The notes under the pieces are model-generated. The model was not told where the DNA came from. It saw nothing but the letters and a program-made list of their open reading frames with translations, and did not search any database. Positions 1 to 64,000 of a stretch of DNA of 64,000 bases are shown piece by piece. Both the position numbers and the translations under genes were made by a program. Positions within the stretch are counted from its first letter, which is position 1. The number at the start of each line of letters is the position of its first letter. Origin of the DNA: Brevundimonas sp. (GTDB lineage: Bacteria > Pseudomonadota > Alphaproteobacteria > Caulobacterales > Caulobacteraceae). Location of the stretch: positions 12,468-76,467 of the forward strand of contig NZ_JBHYGN010000014.1 of assembly GCF_051858995.1 (NCBI RefSeq). Reading direction: 5' to 3'.

Positions 1-54
1 ATCGGCACCAAGCGTCTGGAACGGCTGATCGATCAGTTCGAGACCATGGTCTGA
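1..54 (+). CDS. 3' end of a gene entering from the left edge (IGTKRLERLIDQFETMV*), product not identified
   Basis: Open frame from base 1 to TGA at 52-54 with high-GC3 codons; too short to assign. Confidence 0.5.
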   Translation: MGTKRLERLIDQFETMV

Positions 55-91
55 GTTGACCCGACGGCGGGGGCGGGCGACCGTCCCGGCC

Positions 92-1462
92 ATGCGTATC
101 CTGATCCTCGCGGCTGCCGCCCTCCTCGCCCTGCCCTCGGCCGCCCAGACGCCGACGCCCGCGCCCTCGGCGAGCGTCCGCGCCATGGCGGCGGGGTACA
201 AGGCGCTGACGGTGTGTAGTGCATTGAAGACGGCTCAGGAGGCTGGGGGAACGCGGACGCTGGAAAGCGTCGAGGCCAACGAACTGGTCGGCATCTATCC
301 GGAGCTGGACGGGCTGGTGCGCGAGATGCCGGTGGAGATTGGCCGGGATGGGGTCTCGGTCGCCTGGGACCAGGCCATGCCGCCGCGCATCGCCGCCTAC
401 ACCCGCTCATGGGGCTGCCGGATCCTGCCCGTGGGCGCGACCGGATCGCGCCGACAGATCATGCCCTACGGTGGCCGTGTCCCCGAACAGCCTCTGCAGG
501 CGGCGGAGCCCCGTGGAGACACGGTGCGTCTGGAGGAGGCGGTCAACGGCGCCTTTGGCGGTGAGTTCGGCGAGGGGGTGAACACCACGGCGGTGGTCGT
601 GCTCCAGGGCGGTCGGATGGTCGCGGAGCGCTACGCCGAGGGCTTTGGCCCGGACACCCCGCAGCGGACCTGGTCGGTGGCGAAGAGTCTGGCCGGCACG
701 ATCGTCGGGGCCGCGGTCCAGCGTGGCGAAGTCGATGTGAATGCGCCGGCCGATATCCTCGACTGGGCGGCCTCGACCGGTCTGGGCGGCCAGGACCTTG
801 GCGAGCGCGACCCTCGGGCGGCGATCACGCTGGACCAACTGCTGCGGATGTCGTCCGGCCTGACCAGCGACACGTCGGGGAATCGGACAGACGCCATCTA
901 TTTCGGCGGCGTGGGGGTGGATGAGCAGGTCACGAACTGGCCCCTGATCGCCCGGCCCGGATCGCGCTTCCGCTACGCCAACAACGACATTCTGCTGGCC
1001 ATGCTGGCGATGGATCGGACCTTCTACGCCCATCCTCCCGCGGAGTTGTTCCGGCGTCTGGGGATGACCGATACAGTCGCGGAAGTCGACTGGCGGATGA
1101 ACTACGTCCTCTCCAGCCAGGTCTGGAGCACCGCCCACGACCTTGCTCGCTTCGGCCAGCTCTACGCAAACGACGGCGTCTGGAACGGCGAGCGCATCCT
1201 GCCGGAGAACTGGCTGGAATATGTCTCCACGCCGTCGGGCCCGCAGCCCAATGGCGAGCAGGGCTATGGCGCGACCTTCTGGCTAATGAACCGGTCGGAA
1301 GGCGTTCCGGCCGACACCATCTCGGCCAACGGCAACCGAGGCCAGTACGTCATCATCGTGCCCAGCCGGAACATCGTCATCGTCCGCCGGGGCGAGGACC
1401 CGACGGGCAAGCGGTTCGATCCCATCGCCTTCACCCGCGACGTGCTGGCGGCCCTGGACTGA
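92..1462 (+). CDS. Secreted serine hydrolase, beta-lactamase/AmpC-like family
   Basis: Signal peptide from ATG 92 (MRILILAAAALLAL); SxxK motif (WSVAKS), YxN-like motif (YANND), C-terminal GNRGQ. Confidence 0.85.
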   Translation: MRILILAAAALLALPSAAQTPTPAPSASVRAMAAGYKALTVCSALKTAQEAGGTRTLESVEANELVGIYPELDGLVREMPVEIGRDGVSVAWDQAMPPRIAAYTRSWGCRILPVGATGSRRQIMPYGGRVPEQPLQAAEPRGDTVRLEEAVNGAFGGEFGEGVNTTAVVVLQGGRMVAERYAEGFGPDTPQRTWSVAKSLAGTIVGAAVQRGEVDVNAPADILDWAASTGLGGQDLGERDPRAAITLDQLLRMSSGLTSDTSGNRTDAIYFGGVGVDEQVTNWPLIARPGSRFRYANNDILLAMLAMDRTFYAHPPAELFRRLGMTDTVAEVDWRMNYVLSSQVWSTAHDLARFGQLYANDGVWNGERILPENWLEYVSTPSGPQPNGEQGYGATFWLMNRSEGVPADTISANGNRGQYVIIVPSRNIVIVRRGEDPTGKRFDPIAFTRDVLAALD

Positions 1463-1548
1463 GCTGAAATGGCGCGCCCCGCTTGAGCCTGAGCGCGGCC
1501 CCGCTATAAGGGCGGCGAACGTTTATTCCCGAATCCGGATCCGACCCC

Positions 1549-1791
1549 ATGGCCGACCCTCACGCCCACGACGACTATGTTCGCGGCTCGATGGAAATCA
1601 GCGAGCAGAAGTCGACCTACGATCTGTTCATGGCGCTGTCGAAATACGGTTCGCTGGCCATCGTGGCCCTGCTGACCTTCTTGACTATCGGCTTCATGTA
1701 CGACGGCAGCCTGCTGGTCGGCTTTGGCGCGGCGATCGTCCTGCTGGTCGCGGGCGTCTTCTTCCTGCGCTCGCCGAAGAAGGCCCACTGA
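1549..1791 (+). CDS. aa3-type cytochrome c oxidase subunit IV
   Basis: 80 aa; N-terminal DYVRGSMEISEQKSTYDLF followed by hydrophobic helices, typical of the alphaproteobacterial family usually found beside pntA. Confidence 0.8.
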   Translation: MADPHAHDDYVRGSMEISEQKSTYDLFMALSKYGSLAIVALLTFLTIGFMYDGSLLVGFGAAIVLLVAGVFFLRSPKKAH

Positions 1792-1840
1792 GGCCCGGCC
1801 GCGAGAGCGGCGGACCACAGACAATCCGAATGAGGAAGGG

Positions 1841-1868
1841 CCGGGCTGTTCAGACAGTCCGGTTTTTT
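1841..1868 (+). terminator. Intrinsic terminator after cox IV, possibly bidirectional
   Basis: Stem CCGGGCTGT/ACAGTCCGG with loop TCAG, followed by TTTTTT. Confidence 0.8.
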
Positions 1869-2045
1869 CGCGTCCGGGCGTCAGGTCAGATGTGAGGGGA
1901 GGGCTTCTTCGCGTCTGCGAAACGGGTCCACGGCCCAACTCTCTGGCGAATCCGAGGATCACGCCGAGGCCGTTGGGCCGTTTCCCGCCTTCTGAAGCCT
2001 GTTCAGCGTATCAGCGAGCCGCTGCAGCGCCAGAGGCTGCGTTGG
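1841..2045 (-). ncRNA. Candidate structured small RNA; strand uncertain
   Basis: No credible ORF between convergent genes; perfect 9-bp stem 1931-1939/1972-1980 with inner stems; CU-rich CCCUCCCCUCAC on the minus strand; sigma70-like promoter at 2048-2076. Confidence 0.35.
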
Positions 2046-2076
2046 AAATTATGCTGCGCCGCAGCATAATCGGGAA
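2042..2076. promoter_or_regulatory. Palindromic operator overlapping two mirror-image sigma70-like promoters
   Basis: ATTATGCTGC-GCC-GCAGCATAAT (2048-2070); plus strand TTGGAA-N17-CATAAT, minus strand TTCCCG-N17-CATAAT. Confidence 0.5.
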
Positions 2077-2120
2077 CGGTGTTGCGTGGATGCACCACGC
2101 CACGGGCCGCCGTGGGTCGA

Positions 2121-4028
2121 TCAGACCCCGGCGACCGCGCGCAGGGCCGAGTGGGCGTTCGAGCCGCTCGGGATGGTGCTGACGCTGACGCCCGCCTCGT
2201 CCGGGACGGCCAGGTAGCCGGCCTTGGCCGCGGCGTCGCCCAGGCGGCGGCGCGAGGTCAGGACCACCAGCGGGGCCGAGAACAGCAGGGGCAGGACCAC
2301 CGGGGCGAACCAGGTGATCAGGTCCGGGCGGACGCACAGGCCGGCGCAGAACAGCAGGCCCACGCCCATCTGCCAGCGCATGGCGCGGAAGGCGTCGCGC
2401 CAGCTGACGCCGTCAGCGTCGCGGTCCTGGGCCTTCCAGCCGGCGTCGTGGCCCGAGGCGATCTGGATGATGGCCTTGGTGTTGGCGACCATCATGATCG
2501 GGGCGATCAGGGCGGACAGGAAGATTTCCATGGCCATGCCCTTGGCGATGCGCTTGCCGCCGCCGAAGGCGCGACGCTCGCGCGGACGGCTGAGGACCAG
2601 AAGGCCGCCCATGATCTTCGGACCGATCAGCAGCATGCCCGACAGCAGGGTGGCCAGCATGAAGGGCGAGAACTCGGGGTGAAGCAGGTAGGCGAACGAC
2701 GACCAGTCGATCGGGTACTGCAGCTGGATCACCATCCCGGCGATCAGCGAGGCCAGCCACAGGGGCGACGAGAAGTAGGCCATGAAGCCCATGGCCATCT
2801 GGACACGGTTCATCACGGTCATGCTGCGGGTCTTCAGCAGGCCCAGGTGCTGCATGTTGCCCTGGCACCAACGGTGATCGCGCTGGATGAAGTCCAGCAT
2901 GGTAGCCGGGGTTTCCTCGCAGCTGCCGTCAAGGGCGGCGGTGACGTGCACAGCCCAGCCGGCGCGGCGCAGCAGGGCGGCCTCGACCGTATCGTGGCTC
3001 AGGATGGCGCCGCCGAACGGCTCGCGCCCCGGCAGGATCGGCAGGTGAGCGGTCGAGGCGAAGGCCTCGGTGCGCAGGATGGCGTTGTGGCCCCAGTAGC
3101 TGGCTTCCGAGCCGGCCCACCAGGCCAGGCCGGCGGCGGCGACGCGACCGTAAAGGCGCACACTGAACTGCGACACGCGGGCGAACAGGGTCTGGCCCTT
3201 GATGATGGTGGGGGTGGTCTGCAGCAGGCCGATGCCCGGATTGCGCTCCATGCAGTCGACCATGCGCAGGATGGTCTCACCAGCCATGGTCGAGTCGGCG
3301 TCCAGCACCAGCATGAACGGATAGGCGCCGCCGAAACGCTGGGTCCATTCCGACAGGTTGCCGCACTTGCGCTCGATGTTCTTCTCGCGACGGCGATAGA
3401 AGACGCGGCTGTGGGCGTGGGCGCGGAAGCCCAGATAGGCCTGATGCTCCTGATCAGCCGCTTCCGGCTTGGTCGAGTCGCTCAGGACGAAGATGTCGAA
3501 GGCGTCCGAGACGCCGAGGCGGGCCAGCGAATTGTCGATGACAGCCAGGCGCGCGAAGGCGGCGCGGGCGTCCTCGTTGTACAGCGGCATCAGCAGGGCG
3601 GTGCGCTGGGTCGGCTCGGCCGGATGCGGGGCGAAGGCCAGATCATCCTGCTCACGGCCGGTCATCAGGACCCAGAAGCCGATGGCGGCGCTGGAGAACC
3701 AACAGCCGATGGCGGTGATCAGCACGCCGAAGATGACCAGCGAGGTCACTTCCAGCGAATCGAAGCCGTTGCGGGCGAACAGGGCCACCGGCGCGATCAG
3801 GGCTAGGGCGGTAACAAGCGCGGTCAGAACGGCCAGCGCCAGACGACGGCCGCCGACGTTCACAGGCGAGGTCGCCGGAGTCGGGACGTCAGGCGTCGCA
3901 TCCCAGCTGTTCAGGGACTGGCGCGGCATCGCCATCGGCGCTTCGTCCGGCAGCCAGGTCCATGCCGGGCGGTCATTCTGGCTCGACGCGGCGTTGGCGA
4001 CGTCGATCCGGATCGCTTGATTGCTCAT
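2121..4028 (-). CDS. opgH: Glucans biosynthesis glucosyltransferase H (GT2)
   Basis: MPLYNED, LDADS, LSHDTVEA and RDHRWCQGN motifs plus flanking TM helices; start moved to ATG 4028. Confidence 0.9.
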   Translation of the reverse strand: MSNQAIRIDVANAASSQNDRPAWTWLPDEAPMAMPRQSLNSWDATPDVPTPATSPVNVGGRRLALAVLTALVTALALIAPVALFARNGFDSLEVTSLVIFGVLITAIGCWFSSAAIGFWVLMTGREQDDLAFAPHPAEPTQRTALLMPLYNEDARAAFARLAVIDNSLARLGVSDAFDIFVLSDSTKPEAADQEHQAYLGFRAHAHSRVFYRRREKNIERKCGNLSEWTQRFGGAYPFMLVLDADSTMAGETILRMVDCMERNPGIGLLQTTPTIIKGQTLFARVSQFSVRLYGRVAAAGLAWWAGSEASYWGHNAILRTEAFASTAHLPILPGREPFGGAILSHDTVEAALLRRAGWAVHVTAALDGSCEETPATMLDFIQRDHRWCQGNMQHLGLLKTRSMTVMNRVQMAMGFMAYFSSPLWLASLIAGMVIQLQYPIDWSSFAYLLHPEFSPFMLATLLSGMLLIGPKIMGGLLVLSRPRERRAFGGGKRIAKGMAMEIFLSALIAPIMMVANTKAIIQIASGHDAGWKAQDRDADGVSWRDAFRAMRWQMGVGLLFCAGLCVRPDLITWFAPVVLPLLFSAPLVVLTSRRRLGDAAAKAGYLAVPDEAGVSVSTIPSGSNAHSALRAVAGV

Positions 4029-4214
4029 TCTCGGTTCAGGCCTCTGATCCCGCCACCGGCCGGGGCGCCGGACGGGATTTGCTGCATTGCAACACACCTG
4101 CAATGTCGATCACTTCCGCGCGATTTTCAATCACGCAATGGTGAAGAGGCGAAGTTTTTTTGGATCAGGCGGCGGTCAGGGCGTTTGCGGGGCGCCCTGA
4201 ACCGGGACGCAGCG

Positions 4215-5981
4215 TCAGTCGCGCTCGGCGTGGGCCTTCAGACGGCGATCCAGCACCCAGGCGGCGACTCCGACCCACCCGACCAGGATAACGGCATAGC
4301 CGCGCTCCCACCAGCCGACATTGGCGTCATTCACCGTTCCCGGCAGGACCAGATGGTAGGTGAACAGGGTCAGCACGGCCATGGCCACGAAAACCACGAC
4401 GAGGAACAGCTTGAGCCGCTTCATGTCGACGTGACTCCACAGGCCCCAGAGCAGCAGCAGGGGCGCCAGCTGGATGCCGAGGCCCAGGTTGATGGCCATG
4501 TGGCGCGGGTCCGGCCAGGGGAAGAGGCTGGAGGCCGACAGGCCGATCCCGGCCAGGATGAAGACGATGGCCGTCAGCCCGGCCACGAACCAGCGCCGGG
4601 TCAGGGCGTGGATGGCCAGGCCGAAGCCGACGCCCGCAGCCATGCACATGGCGCCGGCCAGAAAGACGCCGCCGTTGAAGATCAGGGGGATGGGCGCCGA
4701 GGCCCCGCCCAGTTCGCTGAGGTACTGGCGCGCATGATTGAAGCCGGGCCAGGTCGCCACCGCGATCACGACCGCCACGGCGGCCAGCACCGGGGCGGCC
4801 ATGCCGATCCACAGCAGGCGGCGACGGCGATGGTAGCGGGGACGGCCCTCGGGGGGCGGGAAGGGCTTCAGCCCCCAGATCGGACGGATCAGGGGGATAC
4901 GCCGCACGATCTCATAGATCAGCAGGCTGACCCCGAAGGTGATGCCGACCAGCGTCAGGGCCTCGGCGGGCGCGGGCAGGTTGGCCGGGCGGATGAACCA
5001 GACCGCCGCCACCAGGACCGTCTGGTGCGCCAGATAGAGGGGGAAGGTGGCGTCCACCAGATAGGGTAGGGCCGGGCCACGGGTGTTGCGCAGATAACGG
5101 CTGCCGTAGCCGAGGATCGCGGCGATCACGGCCCACTGATCGATAGCGAAGACGATGGCGCGCGGAATCCCGAACCACGTCCCGCCGCCGGGGTGCCACG
5201 CCTGCACCATCATGATCGGCAGGGCGATCAGGGCGACGATCAGGGACTGGTGGCGGCGACGCTCCAGCTCGGCCCACAGCGCCTCGTGCCGAACCATCAG
5301 GAAGCCGAACAGGAAGGCCCCCAGCGACAGGAAGTGGTTGTAGAAGTCCCAGGTCAGCTTGTTGGTGATGCCGAAGATCGGGAACAGCACGATCCGGATC
5401 ACGATCAGATAGACCAGCGGCACGACCAGCACGCGCCAGCCGGCCGTGTGCTTCACCAGCCAGGCCTCGGCCTTCGCCATCAGGCCCGGACGCGTCGTCA
5501 GGCCGATGGTGATCAGGCTGTAGACCGTGATGTAGACGATGAACCACAGGTGATTGACCGGCACCCCGTTGGCCAGGCCCGACGGGCTGAACTCATGCCA
5601 CAGCCAGTCGGCGAAATTGCCGGTGAAGCCGCCCTTGTCGATCGCCTCGACGAAGGACTGGATCGGCACCAGCGCCAGGGCGCCGAACAGTAGCGGCGGA
5701 ATCAGTCGCTCGACGCGGGCGCGCAGGGTCTGGGCCGGGCTGCGTCGGGCGGTCATGAAGCGCAGGGCCGCGCCGGAGACCAGGAACAGCAGGGTCAGTC
5801 GCCACGGATTGGTCAGCAGCAGGGCTTCGTGCAGCCAACTGAAGGTATGGGTGCTGTGGATGTGCCAGTCGTACGGCGCATAGACCAGGGCCACATGGTA
5901 GAGGATCAGCAGGCCGAACGCGGCGACCCGGATCCAGTCCAGGTCGTTGCGACGCGCACTCGGGGCGGGGGGAGCTGACAC
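4215..5981 (-). CDS. OpgC/MdoC-like acyltransferase-3 fused to a C-terminal DUF998-like membrane domain
   Basis: RRNDLDWIRVAAFGLLILYH...W...LLFLVSG (AT3); then YLSELG-containing multi-TM domain; GTG start at 5981. The longer 996-aa ORF extension is a shadow of pntAA. Confidence 0.75.
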   Translation of the reverse strand: MSAPPAPSARRNDLDWIRVAAFGLLILYHVALVYAPYDWHIHSTHTFSWLHEALLLTNPWRLTLLFLVSGAALRFMTARRSPAQTLRARVERLIPPLLFGALALVPIQSFVEAIDKGGFTGNFADWLWHEFSPSGLANGVPVNHLWFIVYITVYSLITIGLTTRPGLMAKAEAWLVKHTAGWRVLVVPLVYLIVIRIVLFPIFGITNKLTWDFYNHFLSLGAFLFGFLMVRHEALWAELERRRHQSLIVALIALPIMMVQAWHPGGGTWFGIPRAIVFAIDQWAVIAAILGYGSRYLRNTRGPALPYLVDATFPLYLAHQTVLVAAVWFIRPANLPAPAEALTLVGITFGVSLLIYEIVRRIPLIRPIWGLKPFPPPEGRPRYHRRRRLLWIGMAAPVLAAVAVVIAVATWPGFNHARQYLSELGGASAPIPLIFNGGVFLAGAMCMAAGVGFGLAIHALTRRWFVAGLTAIVFILAGIGLSASSLFPWPDPRHMAINLGLGIQLAPLLLLWGLWSHVDMKRLKLFLVVVFVAMAVLTLFTYHLVLPGTVNDANVGWWERGYAVILVGWVGVAAWVLDRRLKAHAERD

Positions 5982-6089
5982 GCGGGCGTCTATGGTCGAG
6001 CGCGGGCCGCCTGTCCATGCGGTCCGTTTTGACGCGCTGTCGAAGAACAGCCTAACGTCGCTCCATAAAAGAATGAGGGAGGGATTCGC

Positions 6090-7220
6090 TTGGCCGTCGC
6101 CATCGCCGTGACCCGCGAGCGCCGTGAGGGCGAGACTCGCTGCGCCGTCACTCCCGAGACCGTGAAAAAGCTGATCGCGCTGGGCGCGACCGTGACGGTC
6201 GAGGCTGGAACGGGGTCGGGCTCCTCCATCCCTGACGCTGACTATGAGGCCGCGGGCGCGACCGTGGCCAAGGACACCAAGGCGGTCCTGACCGGGGCGG
6301 ATATCCTGCTGAAGGTGCGAGGCCCGACCGCGCAGGAAATCAGCGCGCTCAAGCCCGGCGCCATCGTGGCCGCCATGCTGGACGCCTATCGCGAGAAGGA
6401 CACGGTGCAGGCCCTGGCCGGGGCTGGGACGACCGCCTTCGCCATGGAGTTCGTGCCGCGCATCACCCGCGCGCAGGTCATGGACGTGCTGTCCTCGCAG
6501 GCCAACCTCGCGGGCTACCGCGCGGTGATCGAGGCGGCATACGCCTACGGCAAGGGCTTCCCGATGATGATGACGGCGGCGGGCACGGTCGCCGCGGCCA
6601 AGGTCTTCGTCATGGGCGCGGGCGTCGCGGGGCTGCAGGCCATCGCCACCGCCCGGCGTCTGGGCGCGGTGGTTACCGCCACCGACGTGCGCCCGGCGTC
6701 GAAGGAGCAGGTCGAGTCGCTGGGCGCGAAATTCGTCGCCGTCGAGGACGAGGAGTTCAAGGCCGCCGAGACCGCCGCCGGCTACGCCAAGCCCATGTCG
6801 GCCGAATATCAGGCCAAGCAGGCCGAGCTGACGGCGTCGCACATCGTCAAGCAGGACATCGTCATCACCACCGCCCTGATCCCGGGGCGTCCGGCGCCGC
6901 GTCTGGTCACTGCGGCGCATGTGGCCTTGATGAAGCCCGGCTCGGTGCTGGTCGATCTGGCCATCGACAACGGCGGCAATGTCGAAGGGGCGAAGCTGGG
7001 CGAGGTGGTCACCACCCCGAACGGCGTCCAGATCGTCGGCTGGTCCAACCTGCCGGGTCGGGTCGCGGCGGACGCCTCGGCGCTCTACGCCCGCAACCTG
7101 GTCGCCTTCGTCGGCCTGTTCGTGAAGGACGGCGCGCTGGCGGTGGATCTGGAGGACGAAATCCTCAAGGCATCCGTGGTCACCAGCGGCGGCGCGGTGG
7201 TGCATGAGGGGGTGAGGTAA
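6090..7220 (+). CDS. pntAA: NAD(P) transhydrogenase subunit alpha part 1 (dI)
   Basis: ETRCAVTPE, RITRAQVMDVLSSQANLAGY, GAGVAGLQA, DIVITTALIPG. Confidence 0.93.
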   Translation: MAVAIAVTRERREGETRCAVTPETVKKLIALGATVTVEAGTGSGSSIPDADYEAAGATVAKDTKAVLTGADILLKVRGPTAQEISALKPGAIVAAMLDAYREKDTVQALAGAGTTAFAMEFVPRITRAQVMDVLSSQANLAGYRAVIEAAYAYGKGFPMMMTAAGTVAAAKVFVMGAGVAGLQAIATARRLGAVVTATDVRPASKEQVESLGAKFVAVEDEEFKAAETAAGYAKPMSAEYQAKQAELTASHIVKQDIVITTALIPGRPAPRLVTAAHVALMKPGSVLVDLAIDNGGNVEGAKLGEVVTTPNGVQIVGWSNLPGRVAADASALYARNLVAFVGLFVKDGALAVDLEDEILKASVVTSGGAVVHEGVR

Positions 7221-7472
7221 ATGTTGTCGGATAATTTGCGCGATTTTCTTCGGGCTGCGGCGTGGATCTTAATGGCGGCTGGAGTGCTGCTGGCGATCCT
7301 GTCGGGGTTGCGGCAGTTCGGCGTGATCTCGCCGCCGATCATCAATGTGAATGGCAATCCCATCTTCACCGGAGTGTCGCTGGCGGCCTCTGCGGCTGGC
7401 AGCCTTGTTCAGGGAGGAATTCTGCTGGTCCTCCTGAGCATTGACGAGCGCATTCAGAACCGGGGCCAGTGA
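7221..7472 (+). CDS. Hypothetical small membrane protein (83 aa, 2 TM) inside the pnt operon
   Basis: ATG abuts the pntAA stop and TGA abuts the pntAB ATG; hydrophobic; AT-richer codons. Confidence 0.6.
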   Translation: MLSDNLRDFLRAAAWILMAAGVLLAILSGLRQFGVISPPIINVNGNPIFTGVSLAASAAGSLVQGGILLVLLSIDERIQNRGQ

Positions 7473-7805
7473 ATGGAACACGTCGATCCCACCATCTTCC
7501 GGCTGGCCATCTTCGTGCTGGCGATCTTCGTCGGCTACTACGTGGTCTGGAGCGTCACGCCGGCCCTGCACACGCCGTTGATGGCCGTGACCAACGCCAT
7601 CTCGTCCGTGATCATCGTCGGGGGCCTGATCGCCGCCGCCGCGACCGCCTCGGGCGGGGACGGCTGGATCGCCAAGGGGGCGGGCGTGGCCGCCGTGACC
7701 CTGGCCAGCGTCAACATCTTCGGCGGCTTCATGGTCACGCGGCGCATGCTGGCCATGTACCGCAAGAAGGAGAAGCCCAAGGTCGCGGAGCCCGCCGCCT
7801 CGTGA
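7473..7805 (+). CDS. pntAB: NAD(P) transhydrogenase subunit alpha part 2
   Basis: VTPALHTPLMAVTNAISS and NIFGGFMVTRRML. Confidence 0.93.
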   Translation: MEHVDPTIFRLAIFVLAIFVGYYVVWSVTPALHTPLMAVTNAISSVIIVGGLIAAAATASGGDGWIAKGAGVAAVTLASVNIFGGFMVTRRMLAMYRKKEKPKVAEPAAS

Positions 7806-8113
7806 GCTTCGATATCCCCACCGCCGTCTTCTGGGTCTCGATCACCGGTCTGGTGGTCGGCGCCGGGCTGTGGGCGTGGTCCTTCATCGAGGCGCATCCG
7901 ATCCGTCGTCTGCGCCAGATGGATTGCGGGACCGTGCTGGTCTTCTCGTCGATCCTCCTGCGCTTCGTCGGGCAGGGGAAGTCGCTGAGCGTGATCGAGT
8001 GGGCGCTGGCCCTGCTGTCGCCCCTGTTCGTGGCGGCGGCGCTGTGGCGGCTGACCCGGACGGCCTGTCCGGCGAAGGGGCCGATGAAACATAACAAGGG
8101 GGGAACGGCATGA
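7802..8113 (+). CDS. Hypothetical small membrane protein (103 aa, about 3 TM) inside the pnt operon
   Basis: GTGA overlap with the pntAB stop and ATGA overlap with the pntB start; MSFDIPTAVFWVSITGLVVGAGLW...; host-like codons. Confidence 0.65.
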   Translation: MSFDIPTAVFWVSITGLVVGAGLWAWSFIEAHPIRRLRQMDCGTVLVFSSILLRFVGQGKSLSVIEWALALLSPLFVAAALWRLTRTACPAKGPMKHNKGGTA

Positions 8114-9528
8114 ACGCATCCATCGCGGCGCTGGCCTATCTGGTCGCGGGCGTCCTGTTCATCCTGTCACTGCGCGGGCTCTCCAGCCCCGAGACCAGCC
8201 GTCGGGGCAACACCTTCGGCATGATCGGCATGGCCCTTGCCGTGGGCGTGACGGTGCTGACCCTCTGGACCTCGGGCGCGCTGGACCTGCTGACCGCCGG
8301 GCTGATCGTCGGCGGCGTGGTCGTCGGCGGCGGGGCCGGGGCGCTGATCGCGGGTCGGGTGCAGATGACCCAGATGCCCCAGCTGGTCGCCGCCTTCCAC
8401 TCCCTGGTCGGCATGGCCGCCTGTCTGGTGGCCGTGGGCGCCGTCTATGCGCCGGACAGCTTCGGCATCGCCACGGCGGCGGGCGGCATCAAGACCCTGT
8501 CGATCATCGAACTGAGCCTGGGCGTCGCCATCGGCGCCGTCACCTTCACCGGCTCGGTGATCGCCTTCGCCAAGCTGAACGGCAATATGTCGGGCGCGCC
8601 GATCATCCTGCCCGCGCGGCACCTGATCAACATCGCCCTGGGCTTCGCCCTGTTCGCCCTGATCGGGCTGATGATCGGCTCGGGCGGCACGGCGACCTGG
8701 GCCTTCTGGGGCGTGTTCGTCATCGCCCTGATCCTGGGCGCGACCCTGATCATCCCCATCGGCGGGGCGGACATGCCGGTGGTCGTCTCGATGCTCAACT
8801 CCTACTCGGGCTGGGCCGCGGCGGCGCTGGGCTTCACCCTCGAAAACATCGCCCTGATCATCACCGGTGCCCTCGTCGGCAGTTCGGGCGCGATCCTGAG
8901 CTACATCATGTGCAAGGGCATGAACCGCAGCTTCATCTCTGTAATCCTTGGCGGTTTCGGCGGTGGTGACGCCGCTGCGGGCGGCGGGGGCGCGGTCGAG
9001 ACGCGCCCGGTCAAGCAGGGCTCCGCCGAGGACGCCGCCTTCATCATGAAGAACGCCTCCAAGGTCATCATCGTGCCCGGCTACGGCATGGCGGTGGCCC
9101 AGGCTCAGCATGCGCTGCGCGAAATGGCCGACAAGCTGAAAGAGGAGGGCGTCGAGGTGAAATACGCCATCCACCCCGTGGCGGGCCGGATGCCGGGCCA
9201 CATGAACGTCCTGCTGGCCGAGGCCAACGTCCCCTATGACGAGGTGTTCGAACTGGAGGACATCAACTCCGAATTCGGCACCTGCGACGTCGCCTTCGTC
9301 ATCGGCGCCAACGACGTCACCAACCCGGCGGCCAAGACCGATCCGCAGTCGCCGATCTTCGGCATGCCCATCCTCGACGTCGAGAAGGCCGGGACCGTGC
9401 TGTTCATCAAGCGCGGCATGGCGGCGGGCTATGCCGGCGTCGAGAACGAGCTCTTCTTCCGCGACAACACCATGATGCTGTTCGCCGACGCCAAGAAGAT
9501 GGTCGAGGGGATCGTCAAGGCGCTCTGA
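8110..9528 (+). CDS. pntB: NAD(P) transhydrogenase subunit beta
   Basis: MPQLVAAFHS, GADMPVVVSMLNSYSG, PGYGMAVAQAQ, HPVAGRMPGHMNVLLAEA. Confidence 0.95.
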   Translation: MNASIAALAYLVAGVLFILSLRGLSSPETSRRGNTFGMIGMALAVGVTVLTLWTSGALDLLTAGLIVGGVVVGGGAGALIAGRVQMTQMPQLVAAFHSLVGMAACLVAVGAVYAPDSFGIATAAGGIKTLSIIELSLGVAIGAVTFTGSVIAFAKLNGNMSGAPIILPARHLINIALGFALFALIGLMIGSGGTATWAFWGVFVIALILGATLIIPIGGADMPVVVSMLNSYSGWAAAALGFTLENIALIITGALVGSSGAILSYIMCKGMNRSFISVILGGFGGGDAAAGGGGAVETRPVKQGSAEDAAFIMKNASKVIIVPGYGMAVAQAQHALREMADKLKEEGVEVKYAIHPVAGRMPGHMNVLLAEANVPYDEVFELEDINSEFGTCDVAFVIGANDVTNPAAKTDPQSPIFGMPILDVEKAGTVLFIKRGMAAGYAGVENELFFRDNTMMLFADAKKMVEGIVKAL

Positions 9529-9529
9529 C

Positions 9530-10306
9530 ATGGTCCGGTATCTGGGGCAGAAGCCGGTCAACTGGGCCGCGATGGTGCTCGTCTACGGCTGGATGGCGGT
9601 GGGCGGCGTCTACATGCTTTGGGGCGCCGGCGCGGTGTCCATGTTCCGCGCCGGCTTGGCAGAGGCGCCCCTGATGTGGTGGCCGGAGATATCCTTCGTC
9701 GGCCTCGTCCTGACCTTGTCGCCGCTGCTGTTCGGCTTTCTGGCGATGTGGCTGGTCCCCGTTTCGGACTGGTCGATTAGGCTAAGCGTGACGCTGGTGG
9801 CGCTTGGGGTCGGTTTCTTCATCGGTGGGGTGGCCTGGGACTCGAGCTACGGCGTGGCCCTGTACAGCGACCGCGTGGCGCATCGGGCGGCAGGGTTCGG
9901 CCAGCCCCTGCACATCGACCGGTTCGCTGATGTCCGCCGGGTCGAGACCGGGTGTGTCGTGATGAGGGGGCGGGGCGGCGGAGGCGCTGATCCGTCGTAT
10001 ATTCTTGAGTTCGCCAACGGCCACCGGGTGGATATCTGGCGCGGGAGCTATTCAGGGACCAGAGGCAGCGCGGCCGAGCGGTTCGCTGTCGTCCAGGCGG
10101 CGGACGCCGAGGTGGTCCGGGTCGGTGCGCTGCGCGCGCCGCAGCGCAAACCGGACGGAACCCTGATCGGCGACGTCGGCTGCATCGAGCGTCTGGCGGA
10201 CACTCTGACGATCCCGCCGCCGGTGATCTCACCCCTGTTCGGTGTGCACCGGTCGGAGCTACGCCCGGGGGAGTACGAGATCGATGCTGAGGGGGACGGT
10301 GCGTGA
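9530..10306 (+). CDS. Hypothetical membrane protein, paralog 1
   Basis: 3 N-terminal TM helices and a soluble domain with YSDRV...C...DVGCI; starts 1 nt after pntB. Confidence 0.7.
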   Translation: MVRYLGQKPVNWAAMVLVYGWMAVGGVYMLWGAGAVSMFRAGLAEAPLMWWPEISFVGLVLTLSPLLFGFLAMWLVPVSDWSIRLSVTLVALGVGFFIGGVAWDSSYGVALYSDRVAHRAAGFGQPLHIDRFADVRRVETGCVVMRGRGGGGADPSYILEFANGHRVDIWRGSYSGTRGSAAERFAVVQAADAEVVRVGALRAPQRKPDGTLIGDVGCIERLADTLTIPPPVISPLFGVHRSELRPGEYEIDAEGDGA

Positions 10307-11079
10307 AGTGGGAGGCTGAAAAGGAACGCTGGCGGAATGCCGGACTGGCCGCGGCCCTGACCGTGATCCTTCCCTTGCTGCTGGCCTTAGCCGTCGGCAG
10401 CCTGCGGCGGTCGTTCGGGCCGCGCGACCCTTCGGTGCTGCTGTGGTGGCCCGAGGAGATGACGACCCTGATCGCCTTCGCCATTTCGGCCTCCATCGTC
10501 GTGGGCCTGGGGACCGGTATCATGGTGCTGGCACGCCGCAACATGGCGTGGTGGAAGGTGGGACGCTGGTCGTGGGCGGTGACGGTGCTCGTCATGCTGG
10601 CGGCGGTGGCGGCCTCGGCTCGAGCCGAGGTGCGGGTCTATGCCGACCGGATCGTCATTTCGGACGAGCACGGCGCCCGGGAGACCGTCCCCATGGCGAG
10701 CGCGACCGGCGTCGGCGTCTGGTGCGATGTCATCAGGCGCAAGCGGAAGGCCGATGTCGCGACCCTGGATTACGCCATCCACTTCCCGGACCGGAGCGTT
10801 TCCCTGCGGCCCGGGCTGGGCAGCGTTTCGCGGGACACCGCGCGGATTTGGTTCCACAAAATCGAGGCGCTGGATCGTGAGGTTCTGTCCGCGCTTCCAC
10901 ACCAGTCTGCCGGCTCCGCCGGGCATGACGTCGGCTGCATCCGGGCTCTGAGACGCGAACTCGGCGAGCCGGATTTCACGGCGGCCCGGCGCATGCTGGG
11001 CATTACGGAAGCCGACCTCGCCCGCTATTACGCCGAGCCGCATGAGGCGTGGAGCCGCGATACGGCCTCGTCGCATTGA
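10303..11079 (+). CDS. Hypothetical membrane protein, paralog 2
   Basis: GTGA-coupled to the previous gene; 3 TM helices and YADRI...C...DVGCI. Confidence 0.7.
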   Translation: MKWEAEKERWRNAGLAAALTVILPLLLALAVGSLRRSFGPRDPSVLLWWPEEMTTLIAFAISASIVVGLGTGIMVLARRNMAWWKVGRWSWAVTVLVMLAAVAASARAEVRVYADRIVISDEHGARETVPMASATGVGVWCDVIRRKRKADVATLDYAIHFPDRSVSLRPGLGSVSRDTARIWFHKIEALDREVLSALPHQSAGSAGHDVGCIRALRRELGEPDFTAARRMLGITEADLARYYAEPHEAWSRDTASSH

Positions 11080-11090
11080 GCGTCTGACGG

Positions 11091-11492
11091 ATGGCTGTTT
11101 CCGAAAAGACCTACATCCGGTTCGTCTGCTTCAAGACAGTTGGGCGTCAGCGCAGTCGGCTGGGCCTGTTCGCGGCGATCCATGAGGCGGTCGAAAGCGA
11201 GCACGCCGAAAGCTGGGCCATCGTTGAGGCGCGGAGCCAGAGCAGTTGGTTCAACGCCAGTCTGGCGCTTCCCGAGAGCTTTTCGACCGGCGGGCAAAAG
11301 GGATACGGCCAGCCGGGGCTGTCATGGTTCAAGCCGTCCGCGACGGAGCATATCCGCCGCATGCACGCGCTGAAGATCGCGCTGGAGGCCTGCGGCATCC
11401 ACGTCGAGGTGCTGACGACCCGCGACCCCGGCGTGATCGTCTGGCAGGATGAGCATCAGGTGGTCGCCGAACCGCGCGGCCGGACGTTCTGA
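11091..11492 (+). CDS. Conserved hypothetical protein (133 aa)
   Basis: YIRF...WF...LSWFK...EHI...PG.IV..DEHQVVAEP pattern resembles a widespread uncharacterised family. Confidence 0.65.
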   Translation: MAVSEKTYIRFVCFKTVGRQRSRLGLFAAIHEAVESEHAESWAIVEARSQSSWFNASLALPESFSTGGQKGYGQPGLSWFKPSATEHIRRMHALKIALEACGIHVEVLTTRDPGVIVWQDEHQVVAEPRGRTF

Positions 11493-11500
11493 GCAGGACC

Positions 11501-11920
11501 ATGCCCGCTGAACCCAAGACCCGTCCCACCGACGCCTCCGTGCCGGACTTCATCGCGGCGGTGGAGAACACGCGTCGGCGCGCCGACGCGGAGGCGATCA
11601 ACGCCCTGATGACCGAGGTGTCGGGTGAGCCCGCCGTGCTGTGGGGGCCGTCGATCATCGGCTACGGCAGCTATCGCGGACCCACTGGAGACTGGCCGAT
11701 CATCGGCTTCTCGCCGCGCAAGGCCAATCTGGTTCTCTATGTCTGGCGCGACTTCGACGGGGCGGACGACCTGCTGGCCCGACTGGGCAAGCACAAAACG
11801 TCCGTGGGCTGCCTGTATGTGAACCGGTTGGACGATCTCGATCCCGCCGTCCTGCGCGAACTGGTCGAGCGGTCGGTGGCGCGTATGCGGGCCGCAAACC
11901 CCGGCGCGTCGGGTTGCTGA
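11501..11920 (+). CDS. DUF1801 (YdhG-like) domain protein
   Basis: WGPSIIGYG, GFSPRKANL, LGKHKTSVGCLY. Confidence 0.8.
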   Translation: MPAEPKTRPTDASVPDFIAAVENTRRRADAEAINALMTEVSGEPAVLWGPSIIGYGSYRGPTGDWPIIGFSPRKANLVLYVWRDFDGADDLLARLGKHKTSVGCLYVNRLDDLDPAVLRELVERSVARMRAANPGASGC

Positions 11921-11965
11921 AAAGCCCCCCTATCGCGCGTCCTCGACCGGCGCTATCACGCCGCC

Positions 11966-13069
11966 GTGAACCCGACAGCGCCCCCCGTGAATCCTGCTCA
12001 TCGCCGCTTTGAGGCGCTGGATTCCCTGCGCGGGGTCTGCGCCATCCTGGTGGTCATGTTCCACATGCCGGTGGCCAGCCACTGGCGGGACTGGGGGCTG
12101 ATCCAGCACAGCTATCTGTTCGTCGACTACTTCTTCGTCCTGTCCGGCTTCGTCATCGCCCACGCCTATTCGCAGCGGCTGAAGACGCCGACCGACGCGG
12201 GGCGGTTCATGGTGCGGCGTCTGGGCCGGGTCTGGCCGCTGCACGTGCTGGTGCTGGCGGCCTACATCGGGCTGGAGCTTTGCCGCCTGTGGTTCCACTT
12301 CGACAGCGTGACGCCGTTCACGCGCGACCGGTCGGTGGAGGCGATCTTCTCCAACCTGCTGCTGATCCAGGCCTACAATATCCATCCGTCCCTGACCTGG
12401 AACGGGCCGTCGTGGACCCTTAGCGTCGAGGTCGGCTGCTATGTGGTCTTCGCCCTGCTGCTGCTAGCGACGCCCAAGGTGTGGCGCTGGATCGGGGCGG
12501 CGCTGGCGGTGGTCGGGGCGGTGATCGTCCTGACCCAGAAGGGCTATATGAACACCACCTATGACTTCGCCTTCCCGCGCGCGGTCTACGGCTTCTTCCT
12601 GGGCAGCCTGCTGCAGGGCTGCTGGACCCGCATCCCGCGCCTGAAGGGGCATGCGGCGACGGCGCTGGAGATCGCCGCCGTGATCGGCGTCTGCGTCTTC
12701 ATCGGCTATGCGACCGGGGCGACGACCATTCTGGTGACCCTGTTGTTCGTCGCGGCGGTCTGGGTCTTCGCGGGCGAGGACGGGGCCCTGTCGCGCCTGC
12801 TGGACGCCAAGCCGCTGGTCACCCTCGGGCGCTGGTCGTTCGCCATCTACATGGTGCACATGTTCGTCCTGGTGGTGACCATCATCATCGCCCGCAAGCT
12901 GGACTGGATGCCCGCGCGTCGGATCGACTTCGGCTCGGTCTGGCTGAACGACCTGTTCGGCGTCGGCCTGTTCGGCCTGATCGTCGTCCTGGCCGTGCTG
13001 GCGCACAAATTCGTCGAGCAACCGGCCCAGCGGATGATCGACCGCTGGACCAAGCCGAAAGCGGCTTAA
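11966..13069 (+). CDS. Acyltransferase-3 (OafA/YrhL-like) O-acyltransferase
   Basis: LDSLRGVCAILVVMFH, VDYFFVLSGF, WTLSVE, GRWSFAIYMVH, VEQP. Confidence 0.85.
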   Translation: MNPTAPPVNPAHRRFEALDSLRGVCAILVVMFHMPVASHWRDWGLIQHSYLFVDYFFVLSGFVIAHAYSQRLKTPTDAGRFMVRRLGRVWPLHVLVLAAYIGLELCRLWFHFDSVTPFTRDRSVEAIFSNLLLIQAYNIHPSLTWNGPSWTLSVEVGCYVVFALLLLATPKVWRWIGAALAVVGAVIVLTQKGYMNTTYDFAFPRAVYGFFLGSLLQGCWTRIPRLKGHAATALEIAAVIGVCVFIGYATGATTILVTLLFVAAVWVFAGEDGALSRLLDAKPLVTLGRWSFAIYMVHMFVLVVTIIIARKLDWMPARRIDFGSVWLNDLFGVGLFGLIVVLAVLAHKFVEQPAQRMIDRWTKPKAA

Positions 13070-13287
13070 GCCGCCATCCGGAAGTCCGCGGCCGGATCGA
13101 AGGCCGGACGGGCCTCGTCCCACAGGGCGTCTTCATCGGCGTAGCGGGCCGACTGGCGGGCGTCGATCACGTCGATCACCTGTTCCTCCAGACGATCCCA
13201 GATCACGGCCAGACCGGTTTCGGTGTCGCAGGGAACGATCAGGTAGCGGCTGGCGGCGACCTGGGCGGCGGGTTGGAAGCGGGCCAT
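13066..13287 (-). CDS. Small acidic hypothetical protein (73 aa) divergent from the WYL regulator
   Basis: GGAG RBS before ATG 13287; host-like codons; 4-nt overlap with the convergent acyltransferase stop. Confidence 0.6.
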   Translation of the reverse strand: MARFQPAAQVAASRYLIVPCDTETGLAVIWDRLEEQVIDVIDARQSARYADEDALWDEARPAFDPAADFRMAA

Positions 13288-13342
13288 CTGTGAACTCCGT
13301 GAAGCGTGTGTCGCTGTCGATGAATTGAACTCTAAAACAGCG

Positions 13343-13363
13343 TTGCGTCATTTTTGGTCGTAT
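13343..13363. promoter_or_regulatory. Putative DriD-type binding site
   Basis: TTGCGTC-N7-GTCGTAT, similar to the ATACGAC-N7-GTCGTAT pseudo-palindrome I recall for Caulobacter DriD. Confidence 0.5.
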
Positions 13364-13377
13364 GCTCTGGTCCGGGC

Positions 13378-14367
13378 ATGAGATTTGACAAGGCAGCTCT
13401 GGTTCTGGATCTCGCGCGGCGCATGGCGGCCAGCGCCGAGGGCCTGACCATGGAAGACATGATGCGCGAGACGGGCACGGCCCGGCGCACCGCCGAGCGC
13501 ATCCGCGATGCGGTCGTGGTCCTGTTCCCGCAGGCGGAGGAGGTGTCCGACCCGCCGTTCAAGCGCTGGCGCATCCGTGGCGGCCTGTCGGCCTTCGAAC
13601 AGGCGCCGACCGCCGAGGAGCTTATCGAGCTGACCCGGGCGGCGCAGGGGCTGCGGGCGACCGGGGAGCCGGCCCGGGCCGAGGCGCTGGAGGGGCTGGA
13701 GCGCAAGCTGAAGTCGGCCGTCCGCTCGACCACCCTGAATAGGCTGGCTCCCGATCTGGAGGCGCTGGTCCGGGCCGAGACCCTGGCCGTGCAGGCAGGG
13801 CCGCGCGCCTCCGCCGACGAACTGGTGCTGGCCGAGGTGCGTCAGGCGGTGCTGGCGGGTCAGCCGCTGGGCTTCATCTACAGCCGCCCGGGGGCAGAGG
13901 CGCGGCGTCGGGTCATGACGCCCTGCGGCCTGATGTTCGGGCGCGCCAACTATCTGGTCGCCGCCGAGCCGGAGGGCGGGGCGATCAAGACCTTCCGTCT
14001 GGACCGGATGAGCGCCGTCAAGGCCGAGCCGGGCGTGGCCGTGCCGCCCGCCGGCTTCGACCTGCAGGTCTTCGCGGGCCAGTCGTTCGGCATCTATCAG
14101 GACGCCATCGAGGATGTGGAGCTGAGGATCACGCCCGACGGCGCCGCCGAGGCGCGTGGCTGGCGTTGGCACCCGACCCAGACCGTCGAGGATCTGGCCG
14201 ACGGCGGCGTCACGGTCCGCTTCCGCGCCTCGGGCATGCGTGAACTGGCCTGGCACCTGTTCACCTGGGGTGAGCAGGTCGAGATCGTCGCGCCCGAGCG
14301 GCTGAAGACCGTCATGGCGGAGGAACTGGCCGCCGCCTCCCGCGCCCTCGCGCGGTCGCAAGCGTGA
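13378..14367 (+). CDS. driD: HTH-WYL-WCX transcriptional regulator, DriD-like
   Basis: N-terminal HTH (GLTMEDM...RRTAER), WYL core (YLVA...FRLDRM), C-terminal LAWHLFTWG; ATG 13378. Confidence 0.75.
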   Translation: MRFDKAALVLDLARRMAASAEGLTMEDMMRETGTARRTAERIRDAVVVLFPQAEEVSDPPFKRWRIRGGLSAFEQAPTAEELIELTRAAQGLRATGEPARAEALEGLERKLKSAVRSTTLNRLAPDLEALVRAETLAVQAGPRASADELVLAEVRQAVLAGQPLGFIYSRPGAEARRRVMTPCGLMFGRANYLVAAEPEGGAIKTFRLDRMSAVKAEPGVAVPPAGFDLQVFAGQSFGIYQDAIEDVELRITPDGAAEARGWRWHPTQTVEDLADGGVTVRFRASGMRELAWHLFTWGEQVEIVAPERLKTVMAEELAAASRALARSQA

Positions 14368-14433
14368 CGAAAGCTTAAGCTGACGCCTCCGACGCCCCAT
14401 GGCTACGCTTCGGGCTGTACAGGGGAGTCCTCC

Positions 14434-15852
14434 ATGCGTTCCGTTCTTCTCGCCGTCTGCGCGACCGCCGCCCTGCTGACCGGATGCGCCACCGCCTCCG
14501 CTTCGGTGGAGGCTGAAAAGCGGGTTCCGCTGGTGACCGTCAGCCGTGACGGCGAACGCTGGACCGCCGACTTCACCCTGCCGTCCGACTCGCCGACCTG
14601 GGTCTTCATGCGCTCGGCCCTGGCGCGCGAGACGGGCAAGCCGTGGCGGGAAGGGCAGTGGGCGGTCGAGACGCCGGGCGTCATCCTGGAACGGCGCGGC
14701 CATTTCGACATCCTGCGCGTCGCCGACGGTGGTCCGGTCCCGCGCAACCTGCGCATCCGCATGACGCCCAAGGCTGAGGATCTGAACGCCGACTATGATC
14801 CGGCCCTGATGTTCACCGACGGTTCGGCGGCGCTCTACGCTGGGCATTTCACCGTCTTCCCCATCGCCTCGCCCGAAGCGGCGGAGGCCCTGCCGATGGA
14901 CCTGAACGAGGCCGATATCGACGCCGACAACTCGCGCATCACCTGGCGCGACGCCGCCGGTCCAGTCCTGTTGGAGGGCGAGCGTCAGGCCGCGCCGGTG
15001 TCCGAGCGCAGCAACACCTATGTGCTGTTCGGTCAGGCCGCGCTGGTCGACAGCCCGCGTCTGGCGACGGTCATCGATCCGGGCCTGCCTAGCTGGCTGG
15101 GCGATGAGATCAAGACCTTCGCCCCGCGCATCGCCGCCTACTACGCCGAGCGGCTGGGACCAGGGCAGACCGACAAGCCGACCATCATGGTCAGCTGGAA
15201 CGGCCCGACGCCCCAACGGCGCAGCATGGGCGGCAGCGTCCTGCCGGGCCTGATCATCATGGCCTTCGAGGGGGACAATGTCGTCGCCCTGTCCACCGAG
15301 ATGCGCGACCATGCCCGCTGGTTTATCGGCCACGAGAGCGCGCATTTCTGGCTGGGCCAGACGGTGGCCTATGAGTTCTCGCGCGACGCCTGGATCACCG
15401 AGGGCGGGGCGGACCTGATGGCCATGCGGGCGCAGGCCGTGCTGAGCCCTACCTATGATGTCTTGGCGGCCCTGCAGGAGGAGGTGGACGACTGCACGAC
15501 CTTGGCGGTCAAACCGGTCGCCTCCGCCAACCAGCGCAGCGAGCACCGCGCCTACTACGCCTGCGGCGCCGTCTTCGCCCTCGCCGCCGAAGCGGCGCAG
15601 AAGCGGGCCACGGGCGGCGACTGGTTCGACTTCCTCAAGCCGTTGATCGACGCCAACCGCGAGGACGGCAAGCTGAGCCGCGCCGAATGGCTGGAGGCCC
15701 TGCTTCAGGTCACCGGTGATCCGGACGTCCGGCGCGAGATCGACACGCTGCTGGATGAGGGGGCGCAGAACCCGGCGGAGCTGATCGCCCGCCTGTTCGA
15801 CCGGACGGGCGTCGCCTACCGGATGGAGGGCGGGAAGGTAAAGCTGGTCTGA
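14434..15852 (+). CDS. Lipoprotein with gluzincin (M1/M61-like) metallopeptidase motif
   Basis: Lipobox LLTGC; HESAH-x18-E (AWITEG); YYACG. Confidence 0.7.
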   Translation: MRSVLLAVCATAALLTGCATASASVEAEKRVPLVTVSRDGERWTADFTLPSDSPTWVFMRSALARETGKPWREGQWAVETPGVILERRGHFDILRVADGGPVPRNLRIRMTPKAEDLNADYDPALMFTDGSAALYAGHFTVFPIASPEAAEALPMDLNEADIDADNSRITWRDAAGPVLLEGERQAAPVSERSNTYVLFGQAALVDSPRLATVIDPGLPSWLGDEIKTFAPRIAAYYAERLGPGQTDKPTIMVSWNGPTPQRRSMGGSVLPGLIIMAFEGDNVVALSTEMRDHARWFIGHESAHFWLGQTVAYEFSRDAWITEGGADLMAMRAQAVLSPTYDVLAALQEEVDDCTTLAVKPVASANQRSEHRAYYACGAVFALAAEAAQKRATGGDWFDFLKPLIDANREDGKLSRAEWLEALLQVTGDPDVRREIDTLLDEGAQNPAELIARLFDRTGVAYRMEGGKVKLV

Positions 15853-15859
15853 GCGGCCC

Positions 15860-17350
15860 CTATCGGCGCCCGCGCAGTCCTGCTTCGACATGGCCCCGGA
15901 ACTCGCTGAGGGCCTCCTCAAGTGGAGCGGCCTGCACGAATGGCCACGGACTCACCGACTTCGACCAGTCGTCCACCGCCGGCGCCCGATCCACCGGCGG
16001 GGCGGCGCGTTCGGCGCAGGGATGGCGGTGGCACAGGCGACAGGCGGGGCCGATGGGGGTGACCTCCGGCGCGGCCAGATCGAGCCCTCGGGCGTGGATC
16101 AGGCGGCGGGCGTGCTTCAGCTCGCACCCCAGGCCGATGGCCAGGTCGTGGCCCTCGGTGAAGGCGTCGCGGCCCTGACGTTCGACCGTCCGGGCCAGGG
16201 TGAACCAGCGGCCACCATCCGGCGTCTCGATGATCTGGGTGACGATCCGGCCGGGCGTGCGGAAGGCGCTGTGCAGCCGCCAGCGCGGGCAGGCGCCGCC
16301 GAAGCGGGAGAAGGGAAAGGCGCCGGAGGCGAAGCGCTTGGAGATGTTCCCCGCCTGATCGACGCGCATCAGGAAGAAGGGCACGCCCCGTGCGGTCGGG
16401 CGCGACAGGGTGGTCAGCCGGTGCGCCGCCTGTTCGAAGCTGACCCCGAACCGGGCCTCCAGCCGCGTCAGGTCATAGCCGTTGGCTTCGGCCGCCGCGT
16501 GGAAGGCGCCGTAGGGCATCAGAATGGCGGCCGCGAGCGTATTGGTCAGCGCGACCTTCAGCACACGTCGCGTCGCATCGTCCGGCATGTCGGCTGAGGC
16601 CGTCAGCGCGGTCAGTTCGGTATCATGCTCGGCTAAGGCCAGCTGGAAGGCGACGGCGAAGGCGCGGGAGGAGGGGCCCAGCGTCTCGGACAGGTGCAGG
16701 CGCCTGCGATGCGGATCGTAGCGGCGCGTCCACTCGACCATCACATCGTCGGGCAGGGTGCGGACCGTCAGCCCATGGCGGGCCTGCAGCCGTGCGCGGG
16801 CGCGGGTCTCGAAGGTCTCGCCGGGCGTTTCCGTCTCCAGCTCGGCGGCCAGTCGCTCGCCCAGCGCATCCAGTTCGGGGAAGTGGTTCTGGCGCGCCTG
16901 CACGAAGTCGCGGACGCGGTCGGCGGGCGTTTCGTCGCCTCCGCCACCCGCGATGTCGGCCTCGGCCCGCTCACGGGCGCGCCGGTCGCTGAAGGCGCGA
17001 TACAGGCGCAGGACGGCGTCGGCGACGGCGGGCTGGTCCTCGGCCAACTGGACGATCTCGTGCCGGGGCACGGCCAGACCCTGAAACACCGGATCGGCGA
17101 AGGCCTCGGACAGGGTGGCCTCTGACGCCGGGCCGCCGGACTGGCCCAGCGCCCGCAGGTCCACGTCATAGGTCTCGGCCAGACGCAGCAGCAATTGGGC
17201 CGAGACGGGCCGCTGGTTGCGCTCGATATGGTTCAGATAGCTGGGGGACACGCCCAGATCGCCGGCCATGGCCGTCTGGGTCAGGCCCAGATCCCTGCGC
17301 AGCCGCTTCAGGCGGCCGCCGAGGAACAGCTTTCGGTCGGCGGTGTCCAT
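15860..17350 (-). CDS. Short-chain fatty acyl-CoA regulator family (ScfR/RamB/PrpR) XRE regulator
   Basis: N-terminal HTH_3 (SPSYLNHIERNQRP), VSFEQAAHRLTTL, DQAGNISKRF, GACPRW, C-terminal CRLC..C. Confidence 0.88.
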   Translation of the reverse strand: MDTADRKLFLGGRLKRLRRDLGLTQTAMAGDLGVSPSYLNHIERNQRPVSAQLLLRLAETYDVDLRALGQSGGPASEATLSEAFADPVFQGLAVPRHEIVQLAEDQPAVADAVLRLYRAFSDRRARERAEADIAGGGGDETPADRVRDFVQARQNHFPELDALGERLAAELETETPGETFETRARARLQARHGLTVRTLPDDVMVEWTRRYDPHRRRLHLSETLGPSSRAFAVAFQLALAEHDTELTALTASADMPDDATRRVLKVALTNTLAAAILMPYGAFHAAAEANGYDLTRLEARFGVSFEQAAHRLTTLSRPTARGVPFFLMRVDQAGNISKRFASGAFPFSRFGGACPRWRLHSAFRTPGRIVTQIIETPDGGRWFTLARTVERQGRDAFTEGHDLAIGLGCELKHARRLIHARGLDLAAPEVTPIGPACRLCHRHPCAERAAPPVDRAPAVDDWSKSVSPWPFVQAAPLEEALSEFRGHVEAGLRGRR

Positions 17351-17361
17351 GACTGCACGAT

Positions 17362-17442
17362 GTCACAAAATGACTTAACAGCAAGTGTCATGTTGTGACT
17401 GAATGACGCGATAGGTCCGCCTCGATCTGTGTCTTTTGTGAC
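17362..17442. promoter_or_regulatory. Repeated TTGTGAC/GTCACAA operator in the divergent regulator-aceA region
   Basis: GTCACAAAATGAC (17362-74) inverted against GTCATGTTGTGAC (17387-99); third copy GTCTTTTGTGAC (17431-42). Confidence 0.55.
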
Positions 17443-17504
17443 TGTGGCGTGTTTCCTTCCCGTGACCCGCCGCGCATCGACGGCCCACAGGACAGAGACC
17501 CGCC

Positions 17505-18785
17505 ATGACCACCTTCGCCGATCTGGTTCCGTCGCCCAAAGGCCGCTTTGACGGCATCGAGCGCCCCTACACCCCGGAAGACGTCCTGCGTCTGCGCGGT
17601 TCGGTGCCGATCACCCATACGCTGGCCGAGCGCGGCGCCAACCGGCTGTGGGAACTGCTGCACACCGAGCCGTTCATCAACGCCCTCGGCGCCGTCACCG
17701 GGAACCAGGCCATGCAGATGGTCCGCGCCGGCCTGAAGGCCATCTATCTGTCGGGCTGGCAGGTCGCCGCTGACGCCAACACCGCCGGCGCCATGTATCC
17801 GGACCAGTCGCTGTACCCGGCCAACGCAGCGCCCGAGCTGTGTCGCCGCATCAACCGCACCCTGCAACGTGCCGACCAGATCGAGCACGCCGAGGGCGGC
17901 GCCAAGCGCGACTGGTTCGTGCCCATCGTCGCTGACGCCGAGGCCGGCTTCGGCGGGCCGCTGAACAGCTTCGAGATCATGAAGGCCTTCATCGAGGCGG
18001 GCGCCTCGGGCGTCCACTTCGAAGACCAGCTGGCCTCCGAGAAGAAGTGCGGCCACCTGGGCGGCAAGGTCCTGATCCCGACCCAGGCGCATGAGCGCAA
18101 CCTGATCGCCGCCCGTCTGGCCGCCGACGTCATGGGCACGCCGACCATCACGGTCGCCCGCACGGACGCCGAAAGCGCCCAACTGATCACCTCGGACATC
18201 GACGAGCGCGACCAGCCCTTCATCGACCGCGACAACCGCACGCCGGAAGGCTTCTTCCGCCTGAAGGAAGGGACTGGACTGGAACACTGCATCGCGCGCG
18301 GCCTGAGCTACGCCAGGATCGCCGACGTCCTGTGGTGGGAGACCTCGCACCCCGACCTCGACGACGCCCGCAAATTCGCCGAGGCGATCCAGAAGGAGCA
18401 CCCCGGCAAGCTGATGGCCTACAACTGCTCGCCGTCCTTCAATTGGAAGGCCAAGCTGGACGACGCCACCATCGCCAAGTTCCAGCGCGAGCTGGGGGCC
18501 ATGGGTTACAAGTTCCAGTTCGTGACGCTGGCCGGCTTCCACAGCCTGAACAACGGCATGTTCGAGCTGGCCGACGGCTACCGCGATCGCGGCATGGCGG
18601 CCTATTCCGAGCTTCAACAGCGCGAGTTCGCCAACGAGGCCCGAGGTTACACCGCCACCCGCCACCAGCGCGAGGTCGGCACCGGCTACTTCGATCAGGT
18701 CGCGACCGTCATCTCGAACGGCCAGTCGTCCACCACCGCCCTGAAGGACTCCACCGAAACCGCGCAGTTCGTCGCGGCTGAATAG
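17505..18785 (+). CDS. aceA: Isocitrate lyase
   Basis: [28 protein letters not shown] signature, [11 protein letters not shown]-like, HQREVG. Confidence 0.96.
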
Positions 18786-18800
18786 ACAAGGAGAGTGAGA

Positions 18801-19010
18801 ATGGAACCGCTGCAAACCACCTCGGCCATCATCGACTTCTGCCTGGCCCCGCTGAACCTCGACAGCCAGACGGAGGCCGAGCGCGAGGTCCGGCGTCGGC
18901 TCGAGCATGTAATCAAGACGTTCCGGGCCAAGGCGACCCAGCCGGTTAGCGTCGACTTCTCGTCCATGCCGTCACAGGTGATCAACGAAGCCGCCCACGG
19001 CTACGAATAG
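18801..19010 (+). CDS. Small protein of the SMc00767-like acetate metabolism repressor family
   Basis: 69 aa directly after aceA with AAGGAGAG RBS; position and size match the small aceA-linked regulator of rhizobia. Confidence 0.6.
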   Translation: MEPLQTTSAIIDFCLAPLNLDSQTEAEREVRRRLEHVIKTFRAKATQPVSVDFSSMPSQVINEAAHGYE

Positions 19011-19047
19011 TCCCTCGGGAGGATAAGGAAGCGGTCGCCGTCTGGGA

Positions 19048-21333
19048 TCAGGCGGCGATCGCGGCCTGAGCGGCGCGGGGCAGGGAAATGACCAGCTCCA
19101 GCAGCTCGCCCGCGTCGAAGGGCTTGGCCAGGTGACGGTCGGCGCCCGCCGCCTCCGCAGAGGCGATGTGCTCGGGCAGGGCGTTGGCGGTCAGCATTAC
19201 GATCGGCGTGCGCTGCAGGCCCATGGCCAGTTCGTGCGTCCGGATCTCGCGGGTCGCGGTCAGCCCGTCCATGACCGGCATCTGCATATCCATCAGGATC
19301 AGGTCGTAGTCGCCGTCGCGCACGGCGTTCAGGGCCAGGGCGCCGTCCTCGACCGAGGTCAGGTCGATCTCGGCCTGGGCCAGGATCATCTCCACCACCT
19401 TGCGGTTCACCGGATGGTCGTCGGCCAGCAGGACGCGCAGGCGACGGTCGTCGCCCGCGGCCAGGGCCGAGTCCGCGCTGGTAACGGCGGCGGGCGCCTC
19501 GGCCAGGTGCAGCGGGATGGTCAGCATGAAGCAGGAGCCGCCGCCGGGCTCGCTCTCGCAGTCCAGCTCCCCGCCCATCATCTCGGCGAGCTGACGCGAG
19601 ATGGACAGACCCAGCCCCGAACCGCCGAACTTGCGGGTGATCCCGCCGTCCGCCTGCTCGAACCGGCTGAACAGGCGGTTGCGCGTGTCGCTGTCGAAGC
19701 CGATGCCGGTGTCGTCAATGGAGAATCGCAGGGTCGGCTGACCCTTGCGCATCGGGCCGGGCAGGGCGGTCAGGCAGACGAAGCCCTGCTCGGTGAACTT
19801 GACCGAGTTGGAGACGAGGTTGGTCAGGATCTGCTTCAGGCGCACGACGTCGCCCTGGATCCAGCGGTCGACCTCGGGGGCGATCTCGACGAAGAACTGC
19901 AGACCCTTCTCGCGGGCCGAGGTTTCGTACAACTGGGCGGCTTCGCGGACGGCGCGGCCCAGGTCGAAGGCTTCCTCGTTCAGCTCCAGACGCCCGGATT
20001 CGACGCGGGCCAGATCGAGGATGTCGCTCAGCAGGACCTGAAGGGTGCGGCTGGAGGACTGGATCAGGTCCAGCATTTCCTTCTGCTGACCCGACAGGTC
20101 GGTGTTGGCCAGAGCCTGGGCCACGCCGATGACGCCGTTCAGGGGCGTGCGGATCTCGTGGCTCATATTGGCCAGGAACTGGCTCTTGGCGCCGTTGGCG
20201 GCCTCGGCGGCGTCGCGGGCCTCGGCCAGCACACGGGCCTGATGCTTCAACTCGGTGATGTCGGTGCAAATGGTGACGATGCCGCCCGCCACGGTGCGGC
20301 GGTCCGAGACGCGCAGCCAGCGGTCGCCGCTGATGTGCTGCTCCATCGTGGTCGACAGGGCGGCGCGGGTGACCATGCGCTCGTTGATCCACGCCTCCTC
20401 GCGGCCGATGGCGTCGGCGTAGAGGCCGCCGTCCAGCCCGATCTGGATGACCTCGCGGAAGGTCATGCCCTTCTGCAGGGTGCTCTCCAGGCCCGGATTC
20501 ACCAGGGCGTAGCGGGTGTTCCACAGCATCAGCCGGTCTTCGGCGTCGTAGAAGGCCAGGCCGTCGGGCAGGGCCTCGATGGCCTGACGCAGCTGGCCCA
20601 GGGCGCTGGCGCGGGACAGCCACCACATCCAGATGGCCGCGCCGGCGATGATGCTGATGCCCAGCACCATGGCGGAAATGACGGCGATCATCACGCCGCC
20701 GGACAGGGACCAGACGGTGCTCTCGACGGCGGTTTGCGGCTCCAGCGTCATCGCGCTCATGGCGCCGAAATGCAGGATGACGACCGCGAGAGCCCCCGAG
20801 GCGCCCGAGATGAACCGGCGCCAGCCGGCGCGGCCGTAGAGGAAGGCGGACGTCAGGGAGGCCAGCAGGACAGCGGTCAGCACCGACAGGGCGACCAGCC
20901 TCGGGTCCCAGACGATCAGGCCCGGCAGCTCCATCGCCGCCACGCCGAGGAAGTGCATGGCGCCGACGCCCGAGATGGCCAGGGCGGCGCCGAGGCCGCG
21001 ATAGACCGGCGAGGGGCGGTACAGGGCCGTCATGGAGGCCAGGCCGATGCTGGCGAAGGCCATGAAGAAGGATGCGATGGTCGACCAGACGGCGTAGCGG
21101 ACCTCGGCGCCCGCGTCGTAGCCCTGCATGGCCAGGAAGTGGGTCGAGAAGACCGCCAGACCACCGGTGAAGGCGGCCAGAAGCATCGTATTGCGACGGC
21201 GTGCGCCGATGGCGGCGCGGGCGCGGCCCAGCAACTGGTACGCGGTGCCCACGCCAAAGACGCAGATCACACCGGCGGCCAGCGTCCAGCGCCAGTCATG
21301 CTGGAATGCGATGCAATACAGTATGCGGTCCAA
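19048..21333 (-). CDS. MHYT-PAS hybrid sensor histidine kinase/response regulator
   Basis: TM region with THF/MHF/LHF motifs, PAS-like domain, H-box SHEIRTPLNG, G boxes, receiver LILMDMQMP. Confidence 0.88.
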   Translation of the reverse strand: MDRILYCIAFQHDWRWTLAAGVICVFGVGTAYQLLGRARAAIGARRRNTMLLAAFTGGLAVFSTHFLAMQGYDAGAEVRYAVWSTIASFFMAFASIGLASMTALYRPSPVYRGLGAALAISGVGAMHFLGVAAMELPGLIVWDPRLVALSVLTAVLLASLTSAFLYGRAGWRRFISGASGALAVVILHFGAMSAMTLEPQTAVESTVWSLSGGVMIAVISAMVLGISIIAGAAIWMWWLSRASALGQLRQAIEALPDGLAFYDAEDRLMLWNTRYALVNPGLESTLQKGMTFREVIQIGLDGGLYADAIGREEAWINERMVTRAALSTTMEQHISGDRWLRVSDRRTVAGGIVTICTDITELKHQARVLAEARDAAEAANGAKSQFLANMSHEIRTPLNGVIGVAQALANTDLSGQQKEMLDLIQSSSRTLQVLLSDILDLARVESGRLELNEEAFDLGRAVREAAQLYETSAREKGLQFFVEIAPEVDRWIQGDVVRLKQILTNLVSNSVKFTEQGFVCLTALPGPMRKGQPTLRFSIDDTGIGFDSDTRNRLFSRFEQADGGITRKFGGSGLGLSISRQLAEMMGGELDCESEPGGGSCFMLTIPLHLAEAPAAVTSADSALAAGDDRRLRVLLADDHPVNRKVVEMILAQAEIDLTSVEDGALALNAVRDGDYDLILMDMQMPVMDGLTATREIRTHELAMGLQRTPIVMLTANALPEHIASAEAAGADRHLAKPFDAGELLELVISLPRAAQAAIAA

Positions 21334-21408
21334 GACGCCCCCCTTCGAACCGCACTATCCCGGAAAGGGGTGAAGAAAGCGTGGGCATATGTACGCTAAC
21401 CGAAAGGA

Positions 21409-22023
21409 TCAGCCCGCGTCGGCGACCGCCATCGCGAACTCGTGGCCCATAACCTTTACGGGATTGACCTGCCGGTCGCCGCGGCGGACCTCGAAATGCA
21501 GGTGGGGGCCGGTCGAACGGCCTGTGGAGCCGACAAGGCCGATGCGCTGGCCGCTGGTCACGGCGTCGCCGCTGGCGACGTCGATGCGGCTGAGGTGGCC
21601 GTAGAGGCTGCTCATGCCGTTGGGATGCTGGACCTCGATGAAGCGGCCATAGCCGCCGGCGTCGTAGCCGGTGCGCAGGACGCGCCCCTCGGCGGCGACG
21701 CGGACGCCGGTGCCGGTGGGAGCGGCGATGTCGACGCCATCATGGTGGCGGGCGGCGCTGCCGGGCAGGCGGCGCATGCCGAAGGCCGAGTTGACCCCGT
21801 AGCCGCGCACGGGCTCCTGGAAGGTGATCATGCGCATGACCGGACCGGCGGCGGTGGCCACGGCGGTGACGGGCGGGGCTTCCGGCACGGCGAAGCCTTC
21901 GTCGGTGGCGGCGGCGGGCGTCAGCGGGGCGGCGGCCATGGCGAGGATGGCCACGGCGCCGAGGACGGCGGCCTGGCCGGAATGGAGGAGGAACGACCGG
22001 GCGGTCGGCAACAGGCGTCGCAT
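21409..22023 (-). CDS. M23 family metallopeptidase
   Basis: HDGVD (HxxxD) and HLHFE (HxH) motifs; signal-like N-terminus from ATG 22023. Confidence 0.85.
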   Translation of the reverse strand: MRRLLPTARSFLLHSGQAAVLGAVAILAMAAAPLTPAAATDEGFAVPEAPPVTAVATAAGPVMRMITFQEPVRGYGVNSAFGMRRLPGSAARHHDGVDIAAPTGTGVRVAAEGRVLRTGYDAGGYGRFIEVQHPNGMSSLYGHLSRIDVASGDAVTSGQRIGLVGSTGRSTGPHLHFEVRRGDRQVNPVKVMGHEFAMAVADAG

Positions 22024-22192
22024 GGGCGGCGTCGGCTCCGTCTTCGGCTCGGGAGAGCGGGAGTGAGGGCGCGGCGGCAGCGCCGCATCCAGGGCGCGAC
22101 CGGGCTCCGCGCCTCGGGAAGACGGGCTGATAGGGGCAGGGCGGGGCGACTTTGGGGCGCCGGGGGCGGCAGGACGTCGCAGGGCGGCAACG

Positions 22193-22228
22193 AAAAGGGG
22201 CGCGCGGCCTTGGCAGGCCACGCGCCCC
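22193..22228 (-). terminator. Intrinsic terminator of the autotransporter esterase
   Basis: 13-bp stem with one mismatch followed by TTTT on the minus strand. Confidence 0.7.
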
Positions 22229-22250
22229 GGTAGTCGGTCTGGCGAAGTCC

Positions 22251-24071
22251 CTACTGCAGCGAGATGCTGTAGGTCAGCGCGCCCACGTGGCTGTCGGCAT
22301 GGTCGCCGAAGCGGCCGCGGTAACCGAAGGTCAGCTTGCCGGGGCCCATGTCGGCCTCGACCCCGGCCGATGCCAGGATGGAGCCGCCGAACGGGTCCTC
22401 GATCTCGCGCTCGAGGATCTGGGCCGGGTTGCCCAGGATGCCGACGCGAACGCCGTCGCTGCTGTCGGCGAAGCTGTCGCGGTAGCCGCCCTCGACGAAG
22501 AAGTTCATGCCGTCGCCGCCGCCCTCGGCCCGCAGGGTGATTTCGGCGCTGGCCGATTGCACGGTGCGGTCCTGATAGGCGTACTGGGCGGCGATGCCCT
22601 GCTCGTTGTAGCCGTCGACGTCGGTCGTCCCCCAGGCGATGGCGGCGCGAGGCGAAAGGGCGATGCCGCCCATGTCGAACCACAGACCGCCCTGGACCCG
22701 GGCGCCGATGCTGCCGCCGCTGGTGTCGCCGGTGTGGATGACCGGGGCGAGCGCGGTCTGGCGGGTGATGTCGTCATACTTGTCGACCCCGCCGCCGGCG
22801 GCGGCGCCGAGGAACATGTTGCCCGAACGCCAGCCGACCCAAGCGTCGACGGCGTAGGTCTGGACGTCGAGCTTCATGGCGCCCGCCTCGACGTCGGCGG
22901 TGCGGAAGGTCCCGGAGACGCCGAAGCGCAGGCTGTCCGAGATGACGTGATCCAGACCGACGCGTCCGCCCCAGCCGGTGGCCTTGGACGAGGCGACGGC
23001 GCCGCGTGCGTCACTCTCGACGCTGTCGGCGAGGACGCCGAACGTCATGTGGGTGCCGGGCTCCCACGCACCGCGCCCGGCGAAGGTCTCGGTGGCGAGG
23101 TCGAGCAGGTCCTCGCGCTGGCGGAAGGCGGTTTCGCCCTGCACCGTCGCCTGGGCGCCGAGGTCGCCATAGTAGAGGTAGTCGTTGGCCAGCTGGGCGA
23201 TCATGCGGTGACCGGCCGCCGTCGGGTGGACGCCGTCCCAGTACAGATAGCCGTCCGGGTTGGAGCAGACGGTGACCCCATTGAAGCAGGACTGGGTGAC
23301 GTTGGTCAGGCCGAAGCGGGCCGGGTTGGCCGCGAGCGGGTCGCTGATCTTGTACAGGTCCATAAGGATGATGTTGGTGTTCGGCTGGCCCGCCGCGGTG
23401 GTCATCAGCCGGCTGAGCAGGGCGCTGTTGAACTGCTGGCCCGAGAAGTCGGCGAGGGCGGCGGCGTTGGCGCCGAGGGCCGAGAACTGGGGCGTGATGC
23501 CCAGCCGCGGCAGGTTGGAGACGAGGATTGTCCCGGCGCCGCGGGTGGCGATGTCGTTGACGATGAAGTTCACGTCGGTGGCGGCGGCGTTGATGACCGT
23601 CTGCATGGCGCCGGTCGGGTTGGCCGAGGCGGCGGCGGTCGGGAAGGCCTGGAAGATGTTGTTGGCGCCGCCCAGGACGCTGACGAGGTCATTGCGCCCG
23701 AAGGTGCCGCCCGCGCCGGTGTAGGCGGCCAGCTGGTTGCGCATGCCCGGAGGGCTGAGCGCGGTGTCCGTGCGGGCGCCCCCGAAGGCGTAGTTGATGC
23801 TGCCCGTCACCGGTGCGCCGGCGGCGAAGCGACCGGCGTTGAAGCCCAGCAGTTCGGTGAACACCGGCCCGTTGGAGAAGCGGCCCTGGAAGTAGGGCGG
23901 CGAGGTGGGGGTGGCGCCCCCGCTGGCGGCGTAGAGGTTGCCGTTGTCGCTGAGGCTGTCGCCGAAGACGACAAGGCGGTTGTAGGTCTGGGCGCTGGCC
24001 GTCGAGGCGATGGCCCCCATGGCGGCGACCGTCAACGCAGCGGCGGCCGCGTTACGCAGAAAACGAGACAT
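22251..24071 (-). CDS. GDSL lipase/esterase autotransporter (EstA-like)
   Basis: Signal peptide, FGDSLSD, GGA, GANN, DGVHPT, then a beta-barrel domain; GGAGG RBS before ATG 24071. Confidence 0.88.
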   Translation of the reverse strand: MSRFLRNAAAAALTVAAMGAIASTASAQTYNRLVVFGDSLSDNGNLYAASGGATPTSPPYFQGRFSNGPVFTELLGFNAGRFAAGAPVTGSINYAFGGARTDTALSPPGMRNQLAAYTGAGGTFGRNDLVSVLGGANNIFQAFPTAAASANPTGAMQTVINAAATDVNFIVNDIATRGAGTILVSNLPRLGITPQFSALGANAAALADFSGQQFNSALLSRLMTTAAGQPNTNIILMDLYKISDPLAANPARFGLTNVTQSCFNGVTVCSNPDGYLYWDGVHPTAAGHRMIAQLANDYLYYGDLGAQATVQGETAFRQREDLLDLATETFAGRGAWEPGTHMTFGVLADSVESDARGAVASSKATGWGGRVGLDHVISDSLRFGVSGTFRTADVEAGAMKLDVQTYAVDAWVGWRSGNMFLGAAAGGGVDKYDDITRQTALAPVIHTGDTSGGSIGARVQGGLWFDMGGIALSPRAAIAWGTTDVDGYNEQGIAAQYAYQDRTVQSASAEITLRAEGGGDGMNFFVEGGYRDSFADSSDGVRVGILGNPAQILEREIEDPFGGSILASAGVEADMGPGKLTFGYRGRFGDHADSHVGALTYSISLQ

Positions 24072-24173
24072 CGATGTTCCTCCCATCGGTCGTCATGGTG
24101 CGACCGTTAACCGCACTGTGCGCTCGTTTCGCGCGTACGCAAGATGCCCCGAGGGAAGCTTTCTCCTCTGTTT

Positions 24174-26063
24174 TCAGTAGAGCATGCGGAAACGCAGCGT
24201 CCCGGCCACGCCCCGCAGGGTTTGCACCGCGTCCGGATCATAGTTCCGGTCGACGTCGGTGATGACGTAGCCGGTCCTTTCGTCCGTCTTCAGATGTTGT
24301 CCGAGGATGTTCAGACCGGCCTCGGCGACGGCGCGGTTCAGGTCGGCGAGCACGCCCGGCTGATTCCGGTGGATGTGCAGGATGCGGTGGGCGCCCGAGA
24401 CCTCGGCCAGCTGCACATTCGGCAGGTTGACGCAGAAGGTGGTGTCGCCCCGGTTGAGGTAGGCCAGCAGGCGTTCGGCGGCGAACTCGCCGATGGCTTC
24501 CTGGGCCTCTTCGGTGGAGCCGCCGATGTGGGGCGTCAGGATGACGTTCTTCAGGCCCCGCAGGGGGCTGTCGAACGGGTCGGCGTTGGTGGCGGGCTCC
24601 TCGGGGAAGACGTCCACCGCCGCGCCGCCGATGCGGCCCGAGCCCAGCGCCTGCGCCAACGCGCCGACATCGACGATGTGGCCGCGCGACAGGTTCAGCA
24701 GCAGGGCGCCGGGTTTCATCTTCGCGAACTGGGCGGCGCCGATGACATTGGCGTTGTCGCCGCGTCCATCGACATGGAGGGTGACCACGTCGCTTTCGGC
24801 CAGCAGGGCGTCGAGCGAGGACATGCGGCGGGCGTTGCCCAGCGCCAGCCGCTCGGTCAGGTCGTGGAAGATGACCCGCATGCCCAGCCCCTCGGCCAGC
24901 ACCGACAGCTGGCTGCCGATGGCGCCGTAGCCGACGATGCCGAGGGTCTTGCCGCGCAGCTCGCGCGAGCCGGTGGCCGACTTGTTCCATTCGCCCCGGT
25001 GCATGGCGGCGGACTTGTCCGGCACGTCGCGCATCAGGTTGATCATCACGCCGACGGCCAACTCCACGACGGAACGGGTGTTGGAGTAGGGGGCGTTGAA
25101 GACGGCGACGCCGTGGTCGGAGGCGGCGGCGAGGTCGATCTGGTTGGTGCCGATGCAGAAGGCGGCGACGGCCATCAGGCGGTCGGCGGCGGCCAGAACC
25201 CGCTCGGTGACCATGGTCTTGGAACGGATGCCGAGGACGTGGACGCCCTTGATCCGCTCGATCAGCTCGTCCTCGCCGAGCGCGCCCTTGGCGGTCTCGA
25301 CGGTGTAGCCCGCGTCCTCCAGCCGCTCGACGGCGGCGGGGTGGATGTTCTCCAGCAGCAGGATGCGCATGCGGCTGCGAGGGTAGGACCAGCGACCGGT
25401 CTCGCCCTCGGCGTGGAGCAGTTCGTCGATGGAATGGGCCTCGGCGTCGGCGGCGGCGACCACGGTGGGGCGGCGGACGATCTCGGTGAAGGCGTAGAAG
25501 CGGTCGGCGGCGCCGGCCAGCTTGACCTCGGCGTCGTTCCAGCCGTCGCCGACCATGACCACGGGCGAGGGCAGGTTCAGGGCCTTGATGACCACGGGCT
25601 TGCCGCCCTCGTGCGACAGGGGATTGGCGTCGTCGACGCCGGTGACGCGGCCGTCGGCGTCATAGATCAGGTCGTTGCACAGGACCCGGTCGGGGGCGAC
25701 GCCGAGGCGTTCGGCGACCGGGGCGATGATCTCGCGGAAGCCGCCGGACAGGATGACGACGCGGTGGGCGTTGGCCTTGAAGAAGGCGAGGTTCTTGCGG
25801 ACCGAGGGCGTGCCCTCGTCGAGGATGCGGTCGGCCAGGGCCTGCACATGGGCATGTGTGAGGGGCAGCAGGGCCAGACGGCGACGCAGGGCCTCGCCGA
25901 ACGGCAGGTCTCCGGCCATGGCCTGATCGGTCAGGGCGGCGATCTCGGCCCGGACGGCGGCGGCGTCCGGCGAGCCTTCCAGCGCGATGTCGGCCAGGGC
26001 CTCGAGCGTCTCCACGCGGACGAGGGTCGAATCGAAGTCGAAAACATAGGTCGCGTCAGCCAT
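24174..26063 (-). CDS. serA: HAD phosphoserine phosphatase-like domain fused to D-3-phosphoglycerate dehydrogenase (with ACT domain)
   Basis: N-terminal FDFDSTL, ILSGGF, VGDGWND; then GIRSKT, VGYGAIG, LTPHIGGSTEEAQ and ACT HRNQPGVL. Confidence 0.88.
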   Translation of the reverse strand: MADATYVFDFDSTLVRVETLEALADIALEGSPDAAAVRAEIAALTDQAMAGDLPFGEALRRRLALLPLTHAHVQALADRILDEGTPSVRKNLAFFKANAHRVVILSGGFREIIAPVAERLGVAPDRVLCNDLIYDADGRVTGVDDANPLSHEGGKPVVIKALNLPSPVVMVGDGWNDAEVKLAGAADRFYAFTEIVRRPTVVAAADAEAHSIDELLHAEGETGRWSYPRSRMRILLLENIHPAAVERLEDAGYTVETAKGALGEDELIERIKGVHVLGIRSKTMVTERVLAAADRLMAVAAFCIGTNQIDLAAASDHGVAVFNAPYSNTRSVVELAVGVMINLMRDVPDKSAAMHRGEWNKSATGSRELRGKTLGIVGYGAIGSQLSVLAEGLGMRVIFHDLTERLALGNARRMSSLDALLAESDVVTLHVDGRGDNANVIGAAQFAKMKPGALLLNLSRGHIVDVGALAQALGSGRIGGAAVDVFPEEPATNADPFDSPLRGLKNVILTPHIGGSTEEAQEAIGEFAAERLLAYLNRGDTTFCVNLPNVQLAEVSGAHRILHIHRNQPGVLADLNRAVAEAGLNILGQHLKTDERTGYVITDVDRNYDPDAVQTLRGVAGTLRFRMLY

Positions 26064-26309
26064 GTCAGGACCTTGGCTCACCTTCGCAGTTGCAGCAACG
26101 GACGGGAGGGCTGTTGGCGAAAAACAGGGTGTGAACAGTGTAATTGGTGCAGATCGTCCACTTTGGAGAGACGGTCAAAATACACCGTCTAAACCGTCTA
26201 TCCCGTCTATCGCCCCCAACGAAAACGCCGGTCGCTCCGCGAGGAACGACCGGCGATCAGTCTAACAGCCCGATGCGTCAAGATTGGACGTAGGGGGGAG
26301 TTGGGCGCC

Positions 26310-27716
26310 TCAGAACCGTCCGATGTTGCGAAGGCGGCTGTCGGGGCGGCGGGCGTCGAGGGCGGCGGCGCCGATGGCGGCGGCGACGGTGGCCAGGGCC
26401 AGGAGGGCGCCGCCCTCCTTGGCGTGGGTCCTGGCGTAGTCACCGGCGTCCTCGGCGTAGCGGCGGGCCGCCTTGCCGTGCTTCTTCAGGGCCTTGCGCG
26501 AGGATTTCTCGGTCTTCTTCCACCAGCGCGAGCCACGATCGCGGGCGTCGTCGGTGAGGTCATGGGCGCGCTCGCCCGCCTCGCTGAGGCTGTGGCGGAC
26601 GGTTTCAGCGAGATCCTCGAAGCGGCCGCGCAGGCCGTCAGTATCAACCCATCCGCGCGGGTTGAGGCGACCGCGCAGGGCCTGGTAGCGGGTGGGGCCG
26701 GTGCGCTGGTTCAACAGCAGGGTGGCGAGGCCGACGCCGGCCAGCACCGCGACGACGCCGGTGGCGATGCCGGGGTGTTTGCGGACTTCGGCGAGGGCGG
26801 AGAACTGGCGAACCATCGGATAGTGAACCTCTTCATCGAGGCCGTCTTCGGTCGGGTCGTAGAGCCCGTCGTCGTCCGGCGCATAGGCGGAACCCTTGTC
26901 CCGCATCAGTGAAGGAGCGAACTTGGCCAGAAGAGGTTCCGCCACGCCGGGCAGGGCGTTGTAGAGGCTGGCGATCAGACGCCCGCCGCCGCCGACGGTG
27001 ATTTCGCGGATCGGATGGGCGGCGCAATACAGGATGGTGTCCGCGGCCACCCGCGTCGCATAGACCGGCTGGGGGTTATGGACGGCGTAGCCGGTCAGAT
27101 TGCGGGCGTGCTTGCTGTAAGGGGTGTCGAGGGCGGCGGGCTTGACCAGCGACAGGCTGATCGGGGCGTTGTCGCGCATGATCTCCATGCGCAGGGCGTT
27201 GGTGAAGCCCTTCACCGCGTGCTTGGAGGCCGAATAGACACCCTGCACCGGCAGGGGCGCGTCAGACAGGATGGAGCCGACGTTGATGATGGCCCCGCCC
27301 CACGGACGGTCGCGCAGGCGCTCGGCGGCGACGAGAGAGCCGTTCACCACGCCCCAGTAGTTGGTCTCGAACAGACGGCGCTGGTCGGCCAGGGTGGTGT
27401 CGCGGATCGGACCGAAGATCGAGACGCCGGCATTGTTGATCCAGGTGTCGAAGCCGCCGAACAGGCGCTGGCATTTGTCGGCGGCCTCGATCAGGGCGTC
27501 ATGGTCGGCGACATCGGCCACGGCCCAGGCGGCGCGGGCGCCGGTGGCCTGAAGCTCCTCGCAGAGGGCCTGGAGGTCCTTCTGGCCGCGGGCGATGAGG
27601 AAGACGTGCGCCCCGGCCTTGGCCGCGCGCCGCGCCACCGCCAGACCGATTCCCGAGGTGGCGCCGGTGATGACGATCACCTGCTTGTTCAGGGGCTTGA
27701 GGTGGGCTCTGGACAT
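26310..27716 (-). CDS. SDR family oxidoreductase with a long C-terminal membrane/amphipathic extension
   Basis: TGATSGIG, NNAG, YSASK; extra ~140 aa containing two hydrophobic segments. Confidence 0.85.
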   Translation of the reverse strand: MSRAHLKPLNKQVIVITGATSGIGLAVARRAAKAGAHVFLIARGQKDLQALCEELQATGARAAWAVADVADHDALIEAADKCQRLFGGFDTWINNAGVSIFGPIRDTTLADQRRLFETNYWGVVNGSLVAAERLRDRPWGGAIINVGSILSDAPLPVQGVYSASKHAVKGFTNALRMEIMRDNAPISLSLVKPAALDTPYSKHARNLTGYAVHNPQPVYATRVAADTILYCAAHPIREITVGGGGRLIASLYNALPGVAEPLLAKFAPSLMRDKGSAYAPDDDGLYDPTEDGLDEEVHYPMVRQFSALAEVRKHPGIATGVVAVLAGVGLATLLLNQRTGPTRYQALRGRLNPRGWVDTDGLRGRFEDLAETVRHSLSEAGERAHDLTDDARDRGSRWWKKTEKSSRKALKKHGKAARRYAEDAGDYARTHAKEGGALLALATVAAAIGAAALDARRPDSRLRNIGRF

Positions 27717-27810
27717 GAAATCACCGACCGGAAAGCGATGGGGCATCTTACGCCTGTTCTGCCGGGGGAGGGCAAGGGCGTGGGTGTGGGGTGTGGGGTG
27801 TTGGGCGTCG

Positions 27811-27829
27811 TTCTCCCCTTGAGGGAGAA
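27811..27829. repeat. REP-like palindrome
   Basis: TTCTCCC-CTTGA-GGGAGAA, followed by a G-rich tail. Confidence 0.5.
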
Positions 27830-27919
27830 GGGTGATGCAGAGCGGTGATGAGGGGGCCTTATCATTGCCCCTTCGGGCCCCTATCTAGCCGCCTTCGTAT
27901 TTCTGACCGAGGACCGCCC

Positions 27920-28855
27920 GTGACCGATCACGCGCATACCCATGCCGCGACGCCCAAGGATTTGGCCGACAACCTCGCCGCCGCCTTCCAGATCGAGGGC
28001 TGGCCGGTGCGGGGACGTCTGGTGCGTCTGGGCGAGACCATCGACGCCATTCTGTCGGCCCACGCCTATCCGGAGCCGGTCGCGGCCCTGCTGGGCGAGG
28101 CCTGCGTGCTGGCCGCCATCCTGGGCTCGACGCTGAAGTTCGAGGGCCGCCTGATCGTGCAGGCCCAGGGCGACGGGCCGGTGCGCTATGTCGTGGCCGA
28201 CTACGACACCGAGGGTCATCTGCGCGGCTATTGCCGGTTCGATCCGGACGAGGTCGCGGCGGTGTCGCAGGGCTTCGCGCGTCCCGGCGCCAAGACGCTG
28301 CTGGGCCAGGGCGTGTTCGTGATGACGCTGGATCGCGGTCCGGACTTCGAACGGACGCAGGGCATCACCCCGATCGAGGGCGAGAGCCTGTCGCTGGCCG
28401 CCGAGCATTACTTCCAGCAGTCAGAGCAGATCCCGACCAAGGTGCGTCTGGCCGTGGGCTCGGTGGAGACCGCCGAGGGCTCGCAATGGCGCGCCGGTGG
28501 GGCGCTGATCCAGCTGATCGCGGCGGATGACGCGCGCGGCTCGACCGAGGAGGTGTGGGATCGCTCGCGGGTCCTGTTCCAGACCCTGGCCGACGACGAG
28601 CTGATCGACCCGACGATCACGCCGGAGACCCTGCTGTTCCGCCTGTTTCACGAGGACGGGGTGCGGCTGGAGGATGCGCGTCCGCTGACGGCCCAGTGCC
28701 GCTGTTCGAAGGACCGGATCAGCGCCGTGCTGACCTCGTTCAGCCCGGCCGAGCGAGCCGAGATGATCGAGGACGACGGCAAGATCCGCGTGACCTGCGA
28801 ATATTGCGCGACGGTCTATGAGCTGGAGCCGGAGGCGATCAGCCCGGCGGACTGA
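27920..28855 (+). CDS. hslO: Hsp33 redox-regulated chaperone
   Basis: VRGRLVRLG, QGDGPV, YFQQSEQIPT, CRCS...CEYC zinc motif; GTG start at 27920. Confidence 0.93.
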   Translation: MTDHAHTHAATPKDLADNLAAAFQIEGWPVRGRLVRLGETIDAILSAHAYPEPVAALLGEACVLAAILGSTLKFEGRLIVQAQGDGPVRYVVADYDTEGHLRGYCRFDPDEVAAVSQGFARPGAKTLLGQGVFVMTLDRGPDFERTQGITPIEGESLSLAAEHYFQQSEQIPTKVRLAVGSVETAEGSQWRAGGALIQLIAADDARGSTEEVWDRSRVLFQTLADDELIDPTITPETLLFRLFHEDGVRLEDARPLTAQCRCSKDRISAVLTSFSPAERAEMIEDDGKIRVTCEYCATVYELEPEAISPAD

Positions 28856-28915
28856 CGTCCGAACCTGAACGCGAGTTCACTGGCCAATGGGCGCTGGAGG
28901 ATCAATCCTGCGCGC

Positions 28916-29896
28916 ATGATCACCGCCCTGACGCTCGCCCTCAGCCTGCTGGTCGCCGACGACGGCGGGCGATGTCGGCTTGAAGGCGAGTCGCGAAGCT
29001 GGACCGCCGGCGCTCTCGAGGCCTGGGATCGGCTGGACCGGGAGCGGCTGCATACGCCCCGGCCGGTGACGCCGAGACTGGTGCTATTCGATCAGGACTG
29101 TGTCTTCACCCTGACGGCGGATGCGGGCGGCGACTTCGCCGTGGGCGGCCGCACCTATGCGGTGACCGGCCAGGCGCATGACGGGACCGTGGCCTTGCCG
29201 GGCGGGGGCGAGGTCCCCGCGCGCAAACTGTCCTTCGCCTTTCCGACTGACGACGGCGGGATGAATTTCGTCATGGCCCTGCCGGCGATCTGGCGGGCGG
29301 ATGCGTCGGAGGCGCGCGACCCGGGCCGGCTGGCCATGGTCGTCTTCATGCATGAGTTCGCTCACACCCAGCAGGGCGAGGGGCTGGGCCGGCGGATCGA
29401 TGCCTTGGTCGCCCAGGGCCTGCCGCCCGAGATCGATGACGACATCGTCCAGACGCGCTTCCGCGATCAGGCCGACTATGTGACCGCCTTCGAGGCGGAG
29501 CGGGACCTGTTCCATGCGGCGGCGACGGCGCCGGACGCGGCGGAGGCGCGCCGTATGCTGGCGCGGGCGGCGGAAATGATGGCGGCCCGGCGCGCGCGAT
29601 GGCTGGTCGGCGACGACGCCCTGCTGGCGACGGCGGACGATGTGTTTCTGACGCTGGAAGGGTCGGGCAACTGGGCGGCCTGGGCCTGGCTGGTCGACCC
29701 GCGCGGCGGGGCGCTGACGCCGGAAGCGGCGACGGCCTTCGTGCGCGGCGGACGCCGGTTCTGGAGCCAGGACGAGGGGCTGGGCGTCATGCTGGCGCTG
29801 GACCGGTTGACGCCCGACTGGCCCGCCCGCGCCTTCGGACCGGACGGCGAGACGGCGGACCGCCTGATCGCCCGGGCATTGGCGACGGGATCCTGA
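28916..29896 (+). CDS. Secreted hypothetical protein with HExxH motif
   Basis: N-terminal hydrophobic signal; VFMHEFAH; later TLEGSG. Confidence 0.65.
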   Translation: MITALTLALSLLVADDGGRCRLEGESRSWTAGALEAWDRLDRERLHTPRPVTPRLVLFDQDCVFTLTADAGGDFAVGGRTYAVTGQAHDGTVALPGGGEVPARKLSFAFPTDDGGMNFVMALPAIWRADASEARDPGRLAMVVFMHEFAHTQQGEGLGRRIDALVAQGLPPEIDDDIVQTRFRDQADYVTAFEAERDLFHAAATAPDAAEARRMLARAAEMMAARRARWLVGDDALLATADDVFLTLEGSGNWAAWAWLVDPRGGALTPEAATAFVRGGRRFWSQDEGLGVMLALDRLTPDWPARAFGPDGETADRLIARALATGS

Positions 29897-29902
29897 CCGA
29901 CC

Positions 29903-30616
29903 TCAGACGACCAGGAAGATGGCGTTGGCGAAATTGTGCAGGAGGACCGGCAGCAGCAGGCTGCCGGTCTTTTCGCGCAGCCAGACCAGCAGCAGGGCGG
30001 GGCCTCCGGTGAGGGCCATGGTCATGGCGTCGAAGGTGAAGGCGCCGTCGCTGTAGCCCAGCGCATGGGCCAGGCCGAAGGCGACCGAGCTGATCAGCGC
30101 GCCCCAACCCATCGGGGCGCCGAGGAGGCGCAGGGGCCGGGCGAAGGCTTCGTTCAGCATCAGCAGCAGGACGCCGCGATAGAAGAGCTCCTCGTCCAGC
30201 CCGGGCATGGTCAGCTGGAAGGCGAGGGTGTCGGCGTCGGTCCCCTGACCGGGGAACCAGAGGGCCAGGCCGAGGAAGAGGGCGATCAGGGCGCCGGACA
30301 GGATCAGGGCGCCCTTCAGCCCCTTGCGGTCCTGTTTCAGCGTCAGGCCGACGCGCTCGGCGCCGAAGAACAGGGCGACGACCAGCGACAGGGCCAGGGC
30401 CATGACCTTGCCCTCCCAGTTCCAGTCCGAGGGCCAGAACTGCAGGGGGATGTGGCCGTAGCCGCGCGTCAGCAGGGCGTCATAGGCGGCCATGAGCGCA
30501 AGGGCGCCGAGGAACCAGCCCCACTTCACCTTGCCGCGCAAGGCGACGGCCGCGACCAGCCCCATGGCCGCGGTCGCCCCGATCCATCCGCCCAGCACCA
30601 TGATCGCATCCGGCAT
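29903..30616 (-). CDS. CPBP/Abi (CAAX) intramembrane metalloprotease
   Basis: EELFYRG, FGLAH, LHNFAN. Confidence 0.85.
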   Translation of the reverse strand: MPDAIMVLGGWIGATAAMGLVAAVALRGKVKWGWFLGALALMAAYDALLTRGYGHIPLQFWPSDWNWEGKVMALALSLVVALFFGAERVGLTLKQDRKGLKGALILSGALIALFLGLALWFPGQGTDADTLAFQLTMPGLDEELFYRGVLLLMLNEAFARPLRLLGAPMGWGALISSVAFGLAHALGYSDGAFTFDAMTMALTGGPALLLVWLREKTGSLLLPVLLHNFANAIFLVV

Positions 30617-30709
30617 GTGTCACCCCCTCCGACGTTGTTCGGGGGAGAGGCGGCGAAGCGGCGCCGTGGATGCGCGGCGGAAGATGAAATCGCGGTAAGG
30701 CGGCGGCCC

Positions 30710-32557
30710 CTAGTACGCCAGCGCGATGCCGTCCTTGCGCATTTCGGTGGCCGCGCCGTAGGTCCAGCGACCGCCGGGATTCTGCTGCATGACCACGTTC
30801 TGGTAGCCGCCGAAGCCGCCGTTGGGGCCGCGCAGGACCCAGCCCATGGCCTCGAGTTGGGCCTTGGACGCCGCCGGGACGCCGGTCTCCAGATAGAGCA
30901 GGCCGACGCCTTCCGCCCGTTCGCCGGTGGGTTCGGACGAGCCCTCGTGCTGCCAGCGCGGGGCGTCGCCGGCCTCCTGCGGGTCGAGGCCGTAGTCGAC
31001 CATGTTGATGATGATCTGGGCCTGTCCCTGAGGCTGCATGCCGCCGCCCATGACGCCCATGGCCATCCACGGGCGGCCGTCCTTGACCGCGAAGCCCGGG
31101 ATGATGGTGTGGAAGGGCCGCTTGCCGGGGGCGTAGACGTTCGGGTGGCCGTCGGTCAGGGCGAACAGCTCGCCGCGATCCTGGAACATGAAGCCCAGGG
31201 TATTGCCCGCGCCGTCATCCGCCACGAGGCCGGAGCCCATGCCGCGGTAGTTGGACTGGATCCAGCTGACCATCATGCCGTCCTTGTCGGCGACGCTGAA
31301 ATAGGTGGTGTCGCCTTGGGTCGGGGCGTCGCCGGGGAAGACGCGATCCATGACCCGGTCGGGGCGGATCAGGTCGGCGCGCTGGCGGGCGTACTCCTTG
31401 GAGTTCAGCCACTCGACCGGGGTGCGGCTGAAGCGGTCGTCGGCGAACCATTTGGCCCGGTCCTCGAAGGCCAGACGTTTGGCCTCGGCCTGATGGTGGA
31501 TCGAGGCGGCGGACTGGAAGCCCATGGACTTCAGGTCGAACTGTTCGCAGACGTTGAGGATCTGGTTGGTCGACAGGCCCTGCGTATTCGGCCCGAGGCC
31601 GTAGACCTGAACCCCGCGATAGTCGGTGCGGATCGGCTCGACCCATTCGGTGCGGTGGGCGGCGAGGTCGGCGCGGGTCATCCAGCCGCCGATGCGACGG
31701 AAATAGGCGGCGATCGCATCGGCGATGGGGCCGTCATAGAAGGCGTCGCGCCCGTGCTCTGCGATCAGGCGATAGGTGCGGCCCAGATCGGGGTTGGCGA
31801 ACATCTGGCCGACCTTGGGCGTGGCGCCGCCGGGGGCGTAGACCTTCTTGCGGTTGTCGTTCTCCTCGATGATCTGCGCCGAACGGTCGAAGCCCGCCAT
31901 GTTGCGTTCGAGGTAGTAGGCGATGACCTGTGGCATCGGCACGCCCTCCTCGCACAGCTCGGCGACGGGCAGCAGGACGTCCTTCCACGGCAGCTTGCCA
32001 TAGCGCTGGTGGGCGCTCCACCAGGCGTCCACCGTGCCGGGAACGTTGACCGTGACCGCGCCATAGGAGGGCAGGTGGCCGTCGGCCTTGGCCTTGGTGC
32101 GGGCGGTCTCCAGCGACAGGCCACGGGGGCTGTTGCCCGAACCGTTGAAGCCGACGACCTTCCGCTGGGCCGGGTCCCAAAGCATGCAGAAGGCGTCGCC
32201 GCCGATGCCGTTGGCGACGGGCTCGAGGAAGCCGAGCGCGGCGTTGATGGCGATGGCGGCGTCGACGGCCGAGCCGCCGCGCCGCAGGGTGTCGATGCCG
32301 ATCAGGGTGGCGCGCGGATGAGCCGTGGCGGCGGCGCCGTTGGCGCCCCAGACGGTCGAGCGTCCAACGAATTTCGGCCCGGTGATGCGGTCGCCCATGC
32401 CGATGCCGGCATAGGGATCAGGGCGCGGCGCGGGCCGGGGCGGGGCGCCGGCGGGAGCCTGCTGCGGCGTCTGGCCCGGCGTCTGGGCCGAAGCGATGCC
32501 GCTCCCGGCCAGCAGGGCCCCGGCGGGCAGGGAGGACAGGAAGGTGCGACGACGCAT
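30710..32557 (-). CDS. ggt: Gamma-glutamyltransferase family protein, Tat-exported
   Basis: MRRRTFL twin-arginine leader; GGSAVDAAIA, GIGGD, GDTTYFS nucleophile Thr, GKRPFHTI, GVMGG. Confidence 0.88.
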   Translation of the reverse strand: MRRRTFLSSLPAGALLAGSGIASAQTPGQTPQQAPAGAPPRPAPRPDPYAGIGMGDRITGPKFVGRSTVWGANGAAATAHPRATLIGIDTLRRGGSAVDAAIAINAALGFLEPVANGIGGDAFCMLWDPAQRKVVGFNGSGNSPRGLSLETARTKAKADGHLPSYGAVTVNVPGTVDAWWSAHQRYGKLPWKDVLLPVAELCEEGVPMPQVIAYYLERNMAGFDRSAQIIEENDNRKKVYAPGGATPKVGQMFANPDLGRTYRLIAEHGRDAFYDGPIADAIAAYFRRIGGWMTRADLAAHRTEWVEPIRTDYRGVQVYGLGPNTQGLSTNQILNVCEQFDLKSMGFQSAASIHHQAEAKRLAFEDRAKWFADDRFSRTPVEWLNSKEYARQRADLIRPDRVMDRVFPGDAPTQGDTTYFSVADKDGMMVSWIQSNYRGMGSGLVADDGAGNTLGFMFQDRGELFALTDGHPNVYAPGKRPFHTIIPGFAVKDGRPWMAMGVMGGGMQPQGQAQIIINMVDYGLDPQEAGDAPRWQHEGSSEPTGERAEGVGLLYLETGVPAASKAQLEAMGWVLRGPNGGFGGYQNVVMQQNPGGRWTYGAATEMRKDGIALAY

Positions 32558-32658
32558 CGGCAAACTCCACGAAATGTGCGGGGACCCTAGCGGGTCTAAC
32601 GCGGGTGTGAAGGTTGTCCGTCGGCGGGAGACGGGGATCCGCCTTGCTTTGGCCGCCC

Positions 32659-32865
32659 TTGGAGCGCAGGGTGATCGTCGTCATCCTGCTGCTAACGCTC
32701 TGGTTTCCTTCGCTTCGTGCCGGAGATCATCTGCGATCCGACCCGAAGCCGACCGTGCACGATTCCGCGCCGGCGTTCTTCACTGGAAGCCTGACAATGT
32801 CGCCCATGAACCTCAAGCCGGCGTCTGTCGGCGGCTCGACTCCGCGCGCGGGGACGTGGTCATGA
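32659..32865 (+). CDS. Possible small membrane protein (68 aa)
   Basis: TTG start, one TM segment (RRVIVVILLLTLWFP), ATGA overlap with the next ORF; weak RBS. Confidence 0.35.
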   Translation: MERRVIVVILLLTLWFPSLRAGDHLRSDPKPTVHDSAPAFFTGSLTMSPMNLKPASVGGSTPRAGTWS

Positions 32866-33113
32866 CGACCCGTCACGATCAGGCGAGCGTTCTGCCTCTG
32901 CTGCAGCGTCCGATCGCCGTCTGGCTGGTTCTGGTCCCGATGCTGGTGCTGGTCGTCGCCCTGATCGGGGGGATCGTGCACAAGGACCGGGCGGCGCGGG
33001 CCGCTTTGGCGGAACACACCCTGCGCTACGAGGTGCAGGCCGAGGCCATCGATCAGGCCCACGCCAGGCGCACGACCGAGGAGCAGGCCCGACGCTCGGC
33101 GGCCATGCAATGA
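32862..33113 (+). CDS. Small single-TM hypothetical protein (83 aa)
   Basis: GGGGA RBS, TM segment followed by a helical charged tail; host-like codons. Confidence 0.6.
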   Translation: MTTRHDQASVLPLLQRPIAVWLVLVPMLVLVVALIGGIVHKDRAARAALAEHTLRYEVQAEAIDQAHARRTTEEQARRSAAMQ

Positions 33114-33138
33114 ACCCTCCATCGACCTGGAGATTCCT

Positions 33139-33493
33139 ATGGTCGAAGAGAATTTCGTCCGGCTGTATGCCAGGGACTTCGTCCACTGGCCTGGCGCAGC
33201 GAGATCGGCCAAGGCGTGGAAGAGCCCCTGCAGCGCCGGCCGAGGTGCGGCGCCACTCTGACCTGATGCGCATCCGCAAGGGCGCCGATCATCTTGTCGT
33301 CGTCATCGCCCGGCTGCGAGATGAGGCGGAGCGGTTCAACCCGCGCCTGTTGCAGAAGGGCGTCGATCCCGTCGACGCCGGGAAGCGGCACCGGACCTTC
33401 CTGCTGGACGTGGTCAAGCAGCTTTCGGCGGAGCCGGTGGATCAGGACACTTCGCTGGCGCTGTCGGGCATCAAGGCGCGGCGGAATCGTTGA
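33139..33493 (+). pseudogene. Hypothetical protein interrupted by two apparent 1-nt deletions
   Basis: GGAG RBS plus ATG 33139 gives MVEENFVRLYARDFV; protein-like sequence continues only after shifts at ~33185 and ~33237 to TGA 33493. Confidence 0.55.
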
Positions 33494-33502
33494 GGCTGAA
33501 GT

Positions 33503-34192
33503 TCAGCCCCCCAGATCCAGCGAATAGCCGGCGGAACGCACGGTGCGGATCGGGTTGACGGTGCCTTCGACGTTCAGGGCCTTGCGGAGGCGGCCGACGT
33601 GGACGTCGACGGTGCGGGCCTCGACGTAGACGTCCGAGCCCCAGACGGCGTCCAGCAGTTGTTCGCGGCTGAACACCCGGCCAGGGTGCTGCATGAAGTG
33701 GTCGAGCAGGCGGAATTCGGTCGGTCCGAGGTGGATTTCGAGGCCGGCGCGGCGGACGCGGTGGGCGACGCGGTCGATGACGATGTCGCCGTGGTTGATG
33801 CGGTCGTCGGCCAGGCCCGGACGGATGCGGCGCAGGACGGCGCGGATGCGGGCCGTCAGCTCGGTCATCGAGAAGGGCTTGGTCAGATAGTCGTCGGCGC
33901 CGGTGTCGAGGCCGCGGACGCGGTCGGTTTCCTCGCCCCGCGCCGTGAGCATGATGATCGGCAGGTTGCGGGTCTCGGAGCGGCCGCGGATGCGGCGGCA
34001 GACTTCGATGCCCGACAGCTTGGGCAGCATCCAGTCGAGCAGGACCAGATCGGGCAGGCGCTCGTCGACCTGGAGCATGCCTTCCTCGCCGTCCGAGGCG
34101 ACGACGACCTTGTAGCCCTCTTTTTCGAGATTGTAGGACAGCAGCGTCGCCAGCGCGTCCTCGTCTTCCATCACCAGAATATAGGGCTGCAC
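33503..34192 (-). CDS. phoB: Phosphate regulon response regulator PhoB
   Basis: LLDWMLP, ETDRVRGL, HLGPTEFRLL, RTVDVHVGRLRK. Confidence 0.95.
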   Translation of the reverse strand: MQPYILVMEDEDALATLLSYNLEKEGYKVVVASDGEEGMLQVDERLPDLVLLDWMLPKLSGIEVCRRIRGRSETRNLPIIMLTARGEETDRVRGLDTGADDYLTKPFSMTELTARIRAVLRRIRPGLADDRINHGDIVIDRVAHRVRRAGLEIHLGPTEFRLLDHFMQHPGRVFSREQLLDAVWGSDVYVEARTVDVHVGRLRKALNVEGTVNPIRTVRSAGYSLDLGG

Positions 34193-34216
34193 GTCAGGCT
34201 CCGGTCTTCATCAGTC

Positions 34217-34927
34217 TCAGACGGTGGGCAGTTCGGCGTCGGTCTCGGGGTTCCAGCGCGGACGTTCGCCCGTGAACTCCAGACCGGTGATCTCATAGTG
34301 GATGGTCTCGGCGATGTTGGTCGCGTGGTCGCCGATGCGTTCCAGGTTCTTGGCCATGAACAGCAGGTGGGTGCAGGCGCTGATCGTGCGCGGGTCGCCC
34401 ATCATGTAGGTCAGCAGTTCACGGAACAGGGCGTTGTAGTGCTCGTCGACCTCGTCGTCGGTGTTCCAGACGGCGATGGCGCGATCGACTTCACCGACCG
34501 CATAGGCGTCGAGCACGTCACGCAGGCGCATGGAGACCAGCTTGCCCATCCGCTCGATGGAGCGGGTGAGGGGCTGCATGGGCTCGCCCTCGGCCAGGAT
34601 CAGCGCGCGCTTGGCGATGTTCTTGGCCAGGTCGCCGGTCCGCTCGAGATCCACCGCCAGCTTCATCGCCGACAGGGTCTTGCGCAGGTCGGAGGCGACC
34701 GGCTGGCGCAGGGCGATCAGGCGGATCGCCTTCTTCTCGATCTCGCGGTGCATGGCGTCCAAACGGACGTCACGCTCGACGACCGCTTTCGCCAGCGCCA
34801 CATCGCGGCGAGCGACAGAATCGACGGCGTCCGCCACCTGAGCCTCGGCGAGGCCGCCCATGCGGGCGACTTCGGCGGTCAGCTGGTTCAGTTCGTCGCC
34901 GTAGGCCTTGACGGTGTGCTGGTTCAT
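34217..34927 (-). CDS. phoU: Phosphate signalling protein PhoU
   Basis: [39 protein letters not shown]; TGATG coupling to pstB. Confidence 0.95.
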   Translation of the reverse strand: MNQHTVKAYGDELNQLTAEVARMGGLAEAQVADAVDSVARRDVALAKAVVERDVRLDAMHREIEKKAIRLIALRQPVASDLRKTLSAMKLAVDLERTGDLAKNIAKRALILAEGEPMQPLTRSIERMGKLVSMRLRDVLDAYAVGEVDRAIAVWNTDDEVDEHYNALFRELLTYMMGDPRTISACTHLLFMAKNLERIGDHATNIAETIHYEITGLEFTGERPRWNPETDAELPTV

Positions 34928-35793
34928 CAGCCGAAGCGCCCCGTGATGTAGTCGAGGGTGCGGCGTTCGCGGGGATTCGTGAAGATTTCCTCGGTCGGGC
35001 CGGTCTCGACCAGACGGCCGAGGTGGAAGAAGGCGGTGCGTTGCGAGACGCGGGCGGCCTGGGCCATCGAGTGGGTGACGATGACGATGCAGTAGCGCTC
35101 GCGCAGTTCGTCGATCAGTTCCTCGATCTTGGCGGTGGCGATCGGGTCCAGGGCCGAGCAGGGCTCGTCCATCAGGATGACTTCCGGCTCGACCGCGATG
35201 GCGCGGGCGATGACCAGACGCTGCTGCTGGCCGCCCGACAGGCCGGTGCCCGGGGCGTGCAGGCGGTCGGCGACCTCGTCCCACAGACCGGCGCGCTTCA
35301 GCGAGGCCTCGACGACGACGTCCAGGTCGGCCTTGGTGGCGGCCAGGCCGTGGATGCGCGGGCCGTAGGCGACGTTCTCGTAGATCGACTTGGGGAAGGG
35401 GTTCGGCTTCTGGAACACCATGCCGACGCGGGCGCGCAGCAGCACGGGATCGACGGCGCGGGCGTTGATATCCTCGCCGTCCATCTCGATCTTGCCGGTC
35501 ACGCGGGCGCCGGAGATGGTGTCGTTCATGCGGTTCATGGTCCGCAGGAAGGTCGACTTGCCGCAGCCCGACGGGCCAATGAAGGCGGTGACGGTCTTGT
35601 CCGGGATGTCCAGCGAGACGTCGTACAGGGCCTGCTTGCCGCCATAGAAGACCGAGACGTCGCGCGCGGCGATCTTGGTCGGACCGATGGGGCCGGTGCT
35701 GGGGGTGACGGTCGGGGCGGCGATGACGGCGCCGGCGTCGGCGGTCGCGCCGCCTTCAGAGCCGTCCGCGGCGCGGAAGATTTTCGAGAACAT
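34927..35793 (-). CDS. pstB: Phosphate ABC transporter ATPase
   Basis: [36 protein letters not shown]. Confidence 0.95.
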
Positions 35794-35798
35794 GGGGA

Positions 35799-37118
35799 TT
35801 ACCACCGGCGTTCGAAGCGCCGGCGCAGCAGGATGGCGGCGGCGTTCATGACGATCATGAAGGCGAGCAGGACCAGGATCGCGGCGGCGGTCCGCTCGTG
35901 GAAGGCGCGCTCCGACGCGTTCTCCCAGATGTAGATGAGCGAGGGCATGGCGCCCGCCGGCTCGACGACGCTGTGCGGCAGGCCCGGCACGAAGCTGACC
36001 ATGCCGATCAGCAGCAGGGGGGCGGTCTCGCCGAGCGCGTGGGCCATCGAGATGATGGCGCCGGTCATCACGCCGGGCATGGCCAGCGGCAGGGTGTGCT
36101 GGAAGACCGTCTGGGTCTTGGACGCGCCCATGGCCAGGGCGGCCTCGCGGATCGACGGCGGCACCGCCTTCAGCGAGGAGCGGGTGGCGATGATGATGGT
36201 CGGCAGGGCCATCAGGGCCAGGACCAGACCGCCGACCAGCGGGCTGGCGCGGGGCAGGTGGAGCCAGTTGATGAACAGGGCCAGACCCAGCAGGCCGTAG
36301 ATGATCGACGGCACGGCGGCGAGGTTGTTGATGTTGACCTCGATGATGTCCGTCAGCCGGTTCTTGGGCGCGAACTCCTCGAGGTACAGGGCCGCGCCGA
36401 CGCCCAGCGGGATGGCGATCAGGGCGGTGACCAGCAGCATCAGGGCCGAGCCGATGACGGCGCCCAGGACGCCGGCCAGTTCCGGCTCGGTCGAGTCGCC
36501 CTTGGTGAACAGGGCGGTGTTGAAGTGGGCCGAGACGTGGCCGTCGGCCTTCATCTGGTCCAGCCAGGCGATCTGCTGGTCCGACAGGCGGCGCTGGTCG
36601 GACGGCGTCTCGCGGGAGATCTCGCCCTTGAAATAGAGGTCGGCGTCATCCGAGGCCGGGGCGGCGATCATCACCGTCTGGCCGATCAGGCCGGGCTGCT
36701 TCTGGATGCGCTCGGCGGCGGTGAACTTCAGCTCCGACGAGAACAGGCCGCGCATCTGGGTGGAGAGCGTACCGTTGGCGTCGTCCTGGATGCCCATGCG
36801 GCGCAGCTGCTGCTCGGCGACCAGCTGTTCGAAATTGGTGCCCTGCGGATAGGCGCGGTCGACGCGGGCCGGGTCCATGTAGACCGGGGTGGTGACCGTG
36901 TGGGTGTAGAAGGCCGTGTGGCCCTGATCGATGATCCGGCCCAGCAGCAGCAGCAGGAAGCCGACCGCGATGCCGATGGCCAGCAGGCCGTACAGGCGGA
37001 AGCGGTTCTCGCGCGCATAGCGCTTCTTCAGGCCCGCGCGCAGGCGGTCGACACGCTGGGCGTCGGCGGTGGCGGCGTTAGCGGCGGCCACGGGGGTGGG
37101 CTCGGCGGCGTCAGTCAT
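35799..37118 (-). CDS. pstA: Phosphate ABC transporter permease PstA
   Basis: [28 protein letters not shown]. Confidence 0.93.
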
Positions 37119-38541
37119 ATTGCTGCCGGTAAGTCTGGACGATGCGCTGAGCGACGATGTTCAGCAGCAGGGTCACGAGGAACAGGGTCAGACCGAGACC
37201 GAAGGCCGACAGCGTCTTGGGGCTGTTGAACTCCTGGTCGCCGGTCAGAAGGGTGACGATCTGGACGGTGACGGTGGTCACGGTCTCGAGCGGGTTGAGC
37301 GTCAGGCGGGCGGCAAGGCCGGCGGCCATGGTGACGATCATGGTCTCGCCGATGGCCCGCGACATGGCCAGCAGCATGGCGCCGGCGACGCCGGGCAGGG
37401 CGGCGGGCAGCAGCACGCGCTTCACCGTCTCGGACTTGGTCGCGCCCATGGCGTAGGAGCCGTCGCGCAGCGTCTGGGGCACGGCGTTGATGATGTCGTC
37501 CGACAGGGAGCTGACGAATGGGATCAGCATGATGCCCATGACGCCGCCGGCGACGAGGGCCATCTGGTTCTGGACCAGCATCAGATACTGGCCGAGGCCA
37601 TCCAGCGGTCCGCCGACGAACCAGCTGCCGATGGTGTTGAAGAAGACCCGCATGAAGGGGCCGACGGTCAGGGCGGCGAAGAAGCCGTAGACGACGGTCG
37701 GGACGCCCGCGAGGATTTCGAGGATCGGCTTGACCGTCGCGCGGAAGGTCGGCCCGGCGTACTCGGACAGGTAGATGGCCGAGAACAGACCGACCGGGGC
37801 GGCGACCGCCATGGCGATGATCATGATCAGGAAGGTGCCGGCGAAGAGCGGCAGGGCCCCGAAGGCGCCGGAGGACCCGACCTGATCGGCGCGGATGGCC
37901 GTCTGCGGACTCCATTGGGTTCCGAACAGGAACTCGGTGACCGGCACCGAGGAGAAGAAGCGGAAGGAGTCGTAGACCAGCGAGGCGACGATGCCGACGG
38001 TGGTCAGGACGGCCACGGCCGAACAGGCGAACAGGGCGCCGACGATCCAGCCTTCGACCCGGTTGCGGGCGCGCATCTGGGGGCGGATCTGGCTGAAGAC
38101 GAACAGGGCGCCGAGCAGGGCGGCCAGGGCGGCGCCGACGATGCCGGCGAGGCTCAGCATGGTCTCGATGCGGGCGGCGCGACGGCCCTCGGCGGGGAGG
38201 AGCTCGGCGTAGGGGGCAGCCCAGATCTGCATGGTCGGCTGGCCCGCGCCGACGGCATGGGCGTCGGCGTAGAAGGCCTGGCGACGGAAGGGCTCAAGCT
38301 GCTGCACGGCCTCCGGCGCGCCCGAGGCCATCAGCTGGTGCTGGACGGGGCCGGCGAAGATGGAGGCGGCGAGCAGGACGACGAGCGCCGGAATGGCGGT
38401 CCAGATCAGGGCGTAGGCCCCGTGCTGGGCCGGGCGCGAATGGGCCTTGGCGCCCTGCGCGCGACGAGCCGCCAGCTTGCGCGCGCCAAAATAGGCGGCG
38501 ACGGCTGCGGCGATCAGGATCGGCAGAAAGAGCCAGGTCAT
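37111..38541 (-). CDS. pstC: Phosphate ABC transporter permease PstC
   Basis: YLSEY, EILAGVPTVVYG, SRAIGETM. Confidence 0.93.
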   Translation of the reverse strand: MTWLFLPILIAAAVAAYFGARKLAARRAQGAKAHSRPAQHGAYALIWTAIPALVVLLAASIFAGPVQHQLMASGAPEAVQQLEPFRRQAFYADAHAVGAGQPTMQIWAAPYAELLPAEGRRAARIETMLSLAGIVGAALAALLGALFVFSQIRPQMRARNRVEGWIVGALFACSAVAVLTTVGIVASLVYDSFRFFSSVPVTEFLFGTQWSPQTAIRADQVGSSGAFGALPLFAGTFLIMIIAMAVAAPVGLFSAIYLSEYAGPTFRATVKPILEILAGVPTVVYGFFAALTVGPFMRVFFNTIGSWFVGGPLDGLGQYLMLVQNQMALVAGGVMGIMLIPFVSSLSDDIINAVPQTLRDGSYAMGATKSETVKRVLLPAALPGVAGAMLLAMSRAIGETMIVTMAAGLAARLTLNPLETVTTVTVQIVTLLTGDQEFNSPKTLSAFGLGLTLFLVTLLLNIVAQRIVQTYRQQYD

Positions 38542-38624
38542 GGGGATCCGGGAGGGAGAATCGGAACGTTCCCGGTCACCCGGTTCGCCCGCGCCGGAAA
38601 CTGCCCCGGAATGGTCAGCGGATT

Positions 38625-38642
38625 ACGACGGCTACGTGACAG
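38625..38642 (-). promoter_or_regulatory. Pho box upstream of pstC
   Basis: CTGTCAC-GTAG-CCGTCGT on the minus strand, two half-sites 11 bp apart, in the phoR-pstC gap. Confidence 0.6.
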
Positions 38643-38678
38643 TTCTGTTACGTCGCAAGGCCCATTGTCGCGGGGGCG

Positions 38679-40091
38679 TCACGCCGCCGTTTTCTCGACC
38701 TTCCGGGCGATGGGGAAGTAGGCCGTGAAGACGGCGCCCTGTCCCGGCGCGCTTTCAACCGTCAGGCCGCCGCGGTGGCGATTGACGATGTGTTTGACGA
38801 TGGCGAGGCCCAGGCCCGTGCCCTGCCGTTCGCCGCTCTTCTGGCCCTCGACCCGATAGAAGCGCTCGGTCAGGCGGGGCAGGTGTTCGCGGGCCATGCC
38901 GGGGCCGTGGTCGCGCACGGTGATGGCGGCGTAGCGGTTGCCCGGCTCTCGATCAGGCGTGACCAGTGGCAGGCGGGTGATCCCGCCCTCGCGATTGCCG
39001 CCCGACCAGGGGGCTGCGGCTTCGTCCAGGGAGACGTCCGGGCGGATGACGATGTCCACCGTGTCGCCGGAGGGGGAGTATTTGATGGCGTTGTCGACGA
39101 GGTTCTGGACCACCTGAACGATCTCGTCGCGGTCGCCGTGAACGGGGGCGGAGAGGTCGCGGTCGTCCAGACGCACGGTCACCGACCGCTCTGCGGACAG
39201 GATGCTGACGGCGTCCATGACGTCCACGGTGGCGCGGGCCAGATCGACGCGGCCGGACGGCGGGACGTGCTCGTTCAGCTCGATGCGGCTGAGCGACAGC
39301 AGGTCGGCGACCAGACGGCTCATGCGGTCGGCCTGCACGGCCATGATGTCGAGGAAGCGATCGCGCGCCTTGGGATCGTCCTTGGCGTGGCCCTTGAGCG
39401 TCTCGATGAAGCCGGCCAGCGAGGCCAGCGGCGTCTTCAGCTCGTGCGAGGCGTTGGCCAGGAAGTCGACGCGCATCAGCTCCATGCGGCGGACATCGGT
39501 CTCGTCGCGCAGGACCAGCAGGGCCAGGGTGGCGCCTTCACCGGGCGTGGGCAGGGGGCGGGTCAGGGCGCGCCAGTGACGGGTCTGGGCGCCGACGCCG
39601 GAATAGTCGGTGGTGCGGGCGACGCCGCCGAACAGGGCCTCGTCCACCGCCTCCAGCACCGTGGGTTCACGCACGGCGGAGACCAGGAGGGCGCCCTCGC
39701 GCTGGATGCGGAACAGCTCACGCGCGGCGCCGTTGGCCAGGACGACGCGGCGGCCCGCGATGTCGTCAGCCTCGCCGCCCGAGACGACCAGCACCGGATC
39801 GGCCAGGGCTTCGAAAGCGCTGTCGAGCAGCCGCTGGTCGGCGGCGGGCCAGGGCAGGGGTTCGGCCGCCTGGGCGGCCTCGGTGCTGAGGGTCGGACGA
39901 GGGCGACGGTTCACGGCCCAGGTGAAGACCCCCACCAGAAGCGCGGCGCCGATCAGCCAATGCGCGATCTCCTGATGGAAGACCGCCAGCGTCAGCAGCA
40001 CGACCGCCGACACGCCCGCGCTGGCGCCCACCGTCCAGAGGCGGGAGGCCGCGGACGGGGCGACGGGAGACTGGGCGGCTTCGTAAGGCAT
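38679..40091 (-). CDS. phoR: Phosphate regulon sensor kinase PhoR
   Basis: 2 TM, PAS-like domain, DFLANASHELKTPL, NLVDNAIKY, ERFYRV, GTGLGLAIVKH. Confidence 0.9.
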   Translation of the reverse strand: MPYEAAQSPVAPSAASRLWTVGASAGVSAVVLLTLAVFHQEIAHWLIGAALLVGVFTWAVNRRPRPTLSTEAAQAAEPLPWPAADQRLLDSAFEALADPVLVVSGGEADDIAGRRVVLANGAARELFRIQREGALLVSAVREPTVLEAVDEALFGGVARTTDYSGVGAQTRHWRALTRPLPTPGEGATLALLVLRDETDVRRMELMRVDFLANASHELKTPLASLAGFIETLKGHAKDDPKARDRFLDIMAVQADRMSRLVADLLSLSRIELNEHVPPSGRVDLARATVDVMDAVSILSAERSVTVRLDDRDLSAPVHGDRDEIVQVVQNLVDNAIKYSPSGDTVDIVIRPDVSLDEAAAPWSGGNREGGITRLPLVTPDREPGNRYAAITVRDHGPGMAREHLPRLTERFYRVEGQKSGERQGTGLGLAIVKHIVNRHRGGLTVESAPGQGAVFTAYFPIARKVEKTAA

Positions 40092-40244
40092 AGCGCTTCC
40101 ACTGGAGCGTGCGCTCGGGGGCGACTCGCTATGCACGACCATGACATGGAATTCATGACAATCGATCCGCGAAAGGCACGGACTCGGGTTGTCAAACGTC
40201 CTTTACACTTCTAGGATTCCCTTCTGTTTGTTGGAGGGGGCTTG

Positions 40245-41207
40245 ATGACAACGGCATTGACGCTGGAAGGCGTGAGCAAGCGATACGGCGAGTTTCAGGC
40301 CGTGCGCGATCTCAGCTTCGAGGTGCCCAAGGGCTCGATCTGCGGGTTCCTGGGGCCGAACGGAGCGGGCAAGACCTCGACCCTGCGCATGATCCTGGGC
40401 CTGCAGCCGGCGACGGCGGGGCGGATCACCATTCTGGGCGCCGATGACGGGCGAAAGGTGCGTGACCGGATCGGCTTCCTCCCGGAGGAGCGCGGCCTCT
40501 ACAAGAAGATGACGCCGGTGGACGCCATCGCCTTCTTCGGCTCGCTGAAGGGCCTGCCGCTCAGCGAGGGCCGCAAACGCGCCAAGGAGATGCTGGATGC
40601 CCAAGGGCTGGGCGCCTCCAAGCGCAAGAAGATGAAGGAGCTGTCCAAGGGTATGGCCCAGAAGGTCCAGCTTATTTCATCTGTCGTGCACCGGCCCGAG
40701 TTCGTGATCCTGGACGAGCCCTTCTCCGGGCTGGACCCGGTGAACCAGCAGGGGCTGGAGCAGATGATCCGCGGGCTGGCCGCCGACGGCGCCACCGTCC
40801 TGTTCTCAACCCATGTGATGCAGCACGCCGAGCGGCTGTGCGACAAGGTCGTGCTGCTGGCGCGGGGCCGGAAGGCCTTCGAGGGCACCATCGCCGAGGC
40901 GCGCGCGACCTCGCGGCGCTTCCTTGAGCTGGAAGGCGAGATCGCTCCGGATCAGGCCGAGCGCCTGCCGGGGGTGACGACGGTGGAGGTCGTCTCCGAT
41001 CAGGATGGGGTGCGGGTGCTGAAGGCCGCGATGGCCCCAGGCGCGCATGGGCAGGAGGCCCTGAAGGCCGCCTTCCTGACCGGTCTGGACGTGCGCCGTT
41101 TCGAACTGCGTGAGCCGACCCTGCATGACGCCTTCATCGACCTGACCGGGGATCGCCCCGATGTCGACCAGTCCGTGAAGCCGACCGCCGTGGAGGCCGC
41201 CCGATGA
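40245..41207 (+). CDS. ABC-2 exporter ATP-binding protein (NatA-like)
   Basis: GPNGAGKT, LPEERGLY, LSKGMAQK, LDEPFSGLDP. Confidence 0.9.
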   Translation: MTTALTLEGVSKRYGEFQAVRDLSFEVPKGSICGFLGPNGAGKTSTLRMILGLQPATAGRITILGADDGRKVRDRIGFLPEERGLYKKMTPVDAIAFFGSLKGLPLSEGRKRAKEMLDAQGLGASKRKKMKELSKGMAQKVQLISSVVHRPEFVILDEPFSGLDPVNQQGLEQMIRGLAADGATVLFSTHVMQHAERLCDKVVLLARGRKAFEGTIAEARATSRRFLELEGEIAPDQAERLPGVTTVEVVSDQDGVRVLKAAMAPGAHGQEALKAAFLTGLDVRRFELREPTLHDAFIDLTGDRPDVDQSVKPTAVEAAR

Positions 41208-42598
41208 GCCGTATGTTCCTGATCGCGCGGCGTGAGTACGCCGCATACGCCATGACCGTCGGCTTCTGGCTTTCGATGCTGGCCTTCCCGATCTTCGCGG
41301 TGCTGGGCGGCGTCGTCCCGGCGCTGATCAAGTCGTCCGAGCCCGTGCGCGAGGTGGTGGTGATCGAGGATGGGGCGCAGGCCGCCGGCCTGGCCGCCTC
41401 CATCCAGGATTCGCTGCGCCGTGACGCCGAACGCCAGCGCGAACGGACCGAAGAGGCCCTGAAGAAGGCCTCGGCCGCCAGCGGCGGCGCGGCCAATCCG
41501 GCGGCGGCGCAGGGGGCCATGGCCTCGCTGTCGCGTCCGACTCTGAAGATCGTGCCGACGCCCGCCGACATCGCCTCGGCCGCGCCGGGACAGGCGCAGG
41601 ACGCCGCCGTGCGTCGTCACCTGACCGACGAGACGCCCAAGGACCAGCGACTGGACGCCGTGGTCTTCCTGACCCGCGATCAGAATGGCAAGCCCGCCGC
41701 CCGGGTGTGGAGCGCCCGCGCCACCGACGACACGGTCGAGGACTTCGTTCGCGACGCGCTGCGCTCGGCCAACCGCAAGACGGTGTTCGAGGGCGCCGGC
41801 ATCGACGGCGCCGTTGTCGAGGCGGCCGAGAAGTTCCGCCCCGAGGTGAAGGCCTTCTCGCCCCAATCGACCGGCGATGGGGCGGTCTCGTTCCGTGACA
41901 AGCTGCCGATGCTGATCGGGCTGGGCGGGGGCTTCCTGCTGTGGTCGCTCATCATCACCGGCGCCTCGATCCTGCTGAACAGCGTGATGGAGGAGAAGTC
42001 GAACAAGATCCTCGAGGTCCTGCTGTCCTCGGCGTCGACGACGGAAATCCTGACCGGCAAGGTGCTGGGCGTGGCCCTGCTGACCCTGACCATGCTGGTG
42101 GCGTGGGGCGGGCTGGGCGTGGGCGCCCTGGCGGCCTTCCAGCCGAAATACGCGGTCATGGTGGCCGATCTGCTGTGGCAGGGCGGCCTGCTGGCCTGGT
42201 TCGTGGCCTTCATGGTCGGCGGCTATCTGATGTACGCGGTGCTGTTCGCGGCCATCGGCGCCTTCTGCGAGACGCCGCGTGACGCCCAGACCCTGATGGG
42301 GCCGATCATGATGGTGCTGGTGGTGCCGATCATGATCATGACGATGACCCTGAAGTCGCCGGACGCGCCGCTGATCCAGATCCTGTCCTGGGTGCCCTTC
42401 TTCACGCCCTTCCTGATGATGGCGCGGCTGCATTCCGATGTGCCCGTGATCGAACTGGTCGGGGCCATGGCCGGGATGTTCGCCTTCGCTCTGCTGATGG
42501 TCTGGGTCTCGGGCCGCGCCTTCCGCGCCGGCGCCCTGTCGGACGTGAAGCTGAGCTGGAAGAGCTTCGCCGGCGCGATCCGGGGCGGGGGGAACTAG
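41204..42598 (+). CDS. ABC-2 exporter permease (NatB-like)
   Basis: IARREY, EEKSNKILEVLLSS, GKVLG; ATGA-coupled to the ATPase. Confidence 0.88.
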   Translation: MSRMFLIARREYAAYAMTVGFWLSMLAFPIFAVLGGVVPALIKSSEPVREVVVIEDGAQAAGLAASIQDSLRRDAERQRERTEEALKKASAASGGAANPAAAQGAMASLSRPTLKIVPTPADIASAAPGQAQDAAVRRHLTDETPKDQRLDAVVFLTRDQNGKPAARVWSARATDDTVEDFVRDALRSANRKTVFEGAGIDGAVVEAAEKFRPEVKAFSPQSTGDGAVSFRDKLPMLIGLGGGFLLWSLIITGASILLNSVMEEKSNKILEVLLSSASTTEILTGKVLGVALLTLTMLVAWGGLGVGALAAFQPKYAVMVADLLWQGGLLAWFVAFMVGGYLMYAVLFAAIGAFCETPRDAQTLMGPIMMVLVVPIMIMTMTLKSPDAPLIQILSWVPFFTPFLMMARLHSDVPVIELVGAMAGMFAFALLMVWVSGRAFRAGALSDVKLSWKSFAGAIRGGGN

Positions 42599-42611
42599 CG
42601 TCCCACGGTCA

Positions 42612-42810
42612 CCTCTCCATTCGCCCTCAAGCGAATGGAGAGGACAGACCGGCGCGTCAGCGACGGTCAGGTGAGGGCGGCTCGGTCCCTGGCAGAAGGA
42701 ACCTCGAACACCGGTGACGGCGGGCCGACGGCCACCGCCTGCGCCGCCCCCTCCTGATCGTCGCTCGCGCTCCGATCTGTCCTCCCCATCGCCTTGGGGC
42801 GATAGGGGGT
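42612..42810. repeat. REPIN/CIR-like inverted doublet of ~65-nt units
   Basis: Arm 42612-42680 is homologous to the reverse complement of 42745-42810; each arm carries its own hairpin. Confidence 0.65.
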
Positions 42811-42816
42811 GAATTG

Positions 42817-42854
42817 AAAAAGGGCCGCTCCAGTGGAGCGGCCCTTTGATCTTT
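42817..42854. terminator. Bidirectional intrinsic terminator at the rpsU 3' end
   Basis: Perfect 13-bp stem AAAGGGCCGCTCC/GGAGCGGCCCTTT with A and T tails. Confidence 0.8.
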
Positions 42855-42872
42855 CAGCCTTGCGGCAGGGTC

Positions 42873-43115
42873 TTAACGACCGCCCGGCGTGCGGGGCTTC
42901 GGAGCCGGCAGCAGGCCTTCGCGCTGGGCGCGCTTGCGGGCGAGCTTGCGGGCGCGACGGACGGCTTCAGCCTTCTGGCGAGCGCGCTTTTCCGACGGCT
43001 TTTCGTAATGCACGTGACGCTTCATTTCGCGGAAGCTGCCTTCGCGCTGCATCTTCTTCTTCAGGGCCTTGAGGGCCTGATCGACGTTGTTGTCGCGGAC
43101 GAAAATCTGAACCAG
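42873..43115 (-). CDS. rpsU: 30S ribosomal protein bS21, probable CTG start
   Basis: [25 protein letters not shown]...YEKPS; AAAGGAGA RBS 7 nt before CTG. Confidence 0.93.
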
Positions 43116-43304
43116 GTGAAACTCTCCTTTGGCCGCCCGCCGCGTCCTGTGAGGGAGACGGGCAGACAAATAAAATTCTTGCTCCCGAACCGAGGGGTTC
43201 GCGAGGGAAGGCGGGCAGATACACGAGCCCACCCGGTCTGTCCAGATCGTCGCGGTACATTGTGAAGGCTCGAAACGCCCGCGCGACGGGCTTATGATGC
43301 GCCC

Positions 43305-43994
43305 ATGACCGACGCGCCACACCTGTCGAACGAAGACCCCGCCGGATCGGCCTCCGGGGGCGACTGGGCGGACCGGATGGAGCAGTCCGTGCTGGACGCC
43401 GCCATCGCCCGCGCGCCCGCCCTGGGCTGGAACGCCCGGCTGGTGCGAGCCGCCTGCGCCGACAACGGCCTGTCGCTCGGGGACGAGGAATTGCTGCTGC
43501 CCAACGGCGCGCGCGATCTGGCGGCCCTGCTGTCGCGCCGTCACGATGATCAGGCCATGGCGGCGCTGGGAGAGGTCGAGGCGACGTCGCTGAAGATTCG
43601 CGAGCGAATCGCCCGCGCCCTGTCCGCGCGACTCGAGGCCGGGGCCGCCGATCTGGAAGCGTCGAGGAAATGCGCCGCCTTCCTGGCCCTGCCGGTCAAC
43701 GCCGATCTGGGGCTGAAGCTGGCCTGGGAGAGCGCCGACCTGCTGTGGAACTGGGCCGGGGACACGGCCACGGACTGGAACCACTATTCCAAGCGGGCGA
43801 TCCTGTCGGGCATTTTGGTCCCGGCGCTGACGATGCGCCTGTTCGACGGTCAGGACCGCGCCGAAGCCTTCGTCGCCGCCCGCATCGAGAACGTCATGAG
43901 CTTCGAGAAGTGGAAGGCCGGCAAGGATTTCGACGCGCCGCTGCGGAAGGTGGCCGATGCGCTGAGCCGGATGCGGTACGGGGCGAAGGTCTAA
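43305..43994 (+). CDS. COQ9 family (rpsU-divergently transcribed) ubiquinone biosynthesis protein
   Basis: [27 protein letters not shown]; divergent from rpsU. Confidence 0.85.
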
Positions 43995-44000
43995 GATTGA

Positions 44001-44023
44001 TCCCTCTCCCAATGGGAGAGGGA
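44001..44023. repeat. REP-like palindrome between convergent genes
   Basis: TCCCTCTCCC-AAT-GGGAGAGGGA, perfect 10-bp stem. Confidence 0.55.
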
Positions 44024-44028
44024 GGCTG

Positions 44029-45108
44029 TCACAGCTTCGACACCCGGTTCACATGCGCCATCTTCCGGCCCGGGCGGGCTTCCGCCTTGCCGTAGAGGTG
44101 CAGGCGCACGTCAGGCTCTGCGGCCAGAGTCGTCCACTGCTCCACCTCGTCGCCCAGCAGGTTGGTCATCTCGACGCGGGCGTGGGGCTCGGTGGGGCCC
44201 AGAGGCCAGCCGGCGAGGGCGCGGATATGCTGTTCGAATTGGTCGCAGACGCAGCCGTCCTGGGTCCAGTGGCCGGTGTTGTGGACGCGGGGCGCGATCT
44301 CGTTGACCAGCAGCTTGCCCTTGCCGAGGTCGAACAGCTCGACCCCCAGCACGCCGACATAGTCGAGGCCGTTCAGGATGGCGGCGGCGATCTCGCGGGC
44401 GCGGGCGTCGGTCTTCTTGTCCACCTTGGCCGGGGCGAGGGTGGTGCGCAGAACGCCGCCCTCGTGGATGTTCTCGCCCAGCGGATAGACGGCCACCTGA
44501 CCATCGCGGCCGCGCGCGGCGATGATGGACAGCTCGCGGGTGAAGTCGGCCCGGGCCTCGAGCACGGCGGGCTTGCCGCCGATGGCGTTCCAGGCGTCGG
44601 CGGCCTCGGAGACCGCGCGGACCCAGACCTGACCCTTGCCGTCATAGCCCTCGCGGCGGGTCTTGAGCAGGGCCGGGACGCCGAGGCGCTCCAGAGCGGC
44701 GACCAGATCGTCCACGCTGTCCACGGCGGCGAAGTCGACAGTGGTGGCGCCGACGCTGTTGAGGAAGGTCTTCTCGTCGACCCGGTCCTGCGCGACGGCG
44801 AGGGCGCGGGCACCCGGCGCGACCTGGGCGCCGCTGTCGACCAGGGTCTGGACCGAGGCGGCGGGGACGTTCTCGAATTCGAAGGTCACGGCCTGGGCGA
44901 CGCGGCCCAGCACGTTCAGGGCGGTGGGGTCGTCATAGGCGGCGATCACCTGACCCTGGGAGACGCGGCCCGCCGGGCTGTTCTCTTCCGGATCAAGGAT
45001 GACGACGTTGAAGCCGAGGCGCGAGGCGGCCTGGCTGAGCATGCGGCCCAACTGGCCGCCGCCGAGGATGCCGAGGGTCGAGCCGGGGGGGAGGGGCAGT
45101 TCGGCCAC
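44029..45108 (-). CDS. purK: N5-CAIR synthetase
   Basis: [43 protein letters not shown]. Confidence 0.95.
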
Positions 45109-45600
45109 TCAGTCCTCGACCGTTTCGAGCACGGAGGCGGTCTGGGCGTCGCGGTAGGCGGTGAGGCGATCCATCAGGGCTGCATCGTTCAGGGCCAGAA
45201 TTTGCGCCGCCAGCAGGCCCGCGTTCTTCGCGCCCGCCTCGCCGATGGCCAGGGTGGCGACGGGGACGCCGCCCGGCATCTGGACGATGGAGAGGAGGCT
45301 ATCGAGACCCTTGAGCGCCTTGGACTGGACCGGCACGCCGAGGACCGGCAATTCGGTCATGGAGGCGGCCATGCCGGGCAGGTGGGCCGCGCCGCCGGCG
45401 CCGGCGATGATGACCTTGAAGCCCGCGGCGCGCGCGCCGGTCGAAAACTCGACGAGGCGTTGGGGCGTGCGGTGGGCGCTGACGACCTTGGCGTCCCAGG
45501 CCACGCCGAGCGCGTCGAGGGCGTCGGCGGCGTGCTTCATGGTCGGCCAGTCCGAGCGACTGCCCATGATGATCGCCACGGGCGGGGTTTGGGTCGCCAT
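45109..45600 (-). CDS. purE: N5-CAIR mutase
   Basis: [36 protein letters not shown]. Confidence 0.96.
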
Positions 45601-45722
45601 GGACGCACCTTTCTCGCGGAAAGCGGCGCGATACAGGACTCGCGTTGCGCCCGCAACCGACCGCGTTAGGCTTCGCAAGGACCGGACGTGGTGAGTCGCC
45701 GGTCGGAGAGCGCTTTTCCCTC

Positions 45723-46286
45723 GTGACCGACGCGGCCGTCATCGACCCCTACGCCGAGATCGAGCGCCTACGCGCCGAGCTTGAGACCCTGCGCCAGCGC
45801 GCCGAGGCGGCCGAGGCCGCCGCCGACCATGATGTGCTGACCCCCGCCCTGAACCGGCGCGGTTTCGTGGCGCAGATGAAGAGCGCCATGGCCTATTGCC
45901 AGCGTCACGAGACCCCGGCGGTGCTGCTGTATCTGGATCTGGACGGCTTCAAGGGCGTCAACGACCGGCTGGGCCATGCCGCCGGAGACGCGGCCCTGGT
46001 GCATGTCGCCGCCATGCTGAAGGCCAATCTGCGCGAGTCGGACGCGGTCGGACGGCTCGGCGGCGACGAGTTCGGCCTGCTTATGCTGAACGCCGGACTG
46101 GACGAGGGGCGCGAGAAGGCGCGGCGCTTGGCGGCGACGCTGGAGGCCGAGCCGTTCGAATACGAGGGCCAGGCCACCGGTCTGGGCGGCTCGTTCGGTG
46201 TCCGCGCCTATGCGGGACAGGCTGATCCGGAAATCTGGCTGGCTGAAGCCGACGCCGCCATGTGGGTGAGGAAGAAGGGTCGATAG
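45723..46286 (+). CDS. Stand-alone diguanylate cyclase with short N-terminal coiled coil
   Basis: [15 protein letters not shown], intact RxxD I-site (RESD); start uncertain. Confidence 0.85.
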
Positions 46287-46334
46287 CTTCGCCTTTGAGG
46301 TATAACGTCAAGATCGAGACAACCTGGGGAGGGT

Positions 46335-47045
46335 GTGGTGTTCGGATCGAAACGTTCTTTTGGCGTTCTTTTTTCTGCGGCGGTTCTGAGCAGCGTCAGC
46401 GCTTGCGCTACGCCGAACTACAGCTATGTGCCGCAGGTCCAAGAGATCAGCCGACCGCCACTAAATGTGGTCTCGCGGGTGGGGGTGGGCGAGCAAATGC
46501 TGGTCCAGGGACGCTTCGAGGAGCGTGACGTTCTGCGTCTTGTGGAAGAGGTTCGGGTTGGGGCTCTAGGGGCCTACACTTTTTCTCCCGGTCACTATGT
46601 GAAAGTCGGGGAGCGTGACGGCGTCGGGTTCTACGCCGAAAGCCATGTTCCCGGCAGCGGTAGAGTGCAGGCGAACGCCCTCGCCGATCCGTTCCAGGTC
46701 ATTGAGTTCAATGCCGTGACGAAGCAGATTTGCGGTGTGACGGTCTTGAACCTCAAAGTTTGCCGCGCGGTGCCAAGTGCGACCACCGAGAGAATTCCCA
46801 TCCAAAGTGATAACTCGTTCCAGCAGACGCTAATTTATAGCGGCCGCGTGGGCGGGAAAATCAACATTGGATATCGAGAATTTTCAGCAAGTGTCGCTCG
46901 TCCAGCATTCAACAATGACGTTGAATACGATTTGAACGAGTCTCCAATGATTGGCTACATGGGGGCTCAGGTCGAGATCATCAAGGCGACCAACGAATAT
47001 ATCGAGTATAGAGTGATCCGAAACTTCAATCCGGCAACTCGATAA
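46335..47045 (+). CDS. Hypothetical lipoprotein with atypical composition
   Basis: Lipobox VSAC; C-terminal SFQQTLIYSG...GYREF...ARPAF...YDL; visibly AT-richer than flanks. Confidence 0.7.
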   Translation: MVFGSKRSFGVLFSAAVLSSVSACATPNYSYVPQVQEISRPPLNVVSRVGVGEQMLVQGRFEERDVLRLVEEVRVGALGAYTFSPGHYVKVGERDGVGFYAESHVPGSGRVQANALADPFQVIEFNAVTKQICGVTVLNLKVCRAVPSATTERIPIQSDNSFQQTLIYSGRVGGKINIGYREFSASVARPAFNNDVEYDLNESPMIGYMGAQVEIIKATNEYIEYRVIRNFNPATR

Positions 47046-47064
47046 GCGTTTCGTCAGTTCCCGC

Positions 47065-47289
47065 CTAGGCGATAATATCCGGCAATATCCGGGCTTCGAT
47101 CTTCACGATCTCGTCGCGCAGGGTCAGCTTCTTGCGTTTCAGGCGCGCGATCATGAGCTGATCCGGAATCGGCATGTGGCAGAGCGCTTCGATGGAGGCG
47201 TCGAGGTCGGCGTGCTCCTGCTGGAGTTCCTTGAGCCGTGCGTGCAGCGCCAGCTCTTCCTCGGAGAGAAACGGTTCGTCGTCGTTCAT
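47065..47289 (-). CDS. YdcH/DUF465 family protein
   Basis: EHADLD...LKRKKL.LRDEI. Confidence 0.85.
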   Translation of the reverse strand: MNDDEPFLSEEELALHARLKELQQEHADLDASIEALCHMPIPDQLMIARLKRKKLTLRDEIVKIEARILPDIIA

Positions 47290-47328
47290 ACTGGGGTCCC
47301 GGACCGGGCGGTTATAGCGCGCCGCCGG

Positions 47329-47796
47329 TCAGGCCGGAAGGCGGTCGGCGAGAAGTTCGAGAGAGCGGCGCGGCGTGATCGGCGACCACTCGCGCGCCAC
47401 GGCGATCAGGGCGGGCAGCACGGGCTTGGCGGCGCCGGAGGGGGCGGGGGCGAGGGCCTCCAGCGCGGCCAGCAGGCGACGCTCGGCGTCCAGCTCGATG
47501 GCCTTGACCTGCGCACGCAGGGCCTCGCGGTCGTCATCGGCGTAGTCGGGGATGCGGACCTTCAGCTGACGGCGGATGGCGCGCAGGGGGGCGACGGTGG
47601 TCTCCTGCCAGACGCGGGCGGTGTCGCAGGCGGCCTCGATGTCGTCGGCGTCCGGCGTTCGGCCCGTCTGCGCGCACCAGGCCGCCCACAGCAGCAGGGG
47701 CAGGTTCTGGCCCTGGGCGTCCTGCAGGTCGAGGCCTGCATTCTGGACCCCGTCCGCCGCCCAGACCCGGAGCGACCAGTCCCACAGCCCGCTCAT
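47329..47796 (-). CDS. TIGR02444 family protein
   Basis: LWDWSL, LQDAQGQNLPLLLW, PLRAIRR. Confidence 0.8.
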   Translation of the reverse strand: MSGLWDWSLRVWAADGVQNAGLDLQDAQGQNLPLLLWAAWCAQTGRTPDADDIEAACDTARVWQETTVAPLRAIRRQLKVRIPDYADDDREALRAQVKAIELDAERRLLAALEALAPAPSGAAKPVLPALIAVAREWSPITPRRSLELLADRLPA

Positions 47797-48407
47797 TCCG
47801 ACACCGGGCCCTTCAGCCCGTCCCAGCGCTTCACCGCCGACCAGTCGAGGCCGAAGACATCCAGCGCCCGTCCGACCGACTGATCGACCATCTCCTGAAT
47901 GGAGGTCGGTTTCGCATAGAAGGCGGGCAGGGGCGGGGCGATGGTCGCGCCCATCTCGGCCAGAGCGGTCATGGTGCGCAGGTGCCCGAGGTGGAAGGGC
48001 GTCTCGCGCACCATCAACACCAGCGGGCGGCGCTCCTTCAGCGCCACATCGGCGGCGCGGGTCAGCAGGGTGGAGGTCACGCCGGTGGCGATCTCGCCCA
48101 TGGTACGGACCGAACAGGGGGCGACCAGCATGCCCATGGTGCGGAACGAGCCCGAAGCGATGGTGGCGCCGACGTCGTTCAGCTTGTGAACCACGTCCGC
48201 GCGGCTGGTGAGGTCGTCCGCCGAGAGGTCCGTCTCCTGCGACAAAGTGAGCAGGGCGGCGCGGGTCACAACGAGGTGGCTTTCGACCCCAAGTTCCCGC
48301 AGGGCCTCAAGGGCGCGGACGCCATAAGTTATTCCGGATGCGCCGGAAATTCCGACGATGAGACGACGGGGCGGGTTCCGTACGGCTCCGTTCACATCTT
48401 CGGCCAA
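47793..48407 (-). CDS. ubiX: Flavin prenyltransferase
   Basis: IVGISGASG, IASGS, APCS, RAADVALKERR, RETP, PAFY. Confidence 0.92.
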   Translation of the reverse strand: MAEDVNGAVRNPPRRLIVGISGASGITYGVRALEALRELGVESHLVVTRAALLTLSQETDLSADDLTSRADVVHKLNDVGATIASGSFRTMGMLVAPCSVRTMGEIATGVTSTLLTRAADVALKERRPLVLMVRETPFHLGHLRTMTALAEMGATIAPPLPAFYAKPTSIQEMVDQSVGRALDVFGLDWSAVKRWDGLKGPVSE

Positions 48408-48523
48408 TTCGGGCTCCAGGGTCGGCGGGTCCGGAAGGCCGCCAGCCTCACCGGAATGTGATTCTACAGGCGGTCAAGCCGGGCGCTCACTCTAGTGGTC
48501 CCTTAGACATGGAGGCGCAAGCC

Positions 48524-48697
48524 ATGACCATCGAAGCTCGTATCCGCGAACTGGGAAACCGTCACCGCAACCTGGATGAGGCCATCCAGCGCGAGACCCG
48601 GAACCCGGCAACGGACTCGCTTCGCGTAAGGGAGCTCAAGCAGCAGAAGCTCCGGCTCAAGGAAGAGATCACCAGTCTGGAGGCGCGGACCCACTAG
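48524..48697 (+). CDS. YdcH/DUF465 family protein
   Basis: GGAGG RBS; RHRNLD...LKQQKLRLKEEI. Confidence 0.85.
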   Translation: MTIEARIRELGNRHRNLDEAIQRETRNPATDSLRVRELKQQKLRLKEEITSLEARTH

Positions 48698-48720
48698 GGG
48701 ACACACCTTCCGAAATGACG

Positions 48721-48754
48721 ACGGCCCCGGAGATCGCTCTCCGGGGCCGTTTTT
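48721..48754 (+). terminator. Intrinsic terminator
   Basis: 13-bp perfect stem ACGGCCCCGGAGA/TCTCCGGGGCCGT followed by TTTT. Confidence 0.8.
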
Positions 48755-48781
48755 CATGCCTCACCCGATTGGGGGAGGAAC

Positions 48782-49453
48782 TCAGTCCCGCGATCCGAAG
48801 ACCGACTCGGCGGTCGGCTCGGCGCCGCGGCGCTCGCGCTCTTCCGGCACGAACTCCGGTTCGGCGTCCTCGACCGGAGCGTCCACGGCCTGCAGGGTGG
48901 CGCCGCCGCGCTTGGCGTCGTCCTTGGCCTTCTTGTCGGCGGCCTTCTTGACCAGTTCGTCCAGCGCCAGCTGGCCGACGAGGCCGAGGGTCACCGGATC
49001 GACCGGCTTGATGTTGGCCGAGTTCCAGTGCGTGCGGTTGCGCACGGTCTCGATGGTGGCCTTGGTGGTGCCGAGCAGCTTGGAGATCTGGGCGTCGGTC
49101 ACTTCAGGGTGGTTGCGGACGAACCAGGCGATGGCGTCCGGACGGTCCTGACGGCGCGAGACCGGGGTGTATTTCGGCGCGGGCTTGTTCGACTTCAGCA
49201 GTTCGGCGTGGCGGCTGACCACGGCCTTCATGCGGTAGTTCGAATCGTCCTGGGCCTTGTCGAGCTCTTCGCGGGTCAGTTGGCCGCCGGTGATGGGATC
49301 GACGCCGCGGATGTCGCGGGCCACGTCGCCGTCGGCGATGCCGCGCACTTCCAGCGGGTGCAGGCCGCAGAAGTCGGCGATCTGCTCGAACGTCAGCGAG
49401 GTGTTGTCGACCATCCAGACGGCGGTGGCCTTGGGCATCAGGATATCGGACAT
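48782..49453 (-). CDS. trcR: DUF1013 protein, cell-cycle transcription regulator TrcR
   Basis: LMPKATAVW..DNT.LTF.QIA.FCG.H.LEV..IADG, YTPVSRRQDRPDAI, RTHWN. Confidence 0.85.
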   Translation of the reverse strand: MSDILMPKATAVWMVDNTSLTFEQIADFCGLHPLEVRGIADGDVARDIRGVDPITGGQLTREELDKAQDDSNYRMKAVVSRHAELLKSNKPAPKYTPVSRRQDRPDAIAWFVRNHPEVTDAQISKLLGTTKATIETVRNRTHWNSANIKPVDPVTLGLVGQLALDELVKKAADKKAKDDAKRGGATLQAVDAPVEDAEPEFVPEERERRGAEPTAESVFGSRD

Positions 49454-49678
49454 GAGCGTCTTCGTTTCTTGTTTGCAGGCCCGTCCGAACAGGGTTCGCC
49501 GGGTTCCGGATACGACGGCGCCCGACCTTTCGGCCGGGCGCTGATGCTCAGGATATAGGCCTATTCGTCAAAAAAAGAAACGATCCCGAACAACTGCATA
49601 CAGCCAAGGTTCATCTGAGCTGTTGAACATTGGCCTCATCGGCGCGTTGATGCGCCAGCTTGGCACTGGGAGGACCCC

Positions 49679-50302
49679 ATGTTTATCGAGACTCTTGCGG
49701 CGGTGGCGTTGATGACTGGGGACGCCCAAGAGCGTGCTCCGGCCCGGGGTGGCGCTCAGGAACGGGTGGCGCCGCGCGGCGACTACCGCGACTCTTGCAG
49801 CGGCGAATATGTGAACCGGGGTCGGCTCTACGCCGACTGTCGCACCCGTAGGGGCGACATCCGCGGCACCTCGATCGAGCTGAACCGCTGCGGCAACTAT
49901 GAGATCCGCAACAACGACGGCCTGCTGGTCTGCGGCCCGATCCGCGGCGACTATGAAGAAGGTCGTCCCGGTGGAGGCGGCGGTGGCGGCTGGGGCGGCG
50001 GCAACGGCGGCGGTGGCTGGAACGGCGGTCGCGCCTCGATCACCGTCTATCGCGACGCCGACTATCGCGGTTCGCAGTACACCTTCCGCGAAGGCATCCC
50101 GAACCTGGCCCGCTCGGGCATGAACGACGAGATCAGTTCGATGCGCGTCACCGAGGGCGAGTGGGAAGCCTGCACCGACGCCAACTATCGCGGCGAGTGC
50201 CGGACCTTCCGCGATGATGTGCGTAACCTGGGAAACCACAATTTCAACGACCGCATCTCCTCGCTGCGCCCCGTGCGTCGCGGCGGCGGCGGACGCTGGT
50301 AG
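49679..50302 (+). CDS. Secreted CVNH-like plus beta/gamma-crystallin protein
   Basis: Signal peptide; YRDSC...LYADC...C...NNDGLLVC; Gly linker; crystallin motifs NDEISS and NDRISS. Confidence 0.75.
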   Translation: MFIETLAAVALMTGDAQERAPARGGAQERVAPRGDYRDSCSGEYVNRGRLYADCRTRRGDIRGTSIELNRCGNYEIRNNDGLLVCGPIRGDYEEGRPGGGGGGGWGGGNGGGGWNGGRASITVYRDADYRGSQYTFREGIPNLARSGMNDEISSMRVTEGEWEACTDANYRGECRTFRDDVRNLGNHNFNDRISSLRPVRRGGGGRW

Positions 50303-50358
50303 GCCGGAACCTCTGACGGCCGCGGAGGCTTCTTTCCCGAAACGGAGAGGAGCCTCCC

Positions 50359-50715
50359 ATGGCCTATGTCGATGGTTTCGTGGTCGCCGTGCCCAAGGAC
50401 CGGATCGATGAGTACCGCGAGTTCTCCCGCCGGGCGGGGGAGGTCTGGAAGGAATACGGCGCCCGGACCTATGTCGAATGCGTGGGCGACGACGTGCCCT
50501 ATGGCGAGCTGACCTCTTTCCCGCGCGCGGTGCAGGCGCAGGACGACGAGACGGTCGTCTTCTCGTGGATCACCTATGACTCTCGCGAGCACCGTGACGA
50601 GGTGAACAGCAAGGTCATGGAGGATCCTCGCCTGAAGGGGCAGGGAATGGAGCAGGCGCCGTTTGACGGCAAGCGGATGATCTACGGCGGGTTCACCACC
50701 CTGCTGGAGCTGTAG
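50359..50715 (+). CDS. DUF1428 (YbaA) family protein
   Basis: YVDGFVVAVP, TSFPRAV, ETVVFSW, PFDGKRMIYGGF. Confidence 0.9.
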   Translation: MAYVDGFVVAVPKDRIDEYREFSRRAGEVWKEYGARTYVECVGDDVPYGELTSFPRAVQAQDDETVVFSWITYDSREHRDEVNSKVMEDPRLKGQGMEQAPFDGKRMIYGGFTTLLEL

Positions 50716-50722
50716 GGCCCCG

Positions 50723-51694
50723 TCAGGCGGTCAGCACGATCTTGCCGACGTGGGCGCCGTCCTCGAGCCGCTGGTGCGCTTTAGCGGCCTGTTCCAGCGG
50801 GAAGACGGCGTCGATGGGCGGCTTGAGCGCGCCGGAGGCGACCCAGGGCCAGGCCGTGGCCTCGACCGCTGCGATCAGCCGGGCCTTCTCGTCCGCCGGA
50901 CGGGCGCGCAGGGTGGAGCCGGTCAGGACGATCCGCTTCATCATCAACTTGAGCAGGTCGATCTGCGCAAGGGCGCCGGTCAGGGTGGCGATGATCACCC
51001 AGCGTCCGAACGGCTTCAGCACCGCCTGATTGAGCTCGGCGTAGTCGGCGCCGAGCATGTCCAGCACCACATCGACCCCGCCGAAGTCGCGGATGGCGGC
51101 GGTCATGTCACCGGCCGAGGCGTCGAGGCTGAGGTCCGCGCCCAGTTGCCGGGCGGCCTCGGTTTTCGCCGCTCCGCGCGAGGTGGCGATGACGCGGGCG
51201 CCCGCCGCCTTGGCCATCTGGATGGCGGTCACGCCGATGCCGCTGGTCGCGCCGTGGATCAGCAGGGTCTCGCCTGCCTTTAGCGCCCCGCCCTCGAACA
51301 CATTGGCGAAGACGGTGGAGACCGTCTCGGGCAGGGCGGCGGCCTGAACGAAGTCGAGGTTGTCGGGGAGGGGCAGGGCGTGGCGGGCATCGACTACCAC
51401 CTGATCGGCATAGCCGCCGCCGCCCAGCAGGGCGCAGACCCGGTCGCCGACCCGCCATCGGGTGACGCCGTCGCCGACCTGATCAATTTCGCCCGCGACC
51501 TCGAGGCCGAGGATGTCGGATGCGCCCGGCGGCGGGGGATAGAGGCCGTTGCGTTGGAGCAAATCGGGACGGTTCACGCCCGCGGCGCGCACCCGGATGC
51601 GGATCTGTCCCGTTCCGGCGACCGGATCGGGACGCTCCGACAGGGTCAGGGCGTCGGCGGGACCGGCTCCATCCGTGATCTCGATCACCCGCAT
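50723..51694 (-). CDS. NAD(P)H:quinone oxidoreductase, MDR/PIG3 family
   Basis: AAGVNRPD, LGLEVAG, GGGYA, HGATSGIG, HVGKIVL. Confidence 0.9.
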   Translation of the reverse strand: MRVIEITDGAGPADALTLSERPDPVAGTGQIRIRVRAAGVNRPDLLQRNGLYPPPPGASDILGLEVAGEIDQVGDGVTRWRVGDRVCALLGGGGYADQVVVDARHALPLPDNLDFVQAAALPETVSTVFANVFEGGALKAGETLLIHGATSGIGVTAIQMAKAAGARVIATSRGAAKTEAARQLGADLSLDASAGDMTAAIRDFGGVDVVLDMLGADYAELNQAVLKPFGRWVIIATLTGALAQIDLLKLMMKRIVLTGSTLRARPADEKARLIAAVEATAWPWVASGALKPPIDAVFPLEQAAKAHQRLEDGAHVGKIVLTA

Positions 51695-51776
51695 GCGTTC
51701 GTCCTGTCCTTGCAATCGTCCGTGTCCGGGCGTGAGATAGGGGTTTACGTCCCCGATGGCCAAGAAGGAGGCGGTG

Positions 51777-51980
51777 ATGTTCGAGGATCTTGAGCCGCGC
51801 CCGGCGCGCGGCGCCCCGCTGATCGCCCTGACACGCGAGGATCTGGACGGCTATTCCGTCGAGGATCTGAAGGAGCGGATCGAAACCCTTGAGGCCGAGA
51901 TCGCCCGATCCCGAACGGCCATCGACGGCAAGTCGTCCCAGCGTAACGCCGCGGATGCATTGTTCAATTTCCGCAGCTGA
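51777..51980 (+). CDS. DUF1192 family protein
   Basis: EDL..SVEDL.ERI..LEAEI.R...R.AADALF; GGAGG RBS. Confidence 0.8.
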   Translation: MFEDLEPRPARGAPLIALTREDLDGYSVEDLKERIETLEAEIARSRTAIDGKSSQRNAADALFNFRS

Positions 51981-52092
51981 CAGTTTTCCCCCGTCACGGG
52001 TATGGCACAGGCGTTGCAGTCGGCTGTCCGACCGCGCGCAACGGTGCGCGTCGTGATACGGATGCCTGTACCCCATGAGTTTGGCTAGCTTC

Positions 52093-52611
52093 ATGTCCAC
52101 CAATGACACCACCCTTCTGACGCCTTCGGGCCGCAGCCGCGAAGCGGTGGTGGACGATTTCGCGCGCTCGGAGCTGTTCGACCGGACCTTCCGTGAAGGG
52201 ATGGAACTGGTCGAGGAGACCGCCGCCTATCTGGACGGCGACGGGCGTCGCGAGTCCAAGCTGCTGTCGCGCGCGGCGGCCTTGGCCTATGCGGGCGAGA
52301 GCATGAAGCTGACGACCCGGCTGATGCAGATCGCCTCGTGGCTGCTGGTCCAGCGGGCCGTGCGGGAAGGGGACATGAGCGCCCTGGCCGCCTGCGAGGC
52401 GCGCTATCGCCTGGCCGAGCGCAAGCCGGAGGCCGAGCCGACCCATGCCGAACTGCCCATCGCTCTGATCGAATATCTGGTCCGTTCGGAGCGGCTGTAC
52501 GACCGCGTCCTGCACCTGGACCGCAAGATGTACCTCGACGCCCCCGAGGAAGAGGCGATCAATCCGGTGCAGAGCCAACTGGACCGACTGGCGGCCGCGT
52601 TCCGCCAGTGA
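52093..52611 (+). CDS. rcdA: Regulator of CtrA degradation (DUF1465)
   Basis: FARSELFDRTF.EGM.LVEETAAYLDG, ESM.LTTRLMQ.ASWLLVQRAV, Q.QLDRL; start 52075 or 52093. Confidence 0.9.
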   Translation: MSTNDTTLLTPSGRSREAVVDDFARSELFDRTFREGMELVEETAAYLDGDGRRESKLLSRAAALAYAGESMKLTTRLMQIASWLLVQRAVREGDMSALAACEARYRLAERKPEAEPTHAELPIALIEYLVRSERLYDRVLHLDRKMYLDAPEEEAINPVQSQLDRLAAAFRQ

Positions 52612-52979
52612 AGGGCGGCAGGCGGTTTCTGATCGCGCTGGTCGGCGCGGTGGCGTTCCTCGGCCTGCTGGCGGGGGGCGTCGTCTGGAGCGGCCGCTCG
52701 CTGGTGATCATCGACAATCGCGGTGAGACACCCCTGACCCTTGAGGTCGAGACAGTCCCGGTGGGCGACTTCCGCTGGGCCGGCGACCTGAAGCCCGGCC
52801 AGCGGCTGTACCGCATCGCCAAGTTCACCGGAGACGGCAGCATCCGCGCCGTCTGCCGGGACGGCGACGGCGTGTACCGGAGCACGGGCGGCCATGTGTC
52901 CGCCGGCTGGCCCTACCGTGTGGATGCCGTGGCCTCGGGCTGCGCCTCGATCCAGATCGAGGCCGACAGGCTACCCTAG
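52608..52979 (+). CDS. Hypothetical single-TM/secreted protein (123 aa)
   Basis: GTGA-coupled to rcdA; N-terminal TM, beta-rich domain with two Cys. Confidence 0.6.
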   Translation: MKGGRRFLIALVGAVAFLGLLAGGVVWSGRSLVIIDNRGETPLTLEVETVPVGDFRWAGDLKPGQRLYRIAKFTGDGSIRAVCRDGDGVYRSTGGHVSAGWPYRVDAVASGCASIQIEADRLP

Positions 52980-52982
52980 GGC

Positions 52983-54548
52983 TTACGGTCCGACGTCGTT
53001 GGCGTCGCGGCCGCGGCCGTCATCGACCGGCTTGGGCAGGCTGACGCCGATGCCGAGGGCCTCGGCCAGCTTGGCGTCACGCTCATAGACGTCCTCGCGG
53101 AAGGCGACGCGGCCCTGACCGTCGACGAAGGCGGTCCAGTAGAGCAGGCGCACGCCGATCTCGCGGCCGACCTGGATGCGCTTGGTCTCGCGCGTGTCCT
53201 GCGCCGTGTCGAATTGACCCAGCAGGGCGGGATCGGGCGACAGCAGCAGGCGGGCGAACTCGACCGCGTTCTGGACGCGGACGCAGCCGTGGCTGCGCTG
53301 GCGCATGGACAGGTTGAAGGCCGCCTTGGACGGGGTGTCGTGCAGGAAGATGGCGTAGCTGTCGCGCAGCTCGAACTTCACATAGCCGAGCGCGGCGGTC
53401 GGACCGGCGCGCTGAATGACTGTGCCGTTCTGGACGTACATGTTCTGGCTAGCCAGATAGGCCGGGCCGCGCGGCAGGATTTCGCGGCGCGCGATGCCCG
53501 CCGGGACGTACCAGGGCGGATTGGCCACGACCGAGGCGAAGGGCTTCTCGAGGCTGGGCGTCTGGTTGTCGTGCGAGCCGACGACGACACGGTTCGAGTG
53601 AACCGGACGGCCGTCCTTCCAGTAGACCATGATGGCGGCGGCAGTGTTGACCTCGATCCGCTCGGGCTGGAGGTCGCGCTTGAGCCAGCGGCGGCGTTCC
53701 AGGTTGAGGGCGATCTGGCGGGCGCGATCCTCGGCCGAGGCCGAGAGGGAGCGCTGGGTGCCCGTGCCGATGCGGCCGTCGGCGCCGAGGCCGTGACGGG
53801 CCTGGAAGCTGCGCACGCCCGCCTGCAGGTCGGGGCCGTAGACATTGCCCATGGCGGTGATGCGGGCGCCGTCGGCGGCGGACAGGTCGCCTTCGGCGAC
53901 CAGACGCTGGACAATGACCGGAATGCGCGGGTCGCTGCCGCCCGGCTCGATGTTGGCGCCGACGCGGAAGGCGGGCCAGCCGCCGCCGCTGTTGATCAGG
54001 CGGCGATAGCGGACGTAGCCCGCCGAGAGGTTGGAGTAGCCGATGTCGGTCGGGGCGAGGCCCTCGAACCAGTCGAGCAGGCGGCTGGTGGCCAGGGCGT
54101 CGTTCAGCCCGGCGGGCAGGTCGACGCGATTCTTCTGCATCTCCCACAGATCCTCGACCGTCTCGGGACGGACGCGGCCCTCGGCGAGGACGCGGGCATA
54201 GGTCATGGCCGCGGCGGTGGTCTTCATCTCGCCGCCGGCGCGATCGGCGGCCAGGGCGTCGAAATCGAAGAAGTCGGCCTGCGACAGGCCGTGGCGTTCG
54301 GCGCGGGCGGCGGAGGCCTGCAGGGCGCGCAGGCGGTCGGGCGTCCAGACCGGGCGCCAGCCGTTCAGTTCGTAGAAGGTGCGGACGTCCGGCTGGAGGG
54401 TGGCGGGCAGGCGGGCCAGCTGGTCGTTGAAGCTGTCGTAGAAGGCGACCGCGCCCGGATCACGGGTCTGCGCCAGCGCACTGGCGCCAAACGCGGAGGC
54501 CAGCGCCGAAACCGCTGCGCCCAGACCCAATTGCCGTCGATTCATCAC
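52983..54548 (-). CDS. L,D-transpeptidase (YcbB/LdtD-like) with peptidoglycan-binding domain
   Basis: NRRQL leader, FQARHGL..DG..G, VNTAA, LHDTP...RSHGCVRV. Confidence 0.88.
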   Translation of the reverse strand: MMNRRQLGLGAAVSALASAFGASALAQTRDPGAVAFYDSFNDQLARLPATLQPDVRTFYELNGWRPVWTPDRLRALQASAARAERHGLSQADFFDFDALAADRAGGEMKTTAAAMTYARVLAEGRVRPETVEDLWEMQKNRVDLPAGLNDALATSRLLDWFEGLAPTDIGYSNLSAGYVRYRRLINSGGGWPAFRVGANIEPGGSDPRIPVIVQRLVAEGDLSAADGARITAMGNVYGPDLQAGVRSFQARHGLGADGRIGTGTQRSLSASAEDRARQIALNLERRRWLKRDLQPERIEVNTAAAIMVYWKDGRPVHSNRVVVGSHDNQTPSLEKPFASVVANPPWYVPAGIARREILPRGPAYLASQNMYVQNGTVIQRAGPTAALGYVKFELRDSYAIFLHDTPSKAAFNLSMRQRSHGCVRVQNAVEFARLLLSPDPALLGQFDTAQDTRETKRIQVGREIGVRLLYWTAFVDGQGRVAFREDVYERDAKLAEALGIGVSLPKPVDDGRGRDANDVGP

Positions 54549-54629
54549 GTCGCTCTACTGTCCGTCTCGTCGCACGGACCCAACGTCCACGCCCCGAAAG
54601 CCAACGCCGCCAACCTTATCGGCGTTCCG

Positions 54630-54670
54630 GAAAAACAGAAAGGCGCCGGTCCGGAGACCGACGCCTTCTT
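54630..54670 (-). terminator. rpmE terminator
   Basis: Stem AGGCGTCGGTC/GACCGGCGCCT followed by TTCTGTTTTT on the minus strand. Confidence 0.75.
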
Positions 54671-54717
54671 GTCGTCTTGCGCTGGCGGTGTGGCGGGAAA
54701 GCCAGACCGGAAGCGGC

Positions 54718-54942
54718 TTACTTCTTGATGAAGCCGGCGAACTTGTTGTTGAAGCGCGAAACGCGGCCGCCGCGGTCCAGCATCGTCTGGTTGCCGCCGG
54801 TCCAGGCCGGGTGGGTCGACGGATCGATGTCCAGGTTCAGGGTCGCGCCCTCTTTCCCGTAAGTCGAACGGGTCTGATACGAGGTGCCATCGGTCATCAC
54901 GACAGTGATGAAGTGGTAGTCGGGGTGCGTGTCCGCTTTCAT
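54718..54942 (-). CDS. rpmE: 50S ribosomal protein bL31 (no Zn-binding Cys)
   Basis: [29 protein letters not shown]. Confidence 0.95.
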
Positions 54943-55076
54943 GGTCGTCGTCCGGTCTCTGCGCGGTGACGATGCCGACCGTCTATGCGCGTAAAATGAG
55001 AAACCCGCCGAAGAGCCCGGCGGGAATGAGCGGCGGCGTTTACACCGGGGGGCGTTCCGGGGCAAGAGGCGCGGCC

Positions 55077-56927
55077 ATGACCGATACATTCGCCCCGATC
55101 AATGACGCCGCTGACCTGCGCGGACGGCCCGGCGCCGGGGCGGTGCTGGCCGAACAGATGTCCGAGGCGGGCGAGCGCCGCGAGAAGCGTCGCGACATCC
55201 GCCCGCTGGCCCGGCTGCTGCCCTATGCCCTGAGGCACAAGGGCCATCTGGCGATGGCGGCCTTCTGGCTGATCCTGTCGACCGCCGCATCGCTGGGGCT
55301 GACGGCGACGGCGCGGGGCGCCATCGACCACGGGTTCGAGAACGGCGGCGCGGGCCTGAACGTCTGGTTCCTGGTGCTGGGCGCCAACGCCGTCTTCCTG
55401 GGCCTCGCGACGGCGGTGCGCTACTTCTATGTAACCAAGACCGGCGAGCGGGTCGTGGCCGACCTGCGCAAGGGGCTGTTCGACCGCATCCTGACGCTGG
55501 ACCCGGCCTTCTATGCGCGCATCCGGACGGGGGAGGTGCTGAGCCGCCTGACCACGGACATCGCCCTGGTCGAGACCCTGATGACGACCTCGGTGTCGTT
55601 CGCCCTGCGCAATTTCCTGACCCTGATCGGCGGGATCATCCTGCTGTTCGTGGTCAGCCCCAAGCTGACCGGGCTGGTGCTGCTGGTGGTGCCGCTGCTG
55701 CTGGGGCCGATCTTCCTGTTCGGCCGCCGGGTGCGGAAGCTGACCGTGGCCACGCAGGACCGGTTCGCCAACGCTGTCGGCTTCGCGGGCGAGAGCGTGG
55801 ACGCCATCGAGACGGTGCAGGCCTTCGGCCGGACCGGCAGCGCCATCGCCCGCTTCGGCGCGGCGGTGGAGGACGCCTTCGCCTCGTCGCTGGTGCGGAT
55901 GAAGGCCCGGGCCCTGATGACCGCCCTGATCATCGTGGTGATGTTCGGCGGGGTGACCCTGGTCCTCTGGTTGGGCGCGCAGGACGTGATCGCCGGGCGA
56001 ATGAGCCCCGGGGCCCTGCTGCAGTTCGTGCTGCTGTCGGTGTTCGCTGCAGGCGCTGTCGGCGCGTTGGGCGAGAGCTGGGGCGATGTGCAGAAGGCGG
56101 CGGGCGCCATGGAGCGAATCGACGAGCTGATGCGGGCGCAGGCGGCCATCGCCGCGCCGGAGACGCCGACCGCCCTGCCGGAGCCGCCGGTCGGCGAGGT
56201 GTCGATGTCGGCGGTCGCCTTCGCCTATCCGGGCCGGCCGGACCTGCCCGCCCTGAAGGGCTTCAGCCTGACCGTGCGGCCGGGCGAGACGGTGGCGCTG
56301 GTCGGGCCGTCGGGGGCGGGCAAGTCGACCGTCTTCCGCCTGCTGCTGCGCTTCTATGACCCGCAGTCGGGCGTGGTGTCGGTGGACGGGGTGGACGTGC
56401 GCGACGCCGATCCGACCGCCGTGCGCAACCGCTTCGCCTGGGTCTCGCAGGAGGCGCCCTTGTTCTCGGGTTCCGCCAGCGAAAACATCCGCTTCGGCCG
56501 GGAAGCCGCGACCGAAGAAGAGGTCCGCGCCGCCGCCGAGGAGGCCCAGGCCCTGGGCTTCATCGAGGCCCTGCCGGAGCAGTTCGACACCCCGCTGGGC
56601 GAGCGCGGCAAGAGCCTGTCGGGCGGCCAGCGCCAGCGTCTGGCCATCGCGCGGGCGCTGGTGCGCGAGGCCCCGATCCTGCTGCTGGACGAGGCCACCT
56701 CGGCGCTGGACGCCGAGAGCGAGCGGCTGGTGCAGGCGGCGCTGGATCAGGCGATGGAGACCCGCACGACACTGGTCATCGCCCACCGTCTGGCCACCGT
56801 CCTGCGCGCCGACCGCATCGTGGTGATGGAGGACGGCCGGGTGGTCGAGGAGGGCACGCACGCGACCCTGATCGCCCGTGGTGGGTTGTATGCCCATCTG
56901 GCGGAGCTGCAGTTCAAGGGCGGCTAG
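55077..56927 (+). CDS. Fused ABC transporter (TMD+NBD), MsbA-like exporter
   Basis: 6 [33 protein letters not shown]. Confidence 0.9.
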
Positions 56928-57049
56928 CCCGGGACGCTCGCAGAGCGAACCCGATCCCGCAGGGATCGAATTGAAAAAATGGATTGCACAAAGTGCACAT
57001 TTTCGCCTGAGGCGGGGCGGTGGAGCGCCGCCTCAACCGGAAGCGAGCG

Positions 57050-57283
57050 TCAGGAGCGGCGAGGGGTTCGGTCCGGGACTCTGTGTCGGCCGACCAGAAC
57101 TTCCGCCGGCTTCCCAACGCGCCGAGGCCCACCCCGCCGGCGATGACGAGCGCGGTCATCAGGGATTGGGTGACCGCATCGACCGATGGCGAGCCGTGCA
57201 AGGCTGCGGCAGGCAGCAGGACCCAGGCGGACAGGGAGGCGGCCAAGGCGAACGGCCCAGTGGGCGGACAGGCGTTTGAGCAT
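57050..57283 (-). pseudogene. Possible small membrane protein with a +1 frameshift; 3' end uncertain
   Basis: RBS and ATG 57283 give MLKRLSAHWA; the hydrophobic continuation FALAASLSAWVLL... lies one frame over. Confidence 0.35.
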
Positions 57284-57288
57284 CGGCC

Positions 57289-58332
57289 TCACCCCATCAG
57301 CGCGGGATCGAGGAATTTCAGGTTCTCCTCGCGCACCTTCGCCCCCGCCTCGTCGTAGAGGAAGGGCAGGAAGGCGAAGCGTTCGCCGCGGGTGACCGAG
57401 GTCGCCTCGTGCAGGACCGAGCAGGAGAAGACGCAGGCGCCGCCGGGGGGCGGGCGGTAGGTGCGGTCGCCGAACTCGGGGAAGCGCAGGTCGCCGCCCT
57501 CATAGTCGCTGTTCAGATTGATCGAGACGGCGAAACGACGGTGGGCGGTGCCCTTGGTGGTGTTGTCGCGGTGCGGGCGGAAATAGCCGCCGGTCTCCGA
57601 ATCGTAGCGGGCGACCAGATAGCGTTCGATCCGCGTCGGCTTGAAATTGAAGGCCTTTTCGATCTGCGGGATCAGGCGGCGGTTGAGGCGGGCGACGACC
57701 TGTTTCTGCAGGAGTTCGTCCTCGACGATGACGTCCGAGCGGCGCTTGTGCTGGGCGTTCATCATCAGGGTGGTGACGCCGTCGATCTCGCGCATGAAGC
57801 CCGAGGGCTCGCCGCCGATCTGGCGGTACAGCTCGATCAGCTTGTCGCAGAAGCCCGGTTCGAAGATGCGCGGAGTGACCAGAACGGGGGCGGTGGCCTC
57901 GAAGCCGCCGTGGCGAGCGGGAGGGGGCAGGGCGGAGACGCGGTCCGTGAGCGCCTCGGCCGTGTCGGCGTCCACGGCGCCCATGACGTGCAGGGCCGGA
58001 TCGATCAGGAACCAGCGCTCGGCGTCGCGTGCGCCGTAGAGGCTGGCGATCTCGCCGTCCTCGTCGAACAGGAAACGCAGGCCGGGCAGACCATCCTGGC
58101 GGTGTTCGCGGGCCCCGTCCTTGCCGACGATCAGGACGAACGCGCTGGCGTGGATGTCGTCGAAGGCCGCGCGCCGGGCCTCGAGGAGGGCGATGGCGCG
58201 CTCGACCGCTGGACCCGCCGGGACGACGGCGAGCAGCAGGTAGCGGCCCGCCGCGGTGTCGAAGACGTAGCGCGGATTGCTGACGCCTTGGGTTGAGAAG
58301 GTCGGGGCGGGGTCGCCGAAAAGCAGGGCCAT
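57289..58332 (-). CDS. Redoxin-like domain fused to a 2OG-Fe(II) oxygenase
   Basis: GDPAPTF N-terminus; HRD, H(EAT) and R ligands of the 2OG-Fe(II) fold. Confidence 0.8.
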   Translation of the reverse strand: MALLFGDPAPTFSTQGVSNPRYVFDTAAGRYLLLAVVPAGPAVERAIALLEARRAAFDDIHASAFVLIVGKDGAREHRQDGLPGLRFLFDEDGEIASLYGARDAERWFLIDPALHVMGAVDADTAEALTDRVSALPPPARHGGFEATAPVLVTPRIFEPGFCDKLIELYRQIGGEPSGFMREIDGVTTLMMNAQHKRRSDVIVEDELLQKQVVARLNRRLIPQIEKAFNFKPTRIERYLVARYDSETGGYFRPHRDNTTKGTAHRRFAVSINLNSDYEGGDLRFPEFGDRTYRPPPGGACVFSCSVLHEATSVTRGERFAFLPFLYDEAGAKVREENLKFLDPALMG

Positions 58333-58377
58333 GCCGCTACGATGCGCGGCATGGCTCCGTTATTTCAAGTGCGGGGA

Positions 58378-58944
58378 TCAGGCGGCGGGCTGGAAGACAC
58401 CGCAGGCGACACGGGGGCCGGCGCCGCCGATGGGCTGGCTGACGTAGTCGTCGGGGTTGGCGTGGACGACGAAGGACAGGCCGTTGCCGTCGACATAGTC
58501 ATCCTCGTGGGCGTCCAGACCCTCCCAGGCCAGATAGACGTCAGCGTTCGCCGTGCCGTCGGCGTGGGCGAAGACGTTCTGCAGGTCGCCAAGGTCCGGA
58601 CCGCCGTCCTTGTTGAGCAGGCCGTGGGGACGAGCGCCCTCCGCGTGGTTCACGTGACCGCCCGCCGAGGTAAAGCCGGGGGCTTCGCAGCTGCCGACGG
58701 CGTGCAGGTGGACGGCGTGCCAGCCCGGGGTCCAGCCCTTGCCCTCGACGCGGAAGATCATGCCCATGGGGCCTTCGAAGCCGGTGACCACGCCCGCGTC
58801 GGCGCCGTCGGCGGTCTTGAGCGCGGCGGTGACCACAGTCTGCGGGGGAGGGGCCGGGGCGGGAGCCGCGGCCTGGGCCAGAGCCCCGGCGGCGCCCATC
58901 AGGACGGGGGCGGCGATGAGGGCGGCGAGGAGGCGCTGGCGCAT
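58378..58944 (-). CDS. sodC: Periplasmic Cu/Zn superoxide dismutase family protein
   Basis: Signal peptide; HAVHLH, SAGGH, HG, GDL, VVHANPDD, RVACG. Confidence 0.88.
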   Translation of the reverse strand: MRQRLLAALIAAPVLMGAAGALAQAAAPAPAPPPQTVVTAALKTADGADAGVVTGFEGPMGMIFRVEGKGWTPGWHAVHLHAVGSCEAPGFTSAGGHVNHAEGARPHGLLNKDGGPDLGDLQNVFAHADGTANADVYLAWEGLDAHEDDYVDGNGLSFVVHANPDDYVSQPIGGAGPRVACGVFQPAA

Positions 58945-59068
58945 GGTTGAAAATCCCTGTGTATCAAGCCTGAGAAGGGCGCGTCCGTTTTGCTTACCGA
59001 CGCCCTGGATGCTAGAAAACCGGATAGCGGATCACGTTCCGATTCCGGCCATTTAAAGCCCGATTTCC

Positions 59069-61840
<2,772 letters not shown>

Positions 61841-61891
61841 TTGCGCCCGGCCGCGTCGCCGTCGCATGCTCCCCCCTGTTTTCGGGGGGAG

Positions 61892-62710
61892 ATGACCGTG
61901 CCGCGTATCCTGCTGTTTCTGCTGACCCTGCTTCTGGCGGGGTGCGCCCTGCCGAAGGTCGATCCTGAGCGCGAGGCCCAGACGGATCACGTCTATCAGA
62001 TGATGCGCCGGGGCGACGCGGCGGGCCTGTCGGCGCTGGCGACGCCCGCCCTGCGCCAGAATGACCTGAACGCGGGTCTGCCGCAGATGCGGATGCATCT
62101 GCAGACGAGCGAGCCGACCGGCGCGCGCACCCTCGGCTGGACGTCGAACCAGGTGAACGCCGACGTCGCCTATGAGGTGGTGCGGCTCTACAGCCACCCG
62201 GAAGGCGAGGTGCAGGCCAAGGTGCTGATGGTCCGCAACGGTGAAGGACCGTGGCAGATCGACGGGATGCATGTGATGCGCGTCACCCCGCAGGGCCGCG
62301 AGGCCTATGACGCCTCGATCGAGGCGGCGAAGTTCACGCTGAACGGCAAGTCGCCGGTCCACTATCTGGTGCTGCTGGGCGCGGTGCTGTCGGCGACGCT
62401 GTGCGTGGTCACGGCGGTGGTGGCGGGCATTCGCCGTCGCTGGGCGTGGATGTTCGGCTGCCTGTTCGGGGTATGCCAGCTGTCGCTGAACTGGACGACG
62501 GGCGCGGTCTTCTTCACGCCGATCCATGTCGCCCTGCTGGGCGCGGGCTTCCTGAAGGGGCTGGGGGCGGCGGATCCGTGGATCCTGTCGGCGGCGATCC
62601 CGCTGCCGGCCATCCTGTTCTGGGCGCTGGCCAAGTGGCGGCCCAAGCCGCCGAAGCGCAAGCCGGAGCCGAAAGCGCCCGACGGGCCGGACATCCGCTG
62701 GGGCGCCTGA
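61892..62710 (+). CDS. Hypothetical lipoprotein with C-terminal multi-TM region
   Basis: Lipobox LLAGC; NTF2/DUF3887-like soluble part; about 3-4 C-terminal TM helices. Confidence 0.65.
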   Translation: MTVPRILLFLLTLLLAGCALPKVDPEREAQTDHVYQMMRRGDAAGLSALATPALRQNDLNAGLPQMRMHLQTSEPTGARTLGWTSNQVNADVAYEVVRLYSHPEGEVQAKVLMVRNGEGPWQIDGMHVMRVTPQGREAYDASIEAAKFTLNGKSPVHYLVLLGAVLSATLCVVTAVVAGIRRRWAWMFGCLFGVCQLSLNWTTGAVFFTPIHVALLGAGFLKGLGAADPWILSAAIPLPAILFWALAKWRPKPPKRKPEPKAPDGPDIRWGA

Positions 62711-63510
62711 TGACCCCGATCCTGCACATCGACGGCGAGCCCGCGACCGCAGAGGCGCTGGCCCCCGTGATCCTGTCGAACTACGGCGCCTTCACCTCGA
62801 TGCAGGTCGAGGACGGGGCGGTGCGCGGGCTGGACATGCATCTGGATCGGCTGGCGCAGGAGGCGCTGAGCCTGTTCGGGCGGGCCGTGCCGGAGGCGCG
62901 GATGCGCGAGCGGATGCGGACGGCGGTCGAGGGGCTGGAGGGACGGCGCAGCCTGCGGGTCCAGCTGTTCCTGGAGACCATCACCCACCGGACGCCGGAC
63001 GCGCTGGGCGTGCCCAGCGTGCTGACCGTGGCAGCGGCGCCGGCCAACCCCCTGTGCGATCCGCTGCGGCTGCAGACCCAGGACTATGCGAGGGAGGCGC
63101 CGGAGCTGAAGCACAACGCCACCTTCGGCCTGACGCGAGCGCGGCGGGCGGCGAAGGCGGCCGGCTTCGATGACGCCCTGTTCGTGGGACCGGATGGCGT
63201 GGTGTCCGAAGGCTCGATCTGGAACATCGGCTTCATCGAGGACGGGCGCGTCATCTGGCCGCGCGCGCCGATGCTGCGCGGCGTGGGGCAGAGGCTGCTG
63301 GAGAACGGGCTGGATCTGGTCGGGCTGGACAGCGAGACGCGGGTCATCGACCGGGCGGCGCTGGCGGGCCTGCGACAGGCCTTCATCTGCAACAGCGCGA
63401 CCCCGGCCTGTCCCGTCGGCAATATCGATGGTCGTTCGCTGGACATTGATCCGGCGCTGATCGACCGGCTGCAGGCGGCCTGGGCGTCGAACGCGCCCCA
63501 GACGATCTAG
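62710..63510 (+). CDS. PLP-dependent aminotransferase class IV (ADC-lyase-like)
   Basis: NYGAFTSMQV, HLDRL, LKH, SEGSIWN, LRGV, AFICNS; TGATG coupling. Confidence 0.8.
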   Translation: MTPILHIDGEPATAEALAPVILSNYGAFTSMQVEDGAVRGLDMHLDRLAQEALSLFGRAVPEARMRERMRTAVEGLEGRRSLRVQLFLETITHRTPDALGVPSVLTVAAAPANPLCDPLRLQTQDYAREAPELKHNATFGLTRARRAAKAAGFDDALFVGPDGVVSEGSIWNIGFIEDGRVIWPRAPMLRGVGQRLLENGLDLVGLDSETRVIDRAALAGLRQAFICNSATPACPVGNIDGRSLDIDPALIDRLQAAWASNAPQTI

Positions 63511-63561
63511 GCCCGTCGTTTCGCACCTGCTAAACGGGATCAAAGCCGGGGGATGACATTG

Positions 63562-64000
63562 ATGCGTATCGGTCTTTATCCGGGCACCTTCGACCCGATC
63601 ACCAACGGGCACATGGACATCATCGGCCGGGCGGTGAAGCTGGTGGACCGGCTGGTCATCGGCGTGGCCCAGAATGATGAGAAGGGGCCCCTGTTCTCGA
63701 CCGCCGAGCGCGTCGAGATGGTGACGGCCGAGGTGGCGAAATTCGGCGACAAGGTCGAGGTTCGGCCCTTCTCGAGCCTGCTGATGCATTTCGCCGAAGA
63801 GCTGGACGCAACGGTGATCGTGCGCGGCCTGCGCGCCGTGGCCGATTTTGAATACGAGTTCCAGATGACGGCGATGAACCAGCGCCTCAATGCCGACATC
63901 GAGACCGTCTTCCTGATGGCCGATCCGCGGCATCAGGCGATCGCCTCGCGGCTGGTCAAGGAAATCGCCCGATTGGGCGGCAATATCGGAAGTTTCGTCA
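63562..64000 (+). CDS. coaD: Phosphopantetheine adenylyltransferase, runs off the right edge
   Basis: YPGTFDPITNGH, RGLRAVADFEYE, ETVFLM. Confidence 0.95.
   Translation, partial: MRIGLYPGTFDPITNGHMDIIGRAVKLVDRLVIGVAQNDEKGPLFSTAERVEMVTAEVAKFGDKVEVRPFSSLLMHFAEELDATVIVRGLRAVADFEYEFQMTAMNQRLNADIETVFLMADPRHQAIASRLVKEIARLGGNIGSFV

Follow-up and report, generated by a model that had tools for sequence, protein, structure and literature searches.

The DNA analysed here, referred to as the window, is a 64,000-nucleotide stretch of a Brevundimonas genome. Near one end of it, a 329-nt spacer (1792-2120) separates two convergent genes. On the minus strand lies opgH (mdoH), which encodes the glucans biosynthesis glucosyltransferase; its product scored 771.9 bits against the NCBIfam model NF003962 (MdoH), the cut-off of which is 328. 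The longest opgH reading frame starts at a TTG (4103), and an alternative ATG start lies at 4028-4026. The latter, with an MdoH model alignment that begins at residue 20 of the protein that it would produce, is the more likely start. A small membrane protein gene approaches from the other side. The features of the locus, in order of coordinates, are as follows.

1549-1791, plus strand: gene for an 80-residue membrane protein of the COX4_pro_2 family (Pfam)
1841-1868, plus strand: intrinsic terminator of this gene, read from the sequence (hairpin 1841-1862 followed by T6, 1863-1868), outside the conserved element
1892-1919, minus strand: 3′ tail, comprising a clade-specific small hairpin UUCGC/GCGAA (1921-1908) and then the C-rich tract GCCCUCCCCUCAC (1904-1892)
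1920-1990, minus strand: long irregular hairpin (RNAalifold and pair counts), made up of P1 (AGGCGGG with CCCGYUU; 1990-1984 with 1926-1920), the 10-bp P2 (1981-1972 with 1939-1930) and the variable apical helices P3/P4 (1971-1940)
1983-1998, minus strand: purine-rich block GCUU(U)CAGAAGGCGGGA, identical in 20/20 homologues save one U and containing the 5′ strand of P1 (1990-1984)
1992-2015, minus strand: conserved GCUGAUACGCUGAAC...UUCAG, nearly invariant in 20 sequences, with a possible hairpin Hx (CUGA/UCAG)
2015-1920, minus strand: core structured domain, delimited by comparison of 20 sequences
2016-2043, minus strand: variable 5′ leader, with a putative transcription start at about 2040-2043 as judged from the position of the -10 element
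2048-2070, either strand: perfect 23-bp palindrome ATTATGCTGCGCCGCAGCATAAT, a candidate PhaR (AniA) operator by motif match, the left arm of which supplies a minus-strand -10-like CATAAT (2053-2048)
2071-2076, minus strand: putative, weak and poorly conserved -35 element TTCCCG, at a 17-nt spacing from CATAAT
2079-2098, minus strand: second TGC-rich box GGTGCATCCACGCAACACC (TGCA-N4-CGCA), upstream of the putative -35 element and kept in 17/20 homologues
2100-2115, minus strand: short GC hairpin CCACGG/CCGTGG just 3′ of the opgH stop codon, without a U-tract
2121-4028, minus strand: opgH/mdoH, stop codon at 2123-2121

The preliminary description of this DNA had proposed an orphan structured small RNA in the spacer, and all of the stems and motifs that it listed are present: a perfect stem CGGCCCAAC/GTTGGGCCG (1931-1939/1972-1980) with the inner pairings GGCG/CGCC (1945-48/1962-65) and ATCC/GGAT (1950-53/1956-59); an alternative pairing of GCGAAACGG (1917-25) with CCGTTTC (1978-84); a TTCGC/GCGAA hairpin (1908-12/1917-21); and, on the minus strand, the motif CCCTCCCCTCAC at plus-strand positions 1892-1903. 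That description could not match the sequence to 6S, SRP, tmRNA or a known riboswitch. Rfam had no family that matched 1400-2600 even at E<=10, and nothing in the whole window reached a gathering score. ARAGORN found no tRNA or tmRNA. Single-sequence folding of 1835-2075 gave z-scores against shuffles of -2.9 for the minus strand and -3.1 for the plus strand, within a span of -2.3 to -3.1 on either strand. As these values are modest and alike on both strands, the window sequence alone cannot decide whether there is an RNA or on which strand it lies. The evidence beyond chance is comparative, consisting of the conservation of the core and the covariation of the main helix.

Homologues were collected by BLAST searches with the spacer in relatives, by a genus-wide search with a relative's spacer and by pattern scans of species genomes and metagenomes. 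The element was present in 11 of the 276 Brevundimonas species genomes and in about 10 metagenome contigs; nhmmer found a single copy in the genome. The comparative set consisted of 20 sequences, 19 of them distinct, which fall into four clades. At every homologous locus opgH lies directly upstream of the element (tblastn and alignment). The gene on the other side varies: some loci have a small membrane gene, and L094, L095, L117 and L138 have an unrelated convergent gene. The terminator at 1841-1868 is missing where this neighbour differs and also where the spacing differs (L096 and L097). Since the far neighbour is variable and the plus-strand terminator can be missing, the conserved unit starts at the opgH stop codon and ends shortly after the big hairpin, which leaves 1841-1868 outside it. 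The hairpin at 1841-1862, also listed in the preliminary description, is followed by T6 on the plus strand; it therefore belongs to the COX4_pro_2 gene as its intrinsic terminator and not to the minus strand, and the four loci with the unrelated neighbour do without it. Between species that share only 57-66% identity in the encoded protein, this terminator (CCGGGCTGTTCAGNCAGTCCGG with its T-run) is conserved to about 90%. The GC hairpin at 2100-2115 varies in sequence in the 20-locus alignment, yet some hairpin recurs there in the relatives.

Judged by their flanking proteins, the closest relatives are G191 (OpgH 94%, small protein 88%) and G262; both have no copy of the element but retain the gene order. 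The element is dispensable, because these two relatives live without it. Their spacers (L101 and L102, respectively) carry a different motif, AACGCCCC ... GGGGCGTTGT ... ACAACGCCCC, able to form two mutually exclusive hairpins. A covariance model of the element (R1), run against the collected loci, detected no similar RNA beside the PhaR boxes of Caulobacter, Phenylobacterium and other taxa. In these searches, the distribution is confined to a subclade of one genus, Brevundimonas.

The homologous domains have lengths of 93, 94, 100, 101, 104 and 106 nt. These differ by amounts that are not multiples of 3, so there is no coding frame; the earlier judgement that the region holds no credible open reading frame stands. 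Between clades, the core blocks are 80-96% identical, compared with 20-50% for the leader and apical segments. We used these variable segments of the element itself as the neutral yardstick. The 4-fold degenerate sites of opgH had been considered for this purpose and were rejected, as GC3 bias saturates them at 0.70-0.86. The block GCUUUCAGAAGGCGGGA is invariant across the 20 sequences, and in the predicted ensembles most of the invariant sequence is engaged in base pairs.

RNAalifold, applied to the minus-strand alignment, predicted Hx, P1, the 10-bp P2 and variable apical helices. The preliminary description had called for a covariation analysis, and both RNAalifold and explicit pair counts show that the main helix covaries across homologues. 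P2 was 100% paired in the 19 distinct sequences, with four of its pairs changed on both sides (G-C/A-U/G-U series). For the segment at 1992-2015, helices 1 and 2 of the pair counts were 91-97% paired, almost without covariation. Over all tested pairs, 92.5% of the cells were paired, as against 27-51% when the partners were slid by 1-3 columns. The covariation score was 0.182 against 0.128 in shuffles, a value that 0 of 500 shuffles reached. Because the sequences group into four clades, the compensatory changes may represent few independent events. As to the strand, the tested pairs included 43 G-U and 7 A-C cells, which favours the minus strand; the core fold was more stable on the minus than on the plus strand in 18 of 19 sequences; and the apical loops, read on the minus strand, are often cUUCGg or cUCCGg tetraloops (UNCG). 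The covarying stems, the G-U asymmetry and the UNCG loops in the 20 homologues support the proposal that the minus strand of the locus specifies a non-coding RNA that is both conserved and structured.

The palindrome at 2048-2070 lies next to this domain. PhaR is a regulator that senses granules of the bioplastic PHB. Its motif, WNWDDNYGCRNYGCRNHHWNW, comes from S. meliloti, where it was defined and then confirmed in EMSA experiments (PMC12542648); the palindrome fits that motif at 21 of 21 positions (2049-2069). The YGCR-N-YGCR core is kept in 20/20 homologues. The host genome encodes phaR (C2:142045-142227), a phasin gene, phaZ and an alphaR8/suhB small RNA, and a YGCR-N-YGCR box occurs at each of the phaZ, phasin and alphaR8 promoters; at the phasin promoter, two boxes flank the -35 element. 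The extended pattern YGCR-N-YGCR-N-CATAA has only six occurrences in the 3.3 Mb genome, all of them in non-coding DNA: two belong to the phaZ and phasin promoters, and another two come from the palindrome at 2048-2070, which fits the pattern on both strands. An identical 20-mer was found in 64 other proteobacterial records, and wherever its position was checked it stood directly upstream of phaZ (L042, L071 and L092), phaR (L045 and L078) or phasin genes (L052, L059 and L070). This operator sequence is thus in use at PHB genes.

Further boxes of this type were seen in non-coding DNA elsewhere in the genome. One (C7:121497, minus strand) precedes a dksA-like gene by about 170 nt, another (C12:124807, plus strand) falls within a gap of some 600 nt that lacks coding sequence, 3.4 kb away from the phasin gene, and a related palindrome, ATGCCGCGCTGCAGCAT, stands upstream of a mucR/ros-like gene (C9:177445). 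All three may mark additional members of the PhaR regulon. At C14:10088, 2.4 kb before the start of the window, the genome has a near-copy of the palindrome, GAGCTGCGTCGCAGCAT. It is probably a chance match inside a gene, because the surrounding DNA shows strong third-position GC periodicity (0.86).

The second box, at 2079-2098, may be a weaker PhaR site or an activator site; it resembles the paired boxes that flank the -35 element at the host phasin promoter and at S. meliloti phaP1/2 (PMC12542648). A sigma-54 promoter within it was considered and rejected on inspection: GG-N9-GC has the wrong spacing, and there is no -12 element.

The preliminary description had the RNA driven from a promoter at the palindrome, and the arrangement of the locus agrees with this. 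The RNA lies immediately downstream of the palindrome on the minus strand, where the palindrome can serve as a sigma70-like spacer, filling the 17 nt between TTCCCG and CATAAT. A minus-strand -10-like hexamer (TAnnnT/CATAAT) is found in 20/20 homologues, including the three most divergent of them (L097, L130 and L164), in which the plus-strand -10 has been lost. The minus-strand order of TGC-rich box, -35, operator and -10 is the same as at the host phasin promoter, and the placement of the operator is that of the dyad in the S. meliloti mmgR promoter (PMC8401924). We therefore infer, from this conserved layout, that the promoter points along the minus strand. The leader that would follow (2016-2043) can form a hairpin that shows no conservation of sequence, its identity between clades being only 0.4-0.5.

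The 3′ side of the domain is less constant. A CU-rich 'seed', CCCUCCCCUCAC, had been proposed to pair with ribosome-binding sites; it turned out not to be a conserved sequence, since CCUCC occurs in only 10 of the 20 homologues and at shifting positions. What recurs is the composition: in all 20 homologues the 40 nt that follow P1 are rich in C (C 45%, G 22%), and a tail of this kind might just as well serve for Rho loading. When the full-length element was paired with the leaders of the phasin gene, phaZ, phaR and opgH, every duplex energy was within background, by a weak method that ignores intramolecular structure. A role as a sponge for alphaR8 was also considered and rejected: the duplex of the alphaR8 seed with the candidate had an energy of -18.5 kcal/mol, which 17% of random genomic segments equalled.

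The reading that we prefer, and to which we give an even chance, is that the element specifies a PhaR-repressed structured small RNA of about 125-155 nt. This RNA would represent a new family, limited to one subclade of Brevundimonas, and may lie within the opgH 3′UTR. The transcript would run on the minus strand from about 2042 to about 1890, with its core at 2015-1920, and its start would most likely lie some 7 nt past a -10 element formed by an arm of the PhaR operator. By binding at 2048-2070, PhaR would repress the promoter in cells without PHB; when PHB granules titrate PhaR, the promoter would be released, making the RNA a riboregulator dependent on PHB status. The RNA might also be produced from the opgH 3′UTR. 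Contact with an mRNA or a protein could be made by the invariant GCUUUCAGAAGGCGGGA, by the CUGAUA motifs or by the C-rich tail.

A bolder version is more doubtful, though worth stating: the element may found a second PhaR-controlled riboregulator family, unrelated to MmgR/alphaR8 and coexisting with it, that acts through the purine-rich block or through protein binding and couples carbon-storage status to the synthesis of envelope glucan (OPG) or to other Brevundimonas targets. So far, PhaR is known to control one small RNA family, MmgR/alphaR8. If a structurally unrelated RNA does stand under a consensus PhaR operator in a genome that has alphaR8 as well, this would mean that RNA regulators have been drawn into the PHB-sensing circuit at least twice, and there would be a testable link between carbon storage and the opgH locus in Brevundimonas and the Caulobacterales. 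The element is well suited to experiment, having a perfect operator, a single copy and natural relatives without it; its narrow distribution limits its present weight.

The strongest competing explanation, which we regard as a real though minority possibility, is that the structured domain is a terminator or stabiliser in the 3′UTR of the opgH mRNA and that there is no independent small RNA. The GC hairpin would then be the place where read-through ends, or where 3′ exonucleases halt after Rho-dependent termination in the C-rich tail, and the PhaR box would be a minor internal promoter or would serve the other strand. We found no hairpin with a U-tract on the minus strand, either after the element or between the opgH stop codon and the element; since no such terminator separates the two, the RNA may be, or may also be, the opgH 3′UTR. 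The constant position of the element directly 3′ of opgH points the same way, as do the C-rich, G-poor tail, which is like a Rho loading site, and the UNCG-capped hairpins, which are common in terminators. However, a terminator needs neither an invariant 17-mer, nor a conserved CUGAUA block, nor a 45-bp multi-helix hairpin. Moreover, a PhaR operator with a conserved -10 stands between opgH and the domain in 20/20 homologues, and the closest relatives manage without the element.

Less probable, and in our judgement unlikely, is that the PhaR-controlled promoter fires along the plus strand and yields an antisense RNA across the 3′ end of opgH, tying glucan synthesis to PHB status, with the minus-strand hairpin as a separate matter. 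The palindrome is symmetric, and the only promoter that a scan of the window reported there is on the plus strand (TTGGAA-N17-CATAAT, 9 of 12 matches). The plus-strand CATAAT is found in 14 of the 20 homologues, and at the host phaZ promoter an identical GCATAAT comes after the box in the orientation of phaZ. Nevertheless, L097, L130 and L164 have lost the plus-strand -10 and still retain both the box and the RNA domain; the plus-strand -35 lacks conservation, reading TTGGAA in the window and GCACAA in other homologues; and nothing structured or terminator-like lies downstream on the plus strand.

Chance folding of a GC-rich spacer, a repeat or mobile element (REP or attC-like) or a decayed gene would be in keeping with the modest single-sequence z-scores, and the stem of the window does mimic attC core sites (GCCCAAC/GTTGGGC, 1930-1939/1972-1981). 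We consider this group of explanations very improbable, given that the element keeps a fixed locus across clades with compensatory changes and is single-copy; a decayed gene is contradicted, in addition, by length differences that are not multiples of 3. An integron attC site, defined by a conserved inverse core RYYYAAC and a core GTTRRRY, was rejected in particular: the attC-type letters are found only in the clade of the window, the other clades having GCCCGAC/GTCGGGC or GCCCGGC/GCCGGGC through compensatory changes, and the likeness is a coincidence.

The alphaR8/MmgR family is Rfam family RF00519 ('suhB'), which includes S. meliloti MmgR and Caulobacter crescentus SisA-D and has a membership threshold of 41 bits. 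In 1400-2600, RF00519 had no match even at E<=10, nor did it reach the gathering score anywhere in the window. The host's own alphaR8 lies outside the window, on the minus strand at G000:C1:96855-96934 (61.6 bits). In its promoter, TTGACC-ATTTGTGCACTGCACA-CTAGCT, a PhaR dyad occupies the spacer, an arrangement shared with S. meliloti mmgR. That the element is a divergent anti-Shine-Dalgarno small RNA of this family is the least credible reading of all and was rejected: a PhaR dyad in the promoter spacer is common to both and the window has a CU-rich tract, CCCUCCCCUC, but against it stand the RF00519 result, the genuine copy elsewhere, a different length and fold, and the lack of both UUUCCUCCCU and a Rho-independent terminator.

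The new element thus has to be compared with MmgR/alphaR8 as a separate RNA. In S. meliloti, PhaR represses the small RNA gene mmgR via a dyad between the -35 and -10 elements (PMC8401924; PMC12542648). The alphaR8 family, which spans the Alphaproteobacteria, has an invariant single-stranded 10-mer, UUUCCUCCCU, after a weak hairpin, ends at its 3′ side in a Rho-independent terminator and is about 77 nt long (PMC12559287). Both are non-coding RNAs of PHB-making alphaproteobacteria with a PhaR dyad between the -35 and -10 elements, a dyad that does not define the family, and both have a C/U-rich stretch that could mask ribosome-binding sites. They show no similarity in sequence or by covariance model. 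UUUCCUCCCU is absent from all 20 homologues of the element, which also has no U-tract terminator. The element is about twice as long as alphaR8 (its conserved domain alone is about 95-106 nt), contains an invariant block rich in purines as well as a multi-helix hairpin of 45 bp, and adjoins opgH, whereas alphaR8/MmgR adjoins an FGase gene.

Rhodobacter and Paracoccus have PhaR operators of the same kind at their phaP, phaZ and phaR promoters. The site at 2048-2070 is also like the operators at phaP, phaZ and phaR of S. meliloti (PMC12542648) in its YGCR-N-YGCR core, in its AT-rich arms that overlie promoter elements and in the presence of a second box beyond the -35 element. Unlike those operators, it lies between two convergent genes, with no protein gene downstream on either strand.

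A further comparison is with enterobacterial small RNAs embedded in 3′UTRs. MicL and DapZ have their own internal promoters, share the intrinsic terminator of the mRNA and act through Hfq. Although it differs from them in having no evident terminator, the element resembles MicL and DapZ in being a conserved RNA of small-RNA size that directly follows a coding gene in the same orientation and whose putative promoter is close to the end of that gene's transcript.

Follow-up and report, generated by a model that had tools for sequence, protein, structure and literature searches.

The window analyzed here, a 64,000-nucleotide stretch of a Brevundimonas sp. genome, contains two genes that converge on a gap of 329 bp (positions 1792 to 2120). 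To the left, a small open reading frame (ORF) on the plus strand (1549 to 1791) encodes a cox4-like protein (COX4_pro_2). To the right, an ORF on the minus strand (2121 to 4103) encodes the glucan glucosyltransferase MdoH/OpgH, a GT2 protein of 660 amino acids that matches NF003962 with 771 bits against a cut-off of 328. Gene callers give a shorter OpgH of 635 amino acids, and the start of the gene is probably the ATG at 4028 (opgH at 2121 to 4028, minus strand); the TTG at 4103 falls within a PhaR-type box upstream of the gene. Inside the gap, 51 nucleotides past the opgH stop, positions 2048 to 2070 read ATTATGCTGCG-C-CGCAGCATAAT, which as duplex DNA is a perfect palindrome of 23 bp (11+1+11) that could form a 10-bp hairpin. 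Its core at 2055 to 2063 is TGCG-C-CGCA, and its arms are ATTATG and CATAAT in a genome with a G+C content of 68%. The initial annotation had reported a 10-bp inverted repeat with a GCC loop between convergent neighbors, and both the repeat and the gene arrangement are borne out. Five distinct perfect inverted repeats with arms of at least 10 bp occur in the window, against about 1.2 per simulated 64 kb, and three Logan contigs that carry the locus have identical sequences.

In many bacteria, the repressor PhaR binds polyhydroxybutyrate (PHB) granules and signals PHB carbon storage to the rest of the cell, and CTGC-N3-GCAG has been reported as the PhaR operator of Rhodobacter. The same core had led the initial annotation to propose the palindrome as a PhaR/AniA operator, and this proposal held up well. 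The PhaR motif of Sinorhizobium meliloti has been given as WNWD2N-YGCRNYGCR-NH2WNW, with a list of 67 sites, many with demonstrated binding of His6-PhaR, that includes the mmgR operator CAATTGTGCACCGCAGCATTA (PMC12542648). Both the core dyad of the palindrome (YGCR-N-YGCR, with TGC-N3-GCA) and its extended AT-rich arms match this motif, and the palindrome equals the EMSA-efficient S. meliloti site AGATGCTGCACTGCAGCATTA except for three central bases. Scans for exact patterns such as TGCTGC-N3-GCAGCA lacked the discrimination needed in a G+C-rich genome, so we instead built a symmetrized weight matrix from the 67 S. meliloti sites alone, that is, from another order of Alphaproteobacteria than Brevundimonas, and scanned the whole 3.32-Mb genome (about 6.6 million positions).

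The palindrome ranks second genome-wide with 23.5 bits. Rank 1 lies directly upstream of a PHB depolymerase gene (PHB_depo_C, E = 1e-94) and rank 3 in the promoter of a phasin gene (Phasin_2), the class of gene upstream of which the initial annotation had suggested a motif scan. Rank 6 is the box upstream of opgH (19.4 bits, or 22.7 with the EMSA-efficient subset of sites), rank 7 falls in the promoter spacer of the RF00519 (alphaR8/MmgR) small RNA (sRNA) of this genome, and rank 21 lies upstream of the phaA thiolase gene, which adjoins phaR. The PhaR encoded there (G000:C2:141676-142293(-)) carries PHB_acc_N and PHB_acc domains, with 107 and 64 bits. At least 23 bits are reached by three matches in the real genome, whereas six first-order Markov genomes of 3.3 Mb peaked at 22.8, and because its 23.5 bits top all six simulated genomes, the palindrome is more than a chance occurrence. 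Since an independent matrix from S. meliloti recovers the PHB regulon of this genome with the palindrome near the top, the operator reading is well supported, and from its sequence the palindrome is very probably a PhaR operator.

A DNA search of 276 species-level Brevundimonas genomes recovered the region in 10 others, giving 11 genomes in all. The alignment of these 11 sequences retains the invariant core of the palindrome, a block at 2080 to 2094, about 130 nucleotides leftward of the palindrome, and a stem of the form GGCCCRRC...GYYGGGCC. At the palindrome, the hexamer pairs previously interpreted as two mirror-image promoters are present, TTGGAA (2042 to 2047)-N17-CATAAT (2065 to 2070) on the plus strand and TTCCCG (2076 to 2071)-N17-CATAAT (2053 to 2048) on the minus strand. 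A promoter scan accepts only the plus-strand pair, which scores 9/12 (two overlapping sites, where shuffled sequence would give 0.1); the minus-strand pair scores 8/12, under the scan threshold, with a poor -35 hexamer at 3/6. In the relatives, the leftward pair scores 6 to 8/12. Across the 11 sequences, the minus-strand -35 is TTCCCG, TCGATA, or TCGGCG (3 to 4/6), and the minus-strand -10 is CATAAT in three, CATAAG or CATAAA in four, and CATGAA in four. On the plus strand, CATAAT is kept as the -10 in 6 of the 11, and the -35 TTGGAA is unique to this genome, the relatives having CGCACA or GCACAA (3/6). We found no conserved -35 on either strand among the 11 sequences.

These observations change the meaning of the mirror-image hexamers. 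Hexamers resembling a -10 occur on both strands because the operator is perfectly palindromic with arms of the CATAAT type, and the mirror symmetry, read in this way, is a property of the operator and no evidence for two promoters. Two mirror-image promoters as a designed feature are not supported, as the -10-like hexamers are the operator's own arms and neither -35 is kept in relatives. The conservation that the initial annotation had suggested checking in relatives extends to the core of the palindrome, kept in all 11 genomes, but not to the -35 hexamers. A perfect palindrome is also direction-neutral, and the promoter consensus by itself leaves undecided which direction is favored. At the phaZ promoter of this genome (GTGATT-N17-CATAAT), the PhaR box sits within the spacer and its downstream arm is the -10 hexamer; at the phasin promoter, the box is followed by CATAAA and the downstream arm again is the -10 hexamer; at the alphaR8 promoter (TTGACC-N17-TAGCTT), TGTGCACTGCACA is the box in the spacer. 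The operator geometry at the phaZ and phasin promoters is that found at the palindrome.

The conserved block to the right of the palindrome, TGTTGCG-N3-ATGCA (2080 to 2094), retains TGTTGCG...ATGC in 11 of 11 sequences. Roughly three helical turns separate it from the centre of the operator; relative to the inferred leftward promoter it occupies about -38 to -52, and it resembles a PhaR box with three added spacer bases. Its role could be that of an auxiliary operator or of an activator site. Relatives also have a TTGTGCG-like block in the flanks. We also considered general-stress ECF (GGAAC-N16-17-CGTT) and sigma-54 elements in the flanks, for which spacing and conservation, judged by eye, do not fit.

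The conserved sequence to the left of the palindrome has the properties of a structured RNA. The hairpins of the aligned sequences differ in length by steps other than multiples of three, and a conserved ORF is lacking; we therefore consider the element noncoding. Its conserved core, for which we built covariance model R1, spans 1919 to 2052 on the minus strand. Within it, a 10-bp helix (1972 to 1981 with 1930 to 1939) is 100% paired across the alignment, has no broken pair, and covaries at four positions. The GGCCCRRC...GYYGGGCC stem closes a variable hairpin, and an invariant stretch at 1983 to 1998, TCCCGCCTTCTGA(A)AGC, reads GCUU(U)CAGAAGGCGGGA as RNA. RNAalifold on the minus-strand sequences (n = 10, all closely related) gives 28 pairs with 94.8% of cells paired and compensatory changes in 8 pairs. 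Among 500 column shuffles, none reaches the covariation score, the percentage of cells paired, or the count of compensatory cells; for the number of compensatory pairs, a single shuffle of the 500 does so. Two pairing partners are available to the invariant GGCGGG, an upstream CCCGCU and a downstream CCCGCC, which hints at alternative folds of the predicted RNA.

Several comparisons assign this structure to the minus strand. On the minus strand, 31 cells are G·U, compared with 2 (A·C) cells that become G·U on the plus strand, and the same helices are 94.8% paired on the minus strand versus 84.0% on the plus strand. When each strand is folded independently from the alignment, the minus strand reaches -32.9 versus -22.4 kcal/mol for the plus strand, or -67.7 versus -57.5 with ribosum scoring. 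Folding of the window's own sequence alone makes no such distinction, both strands folding equally well. A leftward noncoding RNA, as the initial annotation had envisaged, thereby gains support from covariation that is specific to one strand across 10 related sequences. That the conserved RNA reads leftward from the palindrome is our main reason to prefer a leftward promoter.

Model R1 matches its own locus (G000:C14:14386-14519(-)) with 108 bits and gave no match in 150 genomes of the order, sampled Caulobacter genomes included, or at 22 other opgH loci. An Rfam scan of positions 1400 to 2600 at E values up to 10 returned no credible family, only chance-level matches to radC, Guanidine-III, P31, and BTH_s19. 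We place the full transcript provisionally at 1836 to 2041 on the minus strand, about 205 nucleotides, with a putative start near 2041 and a putative end at a hairpin shared with the cox4-like gene; this stretch has a fold z of -2.1. The shared hairpin, CCGGGCTGT-TCAG-ACAGTCCGG, is followed by TTTTTT and serves as a plus-strand terminator of the cox4-like gene (1841 to 1868). The hairpin itself (1841 to 1862) is kept in the eight sequences that have the cox4-like left neighbor, and the leftward RNA has no other candidate for a 3' structure. Read on the minus strand, the hairpin lacks a U tract behind it, and the scan for Rho-independent terminators called none for the RNA there. A C-rich stretch, CCCUCCCCUC (1894 to 1903), occurs in some members of the clade and is missing in one subgroup of relatives (the G009 group).

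The distribution of the element suggests that the palindrome and the RNA travel together. The element lies directly downstream of opgH in 10 of 10 homologues, with the cox4-like gene as left neighbor in eight and another gene in two. A contrasting case is Brevundimonas sp. FT23042, whose OpgH is 91% identical, closer than that of the G009 group (82 to 84%), and whose genome has the same cox4-opgH arrangement. In FT23042, the cox4-opgH gap is short and contains the shared terminator hairpin, with no palindrome, flanking blocks, or RNA. Because FT23042 has the same gene order and neither element, the palindrome and the RNA behave as one module. From this pattern, the operator and the RNA appear to be gained or lost together, and opgH to manage without them. 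Joint presence and absence fits a self-contained gene, with operator, promoter, and RNA, better than an obligatory opgH 3' untranslated region (3' UTR) or terminator. In species with a more distant opgH (63 to 70% identity), we found neither the palindrome nor the RNA. By its sequence and structure, the RNA represents an undescribed, lineage-specific family known from about 11 Brevundimonas species.

A second PhaR-type box, GTGTGTTGCAATGCAGCAAAT, lies at 4077 to 4097 on the minus strand, about 50 nucleotides upstream of the opgH ATG. An equivalent box scoring 13 to 25 bits is found upstream of opgH in nearly all examined loci of Brevundimonas, Caulobacter, and Phenylobacterium, while the best matrix score inside opgH genes is at most 10.4 bits. 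No such box was found upstream of opgH in the loci of Hyphomonas, Bradyrhizobium, Inquilinus, and Sphingobium. The link between carbon storage and envelope glucan synthesis that the initial annotation had drawn from an sRNA and an antisense transcript is in this way supported by another route, through a PhaR box in the promoter of opgH whose conservation extends across the Caulobacteraceae. We found no published PhaR-opgH link in the literature searched, and if confirmed, this one would bring periplasmic glucan synthesis into the PhaR regulon of Caulobacteraceae.

We lean, with somewhat better than even confidence, toward a PhaR operator that gates an independent leftward sRNA. The palindrome would be a high-affinity PhaR (AniA) operator overlapping the core promoter of the RNA, which would start at about 2041 on the minus strand and run some 130 to 205 nucleotides into the intergenic gap toward the cox4-like gene. 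When PHB is absent, PhaR would occupy the operator, one arm of which would double as the -10 hexamer, as at phaZ and phasin. When PHB granules form, PhaR would be titrated onto the granules, and the RNA would then be made along with phasin, PHB depolymerase, the alphaR8 sRNA, and opgH. In this scheme, PhaR binding, the start site, the direction of the promoter, and the 3' end of the RNA are predictions. The RNA would probably act in posttranscriptional regulation.

An unlikely but more elaborate arrangement is a bidirectional switch, in which one PhaR complex controls two outputs, the leftward sRNA and a rightward promoter producing an antisense RNA to the opgH 3' end. The promoter scan accepted only the rightward TTGGAA-N17-CATAAT, the plus-strand -10 is the better kept of the two in relatives (6/11), a symmetric operator would let either arm serve as a -10 as at phaZ, and the putative rightward start is closely followed by the conserved block at 2080 to 2094. 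Against this reading, the TTGGAA of this genome is replaced by CGCACA or GCACAA (3/6) in the relatives, no conservation is seen from 2094 rightward up to the opgH stop, and the rightward RNA has no structure or terminator. In addition, an antisense RNA coinduced with opgH would oppose the effect of the box at the opgH promoter. No conserved feature points to transcription in the rightward direction, and this part of the initial annotation is unsupported. An extension of the same idea, in which the two-way switch is combined with a PhaR bracket around opgH that loops to the promoter box 2.0 kb away, is less likely again; if true, PHB status would control periplasmic glucan synthesis by initiation, antisense, and a linked sRNA together.

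It is similarly improbable that the RNA is the 3' UTR of opgH, made by read-through and possibly processed, with the palindrome as a promoter-less PhaR site that acts as a roadblock or as the loop partner of the opgH promoter box about 2.0 kb away. The RNA always lies directly downstream of opgH, both -35 candidates are weak, and PhaR boxes bracket the gene. Moreover, no intrinsic terminator lies between the opgH stop and the palindrome, so that read-through from opgH could also make the RNA. Against a promoter-less site stands the behavior of the PhaR box wherever this genome reveals its direction, since at phaZ, phasin, alphaR8, and opgH it overlaps the core promoter. The palindrome itself looks like a promoter element, with a perfect consensus operator, -10-like arms, and a conserved upstream block. 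Most species that carry opgH have the upstream box without the downstream one, and the absence of the whole module from FT23042 also speaks against a 3' UTR origin.

Two further readings concern the palindrome rather than the RNA. That it is the operator of a different regulator with a similar preference for TGC/GCA dyads is very unlikely: PhaR binding here is a prediction, the matrix comes from Sinorhizobium, and TGC-GCA dyads are short, but the one matrix also finds phaZ, phasin, the alphaR8 sRNA, and phaA in this genome, and the extended arms fit the PhaR motif too. That it is only the opgH terminator hairpin, which the initial annotation had named as a refutation of its own proposal, or a functionless chance palindrome is hardly credible, because despite its position 51 nucleotides after the opgH stop, its potential to form a hairpin, and the other perfect repeats in the window, it lacks a U tract on both strands, goes uncalled in the terminator scan, is missing downstream of opgH in the close relative FT23042, outscores all simulated genomes with the matrix, and has arms that diverge without compensation in relatives (for example, TTCATGTTGCG versus CGCAGCATAAT) around a fixed TGCG-N-YGCA core, the pattern of a protein site and not of a stem.

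Returning to the preferred leftward sRNA, our searches found no conserved target. A 12-nucleotide complement of the invariant stretch occurs in the 5' UTR of a pectate lyase gene, which we dropped as a target because the gene is missing from four of five RNA-bearing genomes. A match to the opgH leader, UCCCGCC, is 7 nucleotides long and too short to count. An invariant purine-rich segment of the RNA, AGGCGGGA(A/G)A, is complementary to the alphaR8 10-mer except for a single C·C mismatch; as this mismatch is itself invariant, pairing with alphaR8 is unlikely to be what selection maintains. Duplex folding of the whole RNA (duplexfold) gave results no better than shuffles.

To our knowledge, MmgR/alphaR8 is the one sRNA family so far known to be under PhaR control. 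The arrangement here is like that of S. meliloti mmgR (alphaR8, RF00519 "suhB"), an orphan sRNA gene with a PhaR box in its promoter, and the boxes themselves are alike (..GCACCGCAGCATTA at mmgR versus ..GCGCCGCAGCATAAT at the palindrome). The mmgR box is bound by His6-PhaR in EMSA (PMC12542648). We considered and rejected membership of the RNA in the MmgR/alphaR8 family, as there is no RF00519 match in positions 1400 to 2600 even at E values up to 10; the only RF00519 match above cut-off in this genome is the PhaR-boxed one at C1:96855-96934 (61.6 bits). Unlike alphaR8, the RNA lacks the conserved 10-mer UUUCCUCCCU, having CCCUCCCCUC instead, and it lacks a U-tailed terminator. It also differs from mmgR in adjoining opgH and not an FGase gene, in being about twice as long, and in being confined to about 11 Brevundimonas species. 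The PhaR box common to this RNA and alphaR8 is a shared regulatory feature, not a sign of homology.

The palindrome also resembles the PhaR operators of S. meliloti phaP1, phaP2, SMa1961, and phaZ, with the same dyad, AT-rich arms, and overlap with the core promoter, and the phaZ and phasin promoters of this genome have the same type of downstream arm (CATAAT and CATAAA). Whereas phasin and depolymerase operators precede protein genes for PHB metabolism, the palindrome sits between convergent genes and precedes a noncoding RNA. In S. meliloti, PhaR directly targets the exopolysaccharide genes exoH, exoL, exoY, wgaA, and wgeA (PMC12542648). The box at the opgH promoter is an analogue of this exopolysaccharide link, with an osmoregulated periplasmic glucan synthase as the target and motif conservation as the evidence. 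Control of this kind would be unsurprising, given that the S. meliloti regulon of PhaR already includes exopolysaccharide genes and an sRNA. Within the same bacterial family, Caulobacter crescentus has carbon-status sRNAs in SisA-D (alphaR8) and the sponge CrfA (PMC12559287); R1 gave no match in the sampled Caulobacter genomes, and no relation of the RNA to CrfA emerged. These comparisons suggest that another RNA family, unrelated to alphaR8 and very young, has been recruited to a PhaR operator and physically tied to opgH. This strain and FT23042 offer a natural presence/absence pair for studying the role of such a newly born regulon sRNA.

Upstream of opgH, which lies on the minus strand, the window contains a PhaR-type box (GTGTGTTGCAATGCAGCAAAT; 4077-4097, minus strand) about 50 nt before the likely start of the gene. 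In the stretch 4026-4103, the ORF list begins opgH at a TTG at position 4103, which adjoins or falls within the operator, and an in-frame ATG at 4028 gives a 635-aa product, as gene callers report on identical contigs. Among the opgH loci compared, high-scoring equivalents of the box are present in Brevundimonas, Caulobacter, and Phenylobacterium; none was found upstream of opgH in Hyphomonas, Bradyrhizobium, Inquilinus, or Sphingobium. On sequence grounds, PhaR control of OPG synthesis appears to be conserved within the Caulobacteraceae. The region further upstream (4104-4160, minus strand) is also strongly conserved within the clade of Brevundimonas genomes carrying the palindrome-plus-RNA module, and it contains a TTGAAA-N17-GACATT element and a direct repeat, GTGATTGA...GTGATCGA, immediately before the PhaR box. 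A further regulator may bind in this conserved stretch.

Within 1919-2010 (minus strand), the structured RNA of the module carries an invariant GGCGGG, which can pair with an upstream CCCGCU in the alifold consensus or with a downstream CCCGCC/CCCGUU in single-sequence folds. The two modeled pairings may be mutually exclusive. A close relative, Brevundimonas sp. FT23042, shares the cox4-opgH arrangement (L083:3400-3580, its corresponding locus), and the entire palindrome-plus-RNA module is absent there, making this strain a natural null for experiments on the module. Elsewhere in the window, four more perfect inverted repeats with arms of at least 10 bp and loops of 0 to 4 nt occur at 11571, 42822, 44001, and 48724, with GGGCCGCTCCAGTGGAGCGGCCC and TCCCTCTCCCAATGGGAGAGGGA as examples.

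Outside the window, the highest match to the PhaR matrix in this genome is the proximal member of two boxes located 72 bp apart (G000:C1:31129 and 31201, on one of its contigs) upstream of a PHB depolymerase gene. Another high-scoring box, ATATGCTGCAGCGCGGCATTG (G000:C9:177444-177464), lies approximately 110 nt upstream of a gene for a Ros/MucR-family regulator (ROS_MUCR match, E = 9e-54), which suggests that PhaR may act on a gene whose product globally regulates surface polysaccharides. Additional matches above background fall in long intergenic gaps at G000:C9:252192, C8:187949, and C3:96287; the convergence of the genes around these gaps was called by a crude ORF filter, and small genes or RNAs that it overlooked may lie within them.

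The genome also encodes a true sRNA of the alphaR8/MmgR/SisA type outside the window (G000:C1:96855-96934, minus strand; RF00519, 61.6 bits). A perfect PhaR dyad, TGTGCACTGCACA, forms the spacer of its promoter, which reads TTGACC-N17-TAGCTT.

Follow-up and report, generated by a model that had tools for sequence, protein, structure and literature searches.

The closest described counterpart of the locus analysed here is the bidirectional promoter that separates driD from CCNA_03891 in Caulobacter crescentus. A 2026 cryo-EM and reporter study established that DriD, with ssDNA bound, activates the divergent CCNA_03891/CCNA_01149 promoter: the induction of CCNA_03891 by zeocin is lost on deletion of driD, and a cryo-EM structure has been determined on the promoter of this gene (PMC13004042). 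The same study found that driD is not itself DriD-regulated from the bidirectional promoter, and that the -35 position is overlapped by DriD sites whose distance to the -10 element is fixed (PMC13004042). The published consensus for these sites, ATACGAC(X)7GTCGTAT (PMC10853764), agrees with the ATACGAC-N7-GTCGTAT-like site cited in the original prediction for the present locus. That DriD depends on ssDNA, activates the divergent gene and does not regulate driD is known from this literature on Caulobacter alone; in Brevundimonas the same would hold by analogy.

The window, i.e. the whole 64,000-nucleotide stretch of Brevundimonas sp. DNA that was analysed, contains a regulator gene and a divergent small ORF flanking a short gap with a DriD-type site (Table 1). 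This driD/box/small-gene arrangement is real, and has already been published in Caulobacter. We consider the locus to be the Brevundimonas version of the Caulobacter driD/CCNA_03891 bidirectional promoter, and put the probability of this at roughly 0.8. The observations that carry it are the orthology of DriD, the conservation of the box and of its spacing from the -10 element, and the linkage and selection of the small gene. The Caulobacter experiment on CCNA_03891 (PMC13004042) also agrees with the proposal that DriD activates the small ORF.

Table 1. Features of the driD locus in the window (positions are those of the window)
Feature	Position	Strand	Basis
Gene for 73-aa acidic cytoplasmic protein, short CCNA_03891 ortholog	13066..13287	-	Conservation, synteny, profile match
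Bidirectional control region, 90 bp, ~50% GC	13288..13377	.	Sequence, GC content
Shine-Dalgarno GGAG of the small gene	13295..13298	-	7 nt before ATG; conserved in orthologous loci
Predicted -10 hexamer TAGAGT	13329..13334	-	+10..+15 after box; conserved spacing
DriD box, 20 bp	13344..13363	-	Exact pattern match; orthologous position conserved
driD, wHTH-3HB-WYL-WCX transcription activator, 329 aa	13378..14367	+	Homology to C. crescentus DriD (CCNA_01151)

On sequence comparison, the HTH-WYL-WCX gene that had been described as DriD-like encodes a full-length DriD ortholog. The protein aligns without gaps to the C. crescentus DriD structures (PDB codes: 8tp8 and 9pfq) over residues 1-323 (E = 4e-100), with 177 of these 323 residues (55%) identical, and the wHTH, three-helix bundle, WYL and WCX elements are present along its whole length, Pfam recognizing the latter two at residues 150-215 (E = 7e-13) and 245-320 (E = 2e-15), respectively. 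TTG 13354 was rejected as the start codon, as homology places the start at ATG 13378 (MRFDKA...). Within the recognition helix, the base-reading residues Arg37, Glu40 and Arg41 are identical to those of C. crescentus DriD, and Arg36, Thr38, Arg43 and Lys62 are likewise kept (for the base-contact roles of these residues, see PMC10853764). In the ssDNA pocket, Tyr168, Arg178 and Tyr192 are unchanged, R204K and W206F are conservative replacements, and S172G and K202A differ; the alteration of three of the seven ssDNA-contact residues (S172G, K202A and W206F) counts against our reading. The RNAP contacts were compared over Ser118, Arg120, Arg121, Arg122 and Pro125, together with the small residues at positions 18 and 20: among the contacts of the three-helix bundle, Arg122, Pro125, Ala20, Glu21 and Glu128 are retained and G18A is still small; the replacement of two of the three RNAP-contacting arginines of the Caulobacter protein (R120L and R121N) again counts against it.

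The gap had been described as AT-rich and as containing TTGCGTC-ATTTTTG-GTCGTAT, and both statements hold: its GC content of ~50% compares with 60-80% in the flanks, and the sequence in question spans 13343-13363. The box within it reads TGCGTCATTTTTGGTCGTAT on the plus strand and ATACGACCAAAAATGACGCA on the minus strand; toward the small ORF, ATACGAC-CAAAAAT-GACGCAA presents a perfect left half-site and retains the critical CGxC-N7-GxCG core. Allowing up to one mismatch, the pattern TGCGWC-N7-GWCGTAT is matched three times in the window against 0.25 expected, a number reached in none of 100 shuffles, and only this box matches exactly. Its counterpart in C. crescentus is the published driD/CCNA_03891 site, and a box lies at the orthologous position in all but four or five of ~100 genome loci when sought with a fuzzy pattern (the boxes that were missed are degenerate), and in 74 of 74 informative metagenome loci.

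The box occupies the would-be -35 position of the small-gene promoter. A scan of 12900-13500 for sigma-70 promoters (a -35/-10 pair) and terminators found none, and 96 of the 97 distinct promoters linked to driD have an A 11 nt after the box, on the small-gene side; this fixed A, together with the absence of a sigma-70 -35 element, matches the fixed distance between DriD site and -10 element that has been published (PMC13004042). The promoters published for didA (CAAGGT) and CCNA_03891 (CAATCT) have identical spacing. TAGAGT is thus probably the -10 element of the small gene, with transcription predicted to start near 13322. A conserved TCATCGA block (+21..+27) was also tried as the -10, but was dropped given the invariant A at +11 and a genome-wide promoter alignment that places the -10 at +10..+15; the block sits around the predicted transcription start.

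The same geometry bears on whether the box is instead mainly an autoregulatory operator, through which DriD would repress or modulate driD, the small ORF having an independent promoter. The end of the box is just 14 nt from the driD ATG (10 nt in Caulobacter), and it was from such proximity between box and start codon that negative autoregulation of driD was first proposed (Gozzi et al. 2022). However, in Caulobacter, neither a PdriD reporter nor driD mRNA responds to DriD or zeocin, and RNAP is directed toward CCNA_03891 in every cryo-EM class. Moreover, the near-invariant A lies on the small-gene side, and at one locus (L003), where driD and the small ORF are separated by the insertion of a gene for a membrane protein, the small ORF retains a second box of its own, with CAAGGT at +10..+15. 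We therefore regard a primarily autoregulatory box as improbable.

One check put forward with the original prediction was conservation of the ORF beside driD homologs, and it is conserved there, in genome and metagenome loci alike. The small gene is present in 18 of 18 Brevundimonas genomes, always divergent to driD, and in every locus examined with readable upstream DNA the two are neighbours. The first 30 loci fetched by whole-genome searches all have the divergent pair, and in the 74 metagenome loci with room upstream the box and divergent small ORF are accompanied by a gap of 81-147 bp. The pair also occurs in Caulobacter and in other Caulobacteraceae loci, where it was recognized by reading the divergent ORFs of tblastn-negative loci; one C. 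vibrioides locus has the promoter sequence that was published, and its small gene codes for CCNA_03891 itself, of 116 aa. In a comparison of profiles by hhalign, residues 4-66 of the window protein align with residues 41-103 of the Caulobacter family (probability 79%, E = 1.5e-5); since this probability is only 79%, the case for orthology draws on synteny and on bridging sequences, namely a set of loci (L019-L030) that match both the Brevundimonas-type and the Caulobacter-type queries. In a joint alignment of the two types, Trp30 is invariant and Glu34, Val40 and Asp42 are nearly so, and the family core can be written as hhhW-D/N-x-x-E-E/D-Q-h-h-x-V-h-D, followed by a W-D/E-E-A helix and an R-h-x-A end. 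The N-terminal helix and β-hairpin (Caulobacter residues 11-45) form an α-β-β unit for which the model of the Caulobacter protein is highly confident, and no Brevundimonas-type sequence has this unit; the 73-aa ORF is therefore a syntenic, sequence-related short ortholog of CCNA_03891, comprising the C-terminal module only, and, with the N-terminal half missing, its activity could differ.

This constancy of linkage also weighs on the possibility that the locus is a WYL-controlled anti-phage or mobile-element module in the style of BrxR or CapW, with the small protein as a defence or counter-defence effector. Defence islands are often under WYL regulators, and one remote homolog of DriD (L104; 44-47% identity) has another gene, of 224 aa, as its partner. 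Set against this are the presence of the small gene beside driD throughout the genus, flanking genes that recur in a minority of loci and are of housekeeping type here (an acyltransferase, a lipoprotein and an isocitrate lyase regulator), and the fact that the closest relative of the regulator is a DNA-damage activator and not one of the repressors. The suggested phage link also finds no support in the families or the neighbourhood: a PADLOC search with four members of the small-protein family gave no match, nor does any PHROGs family match, and no defence genes adjoin the pair. A defence role is thus very improbable. That the 73-aa protein is a decaying, functionless remnant of a 116-aa CCNA_03891-type gene, as the missing N-terminal unit might suggest, is scarcely credible, as dN/dS is 0.18-0.58 (against 13 orthologs), the length is steady at 73-80 aa in most of Brevundimonas, 30 columns are invariant in an alignment of 36 sequences, and conservation across orthologous loci extends to the start codon, the RBS and the box.

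These sequence measures mark the ORF as a genuine gene on which purifying selection acts. It had been put forward as a small acidic ORF with a good RBS, lacking a TM helix and hence not DidA-like, and each of these points is borne out: the product has a pI of 4.2 (14 acidic versus seven basic residues), GGAG stands 7 nt before the ATG, and the maximum mean Kyte-Doolittle hydropathy over a 19-residue window is 0.84. The product would comprise a three-stranded sheet, followed by an acidic helix and a hydrophobic-x-Ala tail; for the 73-aa form, AF2 reaches only moderate confidence (pLDDT 68). Of 316 distinct family members, 308 end in Ala, with tails of the type MAA/IAA/LAA or LCA/LVA (the window protein ends in ...FRMAA), which suggests that this near-invariant tail is a candidate ClpXP degron.

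There are 442 clusters of homologs of the small ORF, and phmmer, run exhaustively over 1.84 billion representatives with the 73-aa query, returned only 39 proteins, nearly all short like the query, without reaching the 116-aa Caulobacter type. Searches of Pfam (to E = 10), NCBIfam and PADLOC with the small-protein families gave no match, and the best PHROGs hits had E = 0.1-0.3; an Rfam search of the window was likewise negative. A sequence search of the PDB, DinI structures included, gave only a chance match (E = 0.57). Foldseek found nothing at E <= 0.001 for either AF2 model (the Brevundimonas and the Caulobacter forms) in the PDB, or for the Caulobacter model in BFVD, the top matches being single β-blades of WD40 or KatG proteins (TM <= 0.38).

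The activity of DriD in Brevundimonas and the molecular role of the small protein are what we infer from the above. DriD would be made constitutively; on DNA damage, ssDNA would bind to the WYL domain and free the wHTH and three-helix-bundle domains, and the DriD dimer would then bind the box at the -35 position of the leftward promoter and recruit the housekeeping RNAP holoenzyme to the weak TAGAGT element (13334-13329). The 73-aa gene would thereupon be transcribed from ~13322, yielding a small acidic cytoplasmic protein, which may be short-lived, with ClpXP as the probable protease, and may modulate the damage response by binding to proteins. A more specific proposal, that this short-lived acidic protein is a feedback component of the DriD pathway, binding either DriD (at the ssDNA pocket of the WYL domain or at the basic patch that contacts RNAP) or some other protein that handles ssDNA, is doubtful; if true, the SOS-independent response would be adaptive despite constant levels of DriD, and the minimal C-terminal module would be enough in Brevundimonas. 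A function as a DNA mimic or inhibitor is speculation.

Such sites also occur elsewhere in the host genome. Upstream of recA, which was located by tblastn, TGCGTCATTTTTGGACGTAT (C9:17165-17184, outside the window) lies ~30 nt upstream of GAAC-N7-GAAC; this DriD-type box is nearly identical to that in the window and stands beside a LexA-type box, as in Caulobacter. The genome contains ~35 DriD-type promoters in all, many of them tied to an unexplained 9-bp repeat array, a number which suggests that a DriD regulon may greatly exceed the ~7 sites known in Caulobacter. In viral contigs, the repeat array matched only sequences of low-GC phages that code for collagen-like (Gly-Ile-Asp)n repeats, a false lead.

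Overall, what the locus chiefly adds is confirmation that Brevundimonas has conserved the circuit, its regulatory logic having already been established in Caulobacter. The comparative result is that, in the loci examined across the family, the constant companion of driD is the small protein, and not the TonB receptor discussed in the 2026 paper (PMC13004042), which makes CCNA_03891 and its homologs the natural choice for further work on the SOS-independent response to damage. Moreover, the small protein exists in a natural minimal 73-aa form, and the functional part is narrowed to the β-sheet, the acidic helix and the Ala-terminal tail.

Other small, damage-induced proteins include the Caulobacter division inhibitors DidA and SidA, didA being the classic DriD target; however, both are membrane proteins, whereas the 73-aa protein has no hydrophobic segment and no detected sequence similarity to them. 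DinI-type modulators are also small, acidic and damage-induced, with an acidic C-terminal helix, and provide a functional analogy only. With respect to promoter architecture, the PafBC/RDRM promoters of mycobacteria share with DriD an ssDNA-activated WYL activator, the lack of a -35 element and a fixed distance between site and -10. PafBC, however, is a heterodimer that acts by sigma adaptation and binds near -26, whereas DriD is a homodimer that binds DNA alone and contacts the β subunit and α-CTD of RNAP; the two are not orthologous (the window protein matches PafC with E = 2.5e-5). The published driD-box survey, into which the window fits with its CGxC-N7-GxCG core, AT-rich spacer and distance to the start codon, assigned the box to the promoter of driD and left the divergent gene aside. 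The Caulobacter driD/CCNA_03891 locus itself shares with the window an orthologous regulator, a box beside the driD start, a related divergent small gene, equal spacing from box to -10 and the lack of a -35 element. It differs in the box spacer (AGAAACG versus ATTTTTG), in the length of the small protein (116 versus 73 aa, the latter without the N-terminal domain) and in what follows the small gene: a TonB-dependent receptor gene (CCNA_01149), co-transcribed with it, in C. crescentus, and here an acyltransferase gene that converges on its 3' end. As the receptor, which is missing from this locus and from most genera, is found in this position in 35 Caulobacter loci only, the TonB-receptor operon is not family-wide.

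The original prediction described a DriD-like WYL–WCX gene, an acidic divergent ORF of 73 residues with a ribosome-binding site, a 90-bp gap of low GC content and a DriD-type box; it proves correct in every detail, the domains, a GGAG element and an exact match to the box pattern all being present. The regulator's assignment to the DriD type is likewise upheld, at the level of an ortholog: residues 1–323 of the product align without gaps to Caulobacter crescentus DriD (crystal structure 8tp8; cryo-EM structure 9pfq), with E = 4e-100 and 55% identity. The box bases are read by Arg37, Glu40 and Arg41 in the DriD crystal structure (PMC10853764); all of these are identical in the alignment, as are most of the phosphate-contacting residues. 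The ssDNA pocket retains Tyr168, Arg178 and Tyr192, is substituted conservatively at two positions (R204K and W206F) and differs at two others (S172G and K202A); of the RNAP-contacting residues, as reported in 2026, Arg122, Pro125 and the small residues at 18 and 20 are retained, but not Arg120 and Arg121. Judged by its sequence, the regulator is DriD. The genome encodes one other WYL protein, on a different contig. The ORF-finder listing starts driD at TTG 13354; this was rejected in favour of ATG 13378, since it would cross the DNA box and lacks a counterpart in DriD.

Features of the driD locus and related elements (C5 to C11 denote contigs of the same genome; unprefixed positions refer to the window)
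Feature	Position	Strand	Details
Small ORF	13066–13287	−	73 aa; pI 4.2; GGAG 7 nt 5' of ATG
Intergenic gap	13288–13377		90 bp between start codons; ~50% GC vs 60–80% background
Predicted −10	13334–13329	−	TAGAGT; +10 to +15 spacing
DriD box	13344–13363		TGCGTCATTTTTGGTCGTAT
driD	13378–14367	+	329 aa; Pfam WYL + WCX
9-bp array	26187–26210	−	further copies on other contigs
Hairpin + GUUUUCG	26215–26255	−	GC-rich, strong
DriD-type box	26274–26293	−	minus-strand promoter; −10 TAGACT at 26264–26259
DriD-type box upstream of recA	C9:17165–17184		TGCGTCATTTTTGGACGTAT; one mismatch vs driD box; recA C9:16012–16980 (−)
Paralogous genes (n = 6)	C5:971, C6:3049, C11:49437, C7:342167, C7:495336, C8:11877		182–219 aa; one frameshifted; outside window

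Gozzi et al. (2022) identified the box as part of the driD promoter and speculated that driD is negatively autoregulated. Schumacher et al. (2023) surveyed 69 driD homologs of alpha-proteobacteria and found CGxC-N7-GxCG, with an AT-rich spacer, ahead of 68, some 17 nt before the start. In the DriD–ssDNA–RNAP structure determined on the driD/CCNA_03891 promoter by Singh et al. (2026; PMC13004042), RNAP is directed away from driD; moreover, induction of CCNA_03891 and CCNA_01149 by zeocin was driD-dependent, PdriD was unresponsive, and DriD sites cover the place of the absent −35 at a single fixed distance from the −10. Here, TGCGWC-N7-GWCGTAT has one exact match in 64 kb, the box itself, and three with up to one mismatch (0.25 expected). 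Counting from the box toward the small gene, A occupies +11 in 96 of the 97 distinct driD-linked promoters aligned on the box, and C or T occupies +10 in 83; the published promoters read CAAGGT (didA) and CAATCT (CCNA_03891) at +10 to +15. From the placement of the −10, transcription is predicted to start near 13322, giving a leader of ~35 nt. No −35/−10 pair was found by a sigma-70 scan of the promoter region, as expected if the promoter is activator-dependent. A natural experiment is provided by one Brevundimonas genome (locus L003), in which driD and the small ORF are separated by an inserted gene for a 192-aa multi-pass membrane protein: there are two boxes (680–699 and 1419–1438), one per gene, and the small ORF retains its own, with CAAGGT at +10 to +15, which supports the promoter assignment. 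It is possible that the box serves driD autoregulation as a side effect, but the Caulobacter results and the geometry of the promoter both contradict this.

The small ORF, to which we assign the promoter, is a real, conserved gene. It was found in all 18 genomes sampled from the genus, has dN/dS values of 0.18–0.58 against 13 orthologs, and belongs with 442 homolog clusters that are unnamed or 'hypothetical', the named ones being from Brevundimonas. Its conservation beside driD, when checked, held throughout: a driD homolog adjoins it on the opposite strand in 30/30 loci from whole-genome searches, weak matches (E ~1e-3) included. Metagenomes scanned with the small protein as seed independently confirm this pairing: of the 80 loci returned, 74 carry driD in divergent orientation at a distance of 81–147 bp, each with a box, and the remaining six end too early. 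That the locus is a defence island is supported neither by gene context nor by PADLOC, and the notion of a decaying remnant is contradicted by both selection and conservation.

Synteny, profile alignment and intermediate sequences identify the 73-aa ORF as the ortholog of CCNA_03891. Among 74 loci fetched because their DriD is closely related to that of C. crescentus, the one from C. vibrioides DSM 9893 (L032; DriD 99% identical) has a divergent ORF of 116 aa. The 116-aa and 73-aa proteins share the core (L/I)(A/G)V(I/V)W(D/N)xxE(E/D)Q(I/V)hxVhD, followed by W(D/E)(D/E)A and a terminal R-h-x-A; profile–profile alignment of the two groups (79% probability, E = 1.5e-5) pairs window residues 4–66 with Caulobacter residues 41–103, the Brevundimonas form being without the first ~40 residues, and loci from intermediate genera (L019–L030) are matched by both queries. 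Three of the four full-length loci negative by tblastn (L023, L098 and L103) carry a family member once the divergent ORF is read directly; a further locus, L090, is truncated by a contig end. The fourth, L104, from an unclassified alphaproteobacterial MAG, is the sole exception, with a distant DriD homolog (44–47% identity) opposite an unrelated 224-aa gene. This homolog has a good box, CTACGACCGTTTCTGACGTA (L104, about 4650–5000).

A TonB-dependent receptor gene, of one of two types, lies 3' of the small gene in 35 Caulobacter loci and in no other genus, making the small gene the constant neighbour of driD. The receptor types (L031–L065) are ~31% identical and occur in different Caulobacter species, and other Caulobacter loci lack the receptor altogether, so this position in the operon has repeatedly changed or lost its occupant. 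Here, by contrast, the small ORF faces a convergent acyltransferase-3 gene, which overlaps the stop of the ORF.

CCNA_03891 was termed 'a protein of unknown function' (PMC13004042), and the literature searched does not mention it outside Singh et al. (2026). In the AF2 model of the Caulobacter protein, two units, each a helix with a β-hairpin, precede short acidic helices (mean pLDDT 77; >89 across residues 11–80). The model of the 73-aa form consists of one helix, three strands and a long acidic helix (pLDDT 68 on average, 79–91 across residues 11–40). Foldseek returned nothing significant for either model against the PDB, or for the Caulobacter model against BFVD, and the sequence is unrecognised by Pfam, NCBIfam, PHROGs and PADLOC. 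No hydrophobic segment was found in the 73-aa protein, in keeping with the predicted absence of a TM helix. Of 316 distinct family members, 308 end in Ala; Brevundimonas tails read MAA, IAA or LAA, and Caulobacter tails LCA, LVA or LYA. ClpX recognises C-terminal signals of the ssrA type, which such Ala-ending tails resemble, a likeness suggesting that the protein may be unstable. In our working model, it would be a damage-induced, short-lived, protein-binding modulator; given its constant pairing with driD, a reasonable guess is that it feeds back on the DriD pathway itself.

With a weight matrix derived from the boxes beside driD in other genomes, and a cut-off of at least 18 bits, 35 DriD-type sites were found in the genome (3.3 Mb), one of them the window box at 26274–26293, and none in any of three simulated genomes; the −10 A is present at +11 in 30 of the 35. 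Many share a downstream consensus, YCGGCNTKCCAKACTG, and many lie 150–650 nt upstream of ordinary metabolic genes. Each of the six paralogous genes begins 21–44 nt after such a box; at the N terminus they have an HTH with weak similarity to a small terminase subunit (phrog_1206, E = 9e-4), and a Pfam search of the proteins gave no matches. The C11 copy stands alone, with an mscL-like gene on one side and putative ORFs on the other, not in a prophage. Additionally, the genome has 18 arrays with three or more 9-bp units in tandem (ATAGACGGn or GTGGACnnn), and 14 of these are preceded on the same strand by a DriD-type box at a distance of 58–615 nt. They occur within the 3' end of the paralogous genes or in leaders of ordinary genes. 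The arrays comprise 3–4 units, several being followed by an inverted copy able to form a hairpin; viral-contig matches to the pattern were unrelated collagen-like coding repeats only. At the second window box, the hairpin lies ~10–50 nt downstream of the predicted start and 55–95 nt beyond the stop codon of the preceding gene, placing the promoter between that gene and its apparent terminator; the 186-nt leader has a folding z-score of −4.4.

The ~35 predicted boxes far exceed the ~7 known DriD sites of Caulobacter. In front of recA, the DriD-type box precedes a LexA-type box (GAAC-N7-GAAC) by ~30 nt, an arrangement that agrees with the dual DriD/LexA control of recA in Caulobacter.
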